In this document: piece by piece, positions 1-64,000 of the stretch
How the letters are laid out: every line of letters starts with the position of its first letter
Position numbering within the stretch: the first letter of the stretch is position 1
Sequence record: ON529852.1
DNA: 64,000 nt
Direction: 5' to 3' (one strand)
Made by a program: the position numbers and the translations under genes
Notes under the pieces: model-generated
The model's input: the letters and a program-made list of their open reading frames with translations, nothing else
What the model was told of the DNA's origin: nothing
The model's database searches: none

Positions 1-55
1 GGAAGGGTCCCCGCAGGCTATCACGGTCGGGCCGGCGCCGCCATGGGCGCGCGGC

Positions 56-139
56 GTTAACCTTAATGGCGCGTTAACCATGCCTGTTAAGGTTAACGCG
101 GGGCCGGCCGCCGTTAACCCTCTGATCGTTAAGGTTAAC
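56..139. promoter_or_regulatory. Cluster of TTAA boxes including a CtrA-consensus site (TTAA-N7-TTAAC at 63-78)
   Basis: Eight TTAA tetramers (57,63,74,87,93,114,129,135) in GC-rich DNA; GTTAACCTTAA or its reverse complement occurs three times. Confidence 0.55.
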
Positions 140-371
140 GCCGCCGGTGGCTGGCGCGAGATCGTTGACAGGGGACTCAGTTGGTCTGTCGCACTTATGA
201 CACAGTCCGAGGGCGCCGTTGTCTGTCAACAAATCGCGTCTGGAATGCGCTTCCAGCGGAGCCCCGATTTTGAACCCTTCCCTATTCTTTCATGGATCAT
301 ATCCCAACATCCAAAGAAAAAGGCCGGTGCAGCGCACCGACCCCTTTCGAGTCAGATTGTGGAGAGGCTGA

Positions 372-3095
372 TCAGCCGAACGAGCCGATCTTGCGGGAGC
401 CGAAGCGGGTCCGGGAGCCCTTCATCCACTGGAGGGCCTGGGTCATGGCGTCCACCTGGTCGTCGTGGGCGCCTTCGGGGAACTGCCCGACTTCCTTGGT
501 GAAGGCGTCCATCCATTCGGCCTTCTTGGGCAGGAAGACGTCGCCGGCCGTGATCAGCGGACTGACCTCGTCGAAGCGGAATTCCTTGGACTGGCCCTTG
601 GGGTCGATGCCCACGATGGGGGCCGGCGCCAGGCGGCGGTGGCTGGTGGTCTGCCCCCGGTTCTGGATGTAGGCGGTGCCCTGGCCCTTGTCTTCGACCA
701 GGATCACATCGACGCCGTCCTTGACCGCCTGCTGTTCGATCATCTCGATCATGGCGTCGAACTCGACCTTCTTGCGGGTCTGGCGCAGCAGGTAATACTG
801 CCGGTCGTTGGTCTCGCCCCAGGTCTGCACGACCGTGTAGTCGGCCCGCTGATTGACCTTGGCGGCGCAGTCGACCGACAGGACGATGCGGCGGAAGTGG
901 GCGCGCTTGTTCGGGATCGCCTTGCCGTGCTCGTCGACATGGCCCTCGGCGCGCTGCTTCTTCAGCGCCTCCTCGGTCAGGTGCGGGGGCCGCTCGTAAT
1001 ACTGGAAGCGGCCGGCGATCGAGTCGTCGGAGGTCGCGGTGGCGTTCTGCTGGTAGACCAGGGCGAAACGCTGGTAGGACCATTCGGTCTTCTTCGTCTT
1101 GAAGAAGGACAGATCGTAGTAGTCCCACAGGACGTCGCCCAGCTTGCGGCCGAGCACGTCGGTGTCCTCGTCGATGCACAGCGCCGGCGCCTCGACCTGG
1201 GTCCACTGGGCGTAGGCCGGCAGGCGCGGGTTCATCTCCATCAGGTGGCCCGTCAGGTCGTGCTCGTGGAAGCGCGTCATGATCAGGAACATCTTGCCGA
1301 AGGGCAGCATCCGCGAACCGATGTCGCCGACGAACCAGGTGTTGACCTTCTCGCGGGCGGCGGCCGATTCCGCCTCCTCGATCTTGGCGTAGGGGTCATC
1401 GACGCAGGCGAAGTTGGCGCGGAAACCGTGGACGGCCTGCCCGGTGCCCTTGGCGACATACTGTCCGCCGTAGCCGGCGATGGCCCACTGGTCGGCGGCG
1501 CGGGTGGCGTAGTCGACCACCACCTCGGGGAAGACCCGACGGAACTCCTGACCGCCGACCAGAGAGCGAATCTTCTTGGAGAACTCGTTCTCGACGAAGC
1601 GCTGGCTGTGGCCGCCGCCGATGATCTTCAGCTTGGGATTGCGGCCCAGACGCCAGGCGACGAACAGGCGCGAGGCGTAGGTCGAGTTGTGCACCACGAC
1701 GCCGTCGGCGGTGAAGGTGTGGTCGCCGAACACGGTCAGGCAGCGGCACTCGCCGGAGCCGGCCGCCTCGACCATCAGCACCTTGTCCGTCACCTTCGAG
1801 CCGTAGGGCAGACGCTTGGCGACGAAGTCCGGTTCGTGGCGGCCGTGGAAGCTGATGCCGGAATCGAGCAGGCGTTCGATCGCCGGCCCCTTGACGATCA
1901 GGGCGGCGCGGCGGTTCGGCTGCGGGTGATCGACCACGGCGTCGACATCGTAGCGGGCCAGCAGCTTTTGCAGGTCCTGGGCGAAGCCGACCGACTTGAT
2001 CCAGGCGATCAGCGTGGCCTGGCTATACTTCTTCGGGGTCTCGCCGCGCAGGCGGAAGTAGGTCGTCAGGAAGTGCTTGATCTTCTCGTCGTCGCCCCGG
2101 AACACGAACTCGGGCACGCGGCGTTCGCCGGCGCGCTTGGTCATACCGAGTAGTTCCTGGTAGGGCCGGGTCGTCTTCGAGCGCAGCCGGATCAGGTGGC
2201 GCTTGTTCGCCGGGACCCAGCGGCGGGCGTAGCGGATGCCCAGAGCGTCCAGCACGCCTTCAGCCTCCTCGACATGGGCCAGGGAGGAGAACCACATCTG
2301 GAGGTTCTGGTAGGGCGTGCCGTTCGGCGCCGTCGCGTCGGTGAAGGAGCCGAAGGCGGCGACGAAGGCCGCCAGCGCGAAGACATCCTTGGTATGGCCG
2401 GAGGTGTCCTCGGGTTTTTCCGGGGTATGGCTGGTCATACCGACCACGCTCAGGTTCATGCGCGGGCGCAGGTTCTGGGCTTCGATCCAGTCGCCGTCGA
2501 CCAGGAAGGGGTGGTCCGGGGCCGACAGGATCGTGCGACCCTTTTCGGTCGTGATCTTCAGCAGCGGCAGTTCGCCCTGGACGTGAACCGCCTCGACCTT
2601 GCGGCGGCGGCCGGCGTGGGTGACGACCTCCTCGCCGACTTCGATGTCGCCCAGGGCCTTGTAGGCGCCCGACCCCATCAGGACCGGGGTGGAGACGTGC
2701 AGCGGCTTGGCGTGGCCGGGCGGGCAGTTGAGGATGAAGCGATCCAGTTCGGGATCGTTCTCGATCTTCTGGAGCAGTTCGGTCAGGTAGATGTGCCACT
2801 TCGATTCCGGCGGCTCATCGGGCGAGACGTATTCGCAGAAGGCGTTGAAGTCGTCGCGGGCCAGCGGCAGCAGCCGCTCCAGGTGACGCTTTTGCAGTTC
2901 GTCGCTCAGTCCCATCAGGGCGTCGATCTGCTGGTTGGTCTCGTGCACCCCGGTGATCTTGATGATCCCCTGGCGGGTGTTGTCGGGCAGGATCAGGCCG
3001 CGTTCCGCCGAGCGCTTGGCTTCGGCCGCGAGGCTCTGGAGTTGGTTGACGGCCTGGCGCGCTTTGATGCGGTCGGCGATGATGTAGTCGGACAT
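372..3095 (-). CDS. terL: Terminase large subunit, intein-containing
   Basis: Walker A CPPGHAK/S, Walker B-like ACVDDP, C-terminal nuclease motifs SVDCA and HDDQVDA; start placed at MSDYII (3095) just after the upstream gene stop. Confidence 0.95.
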   Translation of the reverse strand: MSDYIIADRIKARQAVNQLQSLAAEAKRSAERGLILPDNTRQGIIKITGVHETNQQIDALMGLSDELQKRHLERLLPLARDDFNAFCEYVSPDEPPESKWHIYLTELLQKIENDPELDRFILNCPPGHAKPLHVSTPVLMGSGAYKALGDIEVGEEVVTHAGRRRKVEAVHVQGELPLLKITTEKGRTILSAPDHPFLVDGDWIEAQNLRPRMNLSVVGMTSHTPEKPEDTSGHTKDVFALAAFVAAFGSFTDATAPNGTPYQNLQMWFSSLAHVEEAEGVLDALGIRYARRWVPANKRHLIRLRSKTTRPYQELLGMTKRAGERRVPEFVFRGDDEKIKHFLTTYFRLRGETPKKYSQATLIAWIKSVGFAQDLQKLLARYDVDAVVDHPQPNRRAALIVKGPAIERLLDSGISFHGRHEPDFVAKRLPYGSKVTDKVLMVEAAGSGECRCLTVFGDHTFTADGVVVHNSTYASRLFVAWRLGRNPKLKIIGGGHSQRFVENEFSKKIRSLVGGQEFRRVFPEVVVDYATRAADQWAIAGYGGQYVAKGTGQAVHGFRANFACVDDPYAKIEEAESAAAREKVNTWFVGDIGSRMLPFGKMFLIMTRFHEHDLTGHLMEMNPRLPAYAQWTQVEAPALCIDEDTDVLGRKLGDVLWDYYDLSFFKTKKTEWSYQRFALVYQQNATATSDDSIAGRFQYYERPPHLTEEALKKQRAEGHVDEHGKAIPNKRAHFRRIVLSVDCAAKVNQRADYTVVQTWGETNDRQYYLLRQTRKKVEFDAMIEMIEQQAVKDGVDVILVEDKGQGTAYIQNRGQTTSHRRLAPAPIVGIDPKGQSKEFRFDEVSPLITAGDVFLPKKAEWMDAFTKEVGQFPEGAHDDQVDAMTQALQWMKGSRTRFGSRKIGSFG
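1686..2705 (-). other. 340-aa intein in the TerL P-loop with a degenerate LAGLIDADG region
   Basis: Inserted between GHAK and STYAS; starts PLHVSTPV, block B SAPDHPF, block F ECRCLTV, ends VVHN followed by Ser+1. Confidence 0.92.
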
Positions 3096-3099
3096 GCTG

Positions 3100-3336
3100 T
3101 CAGTGGGTCTCGTGAGTGTCGAGCGCAACGGCCGCCAGCAGGTCGTCGACATGGTAGATGAGGTCCGCATCGCCGAGATGGCGCGTCAGGTGACGAATGG
3201 TGCGGAGGGTGTTTTCAAGCCGCAGGATGCGGCGGCGAAGGCGCGAGGCGCGGAGCATCAGCCCCGCCACCCCGATCAGGTAGACCGCGCTCATCGTGAG
3301 CATGGCCCACAGGAAGATCGGCGGCAGTTCAGGCAT
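3100..3336 (-). CDS. Small membrane protein
   Basis: N-terminal hydrophobic helix; coupled to terS by overlapping stop/start. Confidence 0.6.
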   Translation of the reverse strand: MPELPPIFLWAMLTMSAVYLIGVAGLMLRASRLRRRILRLENTLRTIRHLTRHLGDADLIYHVDDLLAAVALDTHETH

Positions 3337-4025
3337 CAGGAGAAGTCCGGCTCATCGAAGGCTTCGAGCGGCTCCAGGGCGTCCAGCTTGCCCATCACGT
3401 CGGCGGCGCGCGCGTCGTCCATCAGGGCGACGTCGGTCTCCGATCCGGTCGTCAGCTTGCGGTCCTTGGGATCGATCCGCTCCTTCTTGACGTGGCCCTG
3501 GATCAACTCCATCGCCGTGTCGTGGCCGAACTCACGGCTCAGTTCCGCCTCGGACTTCTCCGACTGCGGCAGGGCGCCGATGGCGTCGCCCAGAACCGCG
3601 TCCAGCTTGTCCAGGTCGAAGGATTGCGGCACGCTCGACCCGGTGTCGTCGCCCTGGCCGCCCGAGAACATGCCCAGGTCCTTGCCGATCAGTTCCAGGG
3701 CCGCGTTCGATTCCTTGAACTGCCCGTCGGCGGCGGCGTTCTGCGCGTTCTCGGCCAGCTTCTGGATGACGAAGGCGCGGCTGACGCCGGTCATCTGTCC
3801 GACCACCTTGGCGGCCTCGACGGCGGCGAGCCGCTGGGCCTCGCGCTGGGCCTTCTGGTCCTCGTAAAGTTCTTCGATCCGGGCGATGACGTCCGGGTCG
3901 GTCTCCAGGTGCTGGGTGGAGGAGCCCGGCGCGTAACCGGCCGCCATGGCGGCCTTGGCGGCGTTCATTCCCTTGGCGCGGTGGCGCGCGTAGAGTTCGT
4001 TGCGTTCGTTGGCGAGTCTTGCCAC
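3336..4025 (-). CDS. terS: Terminase small subunit
   Basis: N-terminal TerS-type HTH (ELYARHRAKGMNAAKAAMAAGY), FVIQKL..NA oligomerisation segment, position upstream of terL. Confidence 0.75.
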   Translation of the reverse strand: MARLANERNELYARHRAKGMNAAKAAMAAGYAPGSSTQHLETDPDVIARIEELYEDQKAQREAQRLAAVEAAKVVGQMTGVSRAFVIQKLAENAQNAAADGQFKESNAALELIGKDLGMFSGGQGDDTGSSVPQSFDLDKLDAVLGDAIGALPQSEKSEAELSREFGHDTAMELIQGHVKKERIDPKDRKLTTGSETDVALMDDARAADVMGKLDALEPLEAFDEPDFS

Positions 4026-4034
4026 TGTGGTTTA

Positions 4035-4286
4035 CTACTTCGAAAGGTCAGCCAGCATTCGGGTCAGCTTGCCAATACGGATGTTGATGTCGAGGAAGGC
4101 TTCGTAATAGAAGGTCGCCTTGTCGCGGTTCTCTTCGATCACTTCATCGGTCACGTCCTGGAACACCAGGGACACGACCGAAGACTGGAATGAGGTGAAG
4201 GCGTCGGCCGTCAGTTCAGCCCGATCCTGAAGCGCCTTGATCTCCTTGCGGAGCCGCTGGCGTTCGGAGCGGACCGCGTCAGGCAT
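4035..4286 (-). CDS. Hypothetical protein
   Basis: Packed in operon; start MPDAVRSE overlaps upstream stop. Confidence 0.55.
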   Translation of the reverse strand: MPDAVRSERQRLRKEIKALQDRAELTADAFTSFQSSVVSLVFQDVTDEVIEENRDKATFYYEAFLDINIRIGKLTRMLADLSK

Positions 4287-4773
4287 CGGCCCCGACCTCG
4301 ACTTCGCCGGCGTCGATAAAATCGACATCGACGTTGACGCGGATGCCCTGGGCGCCCAGGGCCGAGAGCACCTCGGACAGGTTGACGGTCGAACCGTCCT
4401 CATCGTCGTCGTCATCGGCCTCGGGCGGGACGTGGTCGACGCCGGCGCCGATGTCGGAGATCGACAGCATGTCCTCGGGGATGATCGCCTCGACCTCCTC
4501 GGGCTCCTGGTTCTCCCACATCTTATGGAAGCCCATCGCCACCTTGATCGGGATGCGCACGCGCACCAGCATCATGCCGCGATGGTCGAGCACGCCGACC
4601 GGGGTGATGATCGGTTCACGCGGATCGTCCACCAGGTGGTCGGCGGTCCAGGAGATCGAGCCGTCGTCGGACGGGATCGGTCCGGCCGTCTGGCGCTCGG
4701 CCAGGTAGCGCCGCAGCGGCTTGCCCGAGAACTCACGCAGGGCGGCGCGGATGGAGGTGGTGTAATCGGTCAC
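4279..4773 (-). CDS. Hypothetical acidic protein
   Basis: GTG start overlapping the resolvase stop; phage-like codon bias. Confidence 0.55.
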   Translation of the reverse strand: MTDYTTSIRAALREFSGKPLRRYLAERQTAGPIPSDDGSISWTADHLVDDPREPIITPVGVLDHRGMMLVRVRIPIKVAMGFHKMWENQEPEEVEAIIPEDMLSISDIGAGVDHVPPEADDDDDEDGSTVNLSEVLSALGAQGIRVNVDVDFIDAGEVEVGADA

Positions 4774-5282
4774 AGGCTCGGGAACTCTGCCAGGGTGAGG
4801 GGTTGCGGCGGCGCGGTCCGGAGAACTTGCAGCACGGCGTAGAAGGCGATCATCGCCGCTTCGGCCCGGCCGTCGTCCTTGACGCGGGCGAACAGATCGT
4901 AGGCGCAGGGAAAGACCTGCATGGCGCGGCGGCGCGCTTCGTTCTTGTCCTTGGGCGTCTTGGTGAGCGTCTTCCACTCCTGCGGACGCACCTTGGTCAG
5001 CATCGCCCGGCTGGCGGACGCGCCTTCCAGGATGCCGAGGTTGCGGCCGAAGTTGAACGCCGAGACGACGCCCATCTGCGGGCTGGACCAGACGTCTTCG
5101 ATGTAGACGTGATCGGGCGCGGTCGCGTCGAACAGGCGCGCGACGCCGGCCGGAGACACCGCCTCCTTGCCGCCCTTGCCCGGCTCCTTGGGCATGTCGG
5201 TGATGGCGACGGTCCAGACCTCGGTGTCGATCAGGGCCAAGGCCCCGTTCTTGCCGGGGTCAATTCCGATAATGCGGCTCAT
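4770..5282 (-). CDS. ruvC: RuvC-like Holliday junction resolvase
   Basis: IIGIDPGKNGA, YIEDV, SAFNFG and DGRAEA motifs. Confidence 0.85.
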   Translation of the reverse strand: MSRIIGIDPGKNGALALIDTEVWTVAITDMPKEPGKGGKEAVSPAGVARLFDATAPDHVYIEDVWSSPQMGVVSAFNFGRNLGILEGASASRAMLTKVRPQEWKTLTKTPKDKNEARRRAMQVFPCAYDLFARVKDDGRAEAAMIAFYAVLQVLRTAPPQPLTLAEFPSL

Positions 5283-5632
5283 GCGTCGTTCAGCAGTTCA
5301 GGGTGGGCGGCCGCCATGCGGTCGGCGGCGCGGCGGATGATCTCCATCGCGTTGGAGTCGTCGGCGGCCTGGGCGGCGAAGGGCGGCGCGTCGCGCAGAT
5401 GCGGCCCCAGGGCGAAATCGCCGCGTCGGACCTGGCTTTGCTTGATCATCTGCCAGGCGAGGTCTTCCGCGTAGCGGTGGATGGTCTCGTGGAAGACCGT
5501 CAGGTCGTCCTGGCGCAGGCTCGACAGATCGACGCCGTCGGGCATCTCGACCGCCACGGTGAAGCCGCGATCATGCGTGGCGATGGTGTAGTGGCTGCCG
5601 GGCGTCGAGCAGGGCGTCTTCAGGCGGCTCAC
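5279..5632 (-). CDS. Hypothetical protein
   Basis: GTG start overlapping upstream stop; operon packing. Confidence 0.5.
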   Translation of the reverse strand: MSRLKTPCSTPGSHYTIATHDRGFTVAVEMPDGVDLSSLRQDDLTVFHETIHRYAEDLAWQMIKQSQVRRGDFALGPHLRDAPPFAAQAADDSNAMEIIRRAADRMAAAHPELLNDA

Positions 5633-5759
5633 AGGCTTTCCGCCTTTTCTTCGAGCGCCGCCAGCGCGGCTTCCAGGGCGGCGATCTCGACGCGGTTCAT
5701 GTGATGCTCCGCCAAGGCCTGTCGCCAGATGCGCAGCACGCGGATGGCGTTGGCGGGGG

Positions 5760-5978
5760 TCATGAGGGGCGGAATCCCTGCTCGGCGAACTTGCGCTCGA
5801 CAATGGCGTGCAGGTTCGCCGCCACGGCGCGACTGCGTGCATCAGCGAGGTTCAGCAGGTCGTAGGCGGTGCGCAGCGCAAACGCGGCGTCAACCACGAC
5901 AGCGACCTGCGCCGGGGTCAGGGTGGCGTCGGCCGCCATGGCGTCGACCCGAACCATGAGACGGTCAAAGGCGGTCAA
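5760..5978 (-). CDS. Hypothetical protein
   Basis: 4-nt overlaps on both sides. Confidence 0.5.
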   Translation of the reverse strand: MTAFDRLMVRVDAMAADATLTPAQVAVVVDAAFALRTAYDLLNLADARSRAVAANLHAIVERKFAEQGFRPS

Positions 5979-6199
5979 GCGAAATCCTGCCCGAAACGCA
6001 ACGACAGTCGATCGCTCTCGGCGTTGTCGTCCTGGCGCTGCTGCATGCGCAGGAACGACGCCTCGAAGGCGAGGCGCTGCATCTCGGCCAGATAGTCGCG
6101 CAGCACCTGGGCGTCAGGCGAACCGGCGGCCTCCAGCGTCTCGACGTGTTGTTCGATCAGGGTCCGGCCGGCGGAACGGATGGCGGCGCTGTCGGTCAC
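5975..6199 (-). CDS. Hypothetical protein
   Basis: 4-nt overlaps on both sides. Confidence 0.5.
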   Translation of the reverse strand: MTDSAAIRSAGRTLIEQHVETLEAAGSPDAQVLRDYLAEMQRLAFEASFLRMQQRQDDNAESDRLSLRFGQDFA

Positions 6200-6357
6200 C
6201 AGGCGCTCTCCTCGGCGCGGACCTTGTGCGCGATTTCGGCGTAGTCGTCCGTGGGGTCGTAGTCGGAATCGAACTCATCGAAGGCGCGGTGCAGGACGCG
6301 TTGCGGCGGCGGGGTCTGCGGGGCCGGCGCGCGGCGGTTAACCTTAACGTCGGTCAC
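6196..6357 (-). CDS. 53-aa hypothetical protein (absent from ORF track)
   Basis: GTG start and TGA stop each overlap neighbours (GTGA); SD-like AAGGGA; contains GTTAAGGTTAAC. Confidence 0.5.
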   Translation of the reverse strand: MTDVKVNRRAPAPQTPPPQRVLHRAFDEFDSDYDPTDDYAEIAHKVRAEESAW

Positions 6358-6959
6358 GCGGCGGTTCCCTTGCGGTCGGGCAGGGTCGAGACGCCGTGTT
6401 CGTCAGTGGTGATGTTGGAGACGACGCGTTCGGCCAGCACGCGGCGCGGTTCGCCCGCCTTGACCAGGCCCTCGAAGCCCTGCACCAGGGCCGAGGCGTA
6501 GCAGTTGTCCACCGCCACGATGGTGCCCGAGCGCAGCTTGTCGTTGTGATCCGCCCAGACGATCTGCTGGTTCGATTTCCCAGGGAAACGGAAGCCGGTG
6601 CGCATGGCCCATTCGGAGGTCTCGATCCGCAGCGAGAAGGCGAGGCTCTCGGTGACGTCGCGCAGCAGCAGGGCCAGGCCCATGTCGGCGGGCCAGGAGA
6701 ACTCGTTCTTCAGAACGACCGCCATCCGAAACCCGTCCGCGCCGGCGGCGCGCAGGGCGGTGGTGACCGCCTTGGCGACTTCGGCGTCATCCAGCGCAGG
6801 GATGCGCGGCTTCAGCCAGGCCTGGAAACCGTCGAGGTGGCGATCGACCGCGCGAGCGATGACGCGATCGGAAAGAGGATCGGGACGGCCGTCGCCCTGG
6901 GGCGGCGTGCGCAAGAAACCGTGAGCCATGAGGCGGAGAACTCGGCAGACCCCGGACAT
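6354..6959 (-). CDS. Hypothetical protein, first gene of the packaging operon
   Basis: TTGACA -35 near 7003-7008 upstream; start uncertain (6959 or 6929). Confidence 0.6.
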   Translation of the reverse strand: MSGVCRVLRLMAHGFLRTPPQGDGRPDPLSDRVIARAVDRHLDGFQAWLKPRIPALDDAEVAKAVTTALRAAGADGFRMAVVLKNEFSWPADMGLALLLRDVTESLAFSLRIETSEWAMRTGFRFPGKSNQQIVWADHNDKLRSGTIVAVDNCYASALVQGFEGLVKAGEPRRVLAERVVSNITTDEHGVSTLPDRKGTAA

Positions 6960-7200
6960 GAGGTCTGTTACGAGGCCGATTTCTTACATAAAATCCGCCA
7001 TCTGTCAAGATTTACGGCAGACGGAGTCAGCCTTACTGACAATCGAGGGCGGCCGCAAGCCTTTTCCGCCAGGGCCGCCCAACGATCGGCGAGACCACCG
7101 CGAAGGCGGCGGAAGAGGGTGGGAAAGGCGGCGGGGAGGTAATTCTGAATTGTTGGTCTCAAGAGAGCAATTACCCTACCTCCTTACCCCCCATACTGCG

Positions 7201-7557
7201 AGTTTGGGATATTTATTAGTAGTAAATAAGAGAGGGTGTATCGGCCGCTTTCTGGGTCTCCTATTATCTCCTAAATCGTATCCCAAAATGGTAATAGAGA
7301 GTATAGGGGGTTCGCCCTGCTCCTGTAAGAGGCTCTCCTAATATCTCCTAAATCGTATCCCATAATGACAATAGAGAGTATAGGGGCACCGGCACGCCCT
7401 GTGCGGCTATCCTATCTTCTCCTAAACAATATCCCATAAATGCGGTGGTGTGGTATAGGGGCGCGCCTTCTCACCCTTTCGCCTATTTACGCCTAAGTTA
7501 TATCCCAACATTCGAGGGTCGTGCTGTCTCCTATTTCTTCTTGGATTTTATCCCATA
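7201..7557. repeat. AT-rich cluster of degenerate ~75-bp units carrying CCTA-N5-TATCCCA and GTATAGGGG (iteron-like)
   Basis: TATCCCA at 7279, 7356, 7430, 7501, 7549 and inverted at 7205-7211; GTATAGGGG at 7301, 7378, 7453. Confidence 0.8.
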
Positions 7558-7583
7558 AAAGCCTCCTCTCTGCATGGGGCAGC

Positions 7584-7612
7584 AAAAAGCCCCAGGCGGT
7601 GAACCTGGGGCT
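7584..7612 (-). terminator. Intrinsic terminator
   Basis: AGCCCCAGG/CCTGGGGCT stem followed by a U-tract on the minus strand, after gene 7639-8859. Confidence 0.85.
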
Positions 7613-7638
7613 CTGGGCCTGACCACCGCGTGGGCGGT

Positions 7639-8859
7639 CTACACCATGCGCGCTTCTCGGTAGGCTTCGATCTCCGACATGCGCATCGCGTCGGGCGTCT
7701 CCCGGTTCGGCCGCAACTTCTCACCACGGAAATCGAGCATCAGGACGCCCCGGCTCGCCATCACCGGGTCAATCCCCAGTTCGCGCGCCAGTGTCTCATA
7801 GAAGCTGACCGGCGCCCAGCAGTGGATGTTGATGCCGCAGCCGATCTCCGGGCTCTCGAACCGGTCCAGCAGGTCCAGCAGCAACGACAGGCCTTCTCGG
7901 CTGTTTCGGCGGTCCTCCCGGAAGTCCGCCACCTGGTCGGCCGTCGCGCCCTGCTCCAGCATGGCGTCGACCTTGGCCTGGGTCTCGCCGGCGAACCAGT
8001 CGTGGGTCTCGCGCTTGATCGCCTTGTGCTGCATCAGGGCGTAGAGGGCGGCGGCGATCTTCGGCTTGCGCACGAAGTCCTCGCGCTTGATCCCCATGGA
8101 GCGCCGCGCGGCGTTGTAGACCGACCCCACCTGGACGAAGAAGTCGTCGCGCGCCGCCGCCTGCTTCTTCTCGCTGCCGCCCAGTTCGGCGATGGTCATC
8201 TTGACCATCAGCCCGCCGAAATAGCCCCGCAGGGTCATCTGGTTCAGTTCGTCCTGGGGCAGGTTGTAGAGGCCGATGCGCAGCAGGTCCTGACGGATCA
8301 CCTCGCTCTCGCGCAGCAGCTTCTTGATCTGGGCGTAGCCGGTGGTGTCGCGCGGGTCGTAGGCGGTGCGCAGCGCATTATCCTCGGCGGTGTCGGTGCC
8401 GTAGCGCCGCCGCGTCGCCTGCTTGCGCACCTGGGTGAAGTCCTCGCCGGCCGGGCGCAGGCCGTGGTCGTCCATGATCTCGGCGAAGGTGGCGAAACCA
8501 CCGCGCTTGCGGATCGAGTCCAGGATCGACTGCTCGATCTGATCCGACGCGCCCAGGCCCTTCCGCTTGAACCCCCCGGCGACGGTAAAGGTCCCGCGCA
8601 GGCCCTCGACCCGGTGCAGGACATTGCTGGACGCCATGTTGCTCAGGGTCTTCGCCAGCAGGTCGCGCCCCCGGCGGTCTTCCCATTCCGGCCCCAGCGC
8701 CGGCAGCAAGTCGGCGGCCGAACCACCGCCTTCCATCGTCATGAGCGCGTCGACGATCGCGCGCTTGAACGCGTTCTGGGAGACGGGGATGCCGTGGATG
8801 GTCTTGTCCAGCGTCGGGTTGCTGGCGCGGGGCTTGATCTGGTCGTCGGTGTCGGTCAT
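7639..8859 (-). CDS. 406-aa protein with two predicted N-terminal winged-helix domains
   Basis: AIVDALMTMEGGGSAADLL..TLSNMASSNVLHRV..GTFTV and ILDSIRKRGGFATFAEIM patterns; own promoter and terminator. Confidence 0.7.
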   Translation of the reverse strand: MTDTDDQIKPRASNPTLDKTIHGIPVSQNAFKRAIVDALMTMEGGGSAADLLPALGPEWEDRRGRDLLAKTLSNMASSNVLHRVEGLRGTFTVAGGFKRKGLGASDQIEQSILDSIRKRGGFATFAEIMDDHGLRPAGEDFTQVRKQATRRRYGTDTAEDNALRTAYDPRDTTGYAQIKKLLRESEVIRQDLLRIGLYNLPQDELNQMTLRGYFGGLMVKMTIAELGGSEKKQAAARDDFFVQVGSVYNAARRSMGIKREDFVRKPKIAAALYALMQHKAIKRETHDWFAGETQAKVDAMLEQGATADQVADFREDRRNSREGLSLLLDLLDRFESPEIGCGINIHCWAPVSFYETLARELGIDPVMASRGVLMLDFRGEKLRPNRETPDAMRMSEIEAYREARMV

Positions 8860-8882
8860 GAGAACCCTCTAGTAGAGGGCCG

Positions 8883-8911
8883 ATGTTAAGCTTACTGACA
8901 CTTTCTGTCAA
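8883..8911 (-). promoter_or_regulatory. Sigma70-type promoter
   Basis: TTGACA-17-TAACAT; a TATCCCAAC box lies 4 bp upstream of the -35. Confidence 0.75.
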
Positions 8912-9000
8912 GAATGTTGGGATATAAAATAACAGGAAATAGGAACCACCGCCCGCAGGTCTTTGAAAAGGCTCGACAAGACCACCGCCCGAAACGACAT

Positions 9001-9050
9001 CACTCGTGCGCTTCGCGCCCTCGTGACTGGCTTCGCCAGCCCTCCTTCGG
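9001..9050 (+). repeat. Dispersed double-hairpin element, copy 1
   Basis: CACTCGT-GCGC(TTC)GCGC-CCTCGTGA-CTGGC(TTC)GCCAG. Confidence 0.85.
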
Positions 9051-9078
9051 AACTCCCTGCGGTCGCTACTGCGTGAAC

Positions 9079-9350
9079 CTGAATCGGTCGTGTCGGTCGA
9101 AACGGTCAAGGGTTGGTAGGGCTGAATCGGTTGTGTCGGTCAAGACGGTCAAGGGTTGGTAGGGCTGGATCGGTCAAGGGTTGGCAGGGCTGGATCGGTC
9201 AGGGGTTGGCACGGCTGGATCGGGCATAAGCGATCAAGGACGGGCATGGCTGGATCGGTCAAGGCCTGGCACTCGAACGTGTTCGAGCCGGCTGGATCGG
9301 ACATCCTCGTTCAAGGCCTGGCACTCGAACGTGGTCGAGCCGGTTGGATC
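9079..9350 (+). repeat. Degenerate tandem array of CTG(G/A)ATCGG...TCAAGG units
   Basis: About 8 units of roughly 25-52 bp with pairwise duplications. Confidence 0.85.
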
Positions 9351-9445
9351 GTAGCCTCGCCCAGCAGCGTTTCAGCACCACCGTCTGGTCGGCTCCACAG
9401 CACTCGGACCTCCACGACGGGACGGCCGAACCGAGTCCAGGGCGA

Positions 9446-9501
9446 CCGGAGGTTGGCTGGCGAAGCCAGTCACGACGGAACGCCGCAGGCGTTCAGGAGT
9501 G
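9446..9501 (-). repeat. Dispersed double-hairpin element, inverted copy
   Basis: Minus strand reads CACTCCT-GAACGCC(TGC)GGCGTTC-CGTCGTGA-CTGGC(TTC)GCCAG-CCAACCTCCGG. Confidence 0.8.
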
Positions 9502-9825
9502 GAAGCGAGCGATGACATTAGGATTTGTCACCGTGCCCTTACAATCTGTCTCTGTCATTTTTCACGGCGGTGGTTGACAGCACCACCGGCAGTCCGTAGA
9601 CAACCTGGGCCGGGAGCGTTCTGCTCAGTCCGTGACCGGCTCTGGAAGAGAAGAGCGGCCGGCGCCTCCCGTACAGAGGATGCTGGTCGCTCCGATCTCA
9701 CCCCTGGCAGGCTCGGACTTTCCTGAACTTTCCTGAAAACTATCCCAACATTCCGAAGGGTCCCGCAGGACCACCGCCGTGTTGCATGTGGGACCACCGT
9801 CCGCATCGCTGCGCCAGGGCGGCTT

Positions 9826-9876
9826 CACTCGTGGGCTTCGCCCCCTCGTGACCGGCTCCGCCGGCCGCACCTCCGG
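9826..9876 (+). repeat. Dispersed double-hairpin element
   Basis: CACTCGT-GGGC(TTC)GCCC-CCTCGTGA-CCGGC(TCC)GCCGG-CCGCACCTCCGG. Confidence 0.85.
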
Positions 9877-9977
9877 TCTCCTGGTTCCGACAAGGCCTGG
9901 CACGGCTGAAGCGCAGCATCGGCTGCAACGTCAACACGGTGGTCCGTCAAGGCCCGGCACGGCCGTGTATTGCTTAG

Positions 9978-10057
9978 ACTTCCCTGAAATCTATCCCAAC
10001 AAATCGCAACACCCGAGCCGGTCAAACCGATTTTCAACCGACTCGGGCTCACGCCGG
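9978..10057 (+). repeat. Direct repeat block A (partner at 10980-11059)
   Basis: ACTTCCCT..TATCCCAA plus a 30-bp identical segment CGATTTTCAACCGACTCGGGCTCACGCCGG. Confidence 0.85.
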
Positions 10058-10059
10058 AC

Positions 10060-10896
10060 CTATCCTGCCTTGGCGCGGGCGATCAGCCGCGAGATGTCCG
10101 CCGGCCCCTGCCCCAGGTGCTCGCCCAGGGCGTCCCGGAAGGCTTCGCGCCAGGAGCGGTTTCGGCGGTATCCGGGGATCGCGTAGAAGGTGCGGATCGC
10201 CGTCATGATCGTATGCTCGTCGGCGTCCTCGGGCAGCCCGTAGACGATCTCGCTGATGATGGCGGGGCTCGGCGCGATGATGATCTCGGGATCGGCGCCC
10301 GGCGCGACGTAGCGGTGGTGGATGGTGGTGAACTCGCGGTGGTTCGGATGGATCGCGATACGATCGGTCGCCTGCCCGGCCTCGGTGCGTCGCCGGATCA
10401 CCTCGGCCAGCATCAGCCCGACCTCGTCCTGGGTGAAGCGGGATTCGCTGCCGCTGGCGCCGTGGTGGTGATGCGGCGTCAGGGGTTTGAAGTGGACGAC
10501 CTCGTCGTCCTCGTCGAGCCAGTCCACGCCGAGCAGGTCCGCGCCGGTCGAGCCGGCCCCGCGCACGGTGGTGTGCTGATAGACCGGCCGCAGCCGCAGT
10601 TCCGCCCGGACGCTGACGACGTCTGACAGGTCGAAGCGCCGGAACATCGGGTACTTGCCGCCGGCGTGGTCCTGCTTCTCCATGCGGTCGGCGGTGCGCA
10701 CGATGGCCTCGCCGATATAGCGGGCCATCTGGGCGGTGCCCAACGGCAGGCTGATCCGGGCGCCGTGGTCGATCTCCAGCGTATGGAGGGTGGCGTCGGG
10801 ATCGTAGCCGGGGCGCTTTTCGAGGATGCGCACGGTCATGCTGGCGCCGTGCGTGCCGGAGAAGTGCATCTCCTCCAGGGTCGTGGTCTTCTTCAT
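10060..10896 (-). CDS. Hypothetical protein
   Basis: Promoter TTGACA-17-CATGGT upstream; SD-like GAGA; flanked by direct repeats. Confidence 0.7.
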   Translation of the reverse strand: MKKTTTLEEMHFSGTHGASMTVRILEKRPGYDPDATLHTLEIDHGARISLPLGTAQMARYIGEAIVRTADRMEKQDHAGGKYPMFRRFDLSDVVSVRAELRLRPVYQHTTVRGAGSTGADLLGVDWLDEDDEVVHFKPLTPHHHHGASGSESRFTQDEVGLMLAEVIRRRTEAGQATDRIAIHPNHREFTTIHHRYVAPGADPEIIIAPSPAIISEIVYGLPEDADEHTIMTAIRTFYAIPGYRRNRSWREAFRDALGEHLGQGPADISRLIARAKAG

Positions 10897-10979
10897 GGTG
10901 GTCTCTCATCACAGGCTCTAGGCCCGAGCCGACCATGATGGGCGCCGCCGTTGCTGTCAATCCGCGACAGGTTTCCTGA

Positions 10980-11059
10980 ACTTCCCTAAGCCGTATCCCA
11001 AACCGCAGGAATGGCCGGCGCATCCAAATCGATTTTCAACCGACTCGGGCTCACGCCGG
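10980..11059 (+). repeat. Direct repeat block B
   Basis: Both sub-motifs offset exactly 1002 bp from block A. Confidence 0.85.
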
Positions 11060-11071
11060 CCTTGTCTCGGG

Positions 11072-11374
11072 TTAAGCCTCGGGCGCTGCCGAGCCTTCGG
11101 GGATCGTCGAGCCGCCGTTCAGGACCGCGTCGAACTGGTCGATCAGGTCCCAGATCGGCTTCATCTCGCCGTCGATCTCGACCTCGTCCAGGTTCCAGTC
11201 CGAGGCGATGCGGGCAAGCTGCCGGGCGACGCGGACCGCTTCGAGCGCGTCGAGCAGACGCTGGTAGTCGTGATCGTCCAGGATCAGGTCCTGGTCGTCG
11301 GGGCGGACGCCGATCAGGCGGGTGCGGATGAAGCCGGCGAGGATGTCGGCCTGGGTCGGGGGTGCTGAGGTCAT
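11072..11374 (-). CDS. Hypothetical protein, probably leaderless
   Basis: TTGACC-17-CATAGA then 6 nt to ATG; real start MTSAPP rather than the ORF-track extension. Confidence 0.65.
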   Translation of the reverse strand: MTSAPPTQADILAGFIRTRLIGVRPDDQDLILDDHDYQRLLDALEAVRVARQLARIASDWNLDEVEIDGEMKPIWDLIDQFDAVLNGGSTIPEGSAAPEA

Positions 11375-11645
11375 TGACACTCTATGTTGGGTATCTTGAC
11401 CGGGGTCAAGGGGATCGCCGCCCGCCCCGATGCATCGGGGCGGGCGCGCAACCTGGTCAACCAGCAAACCCAGGCGGGCGCACCACAGGGGCGCCTCGAT
11501 CTCGCGCTCACCGAAGAGCGCCACGGCCGCCGCAGCTAGGAACGGGACTGCGCGGACGGACCTGGACATTGCCGTCGATCCTGACAAAGGTCAAGCGAAA
11601 TGTCCGTATGTCCACAGGCGCGTGGGCGCGGTGGTCCGGGCAAGC

Positions 11646-11781
11646 AAAAACCCGCCGGCGAGGGACCGGCGGGTTCTCAGGAGCGCTTCTGTTCAGGGAA
11701 GCCGTGCTCGTGAAGAGCACCACGATCGCCTATGCCGGGTATGGGTGTCTGAAACAGGAGTCGCTGCCCGGCGCGACCGGA
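11646..11781 (-). ncRNA. Candidate sRNA F (~135 nt)
   Basis: TTGACA-16-CATTGT promoter (11787-11814), three hairpins, terminator with U-tract, no ATG-initiated ORF. Confidence 0.6.
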
Positions 11782-11828
11782 CCTCGACAATGCCATACTG
11801 GCAGTGTGTGTCAATGGGGACGACATAG

Positions 11829-11941
11829 AAAAAGACCCGCCGGCGAACCGACGGGTCTGGATCGATCAAGATGCTGGGACCTGTTAAAGGTCCACTTGCT
11901 CGGAAGCCGAAGCCCCGGACGACACAGGATACGCGTGCCTT
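11829..11941 (-). ncRNA. Candidate sRNA G (~115 nt)
   Basis: TTGACA-17-CATAGA promoter (11948-11976), hairpins, UUCG terminator with G-U pair and U-tract. Confidence 0.6.
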
Positions 11942-12017
11942 GATCCCTCTATGGGCGAACCCGGAAGGTGTGTCAAGAATCCAGGCGCCGAGATTCCTCC
12001 CGAGGGCGGGCGCCGCG

Positions 12018-12311
12018 TCAGTCGCGGGCCGCCATGGTCTCGTTCCACAGGTAGCCCGCCGGGCGCGGGACCCCGAGGGAGTCCACGAACGGGCGGAACG
12101 GGTAGCCGTTGTTCAGGACGTGCGCGGTCCAGTCGCTCATGCGCGGGATGCGGGCGCGGTTCCGGTGCAGCCAGCACAGGGCGTTGTGCTCCCAGATGTA
12201 GGGGGCTCGGACCCCGTCCCATGTCCCCGACCGGGGATAGAGCGAGGAGGCGAGCATGTCGGCCATGACATAGCCGGCGATGGCGAACTCGTGGTCGTCC
12301 GACGCGGACAT
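12018..12311 (-). CDS. Hypothetical protein
   Basis: ATG overlaps upstream TGA. Confidence 0.55.
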   Translation of the reverse strand: MSASDDHEFAIAGYVMADMLASSLYPRSGTWDGVRAPYIWEHNALCWLHRNRARIPRMSDWTAHVLNNGYPFRPFVDSLGVPRPAGYLWNETMAARD

Positions 12312-13024
12312 CAGGCCTCGCGCCGCTCGGGCACGCCGAACACCGCGTCCGGGTATTGGTCGTGGTTGTAGTTCTCGGCCGCGTCGAAGCCCTGCTCCTT
12401 GGCGATCGCCAGGGCCTCGTCGGCGCTGCTGGCGCGGATCGTCCACTGGTCGCGGCTGGTCCAGGTCACGTCGATGTCGTAGAGGCCTTCGCCTTCCGGC
12501 TCAGGTTCCGGCGTCGGGTCGGGCACGGTGATCGTTACGGCGGTGGTCTCGGCCGCCTGGCCCTGGACCGTTTCCCGAATGGTGACGACGCCTTCGTCGG
12601 TCGCCGAGAGGACTTCGACACGGTGACCCTGGAGCGCGCTCAGGCGCCCTTCTTCTCGGGCCGCCGCGATGACCCGGTTGAGATAGTAGCGCGACACCCC
12701 GTCCATGAAGACCTTGAACTCGGGTTCGAGCAGGACGCGGCGGATGAAGGCTTCATCGGTCACATAGGCGCCGATGTTCGATCGCAGGAAGCGGTGGCGG
12801 AAGTCCGGCAGCGTCTCGGGCGCGATCGCGATCAGATCATGCGCGACCAACTCGGACCCCTCGCCCCGCAGGGCGAACTCGACCTGGGCGTTGCGGGGTA
12901 GGTCGGTCAGACCGGCTTCGGCGTCCGGAGTGACGCGCACCGTCCTCACCGTGGGTTCGCGCTGCGCGATGAACCAGCGGCCGTTGAACTGGAAGAGGCC
13001 TCCGCGATTAGGGCGCTCGGTCAT
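12311..13024 (-). CDS. Protein with N-terminal cold-shock-like OB domain
   Basis: GGLFQFNGRWFIAQ..LPRNAQVEFAL..VAHDL; paralogous to 13041-13247. Confidence 0.6.
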   Translation of the reverse strand: MTERPNRGGLFQFNGRWFIAQREPTVRTVRVTPDAEAGLTDLPRNAQVEFALRGEGSELVAHDLIAIAPETLPDFRHRFLRSNIGAYVTDEAFIRRVLLEPEFKVFMDGVSRYYLNRVIAAAREEGRLSALQGHRVEVLSATDEGVVTIRETVQGQAAETTAVTITVPDPTPEPEPEGEGLYDIDVTWTSRDQWTIRASSADEALAIAKEQGFDAAENYNHDQYPDAVFGVPERREA

Positions 13025-13040
13025 ATGAAGAAACCTTCCA

Positions 13041-13247
13041 TCAGGGGTAGACCTGCTTGACGTCGGCTGCACGGTCGCCGCCGGGGCACACAGGCGCCAG
13101 TCGATAGGTGACAAAGTCGCCGGGCGCGAAGACCTTGTCGTCCACACCGCCCTCAATGGGAAGCCAATCCTCATAGCCCGAGCCCTGGGTGATCAGGAAG
13201 GCGTTCGGACCTGCGCGGTGCAGGATTCCTTGAAGACGTTCGGTCAT
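13041..13247 (-). CDS. Single cold-shock-like OB-fold protein
   Basis: QGIL..FLIT..DWLPI..FAPGDFVTYRL..GDRAADV aligns by eye with the CSD pattern. Confidence 0.6.
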   Translation of the reverse strand: MTERLQGILHRAGPNAFLITQGSGYEDWLPIEGGVDDKVFAPGDFVTYRLAPVCPGGDRAADVKQVYP

Positions 13248-14323
13248 GCTGCGGCCTCGATCTCAACCGCGAAGAGGTGGCCGTCGGCTGCGCGCTCCAG
13301 GCGATAGGTGACCGCTCCCATGGTGTCCGGGAAGCTGACGTCGCCCGCCACGGCGATCCAGTTCTGGTAGTTGGACTCCTGGGTCATCACGAAGACCTGT
13401 CCGGCGGAGCGGATCAGGATGCCGCGCTTGCTCTCCGGGCTCGACGTCTCGGCCTGGTCACGCGGCCGCACGGTGACGACCCGCTCACACCCATAGATGA
13501 AGCGCGTGCGGAACTGCACCCGCGTGCCGTTCGGGAATTCGGTCGTGGCCGATTGGATCGGGATCAGCCGTGCCTTGCCTTCGATCGTAGCGACGAACCG
13601 CCGGTCACCCACATGCATGAAGAAGCCGTTCTCCATCTCTGGCGCAGCGCCGTCGGCCTGGCCGCAGGCGTCATAGGTGCTGTTCGGCAGGGGCTTTCTC
13701 GGCGCGCAGGGCCGGATGGCGGTCGCGTAGCGCTGTCCGGATTTCCCCTCGATCACCGCGTAGGAGACACGTTCGTGCCGACGCAAGCCGAGTTCCTGGC
13801 CTGCGTTCAGCCGGATCGCGTCGCTGCCGTCCTCGGGATAGATCACGACCCATGAATGCAGCATGCCCGGCGTGTCCGTGGGTTCCTTCTGCACCCCAAC
13901 GATGCCGGTGAACCGGGCGGGCTCCAGCACCGTCTCGGGCGTCACGCCAGAAATGAAGAACTCGCCGCGTTCCTGCACCTCGAACAGGTAATCGAGGCGC
14001 TTGCGCTCCTCGGGCGTTCCGTAGGATCGGCCCTGACTGCACCAGGCGATCATGCCGGCCCATTCGATGAAGTTGACCACGGCCTGGGTGCGGGGCGTGC
14101 CGTTGTTCATCCGGGCGCCCAGCGCGAGCCCCATCAGTTCCCGCACCGCCAGTTGGCAGAACGCGCCCTCCGAGAGGCACCCCTTCAAGCCCAACTCCAG
14201 CGCGCGCACGATGCCGTCGCGCACCGACAGCGAAGCGCGCGACCGGAAGTAGTCGGCCTTCATCATGTCGTCGTGCAGATACTGGATCAGGGCGGCGTGC
14301 TGCTCGCGCGTCTTCTGGGTCAT
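13244..14323 (-). CDS. Protein with three tandem cold-shock-like OB domains
   Basis: Three repeats ending ERVSYAV..YATAI, TRVQFRT..VVTV and AVTYRL..FAVEI. Confidence 0.6.
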   Translation of the reverse strand: MTQKTREQHAALIQYLHDDMMKADYFRSRASLSVRDGIVRALELGLKGCLSEGAFCQLAVRELMGLALGARMNNGTPRTQAVVNFIEWAGMIAWCSQGRSYGTPEERKRLDYLFEVQERGEFFISGVTPETVLEPARFTGIVGVQKEPTDTPGMLHSWVVIYPEDGSDAIRLNAGQELGLRRHERVSYAVIEGKSGQRYATAIRPCAPRKPLPNSTYDACGQADGAAPEMENGFFMHVGDRRFVATIEGKARLIPIQSATTEFPNGTRVQFRTRFIYGCERVVTVRPRDQAETSSPESKRGILIRSAGQVFVMTQESNYQNWIAVAGDVSFPDTMGAVTYRLERAADGHLFAVEIEAAA

Positions 14324-14421
14324 CGGGGCTCCTCTTGTCTGTCAACGAACGCCGTAGCAGGCGCCGTCAGGATATGCAACAGCGATTGACAGGAACGGCG
14401 GCACACGCTTATGGTCACGCC

Positions 14422-15159
14422 ATGATCCTGACCGACCTCGCCCAGCATAACCAGAAGCGGCTGAAGAAGCACGACGTCATGTCGATCGCCCGCTCGGTGA
14501 AGAAGCATCTCTCGCGCCTGACGTCCGTGGGCTACACCGCCGGCGCCGTCTCGGAAGGCGAGCGCGGCATCGTCAAGGTCACCACGCCGCAGGGCCGCCG
14601 CTTCGAAATCGCCGTGCGCGAGATTTCCTGCGACGAGGAGATCATGCAGGCTCAGGCCTATTGCGCCGCGCTCGACGATCTCGACCCCAAGAACCTGCCC
14701 CCGGTCTCCGGCCCTGACCCCCTGGGCGACATCCAGACGCTTGCCGCCGAAGCGCGCGGCTGCCCGATCAAGACCTGGGTCTCTGACCCCAAGCCTGCGG
14801 TGATCACGGGCAAGGCGTCTCGCGTTCTGGAGCGCCGGAGCAGCCTGGCTGGACTCAACATCGACGGCGAGTACGTCTATCGCAACTACGCGGTCAACTA
14901 TGACGGCCGGACCTGGGACGACCTGTCGCCGAGCGAGCGCCTGTCGTGGGATGATCAGGCGGCGCTGCTCGTCGGCCGCCTCGCCCGAAAGAAGGCCCCG
15001 GAGCCCGTCGCGGCGGTCAAGACGCCCGAGCCGGTCACCGGCCGCGACCTCTACATGACGATGATCGACAACTCCGGCGTCCACTGCAACCGCTTCCCCG
15101 CCTGGAGCGAACTGGACGAGGCTGCCCAGGCGGACTGGAATCGAAAGGCTCAGAACTGA
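14422..15159 (+). CDS. Hypothetical protein, probably leaderless
   Basis: TTGACA (14386) and TATGGT (14410), then 6 nt to ATG. Confidence 0.65.
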   Translation: MILTDLAQHNQKRLKKHDVMSIARSVKKHLSRLTSVGYTAGAVSEGERGIVKVTTPQGRRFEIAVREISCDEEIMQAQAYCAALDDLDPKNLPPVSGPDPLGDIQTLAAEARGCPIKTWVSDPKPAVITGKASRVLERRSSLAGLNIDGEYVYRNYAVNYDGRTWDDLSPSERLSWDDQAALLVGRLARKKAPEPVAAVKTPEPVTGRDLYMTMIDNSGVHCNRFPAWSELDEAAQADWNRKAQN

Positions 15160-15959
15160 TGCACTGGGTCCTCCAAGAGAACATGTTCGGCGAACTCGCC
15201 TACGCCGAGTTCTGCCGCACGCTGGGCCGGCTCGGCCTGCCCTATTCGGTCCACCGGGTCGTCCCCTTCATCGGGACCTTCCTGGACGAACCACAGATCG
15301 AAACGAACAACGCCATCTGCATGGGCTCCTACTCGATGCGCTACAAGGCCGCCGAGATGGGGTGGAACCCTGGCGTGTTCGATCTGGAGCCGTTCGACTT
15401 CCCCGTCCAGCACGCCCACTGGGGCGCCAACATGCTGAACGCGGCGTCTCGCGTCCTGCCGCTGCGCGAGGTCGACCTGGGCGAGGCGCGCGCCTTCATC
15501 CGCCCGAGCCGCGACACCAAGGCCTTCCCGGCGAAGGTCTATGACCCGTTCGAGTTCCGCGACTGGCAGACCAGGGTCGAGAAGCTGGGCGACATGCCTC
15601 AGGAACTGCTGGACCGGCACACCCTGGTCCAGGTCAGTCCCGTGCGGGAAATCTATGAGGAATACCGCTTCTGGGTGATCCGGGGTGAGATCGTCTGCGC
15701 CTCGCTCTACAAGCGCGGCGACCGGGCGCTCCATGACGCCGACGTGCCGCTGGCCTACCACGAGTACGTCCGGGCGATGATCGACATCTGGCAGCCGCAC
15801 GAGGCCTTCGTGATCGACGTGGCGAACGTGCCCGACGACGGCGACGGCTGGCGCGGGATCAAGATCATCGAGATCAACTCGATCAACTCGGCGGGCTTCT
15901 ATGCGGCGAACCTGCCGAAGCTGGCGATGGCGTTCGAAGACGCCTTCAACGAGGCCTGA
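15159..15959 (+). CDS. ATP-grasp domain protein (R2K/DUF4343-like)
   Basis: FIRP..K.F, EYRFWV..GEIV..SLY, FVIDVA and IIEINSINSAGFY motifs. Confidence 0.8.
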   Translation: MHWVLQENMFGELAYAEFCRTLGRLGLPYSVHRVVPFIGTFLDEPQIETNNAICMGSYSMRYKAAEMGWNPGVFDLEPFDFPVQHAHWGANMLNAASRVLPLREVDLGEARAFIRPSRDTKAFPAKVYDPFEFRDWQTRVEKLGDMPQELLDRHTLVQVSPVREIYEEYRFWVIRGEIVCASLYKRGDRALHDADVPLAYHEYVRAMIDIWQPHEAFVIDVANVPDDGDGWRGIKIIEINSINSAGFYAANLPKLAMAFEDAFNEA

Positions 15960-16106
15960 CATGGTCCCTTCCCTGCCCCCTCACCTGCCCGCGCCGAAGC
16001 CATACTGCGCCTATGTGATCAACCATGACGGAGTCTGGTGGATTCACTCGGGGTATGGGACGGCGCGCCCCTTGACGGCGTCCGAGGTCGCGGCTGGCGG
16101 CCTGAC

Positions 16107-16460
16107 ATGCTGAAGCTGTTCCGGCGGCGCGCCCGAACGACCGCAGCGCCCGCCTTTCAACCACCGATGCCGGTCGAGATCGTAGAGACCTATGACGGTT
16201 ACCTGATCCGCAAGGTGGGGACCGACCTCTACGCCTGGTTCGCGAACTCTGATGTCCCTCATTGGCATCCCCGAGATTGGAACAATTTCGGAGTGGTGGG
16301 CGGCTACGCCTACTCGCTCTACCGCACCAAAGACCTCGACCTCGCCCGCTCCGCCCACGCCCAGGTCGAGACCTACATGGGGCGGGAGGCGGAGCGGGCG
16401 CACCGCACGGCCGTGGAGGCCTTCGAGCGCGCCAACTATGCCGAGCGGGTGATTGCGTGA
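16107..16460 (+). CDS. Hypothetical protein
   Basis: Operon packing. Confidence 0.55.
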   Translation: MLKLFRRRARTTAAPAFQPPMPVEIVETYDGYLIRKVGTDLYAWFANSDVPHWHPRDWNNFGVVGGYAYSLYRTKDLDLARSAHAQVETYMGREAERAHRTAVEAFERANYAERVIA

Positions 16461-16620
16461 CGTTCGGCGCCAGACCGCCCATCCCTGGTGATGTGATTCG
16501 CCACATCCGCAGCACCGAGACCACCGGCAAAACCCTATGCGGGCGCGCCATCAGCCGGGTCTACACTGAGCGGTCCGGCTCCCCCGCCACCTGCGCCAAG
16601 TGCATCGGCCTCAGAGACGC

Positions 16621-16872
16621 ATGACCACCGAAACCTACATCTGCCTCAACTGCCGGCAGGACTTCACGGCCCGCATCGCCGACCGTCTGCGCGGCTGGGC
16701 GCGGTTCTGCTGCAAGTCCTGCAAGGCCAAGCAACAGAAGCCCGGCATTCGGGGCCGCCGCGTCACCCACGTCGTCGTCGACGAATACGCCCTGGGCGGC
16801 TCGGTCGCCAACGGCGCCTATCACGTCTTCGATGACACCCACCCTTTCTCGGGCGACGCCCTGGAGCCGTAG
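16621..16872 (+). CDS. Zn-finger protein
   Basis: CLNC..ARFCCKSC. Confidence 0.6.
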   Translation: MTTETYICLNCRQDFTARIADRLRGWARFCCKSCKAKQQKPGIRGRRVTHVVVDEYALGGSVANGAYHVFDDTHPFSGDALEP

Positions 16873-16874
16873 CG

Positions 16875-17258
16875 ATGCAGATCAAGATGAACGGCCGCTT
16901 TGTCTCCTCCGACGGCAAGCCGCTGGAGATCGACGGCTTCACCCTCTCCAATCCGCTGGACCCGTCGCCCCTGGGCGAAATCCCCGAGACCCTGACCTTC
17001 ACCGGCGAACTGGTCATGACGGAGAAGCAGCGGGAACGCTTCGAGGCCTGGGCCGAGGAGATGCGATCGAAGGAACTGGCGCGGCTCAAGGCTTGCGCCG
17101 AGGCCGCCTGGCCGATGCCGCTGGTCTATGACACGCGGATGTTGGGGATGGCGTGGTCGCCTCGATACGACGCCGACCTCAACCTGCTCGGCTGGAGCAG
17201 CAATACCACCGACGAATACCGCACCGGCCCCGACTATCCTGGAGACGAACGCCCGTGA
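16875..17258 (+). CDS. Hypothetical protein
   Basis: SD GGAG; operon packing. Confidence 0.6.
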   Translation: MQIKMNGRFVSSDGKPLEIDGFTLSNPLDPSPLGEIPETLTFTGELVMTEKQRERFEAWAEEMRSKELARLKACAEAAWPMPLVYDTRMLGMAWSPRYDADLNLLGWSSNTTDEYRTGPDYPGDERP

Positions 17259-17551
17259 CCCGACGCAAGCGCTTCGACGCTCTGAAGCACGGCGATCTCT
17301 TCTGGCTGGACCTGGACAAAAGCGTCGTCGCGCAGGCGTATGGTGTAACCGCGTTGACCGCGCCTGACTGGGTTCAGGTTCACTACGTCCTGCCGGGCGA
17401 CCCGGTCCCCTATCGGCGCACGGTCCTGGCGGCGCATCAGGTCTTCATCCTGACGAAACCTCCCAAGGGCGAAATCAAGGAACTGAAGGCGTTGAACGGA
17501 TTGCACGGGACCGCTCTGCCCGACGACACCGCCCTGGTGTTCGGGCAGTAA
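17255..17551 (+). CDS. Hypothetical protein
   Basis: GTG overlapping upstream stop. Confidence 0.55.
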   Translation: MTRRKRFDALKHGDLFWLDLDKSVVAQAYGVTALTAPDWVQVHYVLPGDPVPYRRTVLAAHQVFILTKPPKGEIKELKALNGLHGTALPDDTALVFGQ

Positions 17552-17572
17552 GGACCACCGCCAGGGCGACTT

Positions 17573-17623
17573 CACTCCTGCGCTTCGCGCCGTCGTGCCC
17601 GGCTCCGCCGGCCGCACCTCCGG
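17573..17623 (+). repeat. Dispersed double-hairpin element, followed by three CCCGGCAC units (17691-17800)
   Basis: CACTCCT-GCGC(TTC)GCGC-CGTCGTGC-CCGGC(TCC)GCCGG; preceded by AGGACCACCGCC. Confidence 0.85.
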
Positions 17624-18023
17624 TCGTCACGTAGGAGAGTAGGGCAAGCAGGAGGGTCGGCGAGTAGGTCGAGCAGGCATCGCGATCAGGCCCGGCACGC
17701 CCTATTCGGCGTCCTCGGTCCCAGGACACAGGACACCAGGCCCGGCACACCCTATTCGGCCGCCTCGACCGGATCACTCTCCCCGTTCAAGCCCGGCACG
17801 ACCGTAACGATCTCTCGGCCGGACCGCCTGCACGTCTCCAGCAGCGTCTCCTCCAGTCGACCGGCCCGGTTCCTGAACCGCCACACGATGTCGACCTGGC
17901 AGATGAAGGGCTGGTTGTTCAGGATGCGGTCGGCGCGCGCGCGAGCCGAGTCCATGTCGAACGCCTCCGACAGCGGCTCCAGCCGCTTGACGAAATGCTG
18001 TTCGTGATGACGGCGGGTCCCGA

Positions 18024-18212
18024 TCATCGACCCATCGCCCAGACAGCGAGCAGGAAGGTGGCGGTGGCGAGGTTGATCGGATTGAAGTCGAACGGACCGA
18101 CTCCGAAGCCCATCAGGTAGCCGCCGATAACCAGCACGGCGACACCGACGTCGACGCCGTAGCGGATGATGCGATCGACATCCATCTTCATGTTGTTCTC
18201 CCTGGTGATCAT
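18024..18212 (-). CDS. Small two-TM membrane protein
   Basis: Hydrophobic segments. Confidence 0.55.
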   Translation of the reverse strand: MITRENNMKMDVDRIIRYGVDVGVAVLVIGGYLMGFGVGPFDFNPINLATATFLLAVWAMGR

Positions 18213-18949
18213 TCGACGATCAGGCCGTGCTTCAAGGCCTCCTCGCGGGTCAGGTTCTGCTTCTCATCCAGGACCAACACCGACTCGGCTTTCGCCGCGA
18301 TCGGATACCGGCACTGGATCGAGATGCGGTGCCCGTGGTTGTAGGCCCAGAAGTGGCCGCGCCCATACTGGGCGTCCAGCGCCGCTTGCAGGTCCGTGCG
18401 GATGTCGTTGATGTGGCGGCCGTCACGGGGCGTGTCGTTACAGATCAACCACTGCATCGGCGCCAGCGGCGCGGCGTCCAGAAGCATGCGATCGAAGTCA
18501 GCGAACTGCGACGGCTTCTTGTCCCAGTTCGGCCGGCGATCCGGCGGCCGATTGTCGGTCATGTTCCAAGGCCGCTCGGGCGCCTTGAACGGCACGGCCT
18601 CGATCCAGTAGGTCTGGAGCGACGTGCTCCAACGTAGGCGCTGCTCCAACCCGGACGCATCTTCCAGCGCCTTCAGCCGCTCCAGGGCGGTGGCGCGGGC
18701 GAGGTCGCGTGCGTCGCTCCCCGCCCGGACGGCTTCGGAGGCGAAGTCGGCGCACGCATACACGTCGGGGCCGGGGGTCAGAATGGGCTCGACGATGTAG
18801 GCCTCCTGGTCAGGGTCCCAACGCCGGCGAAACTGAGCGACGCCCGTCCGCTCCAGAGCCTTGATGCGATCGGCGGCCGCCATCGCGGCCTGCGCCTGAC
18901 CATCGTCGGCGCCCTTCTGAGGGTAGTCGGCTGCGCGGTAGATGGGCAT
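18209..18949 (-). CDS. Hypothetical protein with internal duplication (ATA.ERLKALE..G)
   Basis: SD GAGGAG; downstream of a phage-type promoter. Confidence 0.7.
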   Translation of the reverse strand: MPIYRAADYPQKGADDGQAQAAMAAADRIKALERTGVAQFRRRWDPDQEAYIVEPILTPGPDVYACADFASEAVRAGSDARDLARATALERLKALEDASGLEQRLRWSTSLQTYWIEAVPFKAPERPWNMTDNRPPDRRPNWDKKPSQFADFDRMLLDAAPLAPMQWLICNDTPRDGRHINDIRTDLQAALDAQYGRGHFWAYNHGHRISIQCRYPIAAKAESVLVLDEKQNLTREEALKHGLIVE

Positions 18950-18979
18950 CGGGGCGTCTCCTCTTCAGTTGAGGATCAT

Positions 18980-19006
18980 GTAAAGGAATGATTTGAGGCT
19001 GTCAAC
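18980..19006 (-). promoter_or_regulatory. Phage-type promoter TTGAC-N12-TTCCTTTAC
   Basis: One of 13 co-oriented copies. Confidence 0.8.
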
Positions 19007-19888
19007 CTACTCGTCATCCGCCCGCGTGATGGGGACGCCGGCGAGGCGCTGCGCGCGTTCCCAGATTTCCGCGTCCCTCAAGAAGCCCACCCCGCACTGG
19101 ACGTAGCCGAACTTCTTGGCCTTCACCTGGGCGACCACGTCGACCAGGGTCTGACGCAGCAGCATGGCGTCGGCCGTCGGCGCCAGCTTGCGCGCCATGA
19201 TCTTCTGCCAATCCGCCTCCGCGTGGGCTTGCGCGGCCTCGATCGTGTCGAAGGTCTCAAACGAGAACCACTCGACGACGTCCCAGAGGATGAACTTGTC
19301 GACGTCCTTCTGGATGCCGTAGGAACCGCCCAACCCGTCCGCGATCAGCACGCAGTCCGTGCGACCGAGGTCCACATCGCTCTCGGTCGGCTTGCGCCAG
19401 TCGAGCGGCAGAACAGCCGACGCGGGCGACACAGATGCGGCGTCCGGTCCGGGCCGCCCGACGTTGTAGAAGTAGTTGTCCATCACCTCGCGGACGTCCG
19501 CCTCGGACAGTTCGTCGGCGTCGCGGCGCTTGCGGTTGATGTTGTAGAGGATTTCCGAGATGTCGCGGTCGGACGGCTTGCGCGGAACGACCTGCATGAC
19601 TGCCCCGGATTCCGCCTGCGACGGACGCTGGTTCCAGGCGGCGATTGCGGTCGCGTCGTCGGGCGAAATGACGCTGTCGGGGCAGGGCGGAGCGCCCTCC
19701 GTATAGAGGGAAGCGCAGACGACGCGCCGGCGCATGGGGCCGTAGGAGCCGCCGTCGACGCCCTTCCCCTTGCCGACCCAGTCGCCCATCGTGCCGATCA
19801 GCTTGCCCGGCCCGCCGCAGTGAGGGCAGGGAGCGATCTCCACCAGGGCGACCTCAGGGCTGGGCTTCACATTGATGTCGGACAGCAT
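19007..19888 (-). CDS. Lar-like restriction-alleviation domain protein
   Basis: PCPHCGG..VVC..C..AIAAWNQRP N-terminal signature. Confidence 0.65.
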   Translation of the reverse strand: MLSDINVKPSPEVALVEIAPCPHCGGPGKLIGTMGDWVGKGKGVDGGSYGPMRRRVVCASLYTEGAPPCPDSVISPDDATAIAAWNQRPSQAESGAVMQVVPRKPSDRDISEILYNINRKRRDADELSEADVREVMDNYFYNVGRPGPDAASVSPASAVLPLDWRKPTESDVDLGRTDCVLIADGLGGSYGIQKDVDKFILWDVVEWFSFETFDTIEAAQAHAEADWQKIMARKLAPTADAMLLRQTLVDVVAQVKAKKFGYVQCGVGFLRDAEIWERAQRLAGVPITRADDE

Positions 19889-19917
19889 GGCGATCTCCTC
19901 TTCAGTTGAGGCGATCT

Positions 19918-19944
19918 GTAAAGGAATGTTTTGAGGCCGTCAAG
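19918..19944 (-). promoter_or_regulatory. Phage-type promoter
   Basis: TTGACG-GCCTCAAAACA-TTCCTTTAC. Confidence 0.8.
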
Positions 19945-19947
19945 CCG

Positions 19948-20163
19948 TCAATCGGTGGTCTCGGCCGGGACGAAACAGACCCAGGCGAACGCCATGCTGA
20001 GCAAGGCGCACGGCATCAGGGCGAGCCCCGCCGGCCCACACGTCACGGTGAGGAAGACGCTCGTCAGCGACACGAGGACGGCGATAACCACGAAAGCGGT
20101 GCAGGGAACGTTCGCCACCGCACTGAGGGGTCGGCGCTCGCCCTTATAGTCACGGGTGTCCAT
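19948..20163 (-). CDS. Small membrane protein
   Basis: Two hydrophobic segments; SD GGAGG. Confidence 0.55.
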   Translation of the reverse strand: MDTRDYKGERRPLSAVANVPCTAFVVIAVLVSLTSVFLTVTCGPAGLALMPCALLSMAFAWVCFVPAETTD

Positions 20164-20171
20164 TGGCCCTC

Positions 20172-20264
20172 CTAGTTGATCGACAGGATTTCCCTGATCA
20201 GCATGAAGAGGATGATCAGGTAGATGATGATGACGACGCCCAGGGTTACGTAGAGGCCGGACAT
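20172..20264 (-). CDS. 30-aa single-TM peptide MSGLYVTLGVVIIIYLIILFMLIREILSIN (absent from ORF track)
   Basis: SD AAGGA; hydrophobic; fills the gap between genes. Confidence 0.5.
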   Translation of the reverse strand: MSGLYVTLGVVIIIYLIILFMLIREILSIN

Positions 20265-20375
20265 GGTCTGTCCTTCTTGTCCGAAGCGGCCATCAGCCGC
20301 TTGAAGAAGTCGTCCGGCGCCGGACGTAGCGCCGGCATGAGATAGTAGGGATCGCCGTCGCGGGTCCAGTAGGGT

Positions 20376-20675
20376 TCAGGCGGCATCGGCGACCGCCAGT
20401 CGTTTGTCGCGGGCGTCCATCGTCGCCAGCATCATGGACAGACTGCCAATGCACGCAAACGCCCTGGGGTAGCTGTTCGGCTCCGCCTCGGCGTCCCTAC
20501 AAACCGCCTTCACGCCCGCCGCCATGTCTTTGACCGCCAGCGTGCGCTCGGCGGCCAATCGCTCGTTGGCGCGCTCCTGCATGACGTGATGCGTCACGAG
20601 GAAGGTGATGGAGATCGCGAACGCCATGGCGATCCCGACCAGCGCCCACAGGGCGGCCTTGTCATTCTTCGACAC
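20376..20675 (-). CDS. Membrane-anchored hypothetical protein
   Basis: N-terminal TM; SD GAGGAG. Confidence 0.55.
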   Translation of the reverse strand: MSKNDKAALWALVGIAMAFAISITFLVTHHVMQERANERLAAERTLAVKDMAAGVKAVCRDAEAEPNSYPRAFACIGSLSMMLATMDARDKRLAVADAA

Positions 20676-20966
20676 TGGCGCGGAACTCCTCTTTCAAACT
20701 GTAGAGGCGCAGCACGCGATTACGCCCCAGGCTGTCGCAGGCGTGGAACCGCCCGATCTCGAAGCGCTCGTCCCGGCCGAGCCAGGACGCCGCGACCTGC
20801 GCGCGGTTCATCGGGTGCGGGCTCATGCCCTTCCACAGCTTGGGCTCAGGCACGGCGTCGCAGAAGGCTGAGTTCATCCAGCCGTCCATGATACAGACGC
20901 TCCAGACGACGCCGCCCCCTTCGCGGCGCATCAGGGCGACCATGGCGTCGCCTACCGGATTGGTCT

Positions 20967-21251
20967 TCATGCCGACACCTGCGCGCGGTTCTTGCCGATG
21001 TGGTAGCCGTCGCAGAACGCGCACTTGTAGGGGCGAAACTCGCCGCCGTGCTTGCGCTGCATGGAATCGGCAGCCTTCTGGGCGCTCTCGGGCGAACCGT
21101 ACATCACCTTGGGCTTGCCCGACCCCTGGGCGATGTGGGAGTGGCGGCTGAACAGCCCCCAGGCGTTGCCGGTGATGAAGAAGTTGCGCAGCAGACGCTT
21201 GAGCGGCAACTGGCTCTTGAGCGCCAGGAAGAGGTTGCGCGGTCGGATCAT
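20967..21251 (-). CDS. Phage protein with C-terminal YKCxxCxxYH motif
   Basis: PKVMYGS..A..AA..RPYKCAFCDGYHIG. Confidence 0.65.
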   Translation of the reverse strand: MIRPRNLFLALKSQLPLKRLLRNFFITGNAWGLFSRHSHIAQGSGKPKVMYGSPESAQKAADSMQRKHGGEFRPYKCAFCDGYHIGKNRAQVSA

Positions 21252-21622
21252 GCCGTGATCCCCATGCGGCGCATCAGGCCGCTGATGTAGTGGGCGCCGA
21301 AGGTGTGGTAGGAGAAGAAGAGCGACGGGTGTCCGAAGCAGTCGTCGTTGCGCCCGACCTCGTTGCGGGCCGCCCGCTCACGCGCGTCGCTCGGCATGAT
21401 GCAGCCGTTCGCCGCCGTGTGCAGGGCGCCGACACAGTAGGCGGTCTCGGGGTTCTCCGGGCCGTGGTCGCGTAGGTGGCAGGACGGAACCTGGTTCTCC
21501 TGCACCACGTCGGCATACCATTGCGCCTCGTGCCCGCCCAGGTAGCCCTGGAGGGCGTCCTTGCGCCACGGGCACTCGTTGCAGGGGGTCTTGTGAATCA
21601 GGCGGCGGTTGTCGGTGGTCAC
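21248..21622 (-). CDS. Cys/His-rich phage protein
   Basis: PCNECPWRKD, SCH and YCVG motifs. Confidence 0.65.
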   Translation of the reverse strand: MTTDNRRLIHKTPCNECPWRKDALQGYLGGHEAQWYADVVQENQVPSCHLRDHGPENPETAYCVGALHTAANGCIMPSDARERAARNEVGRNDDCFGHPSLFFSYHTFGAHYISGLMRRMGITA

Positions 21623-21906
21623 GAAAGTTCCCCCAGGCGGCGATCGGTAAGCTGACCCCAGACGTAGCGGCGCATCATGACCGCGCCGGCGCAGCGCTCT
21701 TGCGGGTCACCCGTCTCGACTTTACGGGGCGGCTCGGTGCAGACCATCTGCTCCGCGTTCAGCAGGTCGGCGTGCACGGCCAGGCGCTCGGCCTGCACGT
21801 CGTCCGTGTCCTGGGTGCTGACGCCTACGGCGATGCCGACCACGAAGATGAAGACGGCCGCGATAAACATCACCACCGTCACCATCGGATTGACACGCTC
21901 GCCCAT
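21619..21906 (-). CDS. Membrane-anchored hypothetical protein
   Basis: N-terminal TM; resembles 20376-20675 in architecture. Confidence 0.5.
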   Translation of the reverse strand: MGERVNPMVTVVMFIAAVFIFVVGIAVGVSTQDTDDVQAERLAVHADLLNAEQMVCTEPPRKVETGDPQERCAGAVMMRRYVWGQLTDRRLGELS

Positions 21907-22508
21907 CAGATCGTCTCCAGCTTCTTGCCCGTCAGGGCTTCCAAGGCGGCGGCTGCCGCCCGGTAGTTCTCCAGCCGGAACACCGACGTGGCGGGGCCGC
22001 CGACGAACCCGTGGTCGGTCCAGATTTCGTGGCTGCCGTCTTCGGCCGCATCGTAGCTGCGCACGACGGCCGCGAACGGGGCCAGCGCCGCGATGGCCTG
22101 CTCGACCGTTTCCACCGAAGGGGTGGGCGGGGCCACATAAGGGCGGATGTAGGAGATGATGCACTGCCAGGCGACGTCGGGGAAATCGCAGGCGCGGCCG
22201 CGCAACACCGCCCCCGTCACCAGCCAAGCCTCAACCACCGCCTCGCCGACGGGATTGACGTCTCCGGTGAACTTCAACCAGCCGTCCCGGCGGGGCCGGC
22301 CGATGAAGGTGTAGTGGGTCAACGGTCCCGCCATCCCACCGATGCCGATGGCGCCGCCCTTCGAGGCGCTGGGGTCCCGCTCAAGGGTTCGGATCGCACC
22401 GAAGCACGGACGGCCGCGATGCGTCGCCCACACAAAATCGCCCACCTGGATATGGGCCGAGTTCTGGATCGTCAGGCGCTCGCCGAGCGCGGGCAAGGTG
22501 GTGGTCAT
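21906..22508 (-). CDS. Hypothetical protein
   Basis: Operon packing. Confidence 0.55.
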   Translation of the reverse strand: MTTTLPALGERLTIQNSAHIQVGDFVWATHRGRPCFGAIRTLERDPSASKGGAIGIGGMAGPLTHYTFIGRPRRDGWLKFTGDVNPVGEAVVEAWLVTGAVLRGRACDFPDVAWQCIISYIRPYVAPPTPSVETVEQAIAALAPFAAVVRSYDAAEDGSHEIWTDHGFVGGPATSVFRLENYRAAAAALEALTGKKLETI

Positions 22509-22744
22509 CGGGCAGGCCCCCTGTTGGTCACGCGTTGGCGGATTTTGGTCAGGCACTCTTCCATCTGGCGGGCGTCGTCCTCCTGCTGATGGCGGCGACC
22601 GGCGTCGTAGGCGCGCTGCACCATGGCGCCCAGGAAATCGACATCGATCTCGGTGACGGTCTTCGGGATTTCCCCCGCGAGGACTTCCGCGCCGGCCGCA
22701 TTGACGTAGGTCACGCGGGCCTTGTCTATGGCCGCGTCAGCCAA
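22505..22744 (-). CDS. Hypothetical protein
   Basis: Operon packing. Confidence 0.5.
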   Translation of the reverse strand: MADAAIDKARVTYVNAAGAEVLAGEIPKTVTEIDVDFLGAMVQRAYDAGRRHQQEDDARQMEECLTKIRQRVTNRGPAR

Positions 22745-23087
22745 TGGACAGGCCCACGGCGGCGGCCATGCGGTCGCTGATCTCGCGCAGCGTGGTGGTC
22801 TCGCCGGCGATGAAGGTGTTGCGCTCAGCGACCCATTCCCGGACCAGAGCCTCCAGGTCCGGCGCGTTGTGCGGCCGGATCACGAAGGGCTCGTCGCAGG
22901 GGTCCTCGAAAATCGAGTCCTTGGCCTTGGCGTACCACTGGTAGAGGTTGGTCCCGTCGTAGCGGAACAGGCGGGGATCGCGGACGCCGACCTTCGGCAT
23001 CTGGTTGTAGGCGAAGGATTCCATGTCGGGGACGTGGGTCCGGTCCGCCGCCGCCGGGAAATCATACGTCAGGTGCGTGTCGCTCAT
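22737..23087 (-). CDS. Hypothetical protein
   Basis: SD AAGGAGG after promoter. Confidence 0.65.
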   Translation of the reverse strand: MSDTHLTYDFPAAADRTHVPDMESFAYNQMPKVGVRDPRLFRYDGTNLYQWYAKAKDSIFEDPCDEPFVIRPHNAPDLEALVREWVAERNTFIAGETTTLREISDRMAAAVGLSIG

Positions 23088-23114
23088 GCGGTCCTCCTTC
23101 GTGGTCAGGGGTGT

Positions 23115-23141
23115 GTAAAGGAATGATTTGCGGCTGTCAAC
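23115..23141 (-). promoter_or_regulatory. Phage-type promoter
   Basis: TTGACA-GCCGCAAATCA-TTCCTTTAC. Confidence 0.8.
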
Positions 23142-24726
23142 TCTTTGCGGCTGCCTGATCGTGCTTCATAAGCGACTCGACGAAGTCTGCCCACAGCCCC
23201 TCGTTGACGATGTAGTCGTCACGCCGCCGCAGCAGGTCCGACCACTCGGCCTGCGACCGCCACGGGTTCTCTTCATCTTCCGGCTTGACCTTCAGTTCGT
23301 CCAGCACGACGCGGGCATGGGCGTGCGCCTGGCGGGCTCCGGCTTCGGCCTGTTTCCAGGCGTTGGTGTCCAGATGGCGTTGGCCGGGGTCGTAGAAGGC
23401 CAGGACGAAGTTGAGCGCGCCCCAGCACTTCTCCAGCGCCTCGCTCGCGGCCTTGTAGGCGTCCGACCGAACGACGCGCCCTGCCTCCAGAATCTCTTCG
23501 ACCACAGCCTCGAATTCCCGCTGGGCGATGGGGTCTTCGGGCGTCCGGTATCCCGCACGGTCCTCCATCCCCATGGCCTTCCACCACCCGTAGCGGCGCC
23601 CGATGCGATACAGGGCTTCGGCGGCGACCTCGACAGCCGGCACGTCTTCCGTCAGCGCCAGAGTCGCTTCGGTCTCCAGTTCCTGCGCCGACGCGTCCAG
23701 GGCGGCGTTGTAGTCCGCCGCGCCGCGTTTCAGGTAGTCCATCCAGTCGGTTTCGATGCTACGCTCGAAGTAGGCGGGATCATCCGCCGGCAGGGCGGCG
23801 TTCGTGCGCCAGCCGGCCCGGAACGCCGCGAACTGGTCAGACGCCGCTTGCAGGCCGATCATCGTCCACAGGTCGTCCGCCAGCAGGCGGATGCCGCCCA
23901 AGGGCGCCGACTTGTGCGGATGGTCGAACAGGCTGCCCGCGATCAGATCAAACAGGTGGTCGGCGGACCGCAGGCCTTCCTTCGGACCCGCCGTCGCCTG
24001 CGCCAGGATGTCGCCGATCCAGGCGTTCATCTTCTTGCCGCTGGCGAGCGCCGCCGCCTGGGTCGGATCGACGGCGTTGCGCAGCAGCGGCCACAGGGCG
24101 TTCGCCACGTCGTCCGCCATCAGGTCGTAGTCGCCGGCGCGGCGGTGCGTGATCAGGTCCTTGACCGAGGCCTTCAGCGCCGCCTCATCCTTGAACGCCG
24201 GGGTATGCGGCGTCGCCTTCAAAGCCTCGGACGCCATGTCGCAGGCGCGCTCGGCGGCGGCCCGAAACGCCTCGTCGCCGCTATTGCAGCGGCCGACCCA
24301 CAGCTTGTCCTGGCACTCCCTCAGAGCGGCGCACAGGCGCTCGACGTTGAGCGGATCGGACAGCGCTCGCGCCCACTTCCGAAACTCTACCGCTGTTTTT
24401 CGGCACTGCGCTGCGACCGCGCGGCTGTTGTCCGCCCGCTTGGCCTTGAAGGGGTCGGGGTTCTGCGCCCAGTCCGCCGCATCCTCGTCGTAGCGCACGG
24501 CGGCGTCGTCATTCGATTCGGCCTGACGCAAGCAATAGTCGTGCAGGGCGGCGACGCTGGGATCGGGCGTGAGTTCGGCCGCGACAGCGTCGGCCTGGGC
24601 TTGCGCGGGCTCGCCATAGATGGCGAACCCCTCGCCGGGCTCCCAGTGGACAGGGTAGTCGGCTCCCCACCAGGTGACTTCACGGTCGTTGCGGACCCAG
24701 CCGAGCGGCGTGCGGGTGTCGGTCAT
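23137..24726 (-). CDS. 529-aa mosaic hypothetical protein
   Basis: Long ORF with phage codon bias; SD AAGGAG. Confidence 0.75.
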   Translation of the reverse strand: MTDTRTPLGWVRNDREVTWWGADYPVHWEPGEGFAIYGEPAQAQADAVAAELTPDPSVAALHDYCLRQAESNDDAAVRYDEDAADWAQNPDPFKAKRADNSRAVAAQCRKTAVEFRKWARALSDPLNVERLCAALRECQDKLWVGRCNSGDEAFRAAAERACDMASEALKATPHTPAFKDEAALKASVKDLITHRRAGDYDLMADDVANALWPLLRNAVDPTQAAALASGKKMNAWIGDILAQATAGPKEGLRSADHLFDLIAGSLFDHPHKSAPLGGIRLLADDLWTMIGLQAASDQFAAFRAGWRTNAALPADDPAYFERSIETDWMDYLKRGAADYNAALDASAQELETEATLALTEDVPAVEVAAEALYRIGRRYGWWKAMGMEDRAGYRTPEDPIAQREFEAVVEEILEAGRVVRSDAYKAASEALEKCWGALNFVLAFYDPGQRHLDTNAWKQAEAGARQAHAHARVVLDELKVKPEDEENPWRSQAEWSDLLRRRDDYIVNEGLWADFVESLMKHDQAAAKS

Positions 24727-24737
24727 CAGGGGCTCCT

Positions 24738-25286
24738 TCAGATCATGTCCATGGCGCGCAGGCGCGCGGCGGCGCCGTAGACCCGGACGGTCTCACGGGT
24801 GATTCGGGGGTCGCTCAGGCTGCTGGTGACCAGAGGCGCATGGCATTCGTCGGTCGGTTCGAACACGCCCAGCGACATGGCGCGCCCGGTGTAGATTTGC
24901 TGGTAGGACAGGGGGAACGGGTAGGGGTAGTGCCCTTCCGGCCTGTCGCCGGCGCAGAACATGCGCAGATAGCCGAGGGGCTCGGGATCGCGCACGTCAT
25001 CGACGCCGGTCTCCTCACGCAGTTCGCGCAGCGCGGCGTCCAGCATCCCTTCGCCGGCCTCGATATGACCGCCCGCCATCTCGATCCCGCGCCGGGTGTT
25101 ATGCGCCAGGACCACCGCCCAGGTGTCCAGATAGGGGACCATGAAGGCGGTGCGGGTCAGGTCTTCAGGGGCCTCGTCGTCCGACAGGATCAGGTCCACC
25201 CGGTTCGGCTTCGGCAGCCAGTCGACGTCAAACTCGGTGCGTGCGATCACGGCGCCGGGCGGCAAGGTGGTCTTGGGGGTGGACAT
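24738..25286 (-). CDS. NUDIX hydrolase
   Basis: GGHIEAGEGMLDAALRELREETG Nudix box. Confidence 0.9.
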   Translation of the reverse strand: MSTPKTTLPPGAVIARTEFDVDWLPKPNRVDLILSDDEAPEDLTRTAFMVPYLDTWAVVLAHNTRRGIEMAGGHIEAGEGMLDAALRELREETGVDDVRDPEPLGYLRMFCAGDRPEGHYPYPFPLSYQQIYTGRAMSLGVFEPTDECHAPLVTSSLSDPRITRETVRVYGAAARLRAMDMI

Positions 25287-25315
25287 CGACGCTCCTTCAA
25301 CGGTTCGCCCGTCGT

Positions 25316-25342
25316 GTAAAGGAACGGTGTGAGGAATACAAG
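25316..25342 (-). promoter_or_regulatory. Phage-type promoter (variant -35 TTGTAT)
   Basis: TTCCTTTAC core at the same spacing. Confidence 0.65.
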
Positions 25343-25450
25343 CAGAACTTCTTGCCGCCTGACAATATTCGTGTCACTCAGGTTTTACCGTCAGGGATGT
25401 CCCCTGCCGGCCCAGGCGGCTGCGGCCGTCGATCGAAAGGACCACCGCCC

Positions 25451-26536
25451 ATGAGCGGCACTGACCTGCGCGTCCGCGCGCATTTGACCTATTCCGTCAC
25501 GTCCTACCAGGATACCGGCAAGACCGGCACGAGCCGGGAAGTAGGCTCCGGCTTCACGGCTGACGTCGCAAACGAAATCGCGGAGGCCGTACATGCCGTC
25601 GCCGACGCCCCGCGCGACCTGACCCTGGTTGACGTCACCGACGCCACTTATGAAATCGCGAAGGCTGCGCATCGCGTCAGTCAGATCGTCGACGCCCCTG
25701 AAGGGACAGCCTACCTCATTGAGCGCCTGTCCCCGCGCCAAGTCCGCCTGACCGAAGTCACGCCGCAAACGCAGCGCTACACGATCGACGCCACGGTCTT
25801 GGACCTGAAGAGCAGCCTGGGTAACCTCCAGACCGTCGCCGATACGGTCAAGGATTCCATCATGCGTGAGATCAGCCGCATTAACCTGCCCGAGCGGTGG
25901 GATGACCTGTCGAGCGAGACCACCCGGCGTGGGCTGGAAGCCTTCATGGCGGTCCAGACGGTGGGCAAGGATGCCTGGCGGGATCATGAGATCGAGGGGA
26001 TGGTGAATCGCATCGCTCAGCGGACCGGCAAGGCCAAGGTCGACCTGCGGCGCATGTTTGAGAACGCCCAGGAGCGGGTGATGGAGGCCAAACGCATCCT
26101 GGCGGACGCCGTCCCGACCAAGGCGCCCCTGACCGCGCGTGAAGAGCACTACTGCAAGAACCGCGCGAAGGGTTGCACGCCCCACGACGCGGCGCGCTAT
26201 GCGGGGTTCCTCAACGATCCGACGTCGTCGTTCAATACCGCACTGCTGGAAAACTCACCCCCGATCCAGGCGCGGATCGCGGAACTGATCACCGCCAAGG
26301 CGCCCGCCGCAACCCCGACTACGGCGCAGACTCCGCCCAACGGCTCCTACCGCCTGGACAACGCCACGCAGGAGTTCTTCGCCATGAACATCGGCTTCTA
26401 CGGCATGACGGTCGAAGCGGCCGCCAAGCAGATGAGCCTGCCGCTGGAAACAGCGGACGGTCTGATGCAGATGCCGTCGGTGGAGGCGCGGATCAAGTTC
26501 TTCCAGCGCTGCGCCGCCTGGGGCGAACGCGGATGA
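25451..26536 (+). CDS. Hypothetical protein with C-terminal TerS-like HTH repeats
   Basis: REEHYCKNRAKGCTPHDAARYAGF matches TerS RNELYARHRAKGMNAAKAAMAAGY. Confidence 0.7.
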   Translation: MSGTDLRVRAHLTYSVTSYQDTGKTGTSREVGSGFTADVANEIAEAVHAVADAPRDLTLVDVTDATYEIAKAAHRVSQIVDAPEGTAYLIERLSPRQVRLTEVTPQTQRYTIDATVLDLKSSLGNLQTVADTVKDSIMREISRINLPERWDDLSSETTRRGLEAFMAVQTVGKDAWRDHEIEGMVNRIAQRTGKAKVDLRRMFENAQERVMEAKRILADAVPTKAPLTAREEHYCKNRAKGCTPHDAARYAGFLNDPTSSFNTALLENSPPIQARIAELITAKAPAATPTTAQTPPNGSYRLDNATQEFFAMNIGFYGMTVEAAAKQMSLPLETADGLMQMPSVEARIKFFQRCAAWGERG

Positions 26537-26766
26537 AGCGCCTGTTCGATGACGCCCAGAACTGGACGCTGGACGGACAGGAGGCCCTGCGGATCGCCGG
26601 CACGCATATGCGGGCGGCGGTCGCTGAACTGGTCGCGGCGGGGTTCTCCTGCCGCGACGCCGGCCTGGTCCTCCACGAGGAGGTGACGATGTCGGTCGCA
26701 TTGCACCACATCGCACCTCCGCTTCGGGCGAACGTCGAGGCCTTCCGCGCGGAAGGTCCGCAATGA
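26533..26766 (+). CDS. Hypothetical protein, paralog of 26763-27110
   Basis: MKRLFDD..W vs MKRVFDD..W. Confidence 0.6.
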   Translation: MKRLFDDAQNWTLDGQEALRIAGTHMRAAVAELVAAGFSCRDAGLVLHEEVTMSVALHHIAPPLRANVEAFRAEGPQ

Positions 26767-27110
26767 AGCGCGTCTTCGACGACCACGGCCTCTGGAACCC
26801 GGAGGCTCACGCCGCCGGGCTCCGGGCGCTGCCCCTAGTGAAGCAGGCGTTTGAACTGCTGCTGGGCGAGGGCTACAACCCGCGCGAGGCGCAGGCGCTG
26901 CTCAACGCCACGGTGGATGAGGAGACGCTGGACCGCATCCTTGTGGTCAAGGAGCGGCTTCGACTGAAGCAGGCCGGGCACGCCGAGGCTGAGCGGGTCG
27001 GAAACCTGCGCCGGCATCTGCCGTTCCCGCCGGCCGACCACCCCGTCTTCACGCCCGAGCACAAGCAGAAGGCCTTCGATCTGGTGCGGCCTGAAGGCGA
27101 ATCGGCATGA
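26763..27110 (+). CDS. Hypothetical protein
   Basis: ATGA overlap; paralog of upstream gene. Confidence 0.6.
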   Translation: MKRVFDDHGLWNPEAHAAGLRALPLVKQAFELLLGEGYNPREAQALLNATVDEETLDRILVVKERLRLKQAGHAEAERVGNLRRHLPFPPADHPVFTPEHKQKAFDLVRPEGESA

Positions 27111-27382
27111 GCCCTGGATACAAGGCGGTCGCGGTCCAGGACGGGTTCCTCCGAAACCGATACGGTTATGAGCAGCGCGTTGCGCCCGGCTGCTTCACCA
27201 TTGTGGACGTGCACGACAACCCGATCCGCACCCACGACGGCTTCGCGACCTTTTCCAGCCTCAAGGAAGCGGCCTGGTGCGCCGAGTTGATGCAGGGCGC
27301 CTTCTTCGAGGGCGAGGCCAGCGTCAAGGCGGCCATGCGCAATCTGCTCGACATCCCGGAACCACCGGACGACGAAGATTGA
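27107..27382 (+). CDS. Hypothetical protein
   Basis: ATGA overlap. Confidence 0.6.
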   Translation: MSPGYKAVAVQDGFLRNRYGYEQRVAPGCFTIVDVHDNPIRTHDGFATFSSLKEAAWCAELMQGAFFEGEASVKAAMRNLLDIPEPPDDED

Positions 27383-27389
27383 TGGCGGC

Positions 27390-27419
27390 TTGACGGTATG
27401 GAGGCGGTCGTGCTAAACA
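27390..27419 (+). promoter_or_regulatory. Host-type promoter for the tRNA locus
   Basis: TTGACG-16-GCTAAAC, resembling the Caulobacter housekeeping consensus. Confidence 0.7.
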
Positions 27420-27426
27420 ACGCCTC

Positions 27427-27459
27427 ATGCTGACCGCCCTGAGACTCAGGACTGCCTAA
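27427..27459 (+). CDS. Putative leaderless leader peptide MLTALRLRTA (Arg codons AGA, AGG)
   Basis: ATG at the predicted +1; TAA forms the base of the terminator stem. Confidence 0.55.
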   Translation: MLTALRLRTA

Positions 27460-27486
27460 GCGCCCCAGACCACCGGGGCGCTTTTT
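27458..27486 (+). terminator. Intrinsic terminator immediately 5' of tRNA-Arg
   Basis: AAGCGCCCC/GGGGCGCTT stem plus TTTTT. Confidence 0.85.
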
Positions 27487-27487
27487 C

Positions 27488-27562
27488 GCGTCCTGGGTGT
27501 GTTGGACAGCACGTTCAGCTTCTAACTGGAAAGGCCGGGTTCGATTCCTGGAGGACGCGCCA
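27488..27562 (+). tRNA. tRNA-Arg(UCU)
   Basis: Full cloverleaf: GCGTCCT/AGGACGC acceptor, G73, CCA, loop CT-TCT-AA, A20, GGTTCGATTCC. Confidence 0.93.
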
Positions 27563-27601
27563 TCGCTTGACACCACTTGAGGCGCGTGCATCATTCTTTC
27601 T

Positions 27602-27847
27602 ATGAAGAAACACCCTGACCCATGGTGCGGCGTCGGAGCCTTGCGCGCGCTCCACCACCCCTACGCCGCTAAATCGTTTCCAGGCGCCACGTACCTCCGT
27701 ACAGAATTTTGCACGGTATTCGATAAGTGGACCACCGTATATCAGGACGACAAGGGGCAAGAGTGCGTGATGGTTGAGATGTGGCAAGACCCTGAGGGAA
27801 AGACCGGCCGTATGGCGGTCATCAAACCGCGCGGCGTGCTCCACTAA
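27602..27847 (+). CDS. Hypothetical protein, probably leaderless
   Basis: TTGACA at 27567, -10 near 27589-27595, ATG at the predicted +1. Confidence 0.6.
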   Translation: MKKHPDPWCGVGALRALHHPYAAKSFPGATYLRTEFCTVFDKWTTVYQDDKGQECVMVEMWQDPEGKTGRMAVIKPRGVLH

Positions 27848-27848
27848 T

Positions 27849-27899
27849 CACTCCTGCGCTGCGCGCCGTCGTGCCCGGCTCCGCCGGCCGCACCTCCGG
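27849..27899 (+). repeat. Dispersed double-hairpin element
   Basis: CACTCCT-GCGC(TGC)GCGC-CGTCGTGC-CCGGC(TCC)GCCGG. Confidence 0.85.
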
Positions 27900-27922
27900 T
27901 CGATAACGCCCAGAATGACCAC

Positions 27923-28078
27923 GCCCGGCACAGCCGATACGGCTGATCCCGTTCGGGAACATTCGCCCCAAGCCCGGCACAGCCGATACGGCTGATCCCG
28001 TTCGGGAACATTCGCCCCAAGCCCGGCACAGCCGATACGGCTGATCCCGTTCGGGAACATTCGCCCCAAGCCCGGCAC
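27923..28078 (+). repeat. Perfect tandem repeat, 3 x 49 bp plus 9 bp
   Basis: Unit GCCCGGCACAGCCGATACGGCTGATCCCGTTCGGGAACATTCGCCCCAA starts at 27923, 27972, 28021, 28070. Confidence 0.95.
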
Positions 28079-28265
28079 GGCCGCAGCGTTTTGATCCCGA
28101 ACGGGATCACGCCGATGGTCGCCATATCATCCGCAACGGCCGATACGGGTTGATATGGGCGCCATCAGGGCCGGCGGGCAGTCGAGGCGGATGCATCAGA
28201 TATGACGCACGGGCTACGGCTGTCGGTATGTTTGACACCCATCGCCTGCTGTGTCATGCAGAGGG

Positions 28266-28426
28266 ACGGCTTCAGCCGCTAGGCTTTCGGGCCTGCCTGC
28301 TGACCGCATGCGGCGTGATGGAACCTGCGAGGCGCGGGCATTGCGCGGCCTAGTCCCGGATTACCGGCTGGAAAGATCGGGGCCTGCCCTGTGATCCGCT
28401 CGGCGCGTGCCCGGAGTGCGGTCAGC
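28266..28426 (+). ncRNA. Candidate structured RNA E
   Basis: TTGACA-17-CATGCA (28232-28260); UUCA and UUCG hairpins; 10-bp helix GCTGACCGCA/TGCGGTCAGC. Confidence 0.5.
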
Positions 28427-28430
28427 GGGC

Positions 28431-28820
28431 TTAAGCGAGGCGCACCAACGGCGTGTCGACGAAACGCTCGTCGGCGAACATCACCCCGACCAGCGCATAG
28501 AGATCGGGATCAGCGGCGAATTCTTCCACCACGTCCATGACGAACATCTCGGCCGTCCAGCCCCAGCCGCTCGCCTGAACGATGGCCTGGTTCAGATCAA
28601 GCAGGCGCTGCACGGCTCGCTCGTCCCACACATACAGGGCGCCGCCGAAGACGTTGCTTTCGGCTTCCGTGAAGACACGGTGCTTGAGATCGGTGGTCTG
28701 GAGCCAGGCCAGAGCCCGCTCCAGGGTCCACCCCGCCATAACGATGGTGCCCAGCGGCAGATACCCCATGGGCTTGTCGCGGCCGACCCGCAGGAGATCG
28801 TTCATATAGGCTTCGGACAT
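28431..28820 (-). CDS. Hypothetical phage protein
   Basis: SD AGGAG; DLLRVG.DKP.GYLPL pattern. Confidence 0.7.
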   Translation of the reverse strand: MSEAYMNDLLRVGRDKPMGYLPLGTIVMAGWTLERALAWLQTTDLKHRVFTEAESNVFGGALYVWDERAVQRLLDLNQAIVQASGWGWTAEMFVMDVVEEFAADPDLYALVGVMFADERFVDTPLVRLA

Positions 28821-28835
28821 GGGGTTCTCCTGGTT

Positions 28836-28878
28836 CAGATATGACGCGTTGGGCCGCGCAAGGCGTCAGATATGACGC
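28836..28878. promoter_or_regulatory. Operator-like palindrome GCGTCA-GATA-TGACGC plus a half-site
   Basis: CAGATATGACGC at 28836, 28867 and 28197. Confidence 0.55.
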
Positions 28879-28906
28879 AGATAGGCAAGGTCACGCGGTT
28901 GTTGGG

Positions 28907-29248
28907 TCAAGCCGCGAGCGCGGCGATGGTCAGGGAGACGGCCGCCAGAATGACCATCTTGAGGGCGCCGCCGATCAGGCTGTCGCCGTAGGAGAGCGAG
29001 GCCGGGTCGCCCCAACTCCGGCGCTCCCGCCCCGCGAGCGTCAACATGCCCGCGAACAGGACGAGGAAGCCGGCGGTCGCCAGGAAGGTCAGGACGACCC
29101 AGCCCGCCGACAGTGGGAAGAAGGCGAACATACCCCAGACCAGAAACAGGCCCAGGCTGAACCCACCTTCGATGTCCCGGTGCAGGGGTTCGTAGTCGGC
29201 GGCCGCCATGCGGGCCGAGGCGAGACGCAGGTGAGTTTCACGATCCAT
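28907..29248 (-). CDS. Three-TM membrane protein
   Basis: Hydrophobic segments. Confidence 0.6.
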   Translation of the reverse strand: MDRETHLRLASARMAAADYEPLHRDIEGGFSLGLFLVWGMFAFFPLSAGWVVLTFLATAGFLVLFAGMLTLAGRERRSWGDPASLSYGDSLIGGALKMVILAAVSLTIAALAA

Positions 29249-29771
29249 GCAGGGGTCCTTTCAAGGCGTCGAGCACCGCCGCGACGGCGACGGGATTCAT
29301 GGTGAGCGGCTCGCCCTCGCCGCGTAGGCGGGCGGTCCAGTAGGCGTTCTGTTCCCGAACATGGGCGCCCCAGTCCCGGACGTGCTGATCGGGTTGAGCC
29401 GGCAGTTCGGCGGTTCCGGCGCGGATGTCGCAGATCACGCCGAACTGCTCCAGGCAGAAGGTCTCGGCCATCTGGATGGCTTGATCCGTCGCGGGGCCTG
29501 GGGCGGCCTCGTAGAGGATCATGGCGTGCCACAGGGTCTCCTGCCCGACGGCGAAGGTCTGGCGGACATCTTCGCTGATCTCGGCCCCGACGATCTGCAA
29601 CACGCCCGCGTGGAACCCTTGCAGGAAGTCGAAGGCGGCCCGACGCCCGTCATCATCGGCCGCATCCGCCACCGCGTAGATGCGCTCCAGCGCGTCCAGC
29701 ACCAGGACGTCTTCAGTCCCCCGCTGGCAGGCGTAGGCGAACGTCGCGAGGTCGTCGGCGCGATGGGTCAC
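29238..29771 (-). CDS. Hypothetical protein
   Basis: Operon packing. Confidence 0.6.
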   Translation of the reverse strand: MTHRADDLATFAYACQRGTEDVLVLDALERIYAVADAADDDGRRAAFDFLQGFHAGVLQIVGAEISEDVRQTFAVGQETLWHAMILYEAAPGPATDQAIQMAETFCLEQFGVICDIRAGTAELPAQPDQHVRDWGAHVREQNAYWTARLRGEGEPLTMNPVAVAAVLDALKGPLHGS

Positions 29772-30082
29772 GCGGCAGGCTCAGGGTCGACCAGAGCCAG
29801 ATGTTCGCGCATGATGCCGTAGGCCTCCTCGGCAGACAGGTGGCTGTCGAGCAACTGTCGAGACAGGAAGTGGCGATTGGCGTCGATCTTGTGCGGCCCG
29901 TCCGCCACCCGATTGATCTCCAGCGCCCGCACAGCCTCGTCGATCGTCAGGGCGTCCACCAAGGCTGCCGAGGGCGTCGGCCCGCCGATGGTAGTCTGGA
30001 ATAGCTTCTGGTCAACCACACGCAGGGTCGAGGCCATGGCGCGCAGGCGGTCCAGCAGGGAGGTGGCTTGGTCGTGGGTCAT
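29768..30082 (-). CDS. Hypothetical protein
   Basis: Operon packing. Confidence 0.55.
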   Translation of the reverse strand: MTHDQATSLLDRLRAMASTLRVVDQKLFQTTIGGPTPSAALVDALTIDEAVRALEINRVADGPHKIDANRHFLSRQLLDSHLSAEEAYGIMREHLALVDPEPAA

Positions 30083-30492
30083 CAGGTCTCTTTCAGTTCG
30101 GGCGGAAGTTCAAACAGGCGGCGCTCGCCGGCCCGGTCGCGCCAGGCGTTGATCATCGCGACGGACGCAGCGTAGCCGGTGATCTCGGCGTCCATCGTCG
30201 GGGTCAGGTTGAAGGCGGCGCGCAGGGCCTGCGCCCTGGGGTCTTCGCGCATCTGCACCAGATGCGCCGACAGAACCTTAACGGGGTGCGGGCGGAACAG
30301 CAGGATGTCGAGGATGATCGACAGGTGCGACTGACCCGCCTGGTTCATGACCGCCTCGTGGATGGCGGTGTTCGCGGCCGAGGCGCCCATCTCAGGCTTG
30401 ACGCCGAAGGCCCGGCACACAGGCGCCGCGATCTCGGGGTTCGCCCGAAGGTAACGCACGAAGACGTCCACCGAGTCAGGACGACCGCTCAT
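30082..30492 (-). CDS. Hypothetical protein
   Basis: Operon packing; start MSGRPD. Confidence 0.55.
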   Translation of the reverse strand: MSGRPDSVDVFVRYLRANPEIAAPVCRAFGVKPEMGASAANTAIHEAVMNQAGQSHLSIILDILLFRPHPVKVLSAHLVQMREDPRAQALRAAFNLTPTMDAEITGYAASVAMINAWRDRAGERRLFELPPELKET

Positions 30493-30821
30493 GCGTCGCC
30501 CTGGTAGGCCGCAAAGAGGCGCTGCGCTTCGGCGGCGCGCTTCAGCCGCCCGGCGATGCCGTCCTGGATGACCTGCTCGCAGTAGGCCTTGGCGGCGTCC
30601 GCCGACTCGAAGCCCAGCTTGCCGCTGTTGTTGACCACCGCGCCCCACTTATACTTGTAGAAGTCGAAGCCGATGTTCACACGGGCCTCGTAGTCGCCGT
30701 GGATCAGCTTCCAGACGGGCTCGCCGTTGTTCTCGCCGGCGTTGCGCCACGTCATGGTGCGGTCGCCGACCGGCTCGGGGGTGAAGCGCTCCTGGGCCAG
30801 CGGATTAGGGGCGTCGGTCAT
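30489..30821 (-). CDS. Hypothetical protein
   Basis: Operon packing. Confidence 0.6.
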   Translation of the reverse strand: MTDAPNPLAQERFTPEPVGDRTMTWRNAGENNGEPVWKLIHGDYEARVNIGFDFYKYKWGAVVNNSGKLGFESADAAKAYCEQVIQDGIAGRLKRAAEAQRLFAAYQGDA

Positions 30822-31063
30822 GCGATCTCCTCGAAGTTGATGCGGGCGATGAAATAGCGTTGCGGGACCCGGTCCCAGGCGTCCTTGGTGGTCTTCAGGC
30901 GTTCGGTGCGGCGATCGTTCGCGCTCTTCAGGAAGGCCTGGGCCTCGGCGAGGTCCATAGGGACCGAGACGCTCCAGACCTTTCCGCTCCTCTCGATGCG
31001 GACGACGTAAATCTTGTCCTGCTCAACAGGGGCGGGCGAAACAGATACTGATACAGCAGTCAT
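30818..31063 (-). CDS. Hypothetical protein
   Basis: Start MTAVSV downstream of the promoter at 31091. Confidence 0.55.
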   Translation of the reverse strand: MTAVSVSVSPAPVEQDKIYVVRIERSGKVWSVSVPMDLAEAQAFLKSANDRRTERLKTTKDAWDRVPQRYFIARINFEEIA

Positions 31064-31090
31064 GGGGTCCCTTCGGTTGATGCCGTCGCT

Positions 31091-31117
31091 GTAAAGGAAC
31101 GATTTGCAGATGTCAAT
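31091..31117 (-). promoter_or_regulatory. Phage-type promoter
   Basis: TTGACA-TCTGCAAATCG-TTCCTTTAC. Confidence 0.8.
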
Positions 31118-31184
31118 CGGAATCTCACTCATTGTCAGCCCGAGAGAGTTGACAGACGTCAATCACCCCGCTAGGAGTGCCGTC

Positions 31185-31338
31185 GTTGGTGGCGCTCCCA
31201 CCCTCTCCCGAGGCGACGGCCAGACGGATCAAGAGGGTGACGTGGTAGGAGCCATGATTTTGATGAGGCCCGCCGGATCGCCGGCGTGAACGCGGGCCAG
31301 TCCGAGACATGCGGGTTCGACTCCCGGCCGCCGACCCA
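31185..31338 (+). ncRNA. Candidate tRNA-like RNA A (154 nt)
   Basis: TTGACA-17-TAGGAG promoter; 5'/3' ends pair (GTTGGTGGC/GCCGCCGAC); T-arm CGGG-TTCGACT-CCCG; ends CCA. Confidence 0.65.
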
Positions 31339-31357
31339 AATTCACTGGAGGGGCCGC

Positions 31358-31804
31358 ATGACCACGATCGCCGAACTGCTGGAGCAGACCCCTGCTCGCA
31401 TTGACACCGGCATCGAGAAGCTGGTCGCCTCACGCTACAACCACGTCACGGAGGTCGAGGATCACCACCTCTATGGCCTCATCTACAACGACGACTTCTG
31501 CCCTCTGGTCGAGCAGCACATCTTCCACGAGGCGGTGTACGACTACCGCCGGGCCTGGGTGCTGTTCGGCGTGCGCTTCAACGGCGCCTGGGTCATGCTG
31601 TGCTCGAACGCCGGCCGCGAACTGGACGACTACGCCCAACGTCAGGTCCTGGACGCCGAGGCCTATGTCGCCATGATCGCCTACATTCGGTCCGAACTCG
31701 TGCGGCATGGCGAGACGCCGCTGCCCGAGGTCACGCCGCTGGACACCGAAGTCCAATTCACCTTCTACGGGCATGACGTCCGTGAGCCGCACTACCACTT
31801 CTAG
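31358..31804 (+). CDS. Hypothetical phage protein
   Basis: SD GGAGG. Confidence 0.7.
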   Translation: MTTIAELLEQTPARIDTGIEKLVASRYNHVTEVEDHHLYGLIYNDDFCPLVEQHIFHEAVYDYRRAWVLFGVRFNGAWVMLCSNAGRELDDYAQRQVLDAEAYVAMIAYIRSELVRHGETPLPEVTPLDTEVQFTFYGHDVREPHYHF

Positions 31805-31811
31805 GAGCCCC

Positions 31812-32318
31812 ATGAACTTCGCCGACCTCAAGAACCTGCTGGCCCGACACGGCTTCGGCAACATCACCGCGATCAACCATGTCGCGGGATCGCTGCGCGA
31901 GGCTGGGCTGATCCAGGCCGGCACGAAGACGCCCATGACGGCCGAGGACGCCGTTGCGATGATCCTGGGTATGTCGTGCCGGGGGACGGTGCGCGAGAAG
32001 TTCCACAACGTCGAGGCGCTGCTGGCGATGCGCGGGATTAGCTACGGGCACGCGTGGACGGATGAAAACCGCACTTTCGGCGCGTTGTTCGCCCACTTGC
32101 TTCGGGCCTATCAGCCGGACCAACGCCGCCACAGCCTGTCGATTTCGCCCGATCGCCCTGTGGCGACCTACACCTGCCATGACACCTATACAGCGGATTC
32201 CTCGGGGATCGCCTACGGCAAAGGGGTGAGTGCGACCGCGCCCCTGGCGCCGGTGATCTGGACCGTGTCGATCAGTCACGACGTCCTGCATGATGTCGCC
32301 CTGTCGCTGCGCGCCTAA
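31812..32318 (+). CDS. Hypothetical protein
   Basis: SD AGGAG. Confidence 0.65.
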   Translation: MNFADLKNLLARHGFGNITAINHVAGSLREAGLIQAGTKTPMTAEDAVAMILGMSCRGTVREKFHNVEALLAMRGISYGHAWTDENRTFGALFAHLLRAYQPDQRRHSLSISPDRPVATYTCHDTYTADSSGIAYGKGVSATAPLAPVIWTVSISHDVLHDVALSLRA

Positions 32319-32336
32319 TCCCTCAAGACGCCCAAC

Positions 32337-32372
32337 AAAAAGGCCCTGCCCGTTCCCAGGTCAGGGCCTTTA
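32337..32372. terminator. Bidirectional terminator
   Basis: AAGGCCCTG/CAGGGCCTT stem with A/T tracts between convergent genes. Confidence 0.8.
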
Positions 32373-32393
32373 TTAGCAGTCGAGCCGCCTATA

Positions 32394-33017
32394 TTAGACG
32401 CCGTAGCCCGGCTCAAGCGCGCGCCGCATGTTCTGGCGCGCCTGCACTTCCAGCGGCTTGAACTGCTCGGTGAAGAAGATCGACGGTTGCTCCAGGGTGT
32501 GCTGGAGAAAGGCGCGACGCCCCTTCTCATAGGCGTCGGGGTCCAGCCCGCCCGACAGGAACTCCAGCTTCAGGTTCTCGCTGTTGCGGTCGTATTCGTC
32601 AGGGTCGGCCGCCAGCGGCGCCATGTCCAGGTCGACCATGTGGCGGATCATGTGGCGCACCGACGGGTCGTCATGCGGGAACTCGTCCGGATTGTGATTG
32701 ATCGTCACCAGGATCAGCGCCTCGGCGATCTCCGGCCGAACGAACAGGCCCTTCGCGCGCCACGCCTCCAGGCTCTGGCGCTCGTTCCACCCCTTCTCGC
32801 GTCCGATCTGGTAGACGCAGTCGTGCGCGGCCACGGCGGTGCGGAAGATCACCTCCAGGTAGGCCGGGAAGTAGGGCTTGCGGTAGCCGAGGACGCGCAG
32901 ACCGCGCGTGGCGCCGCTGTCGTGCATCTCCAGCATCTCCAGGACGTGGAAGACGCTGTGGTAGCGGCGGTGCGGCTCGTCGTAGAGGCGCAGGAGTTCG
33001 AGTTGGGTGAGGTTCAT
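32394..33017 (-). CDS. HD-superfamily metal-dependent phosphohydrolase
   Basis: YDEPHRRYHS..H..EML, AHDCVY and DLDM..LA motifs. Confidence 0.85.
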   Translation of the reverse strand: MNLTQLELLRLYDEPHRRYHSVFHVLEMLEMHDSGATRGLRVLGYRKPYFPAYLEVIFRTAVAAHDCVYQIGREKGWNERQSLEAWRAKGLFVRPEIAEALILVTINHNPDEFPHDDPSVRHMIRHMVDLDMAPLAADPDEYDRNSENLKLEFLSGGLDPDAYEKGRRAFLQHTLEQPSIFFTEQFKPLEVQARQNMRRALEPGYGV

Positions 33018-33029
33018 GTGGGCCTGCGG

Positions 33030-33263
33030 TTACCGGTTGAGCGAGAGGCGTCCCGCATGGAACGCCCGGATCGGGTTGAGCCCGTCGTCCAGAGGCTGGA
33101 ACGCCTTCCACAGGTCGTTGCGCCAGGGCTTGGTCAGGGCGAGGATGCGGTCGCGTTCGGCGCCCTCCAGCACTTCGCCGGTGTCGGGATCGACGACATA
33201 GAAGTCGTGCGTCATCAGCCGACGGAAGGCGTCGCACATCTGTTCGGAGGGGTTGGACCGCAT
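33030..33263 (-). CDS. Hypothetical protein, probably leaderless
   Basis: TTGACA-16-CAAGGT then 6 nt to ATG. Confidence 0.55.
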   Translation of the reverse strand: MRSNPSEQMCDAFRRLMTHDFYVVDPDTGEVLEGAERDRILALTKPWRNDLWKAFQPLDDGLNPIRAFHAGRLSLNR

Positions 33264-33312
33264 AGCTTCACCTTGCGCATGCCGCCACGAATGTCAAGGA
33301 TACCGACAATGC

Positions 33313-33516
33313 AAAACGCCCCCGGCGAACCGGGGGCGTCAGGGTGGCGTGGAATAAACGACACGATCCGAAAAGGGTCCGGGCTCCACTCCCCCGTTAG
33401 CTGTTCGGTCGGCTCACCGTAAGGCCCGACGGTGATCGTCGCCGGGTTGCAGTCCTACCCCCGGCTGGCTGGGCTTAATCCAGGAACCGAGGCCCCTAGT
33501 TGCTGCGCCGCTATGC
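33313..33516 (-). ncRNA. Candidate structured RNA B (~200 nt)
   Basis: TTGACT-16-CACCAT promoter (33523-33550), several hairpins, UUCG terminator at 33313-33339. Confidence 0.5.
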
Positions 33517-33546
33517 CTGAGCATGGTGCCTGAATAGGCGTAAAAG

Positions 33547-33756
33547 TCAAGCTTTCAGCGCCGCCTTGCGCATCCGGGCCGCCAGAGGATCGTCGGCGCC
33601 GCGAGGCTCGACGCCGTCCGGCAGCACGCTATAGGCGACGAACGGATTGCGCCGGTGCGCCCCGACCTTGATCATCGACAGCACGGTCTTCTCGCGCAGG
33701 ACCAGGTAGCAGGGTTCGTCCCGAAACCAGACCTCATAGCGCCGACGTTTCGACAT
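33547..33756 (-). CDS. Hypothetical protein
   Basis: Operon packing. Confidence 0.5.
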   Translation of the reverse strand: MSKRRRYEVWFRDEPCYLVLREKTVLSMIKVGAHRRNPFVAYSVLPDGVEPRGADDPLAARMRKAALKA

Positions 33757-33937
33757 CAGCCGGGAAACATCGCCGAGCGCTGTTCCGGCGTCAGGCGCGG
33801 ACTCGGCAGGCGTGTCCGTAGACGTGTGGCGATCCGCCGGGCCAGGTCATAGTCGGCCTCCTCCAGGAACTCGGGGGTCACGTCTTCCAGCGCGTTGAAC
33901 CACTGGCGCAGCAGGTCGATCTCTTCGTCGCTGAAAA

Positions 33938-34462
33938 TCACAGCTTCACAATCCCCTCGCAGGTGCGGGTGTAATAGAGCGCGCCCTGGACGGCCGGGTG
34001 CTGGTAGTAGGAGAAGCCGCAGCGGCAGACGACGTCGCCGCCGGCGCGCGGCACGCCGACCTCGTCGATGAAGAGGCGGTCCGCCTCGGCCAGAAGGGCG
34101 GGCGCGTTGCCGTTCTGGTCATAGCCCAGGCTCTCGCGCATGGTGTCGGGGATGCCGAACAAGCGCTTGTCGCGCCGGGCCTCGATCTCCTTGCACAGGT
34201 CGCTGTAGGCTTTGATGATCCACAGCGACGCGTCGCGTTGGGCGCTCGGGTCGCCCTCGTAGTAGGCGATGACTGGGTTCATCTCGTTGAGGTAAACAGT
34301 CCACCCCGGCCCTTTCGCCCTGGTCCCCTCGACCTGGACACCGTAGATGTCCCCTTGATACCTGCGCAGGACGGTCCTCAACAGGTCCCCGCCGGACCCA
34401 GGCTCCATCTCCACCACGCCTTCCGGCAGGAACTTCGCCCGCCGCTCGCGCGCTGTCGTCAT
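33938..34462 (-). CDS. Hypothetical protein with C-terminal CxC..H..C motif
   Basis: CRCGFSYYQHP..TCEGIVKL. Confidence 0.6.
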   Translation of the reverse strand: MTTARERRAKFLPEGVVEMEPGSGGDLLRTVLRRYQGDIYGVQVEGTRAKGPGWTVYLNEMNPVIAYYEGDPSAQRDASLWIIKAYSDLCKEIEARRDKRLFGIPDTMRESLGYDQNGNAPALLAEADRLFIDEVGVPRAGGDVVCRCGFSYYQHPAVQGALYYTRTCEGIVKL

Positions 34463-34903
34463 CCGTATCGTCCTTCATCTTCACGCCGACGCGGCATGTC
34501 ATGATCTTCGCGACGGTCCTCGAAGACCTCGATCGCCCGCGTCAGGCGCTCTCGCACATGCTGCCGCCGCGCGTCTTTCCTGATCTTCGGCAGTTCATCC
34601 AGCGCCAGGCGCAGGGCGTCCTCGATCATGTCGCCGTAGTCGTCGTCGATGATCACGCGGGGTCCGCCTTCGGCAGCGAATCCACGATGACGTGCCCCGC
34701 GACGTCGAGCCGCAGGCCTTGACCGTCCCCCGCGAACTCGCCCGCCAACTGCTGGGCCGCGCCGGACGGATCAGGCTTGTGCCAGACCTGCCAGCCGCCG
34801 GCGCGGGTGCAGGTGATCTCGACATTGTAGGGCAGGTCGAAGATCGACGTGCGCTCCATGTCCTCGGTCGTCAGGTGCAGGTCGTGATATGAGGGCGCCT
34901 CGG

Positions 34904-35206
34904 TCACCGCTTGACCTCGAAGGTCGTGCCGTTCGGGCTCTGGAGGATTTCGCCGTAGAGCGGCACGACGTCGAACACCTCGGTCGAGCCGTCGGCCCAG
35001 CCCTTCGCCCCGCGCAGGTCCCGCGTTTGCAGCAGGCGCAGGTGCGCTTCGCCGATGTCGAAGTCGTGGAAGATCGTGCCGTGGTGGGGCGCTCGGGTCC
35101 AGGTCGACGGCGTCATGTAATAACGGACCTGGACGGCACCGTCGGGCGCAGTCTTGGTCGAGCGCAGGACGTAGCAGTTCTCTTCCAGCAGGGTGATCTT
35201 GCTCAC
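34904..35206 (-). CDS. Hypothetical protein
   Basis: Operon packing. Confidence 0.55.
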   Translation of the reverse strand: MSKITLLEENCYVLRSTKTAPDGAVQVRYYMTPSTWTRAPHHGTIFHDFDIGEAHLRLLQTRDLRGAKGWADGSTEVFDVVPLYGEILQSPNGTTFEVKR

Positions 35207-35514
35207 AGTCCGGCCGCCTGGCGCGCCGCCTTGATGTCGCCGATGCGCACCGAGACCTGATTGAGCATGACCCGGTCATTGTCCTTCAGCCCGTGCCAAT
35301 CCCCGTCGCTCGGCCCGCCGTAATACCCGGCAGCGGTCTTGGCGACCTGATCCAAGACGCCAAGACGCACGAACGCCGCGCTCAACAGATCACGGGCGTG
35401 CCCGCCTAGTCCGTGCGGCGCCAGGGCGTCGGCCTCGTCCAGGGCCAGTATGGCACTGATGCTGCCCAGGAGGTTGGCGTTGTCGCCCCGGAAGGTGTCG
35501 GTGATTTCGGTCAT
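35203..35514 (-). CDS. Hypothetical protein
   Basis: Operon packing. Confidence 0.55.
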   Translation of the reverse strand: MTEITDTFRGDNANLLGSISAILALDEADALAPHGLGGHARDLLSAAFVRLGVLDQVAKTAAGYYGGPSDGDWHGLKDNDRVMLNQVSVRIGDIKAARQAAGL

Positions 35515-35517
35515 GGC

Positions 35518-35955
35518 TTATCCAATACGGAAGACGATGCGTTCGACGCCGAGCGCCCGCATCTGGTGAAGGTCAGAGAAGTAGGCCTCGCCCAGGTGTT
35601 CGCGCACCGACATGGACACGCCGGCGTCAGGCGGCCGCTGATTGACGAAGGTCTGATCGTAGTCGAACGCCAGCATCTCCTCCAGCGTCAGCCAGGACTT
35701 GACCCCGTCCCCGAGATCGTAGACGTCGGCCCAGGCGGTCCAGCGGGCGAACCCGCCCATCTCGTAGGGCGGTTCGTCGGGCCAGTCGGCGGGCAGGTGC
35801 CGGGGCTCTGCGATGCTGGGCGCGGCCGCGTAGTTGCGTTGGTTCGCCAGGACGCCGAAGATGTCATAGGCGCCCCATACCGGATCGAACGTGATCGGCT
35901 CCCAGACCCCGGCGCCGTTACGGCGTTGTGCGACCAGTTTGAGAGAGGCGCTCAC
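35518..35955 (-). CDS. Conserved-type phage protein
   Basis: YDIFGVLANQRN..PR.LP.D..SWLTLEE..FDY..RIVF pattern. Confidence 0.65.
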   Translation of the reverse strand: MSASLKLVAQRRNGAGVWEPITFDPVWGAYDIFGVLANQRNYAAAPSIAEPRHLPADWPDEPPYEMGGFARWTAWADVYDLGDGVKSWLTLEEMLAFDYDQTFVNQRPPDAGVSMSVREHLGEAYFSDLHQMRALGVERIVFRIG

Positions 35956-36548
35956 GACACCATATCCGCAAGCACCGTCTGCGCTTTCCTGTATTCGATC
36001 TCCAGGAGCCCGGCGATGTGGGCCTCAGGATCGTATTGAAGGGCGAAGTCCGGGTGGAACCAGAACCGGGCATGGTTGGAAATCCCGTCCGGCTCGCGGT
36101 AGGTCCAGAGCCCGCCATGGCCCTGCATCAGTCCTTCCGACAGGCTGTAGCCGGGGCGCCGCGTGATGCCGTCGAAATGCCCGCCGTCGATGTAGCCGGG
36201 TGTCGCCGCCCCGCCGAACGCAGCGTAGATGGCCTGGAACATGAGACGTTCCTTTTCGGTGGCGTAGCGGATCATGCGGCGGCCTCCCGCGCCAGGAACC
36301 GACGCCGAGCCTCGCGCGCCTTCATCCCGCACTCGGTCGTGATGGAGCCGAACGGCTCACCGACGCCCTCCAGGCAGGCGTCCTCGTCGTTGGCGTAGCG
36401 CGCCAGCGCTTCATCGACCAGGGCCAGTTCGGCCTCCAGAGCCGCGATATGTTGGGCGGCGTCCTTGACCACGGCCGGTCCGCGCCAGTTATCGCAGCCC
36501 AGCTTGCCCGACTTGTCGAGGAAGTAGGCGGCGCGGGGTTTGATCAGA

Positions 36549-37256
36549 TCAGGACCCATAGTCGTCCCCCAGCTTGATTTCCAGGTTGGCGTACAGGTCC
36601 TCGGCGGCGGCCTTGAACCATTCATGTCCGGGCCGGAAGGCGTTGAAGTCGATCTCCGACCCGGTCTCGCGAGGCTGGAGCGCGGCGTTGTGCCAGTTGT
36701 TCGGATCGATGCCGGCCTTGCGCGCCAGGGCGAAAGAGATTTGCCGGATGGCGGCGGGACGTTTGACCATGGAGCCGTGCTCCAGCGCCGACACCATCAC
36801 CTCGACCAGATCGACCAGAGCCATGACCACCGAAGGATCGGCCTCGGCGGCGAAGGCGTTCTCTTCATGCCCGTCGAAGTTGGCGATCCAGTCACCGTTC
36901 TTGTCGGCCAGATAGCCTGCCTCGTTCCCATAGAGCGTGCGGGTGCGTTCGGTATGCTGCCAAGGGGTTGGCGACAGTTCCTGGGCGTCCTGGGCGGCCG
37001 CCCGCAAGCGGCGCAGGCGCGCCCGGTCGATCACGGTGTCGTCGGGTTTGTCCGCTGCGGGCGCGTAGCCGACCTGACGGGCGGCCGCCGGCCCCAGCAC
37101 CAGGGCGTAGTGGCGCGCACAGACATAGGCCGTCAGATTGTGCCGGGAGGGGTGGGGGTCGTCGTGCGGGATTTCCTCGCCGATCTTGGCGACGGCGGGC
37201 GCGCCGCAGCGGCAGGTCTCGCCCTCGCAGGTGCTGGAGATGAAGGGCGCGCTCAC
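36549..37256 (-). CDS. Protein with N-terminal Zn-binding motif and Ea22-like segment
   Basis: CEGETCRCG..C..H, then TPW..IA..NAF.A.ADP.VV.ALVD. Confidence 0.6.
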   Translation of the reverse strand: MSAPFISSTCEGETCRCGAPAVAKIGEEIPHDDPHPSRHNLTAYVCARHYALVLGPAAARQVGYAPAADKPDDTVIDRARLRRLRAAAQDAQELSPTPWQHTERTRTLYGNEAGYLADKNGDWIANFDGHEENAFAAEADPSVVMALVDLVEVMVSALEHGSMVKRPAAIRQISFALARKAGIDPNNWHNAALQPRETGSEIDFNAFRPGHEWFKAAAEDLYANLEIKLGDDYGS

Positions 37257-37792
37257 AGTTCCAGCCCCGCGTCGAACAGCACCGTCTTCGCGCGCTCGAT
37301 TTCGGGCGCGTCTTCCTGGCCCTCGGCCAGCGTGCCTTCGCCGACCGCCCAGTCCATCGTCGGGTAGATGCTTTCCCACGCGGCGCCCCAGTCGTCGCCT
37401 TCGCCGGCGGCGCGCGCCATCTCCATGGCCCACTGCGCCATAGGCAGGACGCCTTGCAGGGCCAGGGCGACTTCACTCGGCGCGGGCACGCCTTTGCTCC
37501 AGCCTTCCAGCGCCAGGGCGTTGCCGCGCACGCGTTCGATCAGGGTGGTGTAGGTCGAGGCGAGCGCACCCGTCTCCTCGGCGTCGAAGCCTTGCAGGAA
37601 GACGTGCAGGTCGCACAGGTCGTTGAAGGTTTCTCGGACGCACTCCGCCTGCACCGCGATGACGGCGCGTGCGCGCTCCAGCGACAGGTCGGTCGTGATG
37701 CCCAGGAACTTCGCCTTCTCGGCCCCCTCGGCGTCGAGGATTTCCCAAGCGAGGGGGTCGATGATGCGGGCGATTCGCTCGGTCGGGGTCAT
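37253..37792 (-). CDS. Hypothetical protein
   Basis: Operon packing. Confidence 0.55.
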   Translation of the reverse strand: MTPTERIARIIDPLAWEILDAEGAEKAKFLGITTDLSLERARAVIAVQAECVRETFNDLCDLHVFLQGFDAEETGALASTYTTLIERVRGNALALEGWSKGVPAPSEVALALQGVLPMAQWAMEMARAAGEGDDWGAAWESIYPTMDWAVGEGTLAEGQEDAPEIERAKTVLFDAGLEL

Positions 37793-38211
37793 GGTTGCGC
37801 GGCCTTCGTGATGTCGTTGCTGCTGGCGGCGTGGAGACGCGGCGCCAGGACGTCTTTGATGGCGTCGTGAATGATGTAGCGGCTTGCTTCGTTGAAACCC
37901 GTGCTGTCCCCATAACAATGGGTCTGGTTGGCGCAGACCTGGATTCCCCATGCGCCGTTCGGCCACCAGATCGCCAGAGAACCGTCGAGCCGGGTGGCGG
38001 TGTGTGGGGTGATGGCCCAGCGTTCAGGGCGGTCACGGATGTCGCGGGCGACCGCCACGGCGGCGGGGTCAGGCTTAAGCCAGAAGGGGTAGATCATACC
38101 CTGGTTCGAGGCGAAAAGGGCGAGACCCGCCACCAACCCAGCCAGACTAAGGAGGGCGAAGGCCCCCGCGAGGGGCGTTCCTGGCGTGCGGGAAGTCTGG
38201 TCCGGCTTCAT
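37789..38211 (-). CDS. Membrane-anchored hypothetical protein
   Basis: N-terminal TM. Confidence 0.55.
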   Translation of the reverse strand: MKPDQTSRTPGTPLAGAFALLSLAGLVAGLALFASNQGMIYPFWLKPDPAAVAVARDIRDRPERWAITPHTATRLDGSLAIWWPNGAWGIQVCANQTHCYGDSTGFNEASRYIIHDAIKDVLAPRLHAASSNDITKAAQP

Positions 38212-38482
38212 GCGGCGTCCTGACGAATCATGGCGGCAGCGCGCCGATAGATGGTGTCGTGCGGCGCGCCTTCATGCGCGGTGCGGTCGATGGTGTCGGC
38301 GATGTAGTCGAGGATGGCAGCGACGGCGTGGCGCTCTTCAGGGGCGTCATGGTCGTTCGCCAGAAGCGGCAGCGCGCGGCGGTAGACGTTGGTGGCGCGA
38401 TAACGCACGTCCATCTGGAGCGCCTTGAAGATGAAGACTTCGGCGATGTCGCCGCAGCGCTGCGGCGTCACATAGACTGGCG

Positions 38483-38860
38483 TCACCGCTGCATATCCTC
38501 AAAGGCGCCGAGACGGCAGCCCGCATGGAAGACCGATCCGTTACGGGTCCGCGCCATGTTGGGCGTCAGGCTTTCAGAGCCAGACATCAGGTACTCGCAA
38601 CCCGTTTCGGGCTGGGTGACGATGTAGAAGGTGTCCGCGTGCCCCGCCGGATACCGGACGGTGAAGGTCCGAACGGCGCCAGGCGCGGGCGCCGTCGTAA
38701 CGGTGCGGCCCAGGGGTTCAGGCTTGGCTTCCGCCGCTGCGGGCGCAGGCCTGCACCCCTCCAGGGCCACGCCCGCGCCGAGCAAGGCCGCCAACATCAA
38801 CACGCTCACGGCGCGGCGTCCGAAGAAGAAGGCGCTCAAGGCGTCAATTGGATCACGCAT
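38483..38860 (-). CDS. Putative lipoprotein
   Basis: Hydrophobic signal ending ALEGC. Confidence 0.55.
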   Translation of the reverse strand: MRDPIDALSAFFFGRRAVSVLMLAALLGAGVALEGCRPAPAAAEAKPEPLGRTVTTAPAPGAVRTFTVRYPAGHADTFYIVTQPETGCEYLMSGSESLTPNMARTRNGSVFHAGCRLGAFEDMQR

Positions 38861-39249
38861 GGCGGCGCCTCCCCAGATAATGAAAGAACAGCCCCACGAC
38901 GACAGCGGTCAGCCCCGCCGTCACCTGGGCCTCGATGGTCAAGACGCGCGTCACGCCGAACAGCGGCAGCCCGGCGTAGACGGCCGCCACTCCCGAGACC
39001 GCCACAAAGAAGAGGGCCGCAGCGAGCGACAGCCCGGCGAAGACGCGGTCGACCATCAGCGCTTGCCGAAGTCCACCGAGATGACGCGACCGGAAACCCC
39101 CATCACCTGGGGATGGCGCTCGCGCATGGCGGCCTTCTGCCGCGCCGCGATGGTCTCGTGGGCCTTGTCGATGGCGCGGGCGGCCTTGGACGCCGGCCGC
39201 AGCAGCGCCCCCAGGGTGTATTCCAGATCGGGTTCGAAGGTGTTGCCCA

Positions 39250-39936
39250 TCAGTCTGCGCTCCTCGCCAGTTCAGCGGCCTCGGCCTCTGCAAATTCCGT
39301 TTCGTCGAACCGATCGCGCAGATAGGTCCGCATTTCCTCACCGACCCGCGACAGGCGCACGCCTTCCGGGGTCATCGGATCGGCGATCACGAGCCCCTTC
39401 ATCTGAAGGTATTTCAGCGTGCGATCGTAACTCATTTCCGGTCGGCTCGACTGCTCGATCGCCTTGGCAAGGCCGACCTCCGGCATCAAGCGGATGACCT
39501 GCCGGACCTCCAGCCCGAGCATGACCGCGCGCCCGTACATCAGCGAATCTTCATCCCGGACGCGCGCGGCCTCGGCGACGGCGTCAGAGGAGCCGCGCAT
39601 GTTCATTTCGGCCAGAGAGCGCAACATGGCGCAGGCGAGGGTATTGGACTGTTCGGCGGCCTCGACCTGTTCGGGGAGAATCCGATACGCCGACCAGACT
39701 TCCATACCGAAGTGGATGTAGTCGCGTCCGCTGTCCGGGTCGATCGTGCCGTCAGAGTTCAAGCCGGCCGATCCCTGGATGCGGAACCGCGCCGTCTGCA
39801 TGAGCGCGCGCCACAGGCGCGCATCCTCCAACGCCGCCAGGACCGTCTCCAGTGCGGCGTAGGGCGGGTTCGCCGAGTTTTCCACGACCGCGCGCAGTTC
39901 GGCTTCGGCGGCGTTCAGGTCGATGGCTTGGGTCAT
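39250..39936 (-). CDS. Hypothetical protein
   Basis: SD GGAGG after promoter 39967. Confidence 0.7.
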   Translation of the reverse strand: MTQAIDLNAAEAELRAVVENSANPPYAALETVLAALEDARLWRALMQTARFRIQGSAGLNSDGTIDPDSGRDYIHFGMEVWSAYRILPEQVEAAEQSNTLACAMLRSLAEMNMRGSSDAVAEAARVRDEDSLMYGRAVMLGLEVRQVIRLMPEVGLAKAIEQSSRPEMSYDRTLKYLQMKGLVIADPMTPEGVRLSRVGEEMRTYLRDRFDETEFAEAEAAELARSAD

Positions 39937-39966
39937 GGGTCCTCCGTGGCGTCGTCACCAGCACGC

Positions 39967-39993
39967 GTAAAGGAACGGCCAGCGACTGTCAAC
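39967..39993 (-). promoter_or_regulatory. Phage-type promoter
   Basis: TTGACA-GTCGCTGGCCG-TTCCTTTAC. Confidence 0.75.
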
Positions 39994-40004
39994 GGTGCTG
40001 ACAA

Positions 40005-40388
40005 TCAGCGCCGTCGTTTTTTAAGGCGGGCCTCGACCAACTGGCGAACGATGTCGGGGTCAGCGGTGAAGGCGCGCTTCAGCGCCCACTTTTCCTCCAG
40101 GGGCCTTGAGCCGGCCTCGGTATTGCAGATGGCGTGGGCGACGACGACGTTTTCCGGCAGGTAGCCGTCGGGGTGGTCCCGTCCCAGCAGATGTTCGATC
40201 GTGCAGATCAACGCGCCGCTGGCGAAGGGCCTGGCGCAGAACCAGCAGACGTCGCCGTCGCGGGCTCGGGCGTTCTCTCTTAGAAAGACGCGATACTCGT
40301 CGCGATGGTGGCGCGGGTTCTTGTCGGACCAGACCCTCATCCCGAGGTGATAGACACGGCGCCACAATAGGGGCGTGGGCAGGGTCAT
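40005..40388 (-). CDS. HNH endonuclease
   Basis: RDGDVCWFC..TIEHL..NVVVAHAICN. Confidence 0.85.
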   Translation of the reverse strand: MTLPTPLLWRRVYHLGMRVWSDKNPRHHRDEYRVFLRENARARDGDVCWFCARPFASGALICTIEHLLGRDHPDGYLPENVVVAHAICNTEAGSRPLEEKWALKRAFTADPDIVRQLVEARLKKRRR

Positions 40389-40726
40389 GCGTGAGGCCGG
40401 CGCGCCTTGATCCGGGCGATGATGTCGGTCATGACAGCCTCGTCGTCGATCCCATGCTTGTCCTTGAGCGCGTTCATGCGCCGGCGCGCTTTCCATTCAG
40501 GCTCGCCGCGTCGCCCTACTTTCGACCGGCGGCGGAAAGTCGGACTGAAGGCGAACAGACAGAAGAACACCACGGCCGCCAGAATCAGGGGAAGCCACAG
40601 GAAGGTCACGGCCAGCAGGCACAGGAACTGGTCCTTCAGGTCCATCATGTGGACCCGGAACCAACTCAGGAGCGCGAGGACCAGGCCGACGCCGATATAG
40701 GCGCCGGCGATGTCGTTCCAGGTCAT
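40385..40726 (-). CDS. Two-TM membrane protein
   Basis: Hydrophobic segments; start MTWNDI. Confidence 0.55.
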   Translation of the reverse strand: MTWNDIAGAYIGVGLVLALLSWFRVHMMDLKDQFLCLLAVTFLWLPLILAAVVFFCLFAFSPTFRRRSKVGRRGEPEWKARRRMNALKDKHGIDDEAVMTDIIARIKARRPHA

Positions 40727-41391
40727 AGGCCCTCCTTGGCGATGCGGTTTTCCAAAAGCTGGAGCAGGTAGAGATAGGCGTCGAAGTCGGTCAGCACCGG
40801 TTGGGTCGGCGTCCCGTCGATCTTCACATGGACCCATTCCGGGTCGTCGCGAGCGGCGTGCGGGCGATTGTCGAAGCGATAGATCATGACGTGCAGGGCG
40901 TGGTGGGCCTTCTCCACCAGCTTGCGCGCTCCCATGCAGGACAGGCTGGCGTAGCTGAAGCGGACATTCGCCTTGTGCGTGTCGCCCATGCCTTTCGGAT
41001 AGCCGAAATTCGTCCCCCAAGGCAGGGTCAGCTTGATCAGGTAAAAGAGGTAGCGCAGCGCCACCAAGTGGCCGCCAAGCAGATTATCCTCATCCATAAT
41101 GAGGACCGTAGACCAGACAGGCCGCCCTTCAAAGCGCGCGGCCTCGTCGTACTCCGGCGCCAAAGAGCGTGGGTTCCGCACCGCCCGAATGCTCAGGCGC
41201 AGGGCCTCCAGAAGCTGCGTGCGGTCCATCGCCTTCAGGACCTTGACCTGATAGGACAGGACGGCGCGTTCCCACGACTCTCGGGGCAGATTGATCACAG
41301 CGTGGAACTCCCGTCTTCGTCCAGATTGTGCCACCACTCGCCGATCGTGCTGCGGCTCAGCGCTTCGATCATTTCGGCGGTCAGGGTGCAC
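40723..41391 (-). CDS. Hypothetical protein (start uncertain, possibly GTG near 41298)
   Basis: Operon packing. Confidence 0.55.
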   Translation of the reverse strand: MHPDRRNDRSAEPQHDRRVVAQSGRRREFHAVINLPRESWERAVLSYQVKVLKAMDRTQLLEALRLSIRAVRNPRSLAPEYDEAARFEGRPVWSTVLIMDEDNLLGGHLVALRYLFYLIKLTLPWGTNFGYPKGMGDTHKANVRFSYASLSCMGARKLVEKAHHALHVMIYRFDNRPHAARDDPEWVHVKIDGTPTQPVLTDFDAYLYLLQLLENRIAKEGL

Positions 41392-41485
41392 CCGGTGCCG
41401 CGTTCGCTGGCGCGCTTCATGCGGCGCAGGGCGTCGCCCTGGAGCCGCTGCACCCGATCGTTCTCCGCTCGCCAGTCCTCCACCA

Positions 41486-42283
41486 TCACCAGTAGGCCGT
41501 GACGCTGCGATGGTCGGGGAAGGTGGCGTTGAGCCAGGCCAGGGCCTCGGCCTTCAGCGGCGCTTCGGCGATCTCGTGGTCGCGGTAGGCCATGGGCTCG
41601 CACTGGTAGGTGCCGGTCTCGAACACGAAGACGTCGCAGGCGCGATCCTTGACCCCGAAGCCCTTGGCGAAGGCCTGAGGCTGCGGCTGCTGATCATCCG
41701 GCAACGGCACCTCGACCTCGCGCATCTCGTAACGCGGACCGGGCTCGTAACGCTCGCCGTAGTAGCCGTCCACGTCAGGGAAGAAGAGGCCGCGCGCCTG
41801 GACCCACTCGGGATCATAGGAGTCGACATGCCGCGCGCGCGCCTCGTCCTTGACGCGGACCTTGCGCATGACCTTCTGGGTCAAGGTTTCGGGGCGATGC
41901 AGGCGCCACCAATTCTCGGGGCGCACGTCATCGATCGCGTAGCGGGTCAGGAAGTAGAAGCTGGCGAAGCGGTCATGCCAGGAGCCCTTGTAACCCAGTT
42001 GACCCCGGACGCGTCCCTGAGCGTCCACGGCGTGCGAATACATATAGTGGTCGGTCGACACCAGGCCCCAGCCGGCCGGGGCCGTCACGGCGGTGAACAG
42101 GTCATCGACCGCCTCGCCGATGATGAACCCCAGGGTCTCAAGGTCGACGCGGTTCTCCGCGACCGCGACGAACTCGGTCGGCAGGCGATTCAGGTCGCGC
42201 GGCTTGGTCGCGCGGGTCACCGTGTCCGGACCCGTCAGCAGGGTGGTCAGGGCTTCTTCCTGGATGCTCATCTGGGTCGACAT
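41486..42283 (-). CDS. Hypothetical protein
   Basis: SD GAGGAGG; start MSTQMS downstream of promoter 42314. Confidence 0.7.
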   Translation of the reverse strand: MSTQMSIQEEALTTLLTGPDTVTRATKPRDLNRLPTEFVAVAENRVDLETLGFIIGEAVDDLFTAVTAPAGWGLVSTDHYMYSHAVDAQGRVRGQLGYKGSWHDRFASFYFLTRYAIDDVRPENWWRLHRPETLTQKVMRKVRVKDEARARHVDSYDPEWVQARGLFFPDVDGYYGERYEPGPRYEMREVEVPLPDDQQPQPQAFAKGFGVKDRACDVFVFETGTYQCEPMAYRDHEIAEAPLKAEALAWLNATFPDHRSVTAYW

Positions 42284-42313
42284 CGGGTCCTCCTCGGCGG
42301 TGATCAGAGGCGT

Positions 42314-42340
42314 GTAAAGGAATGTTTTGCGGCGGTCAAG
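42314..42340 (-). promoter_or_regulatory. Phage-type promoter
   Basis: TTGACC-GCCGCAAAACA-TTCCTTTAC. Confidence 0.8.
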
Positions 42341-42430
42341 CCGTAATCGTTGGAGGCCTGCACGCGATCGGCGTATTTGAGCCCCGTGTTGATCAGGGCT
42401 TCCAGATGGTCCTCCATCGTTGAACCTGCC

Positions 42431-42457
42431 GTAAAGGAATGAGATGCGGATGTCAAC
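42431..42457 (-). promoter_or_regulatory. Phage-type promoter (tandem with 42314)
   Basis: TTGACA-TCCGCATCTCA-TTCCTTTAC. Confidence 0.8.
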
Positions 42458-42497
42458 CGGCTCGACATTTGTGTCGATAAGTGTCAGGTAAACCAAC

Positions 42498-43046
42498 ATG
42501 ACCCAGTTGCGCCGCTACCACGTCGATCAGATCGAAATCACCGACCACCGGGAAGCGCGGCTTCCGCAGTCGGACGAATGGGCCTTTCCGATCCTCATCA
42601 ACCACTCCAGGGAGATGGATGCGGCCTACCTCCTGGGGGTTTGGCGCGCCAGCGTGCGGTTGGATGATCGACCGGGGCAGTCGACGCCGCACGACCCGGA
42701 GGCGGTCGCGGCGGCCCTGGAGACCTGGGCGGCGACCTGGAACGGACGGAATTTCCAGAAACGGCTGAACGCCGTCCCCTTCGACGACGACCTGAAAACG
42801 ACGCCAGGCCTGGAGCGGTTGGCGATCACCCTGTTCATCCAGGATCGAGAGTTCGACGGTCCCTACGAGGCCAGCGAAACCGAGGAAGGGAGCGAGATTT
42901 ATCGCGCGGCCGACCCGAACGCCGTCACCCTGGTGACGGTGAACTATCTGGAGGACGAGAGCCTGGAGGACCATCAGGCGCGCGTGGCGGAGGTCGTGCG
43001 CGGCATGACCTGGGCGCTGCAAAACCCCGCGCGATGTCTGGTATAA
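42498..43046 (+). CDS. Hypothetical protein
   Basis: ORF with phage codon bias; divergent from promoter 42431. Confidence 0.65.
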   Translation: MTQLRRYHVDQIEITDHREARLPQSDEWAFPILINHSREMDAAYLLGVWRASVRLDDRPGQSTPHDPEAVAAALETWAATWNGRNFQKRLNAVPFDDDLKTTPGLERLAITLFIQDREFDGPYEASETEEGSEIYRAADPNAVTLVTVNYLEDESLEDHQARVAEVVRGMTWALQNPARCLV

Positions 43047-43177
43047 CGCTGGGTTGTAAACCGTCAGGAAAACTGACAGTTACTGCGCGGAATCTTGACT
43101 TTTAGCCCCTAAAATGGTAACGGTCAAGGCTTGTTCCCTGCCAAAGGGTCCTTGCCTTCCGCCACCTTTCATGGGAG

Positions 43178-43209
43178 CGGCCGGGCCTTTGAGGCTGCGG
43201 CCGTTTTTT
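43178..43209 (+). terminator. Intrinsic terminator
   Basis: CGGCCG-GGCCT(TTG)AGGCT-G-CGGCCG-TTTTTT. Confidence 0.75.
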
Positions 43210-43211
43210 AA

Positions 43212-43493
43212 TTGACGATTCTCGTTCTGGGCGCCCTGGGGCGTCACACCAATCTCCCCGTCAATGAACGGCCCGAGACCACTTTCACCGCCGCCCGCCC
43301 TTCCGCTGATCACCTGATCAGCGCCACGGTGTCGGTCCACATCGCCCCGAGCGGCGAAATCCCCACGTTCGATCACTTCAAGCTGCCCAAGGGCGTCTAT
43401 GCGCGGGTTCGCCTGATGAAGGGCGAGACTCTGGGCTTCCTCGTCGGCGACGGCGAGCCCGACGGCGTCGTCTCCATCACGGAGGCTGTGTGA
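43212..43493 (+). CDS. Hypothetical protein (start uncertain)
   Basis: Overlaps the next gene; phage codon bias in the 3' half. Confidence 0.5.
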   Translation: MTILVLGALGRHTNLPVNERPETTFTAARPSADHLISATVSVHIAPSGEIPTFDHFKLPKGVYARVRLMKGETLGFLVGDGEPDGVVSITEAV

Positions 43494-43891
43494 TGCCCGC
43501 TCTCTCCTACTACATGCACAACCGCCTGGTGAACTGGATGAAGGGGGCCTCGTTCGGCTTCCCGCCCACGGGCCTGCGCTTCGGACTTCTGACGGTCGAA
43601 CCCAGCGCCAACGGCCAGGGCGTCGTCGAGCCGCAGTCGTCTATGGGTTATGCGCGCCAGCCGATCACCCTGACTGACATCGAGCAGGCCAACGGCATCT
43701 CTTCGGTCAAGAACGTCCAGCCTCTGGTGTTCGGACCCGCCACTGGCAACTGGCCGGCGCTGACCTGGGGCGCGATCTTCGACCAGGACGGCAACCTGCT
43801 GCTGCACGGCGCCCTGGCGGCGTCCCGTGTCGCCCCCACGGGAGATTCCATCTCCTTCGGCGCTGGCGCGATCCAGTTCCGCCTGAAGTAA
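43490..43891 (+). CDS. Virion structural protein of a type seen in phage tail-fibre modules
   Basis: ALSYY..NRL.NW..G, YARQ.I, N...LVF..AT..W and GD.ISF.AGAI pattern. Confidence 0.7.
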   Translation: MMPALSYYMHNRLVNWMKGASFGFPPTGLRFGLLTVEPSANGQGVVEPQSSMGYARQPITLTDIEQANGISSVKNVQPLVFGPATGNWPALTWGAIFDQDGNLLLHGALAASRVAPTGDSISFGAGAIQFRLK

Positions 43892-43892
43892 C

Positions 43893-44264
43893 ATGGCGAC
43901 GCTTGAGGGTCGTCTGGGCATCAACATCGAGGTGGACCTTGCGCTCGCCTCGGTGATGATCCGTCGCGGGGCGTGTGAGATGGACGGCTCCGTCGAGGTG
44001 AACTTTGTGGGTGAGGTCGGCCGCGCCGCCGCCTTCAGTCCCCTCTTCACTGTCGATGGCGACCCGAACTGGTTCAACGCCATCGGCTGGGCCACTGACC
44101 GCGCCGGACCCATCACCCACGCCTTCGGCGCCATCGACGACGGCGTCCCGCTCTGCACCGCCTACGAATTCGATACCGGCCCCGTCGTCTATGCCGAAGG
44201 CGGGGGCGGACCCGTCCCTGATCCCGGCGACCTCACCCTTCTTTTCGACAACCGCCTGATCTAG
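43893..44264 (+). CDS. Putative structural protein
   Basis: Module context; C-terminal DPGDLTLLFDNRL resembles the DPDTDLVAVF..AL end of the next gene. Confidence 0.6.
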   Translation: MATLEGRLGINIEVDLALASVMIRRGACEMDGSVEVNFVGEVGRAAAFSPLFTVDGDPNWFNAIGWATDRAGPITHAFGAIDDGVPLCTAYEFDTGPVVYAEGGGGPVPDPGDLTLLFDNRLI

Positions 44265-44282
44265 TCGGTCCGGAGTTCCCCC

Positions 44283-45086
44283 ATGTCCACGCTTACGGTC
44301 CGTCTACAGGACCTCACCACCCGCATCGCCACGGAATGCAAGGCGATCCGCACGTTGATGAACGGCAATGCGGCGTCCAATAGCGCCTTGCTGACGACGG
44401 CCAAGTCCAACCTCCTGGCGGCGATCAACGAACTGCACACCCGCCTGGCGTCCGCCGAAGGCGCGCTGGGTGGAAAGGCCACGATCGACGATGAACTGTC
44501 GAGTCTGACGACGACCTTCTCGTCGAGCAAGATCAGCAACCTGATCAGCGCCAAGCCGTCGATCAACGACAGCGCGGCGTCGGCCACCACCGTCTACTCT
44601 TCGTCCAAGACGGTCACGCTGATCGACGCCAAGGCGGCCATCAATGACGCCACGGGCTCGTCGGCGACCGAGACCTATTCGATCGACAAGATCAAGGCCG
44701 AGATCGCCGCCGCCGTCGGCGCCGTGGACGCCGGCGAAGTCATCAACGACGCCCTCTCTTCCTCGACCACCCGGACCTACTCGATCGACAAGATCAAGTC
44801 GGAACTGTCGGCGACCGCCATCGCCGTCAAGGATGAAATCCTGGGCGGCGCCGGCGCGGCCTATGATACGCTGAAGGAACTGCAAGACCTGCTGATCGCC
44901 GCCGACGGCGACCTGACGGCCTTCAACACCGCGCTCGCCAACCGGGTGCGCACCGACATCAACAATCAGAACCTGACGGCGCTCCAGAAGCAGAACGCCC
45001 GCACCAACATCGACGCTTACGGCTCGCAGGAACTGGGCGACCCCGACACCGACCTCGTGGCGGTGTTCGTCGCCGCCCTGGTCTAA
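44283..45086 (+). CDS. Fibre-like protein with four IND..S.T..YS..KI repeats
   Basis: Ser/Thr-rich ~26-aa repeats; YDTLKELQD.L and QKQNARTNI motifs. Confidence 0.75.
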   Translation: MSTLTVRLQDLTTRIATECKAIRTLMNGNAASNSALLTTAKSNLLAAINELHTRLASAEGALGGKATIDDELSSLTTTFSSSKISNLISAKPSINDSAASATTVYSSSKTVTLIDAKAAINDATGSSATETYSIDKIKAEIAAAVGAVDAGEVINDALSSSTTRTYSIDKIKSELSATAIAVKDEILGGAGAAYDTLKELQDLLIAADGDLTAFNTALANRVRTDINNQNLTALQKQNARTNIDAYGSQELGDPDTDLVAVFVAALV

Positions 45087-45089
45087 GCG

Positions 45090-46268
45090 ATGGCGACGCT
45101 GATCAACCGCCTGTCGGCGGTGTTGCAACGCGTCGCCGACGAGTTCAACACCGTCGCCACGACCCTGTCGGGGAAGGCGGACAAGGCCGACACCTACACC
45201 AAGGCGGAAGTCGACGCCTTGTCCGGAGGCGTAGCCGTATGGACGGCTAAAACGGGAACCTACACGGCCGTGGACGGAGACCGCATTCTTGCGGATACGT
45301 CTGAGGCGGCCTGGACGCTGACCCTGCCTGAAGCCGGTGCCTTCGTCGAAGTGGCGGACCCGATCGGAGCCTGGGCGACCAACGCCCTGACTGTGAAACC
45401 GGTCGCGGGCGAAGCCCTGCGCGGGGTGGCGGGATACCTGATTTGCGATCAGCCGGCGAACCTCCAGTTTCAGAAGCTGTCTGGCGGCGTCTGGCTGGTG
45501 AGGAAGATCGCCCTGGTGCCTGGCAAGCCGCCGATCTCGATCGACCCGCCTGTCATTACGGGTTCCGCATGGGTGGGCGAAACGCTCACCGCCTTGGCGG
45601 GGGCCTGGGAGAATGCGCCGACCCAGTTCAGTTGGCGCTGGTATGCGAATGGCGTGGTGATCGCCGGCGCAACCGCCTCCACCTACACCGTCGCCCAGGC
45701 GGATGTCGGCAAAGCGATTTCGGTTCGGGTCACCGCAACCAATGGTGACGGAGCCACCACGGCTGTATCCGTCGCGACGAGCCAGGTGCCGAAGTCTCAG
45801 GCGGACTGGCTGGCCCACATTGCGAGCCGCGCGCCGACCTTCGCGGACCCGAACCGACAGATTTCCAACGTCGGCGCCGGCACGTTCCGCTATGTCGGAG
45901 GGACGTCGACCGAAACCAGCTACTGGGGCACGCCGTGGCGCCCGCTCTATGCGAACGGCTTCGCCGGAGCCTTGCGTAGCGGTCTCATCCACGGATTCGC
46001 TTCGGCGGCCGCCTTCACCGCCCAGAACGGCAAGACGATGCTGTTCGTCTCCCGTCTGCTGGGCGAGTTCGCGCAGATCGACGGCCACACCCGTAACGGC
46101 CTCACCAGCGCCACCCTGACCCAGGCTCAGAACGGCGGGTCCCTGATCATGGGCTTTACGCTGGATGAAATCTCCTACTGGGACGCCGCGCTCGGCAAGC
46201 CGATGACTATGCGGCCGTCCGCCACTTCAAACAACGGCCCGAGCGATTACACGCACGCCGCCTGGTGA
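45090..46268 (+). CDS. Fibre protein with Ig-like domain
   Basis: ADKADTYTKAEVD, ILADTSEAAWTLTLP, PVITGSAWVGETLT..STYTV..DVGK.I.V.VTATN. Confidence 0.75.
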   Translation: MATLINRLSAVLQRVADEFNTVATTLSGKADKADTYTKAEVDALSGGVAVWTAKTGTYTAVDGDRILADTSEAAWTLTLPEAGAFVEVADPIGAWATNALTVKPVAGEALRGVAGYLICDQPANLQFQKLSGGVWLVRKIALVPGKPPISIDPPVITGSAWVGETLTALAGAWENAPTQFSWRWYANGVVIAGATASTYTVAQADVGKAISVRVTATNGDGATTAVSVATSQVPKSQADWLAHIASRAPTFADPNRQISNVGAGTFRYVGGTSTETSYWGTPWRPLYANGFAGALRSGLIHGFASAAAFTAQNGKTMLFVSRLLGEFAQIDGHTRNGLTSATLTQAQNGGSLIMGFTLDEISYWDAALGKPMTMRPSATSNNGPSDYTHAAW

Positions 46269-47191
46269 CTATGACCCTTCTCAGCGAACTCTTCCCTGAC
46301 GGCTCCAGCGGCGGCCTGCGCCGTGGCGCTCGCATCAGCCTTACCACCTCAACCACGCTCCAGGTGGCGGACCATGTCGCCCTGGCTCCTGCGGGTTACG
46401 GCCTGTGGGGGTGGGACGTCATCTGCATCGGGGCCGGCGGCTCAGGCATGCGTTACTTCGGCGGTTCCGGCGGCGGCCGAGAACAACGTTTCGTCCCGGT
46501 CGCGGAAGTGGGGACGTCGGTGGCGGTCGTGGTCGGCGCCGGCGGCGTTGCCGTGAGCCACAGCATCGGCTCGCCCGGAGGCGACACCAGCTTTGGCGTC
46601 TCGCTCGGGGCGAGCGGCGGAGGCGCCGGGCTAGGGTCAGCGGCGGTCGACGGCATCTTCCCGGCGCGGACCTCAAAACGACCGCTCGTCGACGTCGGAC
46701 CGAGCAGTGCGACCGCCTGGGCCAACTATCAGACCGGAGCCCCAGGGACTTCGGCGACCGCGACGGTCCCCACGAACGTGTTCGACGGAAGTCGCGGCGG
46801 CGGCGGCGGCGTGGGGCCGTCCCAGGCTGGCGGCTCGGTATGGCCTCACCCGAGCGCCATGAGCACCGTGCGTGCGGCGGGGGGCGGCTTTGGGGGCGTT
46901 GACGGGGGCGCACCTGCTTCAGCCGCCCAACTTGCCCTGGTGCGTGTCCGCGCCGACGTCGCTACAGCGGGGCCAGGCAACCCGTCCACAACGCCAGGCG
47001 CTGCCGGCCACCCCGGCGTGGGCGACTATCCGGGCGGCGGCGGCAACGGCAACGCAGGTTCCGCAGGCAATGTAGCGGGTGACGGCGGCTTTCCCGGCGG
47101 TGGCGGCGGCGGCAGCAACGGCTCCAGCGGAACCCAAGGCAATGGCGCCGACGGCGTCGTCTACCTCTATCCGATTTTCGAGCCTCTTTGA
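46265..47191 (+). CDS. Glycine-rich fibre/adhesin-like protein
   Basis: IGAGGSG, GGSGGG, GGDTSFG, GGFPGGGGGG, GNGADGVV. Confidence 0.75.
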   Translation: MTMTLLSELFPDGSSGGLRRGARISLTTSTTLQVADHVALAPAGYGLWGWDVICIGAGGSGMRYFGGSGGGREQRFVPVAEVGTSVAVVVGAGGVAVSHSIGSPGGDTSFGVSLGASGGGAGLGSAAVDGIFPARTSKRPLVDVGPSSATAWANYQTGAPGTSATATVPTNVFDGSRGGGGGVGPSQAGGSVWPHPSAMSTVRAAGGGFGGVDGGAPASAAQLALVRVRADVATAGPGNPSTTPGAAGHPGVGDYPGGGGNGNAGSAGNVAGDGGFPGGGGGGSNGSSGTQGNGADGVVYLYPIFEPL

Positions 47192-47676
47192 TGCGCCACG
47201 CTCTCATCCGCGACGACCGGGTCGTCAATATCATCCTGTGCGGTCCTGACTTCCAGCCGCCCGAAGGCCTCACGCTTGTTGTGTTGGGTGAAGCCGAAAC
47301 GGCTGCGATCGGCTGGCTCTATGACGGCCAAGGCTTCGCGCCCCCGACCGATGTCGCGCCGGAGCCGCAAACGCCGGACCTGCGCCCGACCAAGGCGCGT
47401 TTCGGCGACCTGTTCACCGATGACGAGCACGCCGCCATGAACCTGATCCGTTGGCAGTGCCGTCAGATGGATGCGGCCGAGCGCGCCATCCCTGGCAATC
47501 CTTTGGTCTACGCCGAGACCTTGTTCATCAAGTTCGACCTGCCGGCTGAGTTCATTGAACTGGACTTGCCCATGGTGGCGCAGGGTCTGGGCCTTCTCGG
47601 CATGTTGGGCGTGTTCGGCGACCGCGCCGAGTCGCGCATTCCCCAGGTCCTGGCGAACGAAGACCCGCCGGCCTAA
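47188..47676 (+). CDS. Putative fibre assembly chaperone
   Basis: ALI.D..VVNI...IGWLYDG..F.PP N-terminus directly after the Gly-rich fibre gene. Confidence 0.55.
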   Translation: MMRHALIRDDRVVNIILCGPDFQPPEGLTLVVLGEAETAAIGWLYDGQGFAPPTDVAPEPQTPDLRPTKARFGDLFTDDEHAAMNLIRWQCRQMDAAERAIPGNPLVYAETLFIKFDLPAEFIELDLPMVAQGLGLLGMLGVFGDRAESRIPQVLANEDPPA

Positions 47677-47861
47677 GTGATCGGCGGATCGACCCATTCG
47701 CCGAACTTGAAGACGCCTGGGCAGGTCTGTCCGTCTTGTCCCTTATGGCGGCGCGGAAATCGTTCGGAGCCGTCTCCTTTATGGCGCCCCTGTCGCGGCA
47801 GGCGTCCGTTCGCGGTCTCTTTACCACAGACGACGCACTGCACGATCAGCCAGGTCGCCAT
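47673..47861 (-). CDS. Small Zn-binding protein
   Basis: CVVCG..H..CPG. Confidence 0.5.
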   Translation of the reverse strand: MATWLIVQCVVCGKETANGRLPRQGRHKGDGSERFPRRHKGQDGQTCPGVFKFGEWVDPPIT

Positions 47862-48300
47862 CAGGCGTCCGGATTGAGCCGCCAGGTGGCGACCGCGCCG
47901 TGACGGGCGCCCACCAGGGTGTTCCTGCGTTCCGCCTTCCTGGCGTTAACCAGCATGCCGAGCATGCCTTGCAGCATCGCCGCGCTGCTGCGGTCGCCCC
48001 AGCGGCGGTGCAGGGCCTCGATGTCTTCCCAGTCGTCGGACAGGATGCCGAGGGCTTCCAGCGCCAGCGGCGGTATGGCGTCCTCGGCCAGACGTCGCGG
48101 CGGGCTCGTCGCCTCCCGCAGCGCCTTCTGGTGTTCGGCCGGCAGGCCGTAGAGCGCGATGAGGCCGTGGCTTAGCATTCGCGCCTGATCGTTCGACAGG
48201 TCAAGCGTGAAGCTGCCCAGGCCGATCTCACAGCGACCGCTGCGATCGATCGATATGCCGCAGTCGCCGTGCGGGCGGAAACGCCCTGTAAATCCAGCGG

Positions 48301-48750
48301 TCATGCCATCTTCCAACGATAGGTCGGCGACCCCGCGCCCGTGGGCTTCGGGTTTTGCTCGATCCGACCTTCCGCCAGCAGGGTGGCGATGGCGCGGTTC
48401 AAGCGCGGGGTCGGAATGCCGGCTTCCCCCATGGAATCGTGGATTTGCAGCGGCGTGCGCCAGAAGCCGCGAATGTGCCGAGCAACCGTCTCGACGTCCT
48501 GCACGGCGACCGACACCAGGCCCATGCGCTCCAGCCATTCCTTGTAGCGCAGGTCGCAGGCAGCCTTGGCCTGATCCACCGTCTTGAACTCGTCGGTGCG
48601 GAAGGGCTGGCTGTTGACGTAGTCGTAGACCGTGACCACCTCGCCGACCTTCTGGATGTCGAACACCGAAGGACCGGCATGACCATCCATGTCCACAGCG
48701 CAGCCATGCGCCTCGTTCTTGTGTTCCGATTGCCAGATCAGCGCGCCCAT
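48301..48750 (-). CDS. Hypothetical protein with possible C-terminal winged helix
   Basis: SD GAGGAGG after promoter 48782. Confidence 0.65.
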   Translation of the reverse strand: MGALIWQSEHKNEAHGCAVDMDGHAGPSVFDIQKVGEVVTVYDYVNSQPFRTDEFKTVDQAKAACDLRYKEWLERMGLVSVAVQDVETVARHIRGFWRTPLQIHDSMGEAGIPTPRLNRAIATLLAEGRIEQNPKPTGAGSPTYRWKMA

Positions 48751-48781
48751 ACGGCCCTCCTCGAATGTCGTTGAGGTGGTT

Positions 48782-48808
48782 GTAAAGGAATGATTTGCGG
48801 CTGTCAAT
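48782..48808 (-). promoter_or_regulatory. Phage-type promoter
   Basis: TTGACA-GCCGCAAATCA-TTCCTTTAC. Confidence 0.8.
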
Positions 48809-49046
48809 CCCACTGGAAGGCGTCCCAGTCGATCGCCAGCCGCGCCGCTTCCTCTTCCGAGATCGGGTGAGGGTCCGAACAGACCCGATAGGGCTCGCCC
48901 TTCAGGGTGACACGGCGGATGTGCCGCCCCTGGTGGCGTTCGTAGGCGCTGCACAGGCAATCGCCGCGAACTTCGTAAACCTCGACCACAATGCCAGGCT
49001 CGATCTTGCGCCGCCGTCGCCGGTTCATCGTCTTAAGGGTCGCCAT
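48804..49046 (-). CDS. Hypothetical protein
   Basis: Operon packing. Confidence 0.5.
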   Translation of the reverse strand: MATLKTMNRRRRRKIEPGIVVEVYEVRGDCLCSAYERHQGRHIRRVTLKGEPYRVCSDPHPISEEEAARLAIDWDAFQWD

Positions 49047-49205
49047 GTCGCGCCTCCAGCTTGGTGTTGAGGTCAGCCCAGGCCTGGGCGACGCGACGGT
49101 CGCGCTCCCGATCGGTAATGCGCCCTTGGTTCCGCAGCAGGTCTGCGTCCTCGATCTTCCAGCGGCAATGGCGCTTCAGTTCCGCCTCCGAGGCGACATA
49201 GGCGC

Positions 49206-49829
49206 TCAATCGTCTAGTCCACGCAACGTGAGTTCCGAGAGTGCGCCGCGCCGCGCCATCGCCGCCCGACAACGGTTCAGGAAGTCGGGGTAGGCGGCGA
49301 TCTTGTCCCGAGCGCAGTAGAGGATGCGCAGGTAGGTGACGATCTCGTTGTTGGACATCCGCGTCGGATCGCGCGCGGCGTAGACCTCCGACAGATAGAC
49401 CCAGTTCTCGGCGTGGGCATGGTCGCTCAGATCGCGCATCAACGCCGTCATCAGCGACGTCGACAGGGGCGCGGGGGTCTGGGCGATCGCCCAGCAGCGG
49501 TCCGCCGCCGACTGGGTGTGGAGGCAGGCGACCGTACCGCCGCTCGGATCGTATTCCCCGCCGTGACGGACATGGAATATGTCCCAGATGGCCCGGCCGA
49601 TCTGCTCAATCTGCGCCTGCTCGTGCGTCAGTTGAGGCTCGGGAGGGCGGACCCAATCGGGACCTTGCGGATAGGCTTTTTCGAAATCGGTCCAGGCCTC
49701 GGCCGCTTCACGTCGGGCGTCGTCATGGGACAGATAGCCCAGGCGACGCCGCCTCGCGGCGGTTTCCGCCCGGTATTCGGTCACAGCGCGGGCGTCGTCC
49801 TCGGACGTCTCGGCGTCGAAGTAGGGCAT
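49206..49829 (-). CDS. Hypothetical protein
   Basis: SD GGAGG. Confidence 0.6.
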   Translation of the reverse strand: MPYFDAETSEDDARAVTEYRAETAARRRRLGYLSHDDARREAAEAWTDFEKAYPQGPDWVRPPEPQLTHEQAQIEQIGRAIWDIFHVRHGGEYDPSGGTVACLHTQSAADRCWAIAQTPAPLSTSLMTALMRDLSDHAHAENWVYLSEVYAARDPTRMSNNEIVTYLRILYCARDKIAAYPDFLNRCRAAMARRGALSELTLRGLDD

Positions 49830-50079
49830 AGGGCCTCCGGGTTAGGCGTTGGCGGCGGACAGGAAATAGCGCTGGGTTTGGTCCAGCCAGAGATGAAACG
49901 GCCGTACCGCCGCCTTTACGCCGCCACGCGGGGCCGTCTGGTCGAACAGGGCTTGTGCGCGGCCGACCTGGTCGGCGGTGACGCCGAGGCGTCGCATCTC
50001 AGTCTCAACAGTCGTCATGGGGCTCCAAGTACGCAGGAGGGGAAGAAGGCGGGCCGCCGGAGCGGCCCGCCGTTGTGGA

Positions 50080-51381
50080 TTAGGCGCTTGCCTTGTCCAG
50101 GGTCGTCGAGGTGGCATCGCGCGGCTGGAACTTGCCGTCCTCGGCGCGGGTCATGTTGGCGAGGCGCTCGGCCGGCGAGACCTTGGGCGCCGGCATGCGC
50201 AGGTCGGCGCGGGGGAAGGTCAGGCTGCTCGGGACATAGCCCATGATCGCCAGGTCCTTCTGGGTCGGGCTGGTGATGCCCCGGATCGTCGTCAGCGACT
50301 TGTCGACCGCAAAGGCGTTCCAGGCGCGGGCGGCGGCGCCGAAGGCGACGGACGGATGCACGATGTTGCGGCTGCGCGCGCGCTCCAGCGCCTCCCACTC
50401 ACGCAGCGTCAGGCGCGGGTCGCCCTTCTCCAGTCCGGCGCCGGTTTCAAGCGCCTCCAGGAACTCGTCCACCTTCGAACTGAACAGGCCCTTGCTGTCG
50501 CCCAGCGCCAGCACGGCGGCGAGCGGACCCTTGGGGAAGCGAATCTTGCGCTTGGCGACCTTGTCGATGACGCCGTCCAGGACGGGGTTGGCTTCGATGA
50601 ACTCCAGCAGGGCGACGCGGCCCAGCGGGCCGGTCAGCGACAGGTTGGCCCCGTAGTTGTGCACGAAGCGTCCGGCGGTCGCCAGCAGGCTGGAGTTCTC
50701 CTTGCCCGCCAAGGCGACGACGTCGCCGGCCGAACGGGTCTTGCCGTTGTCGATCGTGGTGAAGACTTCATCAGCCGCGTCGTAGGCGATCAACATCTTC
50801 AGCGTGACGCCGGCGCGGACGATGGCGTGCAGGCGGTGCTGACCGTCCAGCAGGCGGTTGGTGAGGCTCACCACGATGGTGGCGCCGTTCTGTTGCCAGG
50901 ACCCGGCGATCATATCTTGCGCGTACTTCCGCACCAACGCTTCCGAGAGCGGGCGGTTGTGGGTGTTGGCTTTCAGCAGGGCTTCGGCCTCGTCGGGGCC
51001 GATCATTTCGAACTGGATACGGGGCTGCATGGGCGCGGGTTGTCCTTTCGTGGCAGGGGCGGACGAGACCAGGGTCGCGGCCGGAGCAGATGAAGGTGAA
51101 GGGATGGACTTGGGGACCACCTTGAGCGCACGCGGTTGAGCGCCTCGGGTGGAGAAGAGCGGCGTGACGTCGCCGGCGGTTGCGGCTCCGGTCGCAGAGG
51201 CGGTCGTTTTACCGGCCTTGCGGTCGGCGCGCACGCGTTCGTAAATATCGGGAGCCTTGGCTTTCACCATCTGCTGCACGCCTGTGCGGTCGACGTTGAA
51301 ATGACGCCCAAGTTGGGCGAAGGAGTAGTTGCCCGTCGCGAACATCTTGATCGCTTCGTCATGGTTATACTTGGCTTGCAA
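50080..51381 (-). CDS. HTH plus ParB/Srx-like (DGQHR) domain protein
   Basis: NRPLS..V.KYA.DM..G.W..NG.TI..LLDGQHRL.AIV; N-terminal HTH; TTG start with SD AGGAG. Confidence 0.8.
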   Translation of the reverse strand: MQAKYNHDEAIKMFATGNYSFAQLGRHFNVDRTGVQQMVKAKAPDIYERVRADRKAGKTTASATGAATAGDVTPLFSTRGAQPRALKVVPKSIPSPSSAPAATLVSSAPATKGQPAPMQPRIQFEMIGPDEAEALLKANTHNRPLSEALVRKYAQDMIAGSWQQNGATIVVSLTNRLLDGQHRLHAIVRAGVTLKMLIAYDAADEVFTTIDNGKTRSAGDVVALAGKENSSLLATAGRFVHNYGANLSLTGPLGRVALLEFIEANPVLDGVIDKVAKRKIRFPKGPLAAVLALGDSKGLFSSKVDEFLEALETGAGLEKGDPRLTLREWEALERARSRNIVHPSVAFGAAARAWNAFAVDKSLTTIRGITSPTQKDLAIMGYVPSSLTFPRADLRMPAPKVSPAERLANMTRAEDGKFQPRDATSTTLDKASA

Positions 51382-51382
51382 T

Positions 51383-51733
51383 TCAGAACTCCTGGGTCTT
51401 AGGGGGCTTGGAGACGCAGACGCGCCGGGGCTTGACGGGGGTTACGTGGTCGGGGTGGCGTTTCAGCGCCCGGCCGGGATGGCCCAGACGTCGGAGCGTG
51501 GCGTGATTGGCGCGCGAGGAGACCCGTCCGACCGGGAAGGCGCCTTTGACCGGGACCACCTTGCCGTAGCAATCGGGGTTCAAAGGGTCGTCGCCATACC
51601 ACAGGCCCGTGAAAAGGTAGTCCCCCGGCACACGGATCAGGGAGGTCGGACGCTCGACGTCCGCCTTGGACAGCGACAAACGCACCCACAGGCGGTCGCT
51701 GCGATCTCTCGGGCGGCGGTAGAGCGCGCTCAT
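51383..51733 (-). CDS. Hypothetical protein
   Basis: Operon packing. Confidence 0.5.
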   Translation of the reverse strand: MSALYRRPRDRSDRLWVRLSLSKADVERPTSLIRVPGDYLFTGLWYGDDPLNPDCYGKVVPVKGAFPVGRVSSRANHATLRRLGHPGRALKRHPDHVTPVKPRRVCVSKPPKTQEF

Positions 51734-52083
51734 GCCGGGGCGTCCAGGATGGCCGAGAGCGATTCGATCTCGGCGGTCGTCAGGTGCGAAGGCGGGTCCA
51801 TGTCATCCGCAAGCTTCCGGAGCCGACGCCAGGCCGCCTTGCGACCCTGCTCGGCGTCGAAGGCGTCTCGGCTCGGCCAGAGTTGGGCGCGATGGCCGAA
51901 GTCGGAATCCTGGCGCCCCGAGAAGTCATAGCGGTCCTGGGACCAGGTTGCCGATTGCACCGTCAACCAGGCGCGACCGATCTTCACGACCTTCGCCTCG
52001 GAGGTCTCGATCCCGCGCCGGCCCGGATAGGCGATGATCACCGCTTGGCCTTCGGTCCAGGTGCTTTTATCGAACGTCGGCAT
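51730..52083 (-). CDS. Hypothetical protein
   Basis: SD GGAGG after promoter 52113. Confidence 0.65.
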   Translation of the reverse strand: MPTFDKSTWTEGQAVIIAYPGRRGIETSEAKVVKIGRAWLTVQSATWSQDRYDFSGRQDSDFGHRAQLWPSRDAFDAEQGRKAAWRRLRKLADDMDPPSHLTTAEIESLSAILDAPA

Positions 52084-52112
52084 CAGCCCTCCCTCTCGTC
52101 TGAAGAGATGAC

Positions 52113-52139
52113 GTAAAGGAATGGTTTCCGGCTGTCAAC
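52113..52139 (-). promoter_or_regulatory. Phage-type promoter
   Basis: TTGACA-GCCGGAAACCA-TTCCTTTAC. Confidence 0.8.
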
Positions 52140-52288
52140 AGTCTCGCGCTGAATATTCGCAACGTCGTAGCCGCTCGCATCGAGCAACGCGTAGGCGATG
52201 TCTCCAGCCCTTTCAAGCGGCGCCGCGCCGCTATGGACGAGACCCGCCGCAATGGCGTTGAGTTGACGCCGGGTGGCGACGGGGGCCG

Positions 52289-52636
52289 TCATGCGTGACC
52301 TCGCGTGCGAACGGCCTCGCAGACCTCGCTGGCGGGGTCGCCGTCGTTGTTGCGCCGTCGTTCGCTGGCAGGGTGTTTGCGCCATCCTGACGGCTCGCCC
52401 TGGAAGTCCCGCTCGGACCATTCGATCAGGGCGAGCAGGGCGCGGCGGAAGTCCGCATAGCAGTAGCGGTCGAGATAGCCCGAACGGTCGCCCACCTCCC
52501 CGATGTGCAGGGTCCAGTGGAAGAGCAGCGGCTTGACCCCGCACCACATGGCGTCCGGCATGATCAGCGCGGCGGCGTATCCCTGGCTTTCCAGCCAGGT
52601 CAGGAACTCGGCTTCAGCGGCGTCCGGCTTAAGCAT
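52289..52636 (-). CDS. Conserved-type phage protein
   Basis: W.G...LLFHW.L..G...Y.DRYCY..EP.GW.KH. Confidence 0.6.
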   Translation of the reverse strand: MLKPDAAEAEFLTWLESQGYAAALIMPDAMWCGVKPLLFHWTLHIGEVGDRSGYLDRYCYADFRRALLALIEWSERDFQGEPSGWRKHPASERRRNNDGDPASEVCEAVRTRGHA

Positions 52637-52976
52637 CGGGAGAACAGGCTGCGGCGCAGCGCAGCCCCATCGCCCAGCCGGCGGCGTTCGGGCGGAACCG
52701 GGCGATCGGCGAGAGAAAGTCGACGGATTCGCTGAAGTGCGGATCGACCACGCCGCGATTGCGCGCCACCACCGCCTCAAAGCAATCCGCCTGGAACAAC
52801 ATGATCTTGCGACCCTCGTAGTTGCTGGCGTCCGGATACTGGACCTCGACGAGCACGAAGGCGCCGACGCGCAACTGTTGGATCAGGCGGAAGTTCGTTG
52901 CGACGGGATTTCCCGGCGGCGGCGCCGCCGGGCGATCGAAGGTGGAGCCGCTCAACCGGTAGCCGACCCCCATCAC
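52629..52976 (-). CDS. Conserved-type phage protein
   Basis: VQYPDASNYEGRKIMLF..DPHF..SPIARFRP..GW. Confidence 0.7.
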   Translation of the reverse strand: MMGVGYRLSGSTFDRPAAPPPGNPVATNFRLIQQLRVGAFVLVEVQYPDASNYEGRKIMLFQADCFEAVVARNRGVVDPHFSESVDFLSPIARFRPNAAGWAMGLRCAAACSPDA

Positions 52977-53302
52977 GACGCCCTTTCGCTCAGGTAGACG
53001 ACATTGGAGCCGTCGATCGCGCCCAGCCCCTGGTCGGCGTTGAGCGCACGTTCGACGCGGCGCTGCGCGTCCAGGCGGAACTGATCGCGATCCGCCATCG
53101 TCACCAGCGGAAGCGTCAAAGGCCCGCCCGTCAAGGCCAGGCCGTGGGACCGCGCGGCATCGGCCGCGCCCGTCCGGGTGCCGAAAGCGCCGTAGTGCGG
53201 CTGCGCCTTACCGGGGAAGAGCGTGCTTTCACTGACCAGGCGGTATTGGTGGGGATGGCTGCGGTAGCCGGTAGACTCTTCTATGATCCAGGCCTTGCGC
53301 AT
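52973..53302 (-). CDS. Hypothetical protein
   Basis: Operon packing. Confidence 0.5.
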   Translation of the reverse strand: MRKAWIIEESTGYRSHPHQYRLVSESTLFPGKAQPHYGAFGTRTGAADAARSHGLALTGGPLTLPLVTMADRDQFRLDAQRRVERALNADQGLGAIDGSNVVYLSERAS

Positions 53303-53303
53303 C

Positions 53304-53765
53304 TCAGACCGCCTTGCTCTTGGGCCAGTGCCGCAGCACACCGGCGGCGATCTGCTGCCCGCGCGCGGTGAGCGTGGTCTTGCCCGTCAGCAGCCCCAGG
53401 CGGATGAGATGGTCGAAGATCGGTTGCAGAGACCCGACTTCGGCCGGCATCGGGCGCTCCTGATGCAGACGGATCAGCACCCGGCGATCGTCTTCGTCAA
53501 GGGCGCTGTAGATTTGTTGACGTTCGCTGGCGTCGACTTCGCCCGTCTCGATCAACGTGGAGTCGATCTCCAACGCGCGCGCCGTCAGCATGTCGGCGAT
53601 CTCCATCGCGGTATGCATGGCGCTGTTGCGATCCTGCGTGCGGAACGCGGCGACAAGGCGATGGCCCATCTGCGCAGCCGCCCAGGCCGAGATCACCTTG
53701 GGAGAGCCTACAGGCTCCGCCGCCATCACGGTGTCCAGGGGAACTTCGATGTCGAACTCTTCCAC
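53304..53765 (-). CDS. Hypothetical protein
   Basis: GTG start with SD AGGAGG after promoter 53796. Confidence 0.6.
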   Translation of the reverse strand: MEEFDIEVPLDTVMAAEPVGSPKVISAWAAAQMGHRLVAAFRTQDRNSAMHTAMEIADMLTARALEIDSTLIETGEVDASERQQIYSALDEDDRRVLIRLHQERPMPAEVGSLQPIFDHLIRLGLLTGKTTLTARGQQIAAGVLRHWPKSKAV

Positions 53766-53795
53766 GCAGCCTCCTATGTGTCGTCGAACCACCGC

Positions 53796-53822
53796 GTAAA
53801 GGAATGAATCCTGACTGTCAAC
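53796..53822 (-). promoter_or_regulatory. Phage-type promoter
   Basis: TTGACA-GTCAGGATTCA-TTCCTTTAC. Confidence 0.8.
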
Positions 53823-53969
53823 CACCGCCAGTTCTGCTGACGTAGCTTGTCCTTTCACTGGGCGTCCTGTTTTCAGCGCGTGCTGAAACCACCGTGGGGA
53901 GTGAAACCGGCCGTCTTGCGCCATCGGCTGGCCGAGATATGGTGTCGGACGGCCATGGGAGGCAAGCGC

Positions 53970-54269
53970 ATGACTTACATGACGATCGGGCAGGTGGGCG
54001 CGATGGCGCGAGGTCGGGGCATGGTTTTCAGCCGGACCGCCGACACCTATCAATTCCGGCTGCGGTATCGGGACCCGACCGCCTCTGATGCGGACGGCCG
54101 TTCAGAATGGATCACGGCGGACCTTCAAGAAATCATCGCGGTGCTGCGAACCATGGAGCCGTTCGAACCGCCTCCGGTCGTCACCATCCCCCGCCAGGCG
54201 AACTTCAGCAACAATCGGGCGTGCAGCGACCTGGAGCCGCGCGACAAGCGCTCGTCCAGCGACTACTAG
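53970..54269 (+). CDS. Hypothetical protein
   Basis: TTGCGC..TATGGT promoter; SD GGAGG. Confidence 0.55.
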   Translation: MTYMTIGQVGAMARGRGMVFSRTADTYQFRLRYRDPTASDADGRSEWITADLQEIIAVLRTMEPFEPPPVVTIPRQANFSNNRACSDLEPRDKRSSSDY

Positions 54270-54333
54270 GACAACGCCTAAGGACAGGATGTCCGCCTAA
54301 GTATACATCACGGGTAAAAAGAGTCCGATGGCT

Positions 54334-54383
54334 CACTCGTGGGCTTCGCCCCCTCGTGACCGGCTGCCGCCGGCCCCCTCCGG
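54334..54383 (+). repeat. Dispersed double-hairpin element
   Basis: CACTCGT-GGGC(TTC)GCCC-CCTCGTGA-CCGGC(TGCC)GCCGG; CCGGCACAGCCG follows at about 54410. Confidence 0.85.
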
Positions 54384-54506
54384 ACGCCCTGCGCTCAGAC
54401 CGACCCGGACCGGCACAGCCGTTTCGGTCGATGTGGATTTTTTCATGTTGCTTAAGTCAGCTTCATGTTGTTTAAGTCGCGTCATCGCTCAATCAAGGAG
54501 ACCGCG

Positions 54507-54830
54507 ATGCGCTACACGCAAGAACAGATCGCCGCCCAGTCGCAACTGGTGACGGACGCCCTGGAGGAACTGACCGAGCATCAAGCCCGGCTCGCCCACA
54601 TGCTGAAGCAGAACGCCGCGCCGCTGAAGCCGGGGCCGAAACCGGCCCTGCTGAACATGTACGGCAAGCTGACCGAGTACGGCACGATGGTCATGTTCGG
54701 CATGTTCGCGGCCGGCGATCGCGATAGCGACATTGCAGCCCACTTTGAGATCACGCCCTCGGCCGTGTACGCGCGCCGTCAGCGCTGGGAGAGCGCCCAG
54801 CGCAAGAAGAAGGCGCTTCAGTCGGCCTGA
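54507..54830 (+). CDS. HTH DNA-binding protein
   Basis: GDRDSDIAAHFEITPSAVYARR; SD AAGGAG. Confidence 0.7.
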   Translation: MRYTQEQIAAQSQLVTDALEELTEHQARLAHMLKQNAAPLKPGPKPALLNMYGKLTEYGTMVMFGMFAAGDRDSDIAAHFEITPSAVYARRQRWESAQRKKKALQSA

Positions 54831-54840
54831 CGCAGCCTTC

Positions 54841-54977
54841 GTGTTGCCGTATCGGCTGATACGGCAACACGATCTTTACACGAGGCCGGACAGTATCCGG
54901 ACATAAGCGGACATCGTGGCCGTCCATATATGGACGTTTAACCCGCATAACGCCCCTCAAACGTCCATATATGGACG
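54841..54977. promoter_or_regulatory. 13-bp perfect hairpin plus two identical 16-bp palindromes CGTCCATATATGGACG
   Basis: Hairpin 54841-54870; palindromes 54921-54936 and 54962-54977. Confidence 0.7.
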
Positions 54978-55009
54978 GCAGGCTCGACAATCCGGACATT
55001 ATCCGGACA

Positions 55010-55540
55010 TCAGGACGGGCGAAGCTGGCTCAGCCGCATCTCGTCGATCCCCTTCGCCAGGGCGTAGTTGGAATAGGCGCGGTCCCCGGTGATCTCGGCG
55101 TCGACGGCTTCGGCGAACCAGGCCGGCATGTTGACGCCGTGGTTCTCGTCCGGCAGTTCGACCTCCAGGATCATCAGGTGGCGCAGGGCGGGGTGATCGA
55201 ACATGTCGAACTCCAGCGTCAGGTCGCCGTGCGGGATCGACCAACGCGTCTTCTCGATACAGGCGCCTTTTGTGTGGTGGATCGCCAGGTTCAGGTAGGT
55301 CATCCCGTCGATCTCGAACTCGATCTCATGGCTGGCGAAGGCCGAACCTTCGACGGGCCGCTTCATCGTCAGGTGATAGCGCGGGTTGAACAGCTTGCAC
55401 GAGGTCTGGCGGATGCGCACGATCCATTCGCCCGTCCCCTGGATGTAGGCCTGGGTGATCTTCACCATGCGGGCGGCGTCCAGGACGGCTTCCGGCGGCA
55501 GCGCCTTGAGCCGAAACCGGCGTTCGATCTCCACGCTCAT
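55010..55540 (-). CDS. CYTH-domain (triphosphate tunnel) protein
   Basis: MSVEIERRF, I.QAYI, VRIR, LTMK, EIEFEI, IEKTR, EFDMF, ILEVEL, YSNYALA. Confidence 0.9.
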   Translation of the reverse strand: MSVEIERRFRLKALPPEAVLDAARMVKITQAYIQGTGEWIVRIRQTSCKLFNPRYHLTMKRPVEGSAFASHEIEFEIDGMTYLNLAIHHTKGACIEKTRWSIPHGDLTLEFDMFDHPALRHLMILEVELPDENHGVNMPAWFAEAVDAEITGDRAYSNYALAKGIDEMRLSQLRPS

Positions 55541-56262
55541 GCCGGAGCCTGAGGCGCACGGCCGTAAGCGGTTTCCTGGATGTGGCGCAGGATGTGCGGC
55601 CGATACGCGTTCGCCGCCTTAGCCCCTGCGCCCGAGATTGCAGCGGTCGTGGGCCTGAACGTCATGTAGGCGCCCTGGGCGTCTGCCGCCGCGTAGTAGG
55701 GGTAGACCAGACCGGCCTGCATGGCGCCCGCGTATTCTTCATGGATGAACTTGCCGAACGACCCGAAGGAATCCGTGGCGTCGGCGCGCCGCAGCAGCAG
55801 GGCGTCGACCCGTTTGTTGAGGGGCTGACGCGCGCCTTCCCAGTTCCAACGCGACGCCATGCGCCGGAAGGCCAGGACCTGCGCGGGATCAGGGAGCGTC
55901 TTTTCGCAGGCGTAAAGCCGCCCTTTGAGCGTGACGCCCCAGAGGATGGGGAGCCCGCGCGTCGTTTCCGCCACCGCCAGGCGGCCGTCCTCCACGGCCT
56001 GGTCAACCAAACCTCGCAGGGCGGGATCGTCGCGCATGGGCGTGCAGTGGTCGTAGTCCGGGACCAGACCGGCGGTGTCGTCATGCCCGTCGGCGAATAG
56101 GTACAATGCGCCAGAGGCGGCGACCGCCGCCCACATGGCGTCGTCCTCCATCCGGGCGCTCTCGGGGTCCATGCCTTGCGGCGCGGGCGCGATGCCGGCG
56201 ACGGCCGGCAATCCGACCAGGGCGGCGAGCGCGGTGAAGACGGTGCGTCGGTTCAGGTTCAT
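55537..56262 (-). CDS. Exported protein with Tat-like signal (NRR..F), probably leaderless
   Basis: MNLNRRTVFTALAALVGLPAVA; TTGACA-17-CAGAAA then 6 nt to ATG. Confidence 0.6.
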   Translation of the reverse strand: MNLNRRTVFTALAALVGLPAVAGIAPAPQGMDPESARMEDDAMWAAVAASGALYLFADGHDDTAGLVPDYDHCTPMRDDPALRGLVDQAVEDGRLAVAETTRGLPILWGVTLKGRLYACEKTLPDPAQVLAFRRMASRWNWEGARQPLNKRVDALLLRRADATDSFGSFGKFIHEEYAGAMQAGLVYPYYAAADAQGAYMTFRPTTAAISGAGAKAANAYRPHILRHIQETAYGRAPQAPA

Positions 56263-56526
56263 GCCGCTTTTCTGCCTTGTCGATTTTTTCGTGTCAACCG
56301 CAACGGCGCCGGTTGACAGCAATCCCGGCACATGCGAGAAGGACCACCTCGGCGGCGCGGTCCCAGGACAGCGTCGTCGGGCGATCTCGACCGGCACACG
56401 GGCTTGGGAAGATCAGAGGAATAGATGGGGAACCACAGCAGCGCTCCGGCGGGCTGCCCGATCACCGCGCTATCCTTGCGGACCCCTCAGGGGATAGGCT
56501 CTGACGCCGCAAAGATGTCGAGAGGA

Positions 56527-56810
56527 CGGACCCTGCTGAACGGCGCTGTAACGCCGCCTCGGTAGGAACAAGGTCGAGCCGTATCGCCCTTCGGGCGCTG
56601 CATCGACTGGACCCCGCCCATTACCAGTATCGTAGGTGGCTAAGCGTTCGCCTCCCCCGTCCGGGACATGTACCGGCCGGACCGAGAGGTATTCGCGAGG
56701 CGAGCACGCCAGGGTTACGTCACCGAAGCCGGTTCACCCGCCCGGCGCGATCGAGGGTCCATGGCCCTCCTTACCAAACCCCCGTCGGCTCGCGCCGGCG
56801 GGGGTCTCTT
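56527..56810 (+). ncRNA. Candidate multi-domain RNA D
   Basis: Long-range helices GGACCCT/AGGGTCC, CTCGGT/ACCGAG, TTCGCCTC/GAGGCGAG; UUCG hairpin; terminator-like stem at 56777-56810. Confidence 0.5.
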
Positions 56811-56821
56811 CTTGAGGGCCT

Positions 56822-57040
56822 ATGCCGTACCAGATCAGAATCACCGCCGTCGATTGCGAAACCCTCTCGGGCCAGACAGGCCTCAAGGGGATGATCTCAG
56901 GCTTGCGCACCATGAAGGCCTGGGCCGAGGAACATACGCCGGGATGGACCTACATCGCGGGCCTTCAGCGGTTCCAATTCCAGACGGCGGAGGACTTGGA
57001 CCGGTTCGAAGCGACGTTCAAAAGCGCGCCGGAGGCCTGA
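56822..57040 (+). CDS. Hypothetical protein
   Basis: SD GAGG. Confidence 0.55.
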   Translation: MPYQIRITAVDCETLSGQTGLKGMISGLRTMKAWAEEHTPGWTYIAGLQRFQFQTAEDLDRFEATFKSAPEA

Positions 57041-57317
57041 CGAGTCTTCAAGGCTGAATCCGGACCGGACCTGAAGGTGCCGGGTCTCGTGATGATCCGG
57101 TCTGATTTTCCTGGTGTTTCCTGCGCCTTATCCCAACAATTTGTTAAGACCTCCGACGGCGCCTCCAGGCGGACTCGCTGCGCTGTTGTCGGGCGAGGCT
57201 TCCCTGCCGCCGGGGGATGGCGGAGCCTCGCGGCCGGAGCGTAATCGGGGGGCGTCATGCGCTCGCACAGGGAAGTGTCCTGCCAAGGACAAGGCTTTGT
57301 GGCACACTTGGGGCGAA

Positions 57318-57568
57318 ACGAAAAGCCCCGCCGGAGAACCGACGGGGCTTATCCACAAGGGAAGGTCCTAAGACCTCGCTCGGTGCCTCTTGCCTTACGG
57401 CTATCCCGCACAACGCGTGGACCCCTTACAGGGCGGGTGGACGCTTTTGCTCCGAAGAGCGCAACCGATCTATCGTCCGAAACAGGGTGAGACCTCGGCG
57501 GCCGCACGAGGTCTCGGGCGTTCTCAAGCCGGCGTTCCGATCCTCGTACTGACCGGCGATTGAACAGC
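57318..57568 (-). ncRNA. Candidate multi-branch RNA C (~250 nt)
   Basis: TTGACT-17-CATACT promoter (57573-57601); two GUAA and one UUCG tetraloop; terminator with U-tract. Confidence 0.65.
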
Positions 57569-57597
57569 CGGGAGTATGGCCCAGCTTGACTGTAAAG

Positions 57598-57942
57598 TCA
57601 AGACCGCGCGGCGAGGGAGCAGGCCATGGAGTTCGGATCGTAGTCGTTGGATCGGTAGCCTTCCGCAAACAGGTAGGTCTGGCCGCCGGTCTGGAAGGTG
57701 TAGACGACGCAATGTTCGCCCGTGAAGACCCGCGTCAGACCGACGGCGGCGCGTTCCTGGGCGGCCTTGTCAGCGGCGAAGCGCCGTCGTTCCTCGGCGG
57801 TCATCGGCCGGGTCTGATTCGGCCCCACGTCGACGAGGGTCGGGACGTGCTCGACCGGCGGCGCCGGGCTCTGCGACGGCGCATTGCAGGCGGCCGTCAG
57901 CAGCATGGCGGCGGCGGCGAGGATGAGTGTGGTCTTGGTCAT
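57598..57942 (-). CDS. Lipoprotein
   Basis: Lipobox LTAAC; paralog of 58388-58696. Confidence 0.75.
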   Translation of the reverse strand: MTKTTLILAAAAMLLTAACNAPSQSPAPPVEHVPTLVDVGPNQTRPMTAEERRRFAADKAAQERAAVGLTRVFTGEHCVVYTFQTGGQTYLFAEGYRSNDYDPNSMACSLAARS

Positions 57943-57998
57943 GGGGTCCTTTCGAGGGAGCGGCCGGGATTCCTCCCGAGGGCGGCTCCGAGATGGGG

Positions 57999-58325
57999 TT
58001 AGTCGTCTAAATCAGGATGCCAGCCTGCTGGACGCGGCTCCGGCTTCCAGCGGCGATCTTCCCCGGTCGGGAAGCCGAACTTCAGCACCATGTCGTAAGA
58101 GTCCCAGAACGCACGCGCCTGGGGATAGGCGACCAGCACCAGATACAGCGCCATAAGGCCGTTCAGTGCGGGGATCAGGAAGAACAGCATCACCGGGAAC
58201 ATCATCATAGGTTGGATGACCGCGTTGCCGTAATCAGACCGGCTCCACCAGTGGGCGCTTTGGATGATGAAGACCCCGCAGACGCACATAGGTGCGAGCC
58301 AGCAGATCAGGAATGGGACAGGCAT
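57999..58325 (-). CDS. Two-TM membrane protein
   Basis: Hydrophobic segments; SD GGAGG. Confidence 0.6.
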   Translation of the reverse strand: MPVPFLICWLAPMCVCGVFIIQSAHWWSRSDYGNAVIQPMMMFPVMLFFLIPALNGLMALYLVLVAYPQARAFWDSYDMVLKFGFPTGEDRRWKPEPRPAGWHPDLDD

Positions 58326-58334
58326 GGAGACCTC

Positions 58335-58391
58335 CTAGATGCAGATCAGCGCCAGGATGAAGGTGAAGATGAAGACGCGTAGCGCGATCAT
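58335..58391 (-). CDS. 18-aa hydrophobic peptide MIALRVFIFTFILALICI
   Basis: ATGA overlap with lipoprotein stop; fills the gap. Confidence 0.45.
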   Translation of the reverse strand: MIALRVFIFTFILALICI

Positions 58392-58696
58392 CGGGGCGCC
58401 GGAGTGATGGCGCAGCCGGCCCGAGAATAACGCTCGCTGGCCGCAACGAGATAGGTCTGCCCGTCGTAGGTAAAGGCCCCGATCTCGCACTCACTCACCT
58501 GCGCCAGCGGCGTGTAGGTCCACAGGGGGTCGCCGGCCGGCTTGTCTTCGGTCTGGATCGCCGCCTGCGACGGGCCAAAGGCCGCCGGCGCGGTCACCGC
58601 CGACGCTGCGGGCGCAGGGGCCTGGCCCGCCGGCTGGCAGGCCGCCAGTGCGGAGCCCATGGCGCCGGCGAGCAGGATGAGTTTGAAACGGGTCAT
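58388..58696 (-). CDS. Lipoprotein
   Basis: Lipobox LAAC; C.I..F...GQTYL motif shared with 57598-57942. Confidence 0.75.
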   Translation of the reverse strand: MTRFKLILLAGAMGSALAACQPAGQAPAPAASAVTAPAAFGPSQAAIQTEDKPAGDPLWTYTPLAQVSECEIGAFTYDGQTYLVAASERYSRAGCAITPAPR

Positions 58697-58732
58697 GAAA
58701 AAGTCCTCCAGGCGTTGTCGTCTGGAGGACTT

Positions 58733-58758
58733 GTAAAGGAATGATTTGAGGTGTCAAC
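58733..58758 (-). promoter_or_regulatory. Phage-type promoter (spacer 1 nt shorter)
   Basis: TTGACA-CCTCAAATCA-TTCCTTTAC, followed by an 11-bp hairpin covering the SD. Confidence 0.8.
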
Positions 58759-58828
58759 CCAGGAAGAAGCGGATCAACAGTCCGGCGGCCCCGAACAGGC
58801 CGAAGATCAGCACCAGGTCGAGCGCCAT
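58754..58828 (-). CDS. 24-aa hydrophobic peptide MALDLVLIFGLFGAAGLLIRFFLG
   Basis: Single TM; no clear SD. Confidence 0.35.
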   Translation of the reverse strand: MALDLVLIFGLFGAAGLLIRFFLG

Positions 58829-58854
58829 GCTCGGCGGCTTGTCTCGCTGAGGCA

Positions 58855-59352
58855 TCAGGCGCGGTTGAAGTTGAACGGGGTGAAGGGTCGCCCCTCGCCA
58901 GCGTCCAGCAGGGTGTCCAGCAAGGCCTGCCCCGCCGCCGACTGCGGATCGAGGTCGGCGCCGAAGCCGCTCGCATAGAGGTCCAGGGCCAGGAACCGCA
59001 GGTTGGCCTCGGTGTTGGCGACCGGCGCGCCCCGATCCATCGCGGTGTGATAGGCCTCGTGGGCGTCCTCGTCGTGGGGAACGGCGACCGTCGTCTCGGG
59101 CTCATCCGCATCAAGCAGCAGCGGAATGTCCGGGTCCAGGGTCAGACCGTACTGCTTGGCGAGCGCCCGCGCATAGGCTTCCGCGCCGGGCTCGTCGTCG
59201 TAGAAGTCGCGGCGCGCCGCCAGGGCGTAGTCGCGCCGCTCGTGGTCACAGGCCGGGGTGATCTCGGCGATGCCGATGCGGGACCGATCGCCACGCGGGT
59301 AGATGATGATCCAGGTGCTGGGGACGGGGTCCCGGTCAAGGAGGTCGGTCAT
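58855..59352 (-). CDS. Hypothetical protein
   Basis: Operon packing. Confidence 0.6.
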   Translation of the reverse strand: MTDLLDRDPVPSTWIIIYPRGDRSRIGIAEITPACDHERRDYALAARRDFYDDEPGAEAYARALAKQYGLTLDPDIPLLLDADEPETTVAVPHDEDAHEAYHTAMDRGAPVANTEANLRFLALDLYASGFGADLDPQSAAGQALLDTLLDAGEGRPFTPFNFNRA

Positions 59353-59768
59353 GCGGGCGTGTACGTCAGATGGAGGGGCTCGAACGACGGGTAGTCGACG
59401 CCGCCGCCCGTGGCGTTAGTCATCTGGGCCAACCCTTGCCGCTCCAGCAAAATGGCGGCGCAGACGGCCTCGGTACGGCTCATCCAAAACCCCTTCTGGG
59501 TGTTCAGGATGTCGTCGTCCAGTCTCACGGTCTTGGCGAGACCGGCTTCCCGCAAGGTCAGCCAGATCGCGCCGGCGGCCGTCGTCACCCAGCGCTTGTT
59601 CAGCACGACTTCCCTGATCTCGACGAGACCGCACCGCTCCAGCATGCGCAGTTGCGGCAGGCGGGCCAGGTTGATGGGGTGTCCCACCACGGACTCATCG
59701 CAGGCGTAGGTGTCGACGAGGTGGCGCAGGACGTCTACGGCGTCCCTCGGGTTGTCGGTCGTTCTCAT
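59349..59768 (-). CDS. Hypothetical protein
   Basis: SD GGAGG. Confidence 0.6.
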   Translation of the reverse strand: MRTTDNPRDAVDVLRHLVDTYACDESVVGHPINLARLPQLRMLERCGLVEIREVVLNKRWVTTAAGAIWLTLREAGLAKTVRLDDDILNTQKGFWMSRTEAVCAAILLERQGLAQMTNATGGGVDYPSFEPLHLTYTPA

Positions 59769-59777
59769 CCTGTCCTC

Positions 59778-60773
59778 CTAGTGATCGACGTCGCTGAAGA
59801 TGTCTTCGATGGATTCGCCTCGCAGGGCGAGCAGCCCGGCGGCGTTGGGCAGGATGTCGCCTCCGGAGATTCCGCCGGCCGAGGGCGCCCACCCTGGACC
59901 GGTGATGAACTGCAACCACTGCTTCGCCGACAGGCCGTCCGAGTAGCGCAGGGAGAGGGACATGTAATCCGCCAACACCTCCGGGGTCGAGAACACCGGG
60001 GAGATCGGCCCGTCCGAGACGGTCTGCCACATCTGCCAGCCCTCGCCCTCGGGCGGCTCGACGCGCACCCAGGCGTCGAGCGCCGCCTTGATCTGAGCAC
60101 TGTCGTAGACCGCGCCGGCATGGCAGTCGGGGTTGGGGCAGTCCCAGCTTTCGCCGGCCTCGCGGATCACGCGGTCCATGCAGGCGCCCATGCCGATCTG
60201 GCTGTGATTTAGGTTCATCGCTGAAAGCTGACGCGCCGTGAAGGACGGCGCGGGATCAAACGGAACCCAGACCTTAGCCTCGCGGTCGAACGCGCCCGTC
60301 AGATGCGGCGGGATGCCGTGCTCGGCCGCCAGGATGGCGTCCAGGTCGGCGTCGGACAGGCGATACATCCAGGACTCGTTGAACAGAGCCGCCAGGCGGA
60401 CCGATTCGTGCAGGATAGCCGCCCTCACTTCGGGGCGTGACAGATCATCCTGGGTCAGGGGCGTTTCATCGCGCAGGGCGCCTATGCGGCCGTAGACATA
60501 GTATCCAGGCGACTGCATGACGTTCTTTTGAGCAAATTGGCGCACTTCGGGGTCTTCGGCGGTCCAGCGGTGCGCGCCGGCCTCGTCGCCTATCCGGGTG
60601 TAATCCTCGCCTTGCCCATACCAGCGCTTCTGGAGGTGATTGGCGAAAGGGGATTGCGCCATGCCGTTGCAGACAGAGCAGTTGTGCACGCCGTCCGACG
60701 GACGGATGTAGCCTGCCCAGGCCGACATGGGGGCGTCGAAGTCCAGGGCGACGCGTTTGACTTCACGACCCAT
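59778..60773 (-). CDS. Phage protein with split CxxC/DnaJ-like Zn motifs
   Basis: MGREVKRVALDF, CSVCNG, CPNPDCHAG, EPPEGEGWQMWQTVSDGPISPVF. Confidence 0.75.
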   Translation of the reverse strand: MGREVKRVALDFDAPMSAWAGYIRPSDGVHNCSVCNGMAQSPFANHLQKRWYGQGEDYTRIGDEAGAHRWTAEDPEVRQFAQKNVMQSPGYYVYGRIGALRDETPLTQDDLSRPEVRAAILHESVRLAALFNESWMYRLSDADLDAILAAEHGIPPHLTGAFDREAKVWVPFDPAPSFTARQLSAMNLNHSQIGMGACMDRVIREAGESWDCPNPDCHAGAVYDSAQIKAALDAWVRVEPPEGEGWQMWQTVSDGPISPVFSTPEVLADYMSLSLRYSDGLSAKQWLQFITGPGWAPSAGGISGGDILPNAAGLLALRGESIEDIFSDVDH

Positions 60774-61420
60774 CAGCAAGACACTCCGTCATATTGACCG
60801 CCGGCATGGTCGGGGCTGACGCTGTCGCGCGCCGGCGCCTTAGGCTTCGGCAGGATCGCCAGTTCGGGGAAGTCGCGCCCGGCGACGAAGACAAAGTCGG
60901 GCTGACCCTGGGCGACGCGCCACATGGAATGCGCCAGGTCGTCGTGCAGCCTTTCGATCGGCAGGCCGTAACGGGCGCTGTAGGCGCGGTACTGGTCGTC
61001 GAACTGTTCGAACAGGGCCTTGACCGACGGGTCCGCCTGGAGCCGGCGATAGGCGACCGCCCGCGAATGCTGCATCACCGCGCGCATGTCGGAGACGGTG
61101 TATTGTTGATCTTGGGACAGATCGTGGTAGGGCGCTTCAGGCGCGGCGAAGATTTCTTCGATCATCTCGTCGTCGGTCCAGCGGAAGCGCTCGCCGTCCA
61201 TGACGAAATGGTCGACGCTGGACGACAGCAGGGTGCGGGCGCCGGGGTGCTTGATCTGAGCCGCATAGGCGATCTGCTGCGCCCGCATGTAGTCGACATC
61301 GGGCGCGCGGGAGTAGATGGTGAACTCACGCCCGCCGGGCAGGGTCAGGACGACGCCGCGATAGGTCGACTGATCGCCTTCATCATAGTCGATTGCGATG
61401 TGGAAGTTCGGCGTCGCCAT
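60773..61420 (-). CDS. Hypothetical protein
   Basis: SD GAGGAG. Confidence 0.65.
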   Translation of the reverse strand: MATPNFHIAIDYDEGDQSTYRGVVLTLPGGREFTIYSRAPDVDYMRAQQIAYAAQIKHPGARTLLSSSVDHFVMDGERFRWTDDEMIEEIFAAPEAPYHDLSQDQQYTVSDMRAVMQHSRAVAYRRLQADPSVKALFEQFDDQYRAYSARYGLPIERLHDDLAHSMWRVAQGQPDFVFVAGRDFPELAILPKPKAPARDSVSPDHAGGQYDGVSC

Positions 61421-61431
61421 GGGTCGCTCCT

Positions 61432-61629
61432 CTAGGGTTTGGCGGTCAGGGCGCAGCGCCGGCAGACATCTCCCTCGTAGACACGCTTCTCTTCGATGTT
61501 GTGCCACTCGATGGGGCCGCCGAACCCGTGGTTGGGCTCAGACTCCATCACCGAGATCGGCACCACCGAATAGCGGGGGCGCATCTTATGGCCGAAAACT
61601 CGGCACCACCAGGGGGTCTCCTGCGTCAC
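61432..61629 (-). CDS. Small Cys/His protein (C.VFGHK..CRRC)
   Basis: Start moved downstream of promoter 61652. Confidence 0.5.
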   Translation of the reverse strand: MTQETPWWCRVFGHKMRPRYSVVPISVMESEPNHGFGGPIEWHNIEEKRVYEGDVCRRCALTAKP

Positions 61630-61651
61630 GAACTGACCTTTCGAGGGTTCT

Positions 61652-61678
61652 GTAAAGGAATGTTTTGCGGTCGTCAAG
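61652..61678 (-). promoter_or_regulatory. Phage-type promoter
   Basis: TTGACG-ACCGCAAAACA-TTCCTTTAC. Confidence 0.8.
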
Positions 61679-61697
61679 CGCCCGCGTGCGCATCGCG

Positions 61698-62090
61698 TCA
61701 GCGCCGCCGTTCACCGACGACCAGCCGGGCGCGTTCCAACATTTCGGGCGCGCAGCCCGTCTCGCCGGCCGCCAGGCGCTCCGCCACGAAGGCGCGTCCC
61801 TTGTCGGTGGCCTCGTAGTCGCCCCGGCAGCCGCAGGGGCAGCCGTCAATCAGGCCGCGCCGGATCAGGTTCGCCATCTTGCCGCGCAACAGCTTTTCCG
61901 GGATGTCCTCGGGGAAGAGCGGCGCGACCGAATGGAACCAGAACTGGGGATCGGCGTGGACGGTGTCGGTCCAGCACCAGGTTCCCCAGACGCCGTCCAG
62001 GGCGGTGACGAACTGGACGATCGGAAGGTCGGGGATGTCCTTGAGTTTGCGCGGCATGGGGCCGGTCCAGTAGGAGACGAACGCAGTCAT
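61698..62090 (-). CDS. Hypothetical protein (GCPCGCRGD motif)
   Basis: KM.NLIRRGLIDGC.CGCRGD. Confidence 0.6.
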   Translation of the reverse strand: MTAFVSYWTGPMPRKLKDIPDLPIVQFVTALDGVWGTWCWTDTVHADPQFWFHSVAPLFPEDIPEKLLRGKMANLIRRGLIDGCPCGCRGDYEATDKGRAFVAERLAAGETGCAPEMLERARLVVGERRR

Positions 62091-62365
62091 CGCGCAGCGC
62101 CCTGGCGCAGGCTGTCATAGACCCCCGAGGTGATGCCGGCGACCTCGCAGGCGGCCTTGCGGAAGATGCCGCGATAGGGTTCGGCGTGGGCCTCGATATG
62201 GGTGATCACGTCGATGACCTCCAGGTCGGTCGACGCGGGGGTCAGCCGGGCGATCATGGCGGGGATCGGCGCCTCGGGGTGAAGGACGCCGGCCTCGCAG
62301 CAGGCGTCGTCCGGCTCGGCCTTGATCTTCTCCAGCAGCCATTCGCGGGTGATGTGCATCTTCAT
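62087..62365 (-). CDS. Hypothetical protein
   Basis: Operon packing. Confidence 0.5.
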   Translation of the reverse strand: MKMHITREWLLEKIKAEPDDACCEAGVLHPEAPIPAMIARLTPASTDLEVIDVITHIEAHAEPYRGIFRKAACEVAGITSGVYDSLRQGAAR

Positions 62366-62606
62366 GCCTTGATCTCCTCAGGCGGACGATCCAGCCAGCC
62401 CGGTTCTGACTTGAACCGGACCGGCGCGGGCTCGTAGAGTTTCTCGATCGTCTCTCGTCGGCCCCAGTGTTGGACGTAGCCCTTGGCGTCGGTTACGACC
62501 CAGGCCCCGACCCAAGGGCCGCTGACGACGCCCTCGAACTCCGCGAGGTTCTCGGCGGTGATCTGCTCGACGATGCAGGGCGCCGAACGACCCTTGAGGG
62601 CGACCT

Positions 62607-63041
62607 TCATGCGCGGCGGCCGTCGCACGCCAGGCAGGCCATCAGCGCCAGGGTCAGGCCGGAGGCGGAGCCGGAGGCATCCACATGGAAGTAATCGTCC
62701 GTGTGATCGTCCGTGATGTAACCGGGACCGGCGACCCAGGCGCGCACCTCAGTCGCACCGTCGTCTCCTGCGCCCGGCATGGTGCAGTAGCCATGCACCC
62801 ACTGGGGCAGGATGGCCTCGATCAGCCGGACGATGGAATCCACGGAGGCGGTGTAGCGCGGGACCGGCGTGCGGTCCGAAGCCTGGGGGTAGAGCAACGC
62901 GTGCAGGTCGCGATCAATGGCCCGATCGGCGCCCTTGACGAGGCGCTCGGACAGGGACTGGAGATGGGCCTTGGCGTCCGGGTCCAGCAGGATCGCGGGT
63001 TTCTGGACGGCGCCCGAGGCGGGATCGTAGGCTTCAGTCAA
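62607..63041 (-). CDS. Hypothetical protein
   Basis: P.YTASVD....LI...LP.W pattern. Confidence 0.55.
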   Translation of the reverse strand: MTEAYDPASGAVQKPAILLDPDAKAHLQSLSERLVKGADRAIDRDLHALLYPQASDRTPVPRYTASVDSIVRLIEAILPQWVHGYCTMPGAGDDGATEVRAWVAGPGYITDDHTDDYFHVDASGSASGLTLALMACLACDGRRA

Positions 63042-63468
63042 GGGTCGTGCTCCCCGGTTTGATAAGGGCTTTGCCGCGTCGCATCAGGTCGACCAGGAAC
63101 GGGCTGGGCGCACCCAGGGCCATGAACATCCGGACGAGCAACAGCTTGTGCGCCTTGGGGATGGTGATGGACTCGTCCGGGTTGATGACGCACAGGCGGG
63201 TGAGGGTTTTGGCGGCCTCTTCGCCGCCGGCGCGGTCCCGGTAGTGCAGGTCGAGGCGATCGACGAGCGTCTCTTCAGCCTCAGGCTCCCAGGGCCTGCC
63301 GTCCTGGAGCGCCAGCATCAGCGCGCGAATCTGACCGGCGACCACCGGGGCGTCGATCAGATTGTCGCGTTCAGCGAACTCGTCGAGCATCCCCGCCGCC
63401 GCCGCCATGACGTCGGGCAGCGGGGTGCGGCCGATCTTGTGCGGGACCTTCCGGGTCAGGAACTCCAC
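63034..63468 (-). CDS. Hypothetical protein
   Basis: Operon packing. Confidence 0.55.
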   Translation of the reverse strand: MEFLTRKVPHKIGRTPLPDVMAAAAGMLDEFAERDNLIDAPVVAGQIRALMLALQDGRPWEPEAEETLVDRLDLHYRDRAGGEEAAKTLTRLCVINPDESITIPKAHKLLLVRMFMALGAPSPFLVDLMRRGKALIKPGSTTLD

Positions 63469-63470
63469 GC

Positions 63471-63758
63471 TTAGGCGCTCGTCTTGGCCTTGGTGCGGCT
63501 GGCCGGCGACAGGGCGTCAGGCCCCTCGAATTCCAGGCCCTTGTAGAAGTGCGAGACCGGCTTGCCCAACAGGCTCGCCAGGGCGAACAGGTTGTCCACC
63601 GTGATGCGGCGGTTGCCCTTCTCATAGTGGTGCATCGCCACTTCGGAGATGCCCATGCCGCGCGCCAGTTCGGCGCGGCTCAAACCACGCTTCTCGCGGG
63701 TCTCGGCGACGACGGCGCCGACATGATCGGAAACGCGTTGATCGGTAGGTCTGGGCAT
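63471..63758 (-). CDS. XRE-family HTH transcriptional regulator
   Basis: VG..V...R..RGLSR.ELA..MGIS......YEKGNRRI....LF.LA..LG.PV..FY. Confidence 0.9.
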   Translation of the reverse strand: MPRPTDQRVSDHVGAVVAETREKRGLSRAELARGMGISEVAMHHYEKGNRRITVDNLFALASLLGKPVSHFYKGLEFEGPDALSPASRTKAKTSA

Positions 63759-63771
63759 GGAATGTCCTTTC

Positions 63772-63984
63772 TTAGAACGGATTGACGGCGGCCTCGAAGG
63801 CCGCGATGAACTGGTGATGACGGTCCACAGGCTTGGCGGTCATCCGCGCGGCGAGCGCGTTCAACCCCTGGCGATTACGCACGAACCCCGTCAGCCAGTC
63901 CGGCACCTGGTAGGCGGTATGCCCGGTCTCCACGCATTGGATCGACAGGGTCTGATTCCGCTTGACCACGAAATAGGTGAACAC
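63772..63984 (-). CDS. Hypothetical protein
   Basis: ORF near the window edge. Confidence 0.45.
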   Translation of the reverse strand: MFTYFVVKRNQTLSIQCVETGHTAYQVPDWLTGFVRNRQGLNALAARMTAKPVDRHHQFIAAFEAAVNPF

Positions 63985-64000
63985 CGCCGGATCATCCTTG

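Follow-up and report, generated by a model that had tools for sequence, protein, structure and literature searches.

The only Arg tRNA gene of Brevundimonas phage vB_BpoS-Kabachok (PMC10070969), which encodes tRNA-Arg(UCU), stands directly behind a short leader whose reading frame carries the codons AGA and AGG and whose stop codon lies in the base of a terminator-like hairpin. This unit is tentatively read, with a probability of roughly 0.4, as a minimal leader-peptide attenuator, in which a translation-gated terminator would precede the gene of the tRNA that reads the leader's own codons. The anatomy, its conservation and the match between leader codons and downstream tRNAs are found in three leader families. 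It is an evenly balanced proposition, judged by sequence, that the giant/jumbo Caulobacterales phages (Dolichocephalovirinae) control their tRNA operons by a family of leaderless leader-peptide attenuators with codons cognate to the downstream tRNAs: AGA/AGG for tRNA-Arg(UCU), GAA/GAG/GAU for tRNA-Glu and tRNA-Asp, and a run of Asn, Val, Gln and Ile (or Phe) codons for Val-Ile-Val-Gln-Asn(-Phe). If this is true, tRNA supply would be feedback-regulated through decoding by that very tRNA. Neither a published leader-peptide attenuator of tRNA genes nor such a loop for any tRNA gene was found in the literature.

Anatomy of the Arg leader

The window is a stretch of 64,000 nucleotides, genome positions 1-64000 of phage Kabachok (record ON529852.1). 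An earlier note on this DNA had described between 27390 and 27562 a promoter, an ATG, an ORF, a hairpin, a T-run, one further base and a tRNA-Arg(UCU) gene, and every element was re-found in this order, exact to the base:

27390..27395, plus strand: -35 hexamer TTGACG of promoter P1, identified by sequence and invariant in five close relatives
27411..27419, plus strand: extended -10 element, TGc-TAAACA, with the -10 TAAACA at 27414-27419 and 7 nt to the ATG
27427..27459, plus strand: leaderless 10-codon leader ORF, MLTALRLRTA*, with its ATG at the predicted transcription start
27438..27450, plus strand: small hairpin CCTGA-GAC-TCAGG across both Arg codons, in the minimum-energy fold, -4.0 kcal/mol
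27442..27450, plus strand: AGA-CTC-AGG, two codons read by tRNA-Arg(UCU) and one codon apart (AGA at 27442-44, AGG at 27448-50)
27458..27486, plus strand: intrinsic-terminator-like hairpin with T-run, 9-bp stem, 8-nt loop, -17.6 kcal/mol
27488..27562, plus strand: tRNA-Arg, anticodon UCU, CCA encoded; ARAGORN tRNA-Arg(tct), Rfam RF00005 at 44.1 bits (gathering score 29)

P1, by sequence a host-type promoter, has a spacer of 18 nt that ends in TGc (27411-27413), and the TGCTA of its -10 region is invariant in all seven phages carrying the leader, including the distant Kikimora and Gurke. The ATG at 27427, 7 nt past the -10, coincides with the predicted +1, as the earlier note had held. The predicted 5' end of the leader is unpaired in the folds, and both the ORF (ATG CTG ACC GCC CTG AGA CTC AGG ACT GCC TAA) and the 7-nt spacing between -10 and ATG are conserved. 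The composite pattern 'TTGAC, N16-19, TGnTA, N11-12, ATG', which was chosen post hoc, is found a single time in the window, where 0.01 occurrences would be expected, and the 10-mer AGANNCAGGA has a frequency of 2e-5 per nt in the Kabachok genome. A geometry of TTGAC, about 17 nt, a -10, 7 nt and an ATG is present at no fewer than 10 annotated gene starts and in two other tRNA-operon leaders of this genome.

The small hairpin spanning the Arg codons, already drawn in the earlier note, is possibly a pause hairpin or a 5' structure by its predicted fold; its counterpart in Kikimora and Gurke is CUGA-NNN-UCAG, in another register. The terminator stem, AAGCGCCCC/GGGGCGCTT (27458-27483), is indeed rooted inside the stop codon, opening at its second base, so that the first two bases of the stem are the AA of TAA; the T-run occupies 27482-27486 and is followed by C27487. 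A simple consensus scan missed both promoter and terminator, because it requires T as the last -10 base and counts a T-run only past the longest possible stem.

The identity of the tRNA gene is agreed by two independent models (ARAGORN and Rfam), and the tRNA was the only match above threshold in an Rfam scan of 26800-28400; Pfam searches on eight neighbouring proteins gave no informative match. Among the 24 tRNAs of the phage, this is the sole one away from the main clusters (PMC10070969). Its gene begins 4 nt past the stem and no promoter fits in between, which supports the earlier proposal that the tRNA, lacking a promoter of its own, would be made by readthrough alone.

Conservation and codon statistics

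The Arg leader is present in seven Brevundimonas phages, namely five near-identical Kabachok-type phages, Kikimora and Gurke. The flanks in the latter two are non-homologous to those of Kabachok, with a strong terminator of their own further upstream, and what they retain is TGCTA, about 7 nt, CATGCTGA, a 10-codon ORF, AGA-NNC-AGG and the overlap of stop codon and hairpin base, followed by the tRNA. At the ORF start CATGCTGA is invariant in 7/7 phages, and the length is 10 codons plus stop in both lineages. The earlier note had named as one check whether the leaders of related phages keep codons that match the anticodon: AGA and AGG occur in the second lineage too and are invariant in all seven phages. 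The codon between them is CTC, ATC, ACC, CAC or CGC, its third base alone being kept, which is by sequence a codon-phase pattern.

The two lineages differ by exactly one codon in where the Arg codons stand, at the same total ORF length: the rare codons are at positions 6 and 8 (Kabachok type) versus 5 and 7 (Kikimora), with two to three codons remaining after them. This one-codon variation in the distance from AGG to the hairpin disfavours a precise steric stall and counts against the attenuator model. The peptides diverge (MLTALRLRTA, MLTIRHRMTA, MLKIRRRMIA), and the conserved RNA blocks of the leader are AUGCUGA and AGAnnCAGGA. The CAGGA was considered as a Shine-Dalgarno-like pause site, for which no start codon lies at a working distance, and as a CsrA-type GGA motif; both were rejected, as each leaves the AGA unexplained, and in this host group CsrA would not be expected. 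All nine pairs of the terminator stem are kept in the seven phages, Gurke having one compensatory change from G-C to A-U. The T-run varies among relatives (TTTTTC, TTTTCG, TTTTGG, TTCTTG, TTTACT); weak ones such as TTTACT and TTCTTG speak against the model, in that such a hairpin may be a poor terminator or have some other function.

A blastn search of 50,697 phage records, with the leader and its tRNA as query, gave no carriers beyond these seven. Pattern scans of IMG/VR, metagenomes and GTDB genomes (for the D-arm/anticodon signature of the tRNA and for the leader) yielded no further true relatives; they matched Planctomycetaceae MAG contigs, unrelated tRNAs of low-GC phages and, by chance, a single site inside a gene. 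A third mini-leader lineage was sought at the tRNA-Arg(tct) genes of CcrBL10, its IMG/VR relative, Bajun and Karma; the leader is absent there, and these tRNAs are of a different sequence type and close the operon behind a second leader, leader V, where they are embedded in tRNA-like sequences. That the Arg leader is known from two independent lineages only is a further point against the model.

The rarity of AGA and AGG, first asserted for the host group, holds for the phage's own genes: AGA accounts for 4 of 14,501 annotated codons (0.28 per 1000) and is the tied second-rarest sense codon, and AGG for 32 of them (2.2 per 1000). Both codons are present in 3.3% of 778 ATG ORFs of 8-14 codons (300 kb of genome), and 0.5% of the same ORFs contain an in-frame AGA-x-AGG. 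Because short ORFs match at these rates by chance, the codon match from one genome alone is only suggestive, and the weight of the case lies in conservation and the parallel leaders, not in single-genome statistics.

Parallel leaders ahead of other tRNA operons

The link between leader codons and downstream tRNA drawn in the earlier note recurs not only in the second lineage of the Arg leader, as described above, but also in two other tRNA operons of the phage family:

Kabachok 265993-265826, minus strand, outside the window: leader V, ORF MFTYR-NNVQQIQVV-..., preceding the tRNA operon Val-Ile-Val-Gln-Asn
Outside the window: leader E, preceding tRNA-Glu(UUC) and tRNA-Asp, with the promoter-to-ATG geometry of the Arg leader

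Leader V, which shares this promoter-to-ATG geometry, contains nine Asn/Val/Gln/Ile codons in a row; all other runs of this kind in the six frames of 300 kb are shorter. Its region 2 (CGGGCGGGCC) copies the 3' arm of the terminator, the 2:3 helix is 96% paired, and helices 1:2 and 3:4 carry 4 compensatory pairs, a number equalled by 0-1 of 500 shuffles; by sequence, leader V is a complete classical 1:2/2:3/3:4 attenuator, and a 2:3 antiterminator is found in it alone of the leaders examined. The logic of such a leader, in which a stall causes readthrough, is opposite in sign to the direction favoured below for the Arg leader and counts against that direction. Leader V is conserved across Dolichocephalovirinae in seven distinct sequences; an IMG/VR scan gave 95 matches, of which the 4 genuine ones are already-known isolate genomes. 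At position 2 the run shows Asn if tRNA-Asn is part of the operon, and Phe if tRNA-Phe is. A perfect covariation of leader codons with operon content was considered and rejected: the exchange of Asn and Phe holds, but Arg fails, since Gurke has CGC in the run and no Arg tRNA in the operon. CcrBL10, Bajun and Karma have another tRNA-Arg(UCU) at the end of the leader V operon while AGA and AGG are absent from that leader, so the codon match is not universal.

In leader E, GAA-CGN-GAG together with GAT is kept in five of the six leaders read, the exception being Gurke with GAG-CGA-GAG, and a covarying terminator-like stem has the stop codon in its apical loop.

Ribosome position and the terminator

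Under the favoured model, host RNA polymerase would initiate at P1 on the A of the ATG, producing a leaderless mRNA open to immediate 70S entry. AGA and AGG would then be met 16 and 10 nt ahead of the terminator base, itself inside the stop codon, and the position of the first ribosome while polymerase transcribes the terminator would decide whether the hairpin forms. Prompt decoding of AGA and AGG would bring the ribosome onto the stop codon, where it covers the 5' arm and allows readthrough into the tRNA; with a ribosome held at AGA or AGG, or with none, the hairpin would be free and transcription would stop. Output of tRNA-Arg(UCU) would thus be licensed by working AGA/AGG decoding, a self-reinforcing arrangement resembling stringent control. 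Where transcription starts, that the ORF is translated, that the hairpin terminates and in which direction regulation runs are points that we infer from the layout of the locus, and the host group offers precedents: in Caulobacter, leaderless mRNAs are common and well translated, and leader-peptide attenuation is documented, for instance in the ilvBN leader and the trpS upstream ORF (PMC4117421). A point against the model is that polymerase has only about 60 nt to cover before the terminator; unless it pauses, it may arrive before a ribosome has loaded on the leaderless 5' end.

The direction was assessed by masking ribosome footprints in the folds. With the ribosome at AGA the terminator stays whole in 7/7 phages, and with the ribosome at AGG it loses 3 bp in the Kabachok type and 0 in the Kikimora type; with the stop codon in the A site, the whole 5' arm is covered in 7/7 phages. 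In this analysis the terminator is lost only when the ribosome stands on the stop codon or close by, and in E. coli a translating ribosome almost fully represses a terminator placed a few bp past the stop codon (PMC4824070). The geometry disfavours the 'on demand' direction suggested in the earlier note, as a stall at AGA spares the hairpin and a stall at AGG costs at most 3 bp, and the modelled folds tip the choice slightly towards decoding leading to readthrough.

No copy of the terminator 3' arm was found upstream in the Arg leader, which would therefore, as modelled, not be a trp-type four-region attenuator with a 2:3 antiterminator. The alternative pairing CTCAGG/CCTAAG put forward earlier is present in the sequence, but it contains an internal mismatch, appears in no predicted fold and is absent in Kikimora and Gurke. 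Footprint-masked folds also show codons 3-5 pairing with the 3' arm; this candidate antiterminator was rejected, being confined to the Kabachok type and not conserved. Since the Arg leader lacks an antiterminator, its sequence favours one sign of regulation only slightly, in agreement with the caveat originally attached to the proposal.

Alternative readings

The same attenuator could operate with the opposite sign, although this appears rather unlikely. With too little tRNA-Arg(UCU/CCU), or with this tRNA uncharged or cleaved, a ribosome would stall at AGG, against or in the terminator base, and block the terminator, so that the phage tRNA would be made on demand, whereas an unhindered ribosome would leave and the hairpin would form. 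The classical layout in which a stall gives readthrough is present in this phage in leader V, and one shared purpose would be parsimonious; moreover, both lineages of the Arg leader, and leader E too, have an NNG codon 10-13 nt ahead of the stem base, within reach of the front edge of a stalled ribosome, and the pairs stripped by the Kabachok-type AGG stall are the three bottom ones beside the T-run. The phage also encodes a large tRNA repair and maturation set (including RtcB, RNA ligase, CCA-adding enzyme and Pth), which fits pressure from tRNA-targeting defences (PMC10264068). Yet the AGG stall strips no pair in Kikimora and Gurke, the AGA stall none in any phage, and no alternative antiterminator structure is available in the Arg leader; moreover, a ribosome that has reached the stop codon ought to keep the hairpin from forming (PMC4824070), leaving no obvious occasion for termination with an unhindered ribosome.

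Two further readings dispense with attenuation. The hairpin might be an ordinary leaky terminator or insulator that ends transcription of the upstream operon (25451-27382), the ORF being incidental and the tRNA arising from constitutive partial readthrough; after RNase P excision of the tRNA, the hairpin may in addition stabilise the 3' end that remains. Such a role suits the Kabachok-type phages, which have no second terminator between the upstream-operon stop (27382) and the tRNA, and has parallels in a strong terminator 10 nt before the tRNA-Pro operon of the Kabachok genome and in terminators annotated ahead of tRNA operons in Karma and Colossus; the chance frequency of AGA plus AGG in short ORFs given above also leaves room for it. 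This account is nonetheless unlikely, because Kikimora and Gurke, despite their separate upstream terminator, keep the promoter-like box, ORF, AGA-NNC-AGG and hairpin, the sequence between the Arg codons varies in codon phase, conservation extends to the ATG and its distance from the -10, and leaders V and E share the codon/tRNA match. Less likely still is a stand-alone transcript that begins at P1, ends at the terminator and measures about 58 nt, acting as a base-pairing small RNA, as a lambda bar-like minigene that traps tRNA-Arg as peptidyl-tRNA, or through its 10-residue peptide, with adjacency to the tRNA being secondary. A promoter, some 60 nt and a terminator are the standard layout of a small-RNA gene, and a weak Rfam match to the sRNA ncS54 covers exactly 27426-27489; its score of 21.7 bits, however, is far under the gathering score of 43 and is terminator-driven. 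In E. coli, AGA/AGG codons early in an ORF, like short minigenes, tie up tRNA-Arg as peptidyl-tRNA, which Pth counteracts, but the effect peaks at codons 2-3 and in ORFs shorter than this leader (PMC2490762). Although the phage does encode a peptidyl-tRNA hydrolase, bar-type minigenes have 2-8 codons with the rare codon last before the stop, and the leader has 10, of which two to three follow the rare ones. The peptide sequence is not conserved, and the missing promoter of the tRNA and the mirroring of downstream tRNAs by leaders V and E would be left unexplained.

Significance and relation to known systems

Control of tRNA genes is usually placed at promoters (growth rate, stringent response) and in processing, and leader-peptide attenuation is a textbook control of amino-acid operons. 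Leader codons read by the gated tRNA would close the shortest possible loop from decoding to tRNA supply and would give a direct experimental handle on the roughly fifty-year question of why phages carry tRNAs: codon supply, a stringent-like brake and an on-demand counter-defence against tRNA-cutting systems could be told apart by the sign with which the leader responds when the tRNA is depleted, charged or cleaved. The three leaders, one classical four-region and two minimal, would also lend themselves to use in alphaproteobacteria as compact, portable sensors of how fast particular codons are translated.

Two circuits built on rare codons resemble the Arg leader. Phage lambda has AGA AGG at codons 3-4 of int, with dependence on argU, as well as bar minigenes and Pth. 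Like the Arg leader, these circuits involve an AGA/AGG pair near an ORF start, the supply of tRNA-Arg(UCU) and peptidyl-tRNA hydrolase, but they act on translation yield or tRNA sequestration and have no downstream terminator or tRNA gene. In Streptomyces, bldA tRNA-Leu(UUA) and adpA form a positive loop through a transcription factor whose mRNA has a TTA codon; the synthesis of a rare-codon tRNA in a high-GC genome is again tied to decoding of that codon, although the loop, unlike the Arg leader, is not a cis leader with a terminator.

T-box riboswitches are likewise cis leaders that sense the status of one specific tRNA and switch a terminator. They differ in relying on direct RNA-RNA pairing with uncharged tRNA, independently of translation, and in controlling synthetase and amino-acid genes, mainly in Firmicutes; no T-box match at E<=1 was obtained with Rfam in 26800-28400, and the Arg leader is only 60 nt long.

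Amino-acid operon attenuators (trpL, hisL, leuL, pheL and the ilv leaders; ilvBN and trpS in Caulobacter, PMC4117421) share with the phage leaders, as these are predicted, a promoter-proximal short ORF whose codons report on the product, here AGA/AGG in seven phages and likewise the codons of leaders V and E. An intrinsic terminator lies between leader and genes, and ribosome position sets the hairpin, as it would in the phage leaders; in the Arg leader this terminator is recognised by sequence, its T-run being weak in some relatives. Leader V matches their full 1:2/2:3/3:4 layout. These attenuators regulate biosynthetic enzymes or synthetases, whereas the phage leaders would regulate tRNA genes themselves, and the Arg leader further differs in being leaderless (as predicted), phage-borne, limited to two regulatory codons and without an antiterminator. 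Closest in the placement of the stop codon are the E. coli pyrBI leader and rph-pyrE, where the ORF ends at or in the terminator, as it does in the Arg leader (stop overlapping the stem base in 7/7 phages), and where a close ribosome prevents the hairpin and uncoupling leads to termination. Coupling in the pyr operons is set by polymerase pausing at U-runs under low UTP, whereas in the Arg leader it would be set by ribosome speed at two rare cognate codons.

A short ORF and terminator-like hairpin before tRNA-Arg(UCU)

The window matches positions 1-64000 of ON529852.1 exactly, and this record is the 356-kb genome of Brevundimonas phage vB_BpoS-Kabachok (here Kabachok), a member of Dolichocephalovirinae that infects B. 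pondensis LVF1. Some form of translation-gated termination probably operates (about 0.65) at its Arg leader, the promoter, 10-codon ORF and terminator-like hairpin ahead of tRNA-Arg(UCU). An earlier note had proposed an AGA/AGG leader peptide gating this tRNA, and its promoter, ORF, hairpins, T-run and tRNA are each present at the position assigned to them.

Features of the Arg leader
27390-27395: TTGACG, -35 element
Between TTGACG and TAAACA: 18-nt spacer with TGc at its end
27414-27419: TAAACA, -10 element, then 7 nt before ATG
27427-27459: ORF ATG CTG ACC GCC CTG AGA CTC AGG ACT GCC TAA
27438-27450: predicted hairpin CCTGA-GAC-TCAGG (-4.0 kcal/mol)
27458-27483: predicted terminator stem AAGCGCCCC/GGGGCGCTT (-17.6 kcal/mol), opening at the second base of TAA
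27482-27486: T-run, next to the single base C27487
27488-27562: tRNA-Arg(UCU)

The stop of the upstream operon lies at 27382, and the next promoter-like site (TTGACA, N16, CATCAT, 7 nt, ATG at 27602) begins 5 nt past the tRNA, so that no separate tRNA promoter fits, as the note had argued. Its alternative CTCAGG/CCTAAG pairing proved to be mismatched and not conserved.

The geometry TTGAC, 16-19 nt, -10, 7 nt, ATG is found at at least 10 annotated Kabachok gene starts (such as 14422, 33263, 56262, 160008, 165082 and 275301), and the initial 11 nt of the Arg leader transcript are unpaired in the predicted fold. In Caulobacter, 375 leaderless mRNAs are translated on par with leadered mRNAs, and leader-peptide attenuation is documented for ilvBN (PMC4117421). 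We infer both the start site of the Arg leader and the translation of its ORF.

Conservation of the Arg codon pair

Judged on one genome, the Arg leader is only moderately beyond chance: in 300 kb of Kabachok, AGA and AGG occur together in 3.3% of short ATG ORFs and in-frame AGA-x-AGG in 0.5%. Statistics on the composite pattern were picked post hoc, with the site already seen. The main weight for this candidate leader is the comparison between phages, which spans seven phages in only two independent lineages. The corresponding tRNA-Arg site is occupied in six related phages. Domovoi, Marchewka, Papperlapapp and Bambus are 83-98% identical to Kabachok across leader and tRNA; in Kikimora and Gurke, the second lineage, similarity is limited to the hairpin and tRNA, and the neighbouring genes are unrelated. 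These two phages carry their own strong terminator upstream of the leader and retain TGCTA in the -10, with the A of CATGCTGA 7 nt past the hexamer (6 intervening bases, the Kabachok type having one more). Their 10-codon ORFs are as follows:

Kikimora: ATG CTG ACG ATC AGA CAC AGG ATG ACC GCT TAG
Gurke: ATG CTG AAA ATC AGA CGC AGG ATG ATC GCT TAG

About half of these ORFs differs from Kabachok (17/33 positions identical, ungapped); the hairpin is opened by the final two bases of the stop codon, and the stem ends 4-6 nt from the tRNA. A check that the note had suggested, on the Arg codons at homologous loci, came out in its favour, AGA-NNC-AGG being kept in all seven phages. The Arg codons are displaced by one codon between the lineages at constant overall ORF length. 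The codon between them is CTC, ATC, ACC, CAC or CGC, with the third base alone invariant, which argues for a free amino acid and a codon pattern rather than an RNA motif; the leader peptide sequence itself shows no conservation. One pair of the hairpin differs in a compensatory manner, G-C to A-U, from Kikimora to Gurke. The one-codon shift, the middle-codon pattern and this change point to constraint on the codons.

Leaders of two other tRNA operons

When the heads of Kabachok's other tRNA units were searched, two further leaders with the same promoter-to-ATG geometry were found, and the comparison of short-ORF codons with downstream anticodons in related phages, also put forward in the note, gave a match in both:

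ON529852.1 265993 to about 265826, minus strand: leader V, 31-codon ORF, predicted leaderless
ON529852.1 273475-273376, minus strand: leader E, 20-21-codon ORF, predicted leaderless; compared loci L138-L142

Leader V has the promoter TTGACA, N17, TAAACG, 7 nt, ATG, and its ORF (ATG TTC ACC TAT CGC AAC AAC GTG CAG CAA ATT CAG GTC GTC CGG TTT AAC CGG GCG GGC ...) is followed by a strong terminator and then by tRNA-Val(GAC), Ile(GAU), Val(CAC), Gln(UUG) and Asn(GUU). Nine consecutive Asn, Val, Gln and Ile codons are all read by exactly these five tRNAs; the codon set makes up 17% of phage codons, and the run is the single longest across six frames in 300 kb (per-ORF chance about 3e-6). Conservation extends over seven distinct leader sequences (Kabachok type, Gurke, CcrPW, CcrColossus, CcrBL10, Bajun and RB23), with Karma as an eighth. 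Position 2 of the run is Asn in the five phages with tRNA-Asn in the operon, and Phe in Karma and an IMG/VR relative of CcrBL10 (L085), both of which have tRNA-Phe instead of tRNA-Asn in the operon; in RB23, both tRNAs and codons for both are present. CcrBL10 also has Phe there, with no tRNA-Phe called by ARAGORN in its operon, and the Gurke run is mismatched in containing CGC, its operon having no Arg tRNA. Codon content tracks operon content in part.

Leader V has the layout of a classical four-region 1:2/2:3/3:4 attenuator. Its 1:2 hairpin (GUCCGG/CCGGGC) covaries, and region 2 (CGGGCGGGCC, within the ORF) nearly duplicates the 3' arm of the terminator, so that pairing with the 5' arm would be possible. 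Pairing in the 2:3 helix reaches 96%, versus 52-56% with a one-column slide, and two of its pairs are compensatory; four compensatory pairs occur in helices 1:2 and 3:4, a number equalled in 0-1 of 500 shuffles. If ribosome footprints of standard size are assumed, stalling at the final four codons of the run would free region 2 and give trp-type readthrough.

Several side observations concern this locus. Leader-V loci (L036, L037-L042, L081, L085, L122, L127 and L145) are conserved across Dolichocephalovirinae, and in Kabachok the annotation places the leader within hypothetical protein KABACHOK_04190, with an annotated start overlapping the -35. Between the leader-V terminator and tRNA-Val (about 265700-265790, minus strand) lies a sequence resembling tRNA-Tyr(GUA); it has no ARAGORN call in Kabachok, and at the homologous site Gurke and Bajun have an annotated tRNA-Tyr. 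A single Tyr codon is present in each leader-V ORF read.

Leader E (TTGACA, N16, ATACAA, 7 nt, ATG) encodes ATG ... TAC GAA CGA GAG GCC ... GAT ACG ACC GCC GCC TAA, with tRNA-Glu(UUC) and tRNA-Asp(GUC) 34 nt past the ORF. All six leaders read keep GAA-CGN-GAG plus GAT (Kabachok, Gurke, CcrBL10, CcrPW, Karma and Colossus; the Gurke variant is GAG-CGA-GAG). This motif shares with AGA-NNC-AGG a common design, in which a codon pair for a U34 tRNA has one codon between. The final eight codons supply the 5' side of a terminator-like stem made of three helices, with three covarying pairs; the stem holds the stop codon inside its apical loop and is annotated as a terminator in Karma. The leaders lean to wobble-read or minor codons (ATT, CAA, GAT and AGG), the choice expected of a sensitive sensor.

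A weaker candidate for a fourth leader precedes the tRNA-Pro operon (ON529852.1 about 272140-272400, minus strand; positions 666-895 of the Karma locus L145, gp083 plus terminator). A strong terminator stands 10 nt before the operon, and 5' of it is a small conserved ORF (45 aa in Karma) with abundant Ser, Leu, Pro, Lys, Thr and Ala. The Pro, Lys, Leu and Ser tRNAs of the operon read many codons in this ORF, a match for which low-complexity composition could account.

Mechanism and alternative explanations

The Arg leader differs from leader V in its lack of an antiterminator: a search of the leader and its folds found no upstream sequence resembling the terminator 3' arm. A ribosome footprint was masked on the RNA, with 15 nt on the 5' side and 12 nt on the 3' side of the A-site codon's first base. 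A stall at AGA would then leave the terminator intact in 7/7 phages, a stall at AGG would cost the Kabachok type three bottom pairs and the Kikimora type none, and a ribosome whose A site contains the stop codon would remove the entire 5' arm in 7/7. In E. coli, the translating ribosome almost completely represses a terminator that lies a few bp past a stop codon (PMC4824070). From these modelled footprints and this precedent, we infer a gated terminator as the simplest reading. Decoding of AGA and AGG would bring the ribosome onto the hairpin and allow the tRNA to be transcribed, and a stall or absent translation would lead to termination before it. Leader E shares this geometry: its GAG precedes the base of the stem by 11-12 nt. 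Such logic would be self-reinforcing and would fit tRNA output to working, charged decoding capacity, in which it resembles stringent control.

Within translation-gated termination, this direction would have slightly better than even odds, and the opposite, on-demand sign that the note had considered, with a stalled ribosome giving readthrough into the tRNA, slightly worse. On-demand control would agree with the position of the NNG codon, in all cases 10-13 nt from the stem on its 5' side, where the front edge of a stalled ribosome ends, with the greatest weight for termination of the bottom pairs beside the T-run, and with leader V, whose logic would run from stall to readthrough. Outside gating, a simple leaky terminator, its ORF being incidental, would suit the Kabachok-type phages, which have no other terminator past the upstream operon, and the terminators before other tRNA operons; however, it leaves unexplained the conserved ATG and codon-phase variation, the retention of the Arg leader in phages with their own upstream terminator, and leaders V and E. 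The layout is also compatible with a stand-alone small RNA, minigene or peptide, and a sub-threshold Rfam match to ncS54 covers 27426-27489. Rare-Arg minigenes trap tRNA-Arg as peptidyl-tRNA (PMC2490762) and the phage encodes peptidyl-tRNA hydrolase, but the ORF exceeds the effective minigene length and its rare codons are not terminal.

Leader-peptide attenuation is a textbook mechanism class. To our knowledge, it has not been described for tRNA genes in the combination proposed here, in which the gated tRNA itself decodes the leader codons, the transcripts are leaderless and the carriers are phages. The note knew of no attenuator of this kind on a phage tRNA gene, and a full-text literature search of partial coverage likewise found no leader-peptide attenuator of tRNA genes, which is absence of evidence only.

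tRNA repertoire and the region downstream

Kabachok has 24 tRNA genes (PMC10070969). Arg(UCU) is its sole Arg tRNA and the only one outside the clusters at 193.5-194.9 kb and 265.1-274.4 kb. Annotated phage codons include 4 AGA and 32 AGG of 14,501, AGA being tied as second-rarest sense codon. Taken as coding sequence, the Arg leader ORF is extreme in its codons. In the annotated CDS of window positions 1-50000, AGA is nearly unused, yet an AGA-reading tRNA is carried; the abundant codons CGC and CGG have no phage tRNA. Simple codon-supply reasoning does not explain the presence of tRNA-Arg(UCU). Two alleles of this gene (27488-27562 compared with loci L002, L004 and L005), one in Kabachok and Marchewka and the other in Domovoi, Papperlapapp and Bambus, have many compensatory differences in the acceptor, anticodon and T stems; the same Arg leader in all five suggests recombination ending at the terminator. 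Annotated upkeep genes for translation and tRNA (72093, 88795, 92562, 114393, 128448, 148407, 169469, 189176 and 266812) form a large set and include peptidyl-tRNA hydrolase, tRNA-His guanylyltransferase, CCA-adding enzyme, seryl-tRNA synthetase, a second aminoacyl-tRNA synthetase, RtcB, RNA ligase, an Asp/Glu-tRNA amidotransferase subunit and peptide deformylase.

A few bases past the tRNA CCA, the promoter-like site and a putative leaderless 81-aa ORF occupy 27567-27847. The ORF, which had no match in a Pfam search, is annotated in Marchewka and unannotated in Kabachok; the segment is absent from Domovoi and Bambus, and Papperlapapp has a gene annotated 'RNA polymerase' at its position. The site directly 3' of tRNA-Arg is a hot spot for insertions. 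In all lineages a conserved element of about 60 nt (27848-27905, ATCACTC..TGCGCT.CGC..CTCGTG.CCGGCTCCGCCGGCCGCACCTCCGGTCG) lies 3' of the tRNA, directly past it in loci L002, L005, L006 and L007 and pushed away by the inserted ORF in Kabachok and Marchewka. Its hairpin changes compensatorily from CCGGC/GCCGG to CTGCC/GGCAG in Marchewka, and it may be the 3' processing or termination signal of the unit. Farther downstream, 27919-28109 holds at least three tandem copies of a 49-nt repeat (CCGGCACAGCCGATACGGCTGATCCCGTTCGGGAACATTCGCCCCAAGC), with one inverted copy of the repeat core (TGATCCCG..CGGGA) at 28092-28109; the repeats sit within a 580-nt stretch without genes, and related repeats occur in Domovoi and Bambus.

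Follow-up and report, generated by a model that had tools for sequence, protein, structure and literature searches.

RNA C, a probable structured non-coding RNA gene of a narrow family in Brevundimonas phage vB_BpoS-Kabachok and related phages

The window analysed here, a 64-kb stretch of DNA, was identical to the first 64 kb of the genome of Brevundimonas phage vB_BpoS-Kabachok (ON529852.1) and has the same coordinates. Kabachok belongs to the Dolichocephalovirinae; it is a siphovirus with a genome of 356,285 bp, and its host of isolation is B. pondensis LVF1 (PMC10070969). The annotation of this 356-kb genome holds 486 hypothetical proteins, and tRNAs are its sole annotated RNAs. The locus described below, which we call RNA C, lies within an unannotated 557-bp gap (57041-57597) between a small convergent CDS on the plus strand (56822-57040) and its upstream neighbour on the minus strand, KABACHOK_01100 (57598-57942), which encodes a 114-aa hypothetical protein with no match in Pfam or PHROG. 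Pfam searches with the ten proteins flanking RNA C recognised none of them except a CYTH triphosphatase 2 kb away.

A consensus scan of the minus strand found a near-consensus sigma-70-type promoter, TTGACT-17-CATACT (57573-57601), with a -35 hexamer that overlaps the stop codon of KABACHOK_01100 (57598-57600). It was the sole promoter-like site in 2 kb, compared with 0.3 expected from shuffled sequences. Only one site of this promoter class occurred in the 64-kb window and six in the whole 356-kb genome, the other five being at the phage tmRNA gene, in an unannotated 1.1-kb gap and in three CDSs. The first-pass annotation of this DNA had placed the -35 hexamer inside a palindrome, CTTGAC-N6-GTCAAG, and we found both the promoter (minus strand, 57601-57573) and the overlapping palindrome as it had described them. 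The palindrome is imperfect in the related phages Marchewka and Bambus, and an operator at this position is therefore unsupported.

At the other end of the locus, a terminator scan identified an intrinsic terminator on the minus strand (57319-57350) that consists of a 12-bp G+C-rich stem (57350-57323; 9 of the 12 pairs are G-C), a 4-nt loop and four U. No other terminator-like site was found between KABACHOK_01100 and the convergent CDS, and the KABACHOK_01100 mRNA would share this terminator as its end. In Marchewka, one C-G pair of the stem is replaced by U-A, a compensatory change. With a start about 7 nt past the -10 hexamer and a stop at the U tract, the predicted transcript covers positions 57318-57566 of the minus strand and would be about 249 nt long. 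The annotation shows no minus-strand CDS beyond the terminator, the next gene (56822-57040) being convergent.

Sequences related to RNA C were found in six other phages. Domovoi, Papperlapapp, Marchewka and Bambus, which come from the same study, retain the whole gap in the same place. Identity to the Kabachok RNA C sequence was 97-98% in the two conspecific phages and about 83% in Marchewka and Bambus, which falls inside the range of the neighbouring CDSs (71-97%) and exceeds the 71% of the CDS directly upstream. A shorter version of about 190 nt, reached via a 51-nt BLAST match, is present in Kikimora and Gurke, where it has its own terminator and its own promoter, TTGACG-17-TATACA, located at least 75 nt past the upstream stop codon. 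The genes around these two copies are unrelated to the Kabachok neighbours, and KABACHOK_01100 has no homology to the gene upstream of the Kikimora copy. Since the copies in Kikimora and Gurke are equipped with a promoter and a terminator of their own in an unrelated gene neighbourhood, we consider RNA C autonomous, and we rejected a tie to any neighbouring gene since the neighbours differ between the two phage groups. All seven phages share three adjacent hairpins (57392-57433 in Kabachok) and a short conserved stretch after them. The first-pass description of RNA C as an independent non-coding unit, with a promoter and a terminator to itself, was thus supported by conservation in five syntenic phages and by a diverged autonomous copy in two more, with pairing kept.

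These copies also bear on a simpler reading, in which the locus has no function in trans and is a structured 3' UTR of the upstream operon that doubles as a buffer between convergent units, the promoter-like site being fortuitous or minor. Its conservation would then reflect a role in ending and stabilising transcripts. Such a UTR would fit the layout, as no terminator other than the one at 57350 serves the minus-strand genes upstream, and the convergent CDS and a conserved block lie just past it. However, a terminator needs about 35 nt and not 250 nt of conserved hairpins, both promoter hexamers are unchanged in the five syntenic phages whereas the adjoining CDS end diverges, and in Kikimora and Gurke the core persists behind a promoter of its own in a different gene context. 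We regard a pure UTR as very improbable.

RNA C is one of several non-coding units spread across 1.3 kb. On the strand opposite to RNA C, a scan marked a candidate unit at about 56310-56810, with about 460 nt between a TTGACA hexamer and a strong terminator, and part of this unit matches unannotated Kikimora and Gurke DNA at 85% identity. Directly past the RNA C terminator is a conserved non-coding block (57105-57317) in which more than 100 nt are invariant in the five phages and which has indels that break every frame. This block folds better as the plus strand (z = -2.20 versus -0.57) in a structure that includes the shared terminator hairpin, and it is preceded by a plus-strand motif (57106-57139) with about ten copies in the window. 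If transcribed rightwards, the block would converge on RNA C at the shared hairpin.

There is no AUG within the RNA C stretch, the overlapping open reading frames of 52-80 codons shift in frame, start and length between relatives, and indels of 1 nt and 5 nt break every reading frame across it. The first-pass annotation had seen no credible ORF, and the relatives support this view, as no ORF keeps its frame or bounds among them. We therefore rejected the reading of RNA C as a coding gene on the basis of the missing AUG, the broken frames and the unconserved ORF bounds.

Seven hairpins lie between the promoter and the terminator, all on the minus strand. The 5' hairpin H1 (57523-57564; TTCAA..GCCGG/CCGGC..TTGAG with a small apical stem) occurs in the Kabachok-type phages only, where its pairs are invariant except for one terminal U-G that becomes U-U. 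H2 (57489-57515; GAGACCTCG/CGAGGTCTC, 9 + 2 bp) is invariant in the five phages and missing from the Kikimora and Gurke copies. In the H3 domain (57437-57478), an invariant outer stem, GGACG/CGTCC, encloses a 4-bp hairpin with a UUCG cap, GCTC(TTCG)GAGC (57449-57460), and this inner stem passes from U-A through U-G to C-G among the relatives while its loop reads UUCG, CUGG or CUUG. The core that is common to all seven phages (57392-57433) is composed of H4, H5' and H6. H4 (57422-57433; CCCT(GTAA)GGGG, that is CCCU/GGGG in the RNA) shows a U-G to C-G change and a cap that varies in length and sequence (GUAA, GUGA, GCAA or UCAC, with a longer cap in Gurke); H5' has an invariant stem of 3 + 3 bp with a bulged A and a variable loop of 4-5 nt; and H6 (57392-57401; GCC(GTAA)GGC, 3 bp plus a tetraloop) changes from C-G to U-A between the two phage groups, with GUAA, UUCG or GAAA as its loop. 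H7 (57363-57376; AGGTC/GACCT) shows in Marchewka and Bambus a U-A to U-G change, a loop altered from UUAG to GUCA and a 5-nt deletion in the linker that follows. Every hairpin listed in the first-pass annotation, together with the U-tailed terminator, was recovered at its minus-strand position.

Across the seven-phage alignment, the stems of the core are invariant and its loops variable, as would be expected if recognition depends on the helices and their junction. Loops of the GNRA and UUCG classes replace each other between phages and therefore look like stability caps rather than conserved tertiary contacts. A candidate long-range helix pairs 57461-57468 with 57380-57386 and crosses the outer stem of H3; its changes among relatives are G-C to G-U and GC/GC to GA/GA. 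The two crossing helices, GGACG/CGTCC and UCGGU/A[C/U]CGA, may either form a pseudoknot or be alternatives to each other. Two further elements of the single-sequence fold were discarded, namely a closing helix, CUCUU/AAGAG, which is lost in Marchewka, and a competing 5' hairpin, which is broken in three relatives. The local hairpins are well supported by the comparison of relatives.

Folding energies were lower than those of shuffled sequences for Kabachok RNA C (z = -2.58; equalled by 2 of 200 shuffles) and for its orthologues in Marchewka (z = -4.34; 0 of 200) and Kikimora (z = -2.06). The opposite strand folds almost equally (z = -2.34), so the strand of RNA C was set by its promoter, its terminator and its G-U pairs, four of which would be A-C mismatches if the other strand were the RNA. 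In the five-phage alignment, standard pairs made up 96.4% of the pair cells, compared with 34-54% when the partners were slid by one to three columns. Two or three pairs, in H3, H6 and the terminator, change on both sides; one-sided changes that keep the pair (G-C/G-U/A-U) occur in H4, H7 and the candidate long-range helix; and the indels, several of 1 nt and one of 5 nt, all fall in loops or linkers. A formal covariation test was weak, with the observed score reached in 39 of 500 column shuffles, in a sample of seven sequences from three lineages in which most pairs never vary; we attribute this to the sequences being few and close. Both MAFFT and model alignments misplace a 1-nt deletion in the H5' loop of Marchewka and Bambus, and the apparently broken H5' cells result from this misalignment, as a loop of 4 nt lets the helix form.

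These tests weigh on the reading that the locus is not an RNA gene at all, being instead a DNA-level element (a protein-binding site or a replication or packaging site) or a missed small CDS. The near-equal folding of the opposite strand and the 52-80-codon ORFs across the stretch are what such a reading would draw on, but tetraloop swaps and G-U pairs are strand-specific features at the RNA level, the indels shift all frames, ORF bounds differ, AUG is absent, and repeats or iterons were not found. Its probability appears next to negligible. The features generally expected of a non-coding RNA gene were found together at this locus: a promoter, a terminator, conservation, pairing that is kept and no conserved ORF, along with covariation that is weak (39/500). 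From this combination, RNA C appears very likely to be a genuine non-coding RNA gene that stands by itself and represents a new and narrow family.

RNA C was then compared with the families in Rfam 15 (4227 models), by a window-wide scan at gathering thresholds and by permissive scans of 56900-58000 and 56200-57350. At gathering thresholds, the window gave only a tRNA-Arg at 27488, with RNA C unmatched, and the permissive scans returned only terminator look-alikes of at most 20.8 bits against thresholds of 41-112. No Rfam family thus matches RNA C. A tmRNA, standard or permuted, was rejected on the silence of ARAGORN and of both Rfam tmRNA models in the window, whereas an Rfam tmRNA model does detect the real tmRNA of Kabachok elsewhere in the genome, at 57.1 bits. 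An apparent likeness, seen by eye, of the RNA C core to the region that follows the tag frame in the phage tmRNA was supported neither by BLAST nor by R1, the covariance model of the RNA C core. ARAGORN made no tRNA call at RNA C.

Further classes were rejected individually. For 6S RNA, there was no Rfam match at E up to 10, and the predicted folds are separate hairpins and a multi-branch junction, not the long rod with a central bubble, resembling an open promoter, that marks 6S RNA. A riboswitch or other cis-acting leader was excluded because the same strand has no gene after RNA C, and no riboswitch model matched. A group I or II intron is contradicted by KABACHOK_01100 having its own stop codon, with no ORF that continues downstream and no intron model match. 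A ToxI-like type III antitoxin RNA, in which repeats of 30-40 nt form a tandem array beside a toxin gene, was set aside after no tandem repeat was found in 57000-57700 at the lowest score threshold. As for retron msr-msd, omega RNA, bridge RNA and tracrRNA, whose neighbours are genes for a reverse transcriptase, IscB/TnpB, an IS110 recombinase or Cas, the flanking proteins contain no marker domains and the neighbours differ in Kikimora. RNA C does show the arrangement of a 3'-embedded sRNA, in which the promoter lies where the upstream CDS ends and the terminator is shared with its mRNA.

The distribution of RNA C was narrow. R1 scored 74-116 bits in the seven orthologues, and no other site in the window, elsewhere in the Kabachok genome or in the other loci scanned exceeded 15 bits, so that no second copy was detected. 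BLAST of RNA C against the Kabachok genome gave only a similar terminator (11830-11855), and BLAST against phage and plasmid collections, including PLSDB, returned the seven phages only and no plasmid match. Neither the core nor the H1 loop had a match in IMG/VR by exact-pattern scan. Two core-pattern matches in JGI metagenomes and three in GTDB (one genome per species scanned) were dismissed as chance, as all are without the flanking hairpins. Within the reach of these searches, the family is confined to this phage clade, and our literature searches turned up no account of non-coding RNAs in these phages or in phiCbK-like ones.

The sequence features suggest the following course of events. 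Host RNA polymerase with the housekeeping sigma factor would start at the near-consensus promoter that overlaps the KABACHOK_01100 stop codon, and transcription would halt at the strong hairpin and U tract. The RNA would fold into a row of G+C-rich hairpins with very stable tetraloop caps, at whose centre would be the three-hairpin junction, the only part common to Kikimora and Gurke. Folded RNA C may then act in trans, most likely as a platform or decoy for a protein of the host or the phage, and the invariant junction may be the surface that the partner protein recognises. Transcription, the RNA ends, the action in trans and the protein partner are what we infer from the genomes compared here. 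We favour a trans-acting, protein-bound RNA because RNA C is autonomous, single-copy in the Kabachok genome, almost wholly helical, built around a conserved junction and devoid of long complementarity to the rest of the phage genome. Long antisense pairing and control of a downstream gene are modes of action that we do not expect. Taken on its own, a stable trans-acting folded RNA recognised by a protein is a tentative assignment with well under an even chance, and the combined statement, that RNA C is a real RNA gene whose product is such a protein-bound folded RNA, falls somewhat short of an even chance.

The main rival reading, a base-pairing sRNA, would be built on the same layout. RNA C would then be an sRNA that forms the 3' end of an operon, starts at a separate promoter, shares the operon terminator and uses a short seed on host or phage mRNAs, probably with Hfq. 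The -35 hexamer overlapping the upstream same-strand stop codon, the lack of another terminator before 57350, the 3' end formed by a terminal hairpin and U tract, and the invariant unpaired stretches in the H1 loop and the linkers all agree with it, and a promoter at a CDS end with a shared terminator is typical of such sRNAs. Yet RNA C is long and almost entirely base-paired, its U tract has just four U, the part common to Kikimora and Gurke is a helical junction and not a single-stranded seed, and the unpaired stretches of the Kabachok type are missing from these distant copies. Complementarity longer than 13 nt was found nowhere in the phage genome, phage transcripts included, and shuffled queries did equally well. 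A seed-pairing sRNA is, on balance, unlikely, and a protein-bound RNA remains the reading that we prefer.

The promoter class and the Kikimora and Gurke copies point in one further direction. RNA C could be a substrate, product or decoy of the stable-RNA and RNA-repair world of the phage, or a catalytic RNA. Enzymes that handle tRNAs might process, ligate or bind it, or it might distract RNA-targeting defences of the host. It has its promoter class in common with the permuted tmRNA gene of the phage, and the 5' module of the Kikimora and Gurke RNA C is the first element of the tRNA-Cys/tmRNA operon transcript in the Kabachok-type phages. Annotated phage proteins that would fit include RtcB, an RNA ligase, a CCA-adding enzyme, a tRNA-His guanylyltransferase, a peptidyl-tRNA hydrolase, tRNA synthetases and an alternative ribosome-rescue factor. 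Against this, there is no tRNA-like or tmRNA-like call at RNA C, no Rfam ribozyme family matches even at E = 10, and the argument rests on the promoter type and on one module, which BLAST misses in Kabachok's own RNA C. A link to the stable-RNA world is at most suggested by the promoter class and the shared 5' module, and this role seems quite improbable. A bolder proposal would make RNA C a new class of phage RNA, with the junction as its functional centre, that serves as a ribozyme or as a subunit of a ribonucleoprotein and forms, with the tmRNA/tRNA operon, a toolkit for translation and RNA repair run by the phage, modules being exchanged between these stable-RNA genes; we consider it clearly unlikely.

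Annotation of giant phages is almost limited to proteins and tRNAs, and RNA C suggests that such genomes hold well-defined, conserved and structured RNA genes beyond the curated families. It is accompanied by a small 'island' of other non-coding units and by an unannotated tmRNA operon with the same type of promoter. If RNA C proves abundant in infected cells, it would offer a compact, tetraloop-stabilised molecule for structural work and a handle on how the phage takes over or supplements host RNA metabolism. If it is an ordinary regulatory sRNA, the gain would be a corrected annotation and one more family of phage sRNAs.

Among known systems, the closest in layout are DapZ and MicL of enterobacteria, sRNA genes with their own promoter at the 3' end of mRNAs. 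RNA C resembles them in that its promoter lies where the same-strand CDS upstream ends and its terminator is common with that mRNA. sRNAs embedded at 3' ends are 80-150 nt long, with a single-stranded seed used with Hfq and a long U tail, whereas RNA C would be about 250 nt long and nearly all helical, with four U and a junction as its conserved part, and no target was detected for it in the phage genome.

Phage T4 encodes two stable RNAs of unknown function beside its tRNA genes, likewise named RNA C and RNA D (species 1 and 2), which are co-transcribed with the tRNAs and then cut from the precursor. The T4 RNAs and Kabachok RNA C are alike in being phage-encoded, non-coding and stable-looking, in phages that carry their own set of tRNAs. 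In contrast to the T4 RNAs, to which it has no sequence or Rfam relation, Kabachok RNA C is flanked by a promoter and a terminator of its own, and the nearest tRNA/tmRNA operon is 137 kb away.

Within the Kabachok genome itself, the nearest comparison is the permuted (two-piece) tmRNA gene (Rfam RF04321), which is unannotated and lies at about 194.4-194.7 kb. RNA C differs from it in having no tRNA-like domain or tag frame, and R1 misses the tmRNA locus, but both use the same rare promoter class, and the 5' module of the leader of the tmRNA operon is common with the Kikimora and Gurke RNA C.

For the role proposed here, the comparison is with the prohead RNA of phi29, which is found in podophages of the phi29 type and assembles into a ring at the portal. 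Although the two have no sequence or structural relation, and nothing at the RNA C locus points to packaging, prohead RNA corresponds to the role that RNA C may have in being a folded phage RNA in the range of 120-250 nt, expressed from its own promoter, that serves as a platform for protein binding.

Directly beyond the terminator of RNA C, the predicted ~249-nt non-coding RNA, we found a conserved non-coding block (window 57105-57317) in which more than 100 nt are identical across the five Kabachok-type phages and indels break the reading frames. Its + strand folded better (z = -2.20 vs -0.57), and the block may be a convergent RNA that uses the same terminator hairpin as RNA C. Elsewhere in the Kabachok genome, the sole other significant match to RNA C was a terminator hairpin at window 11830-11855 (-), with 92% identity to the RNA C terminator over 26 nt. 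A further candidate non-coding unit, of ~460 nt on the + strand (window 56310-56810), is flanked by a TTGACA hexamer at 56313 and, at 56778-56805, by a 12-bp terminator, and Rfam gave no match for it; part of this unit (56382-56525) shares 85% identity with unannotated DNA of the more distant phages Kikimora (24749-24893) and Gurke (25614-25758).

Repeated elements were also observed in the window. A ~34-nt motif, whose 3' end reads TATCCCAACA or a close variant, occurs on the + strand at 277-310, 7256-7559, 9718-10002, 10970-11002 and 57106-57139, with a single opposite-strand (-) copy near 8923. Five copies lie within 7256-7559 at a spacing of 71-77 bp plus one of 48, and the motif is set in long intergenic gaps separating minus-strand genes. 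Its copies may serve as binding sites for a protein, or the motif may be a promoter used by a phage-specific factor. Non-coding DNA also holds tandem direct repeats at 9082-9269, with units of ~25 nt inside a 1.2-kb gap (8860-10059), and at 27919-28083, where three 49-nt units stand just downstream of tRNA-Arg (27488-27562).

Thirteen sites in the window, including 18980, 19918, 23115, 42314, 48782, 58733 and 61652, carry a conserved promoter-like motif read on the minus strand, consisting of TTGACA, a conserved 17-nt spacer and TACA, with runs of small hypothetical genes downstream. This motif and the RNA C promoter are different classes. Outside the window, two unannotated gaps of ~1 kb (Kabachok 195,970-197,095 and 198,480-199,459) gave no Rfam match at the gathering threshold. 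The first contains TTGACG..CATACA at 196,764 (-), one of the six near-consensus promoters of Kabachok, and because of this promoter the gap may be a further RNA gene. In Kikimora, the RNA C copy is directly followed (~5,000-5,190, +; 2610-2800 of L006, a piece of that record) by a second promoter of the RNA C-copy type, TTGACG-17-TATACG, and a further non-coding stretch; at the matching place in Gurke, a 65-aa CDS is annotated.

On the minus strand of Kabachok at ~193.5-195.1 kb (1440-3000 of L014, a piece of the Kabachok record), what looks like a single 1.5-kb stable-RNA operon runs in the order promoter, structured leader, tRNA-Cys, tmRNA, ~450 nt RNA, two tRNA-Met genes and terminator, the ~450 nt between tmRNA and the first tRNA-Met being unannotated and G+C-rich. 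Homology links the first stem-loop of the operon leader with the 5' module found in the RNA C copies of Kikimora and Gurke, and the stem common to the two shows compensatory changes. The tmRNA gene, which also lies outside the window, is permuted (two-piece) and unannotated (Kabachok ~194,435-194,690, -; L014 1864-2119 and, in a second piece of the record, L016 30435-30690). According to the genome paper (PMC10070969), no tmRNA was detected, and ARAGORN did not detect the permuted gene. The gene has its own promoter, TTGACA-17-TATACA, and contains a tag-like reading frame, and compared with Rfam family RF04321 the locus scored 57.1 bits against a threshold of 47.
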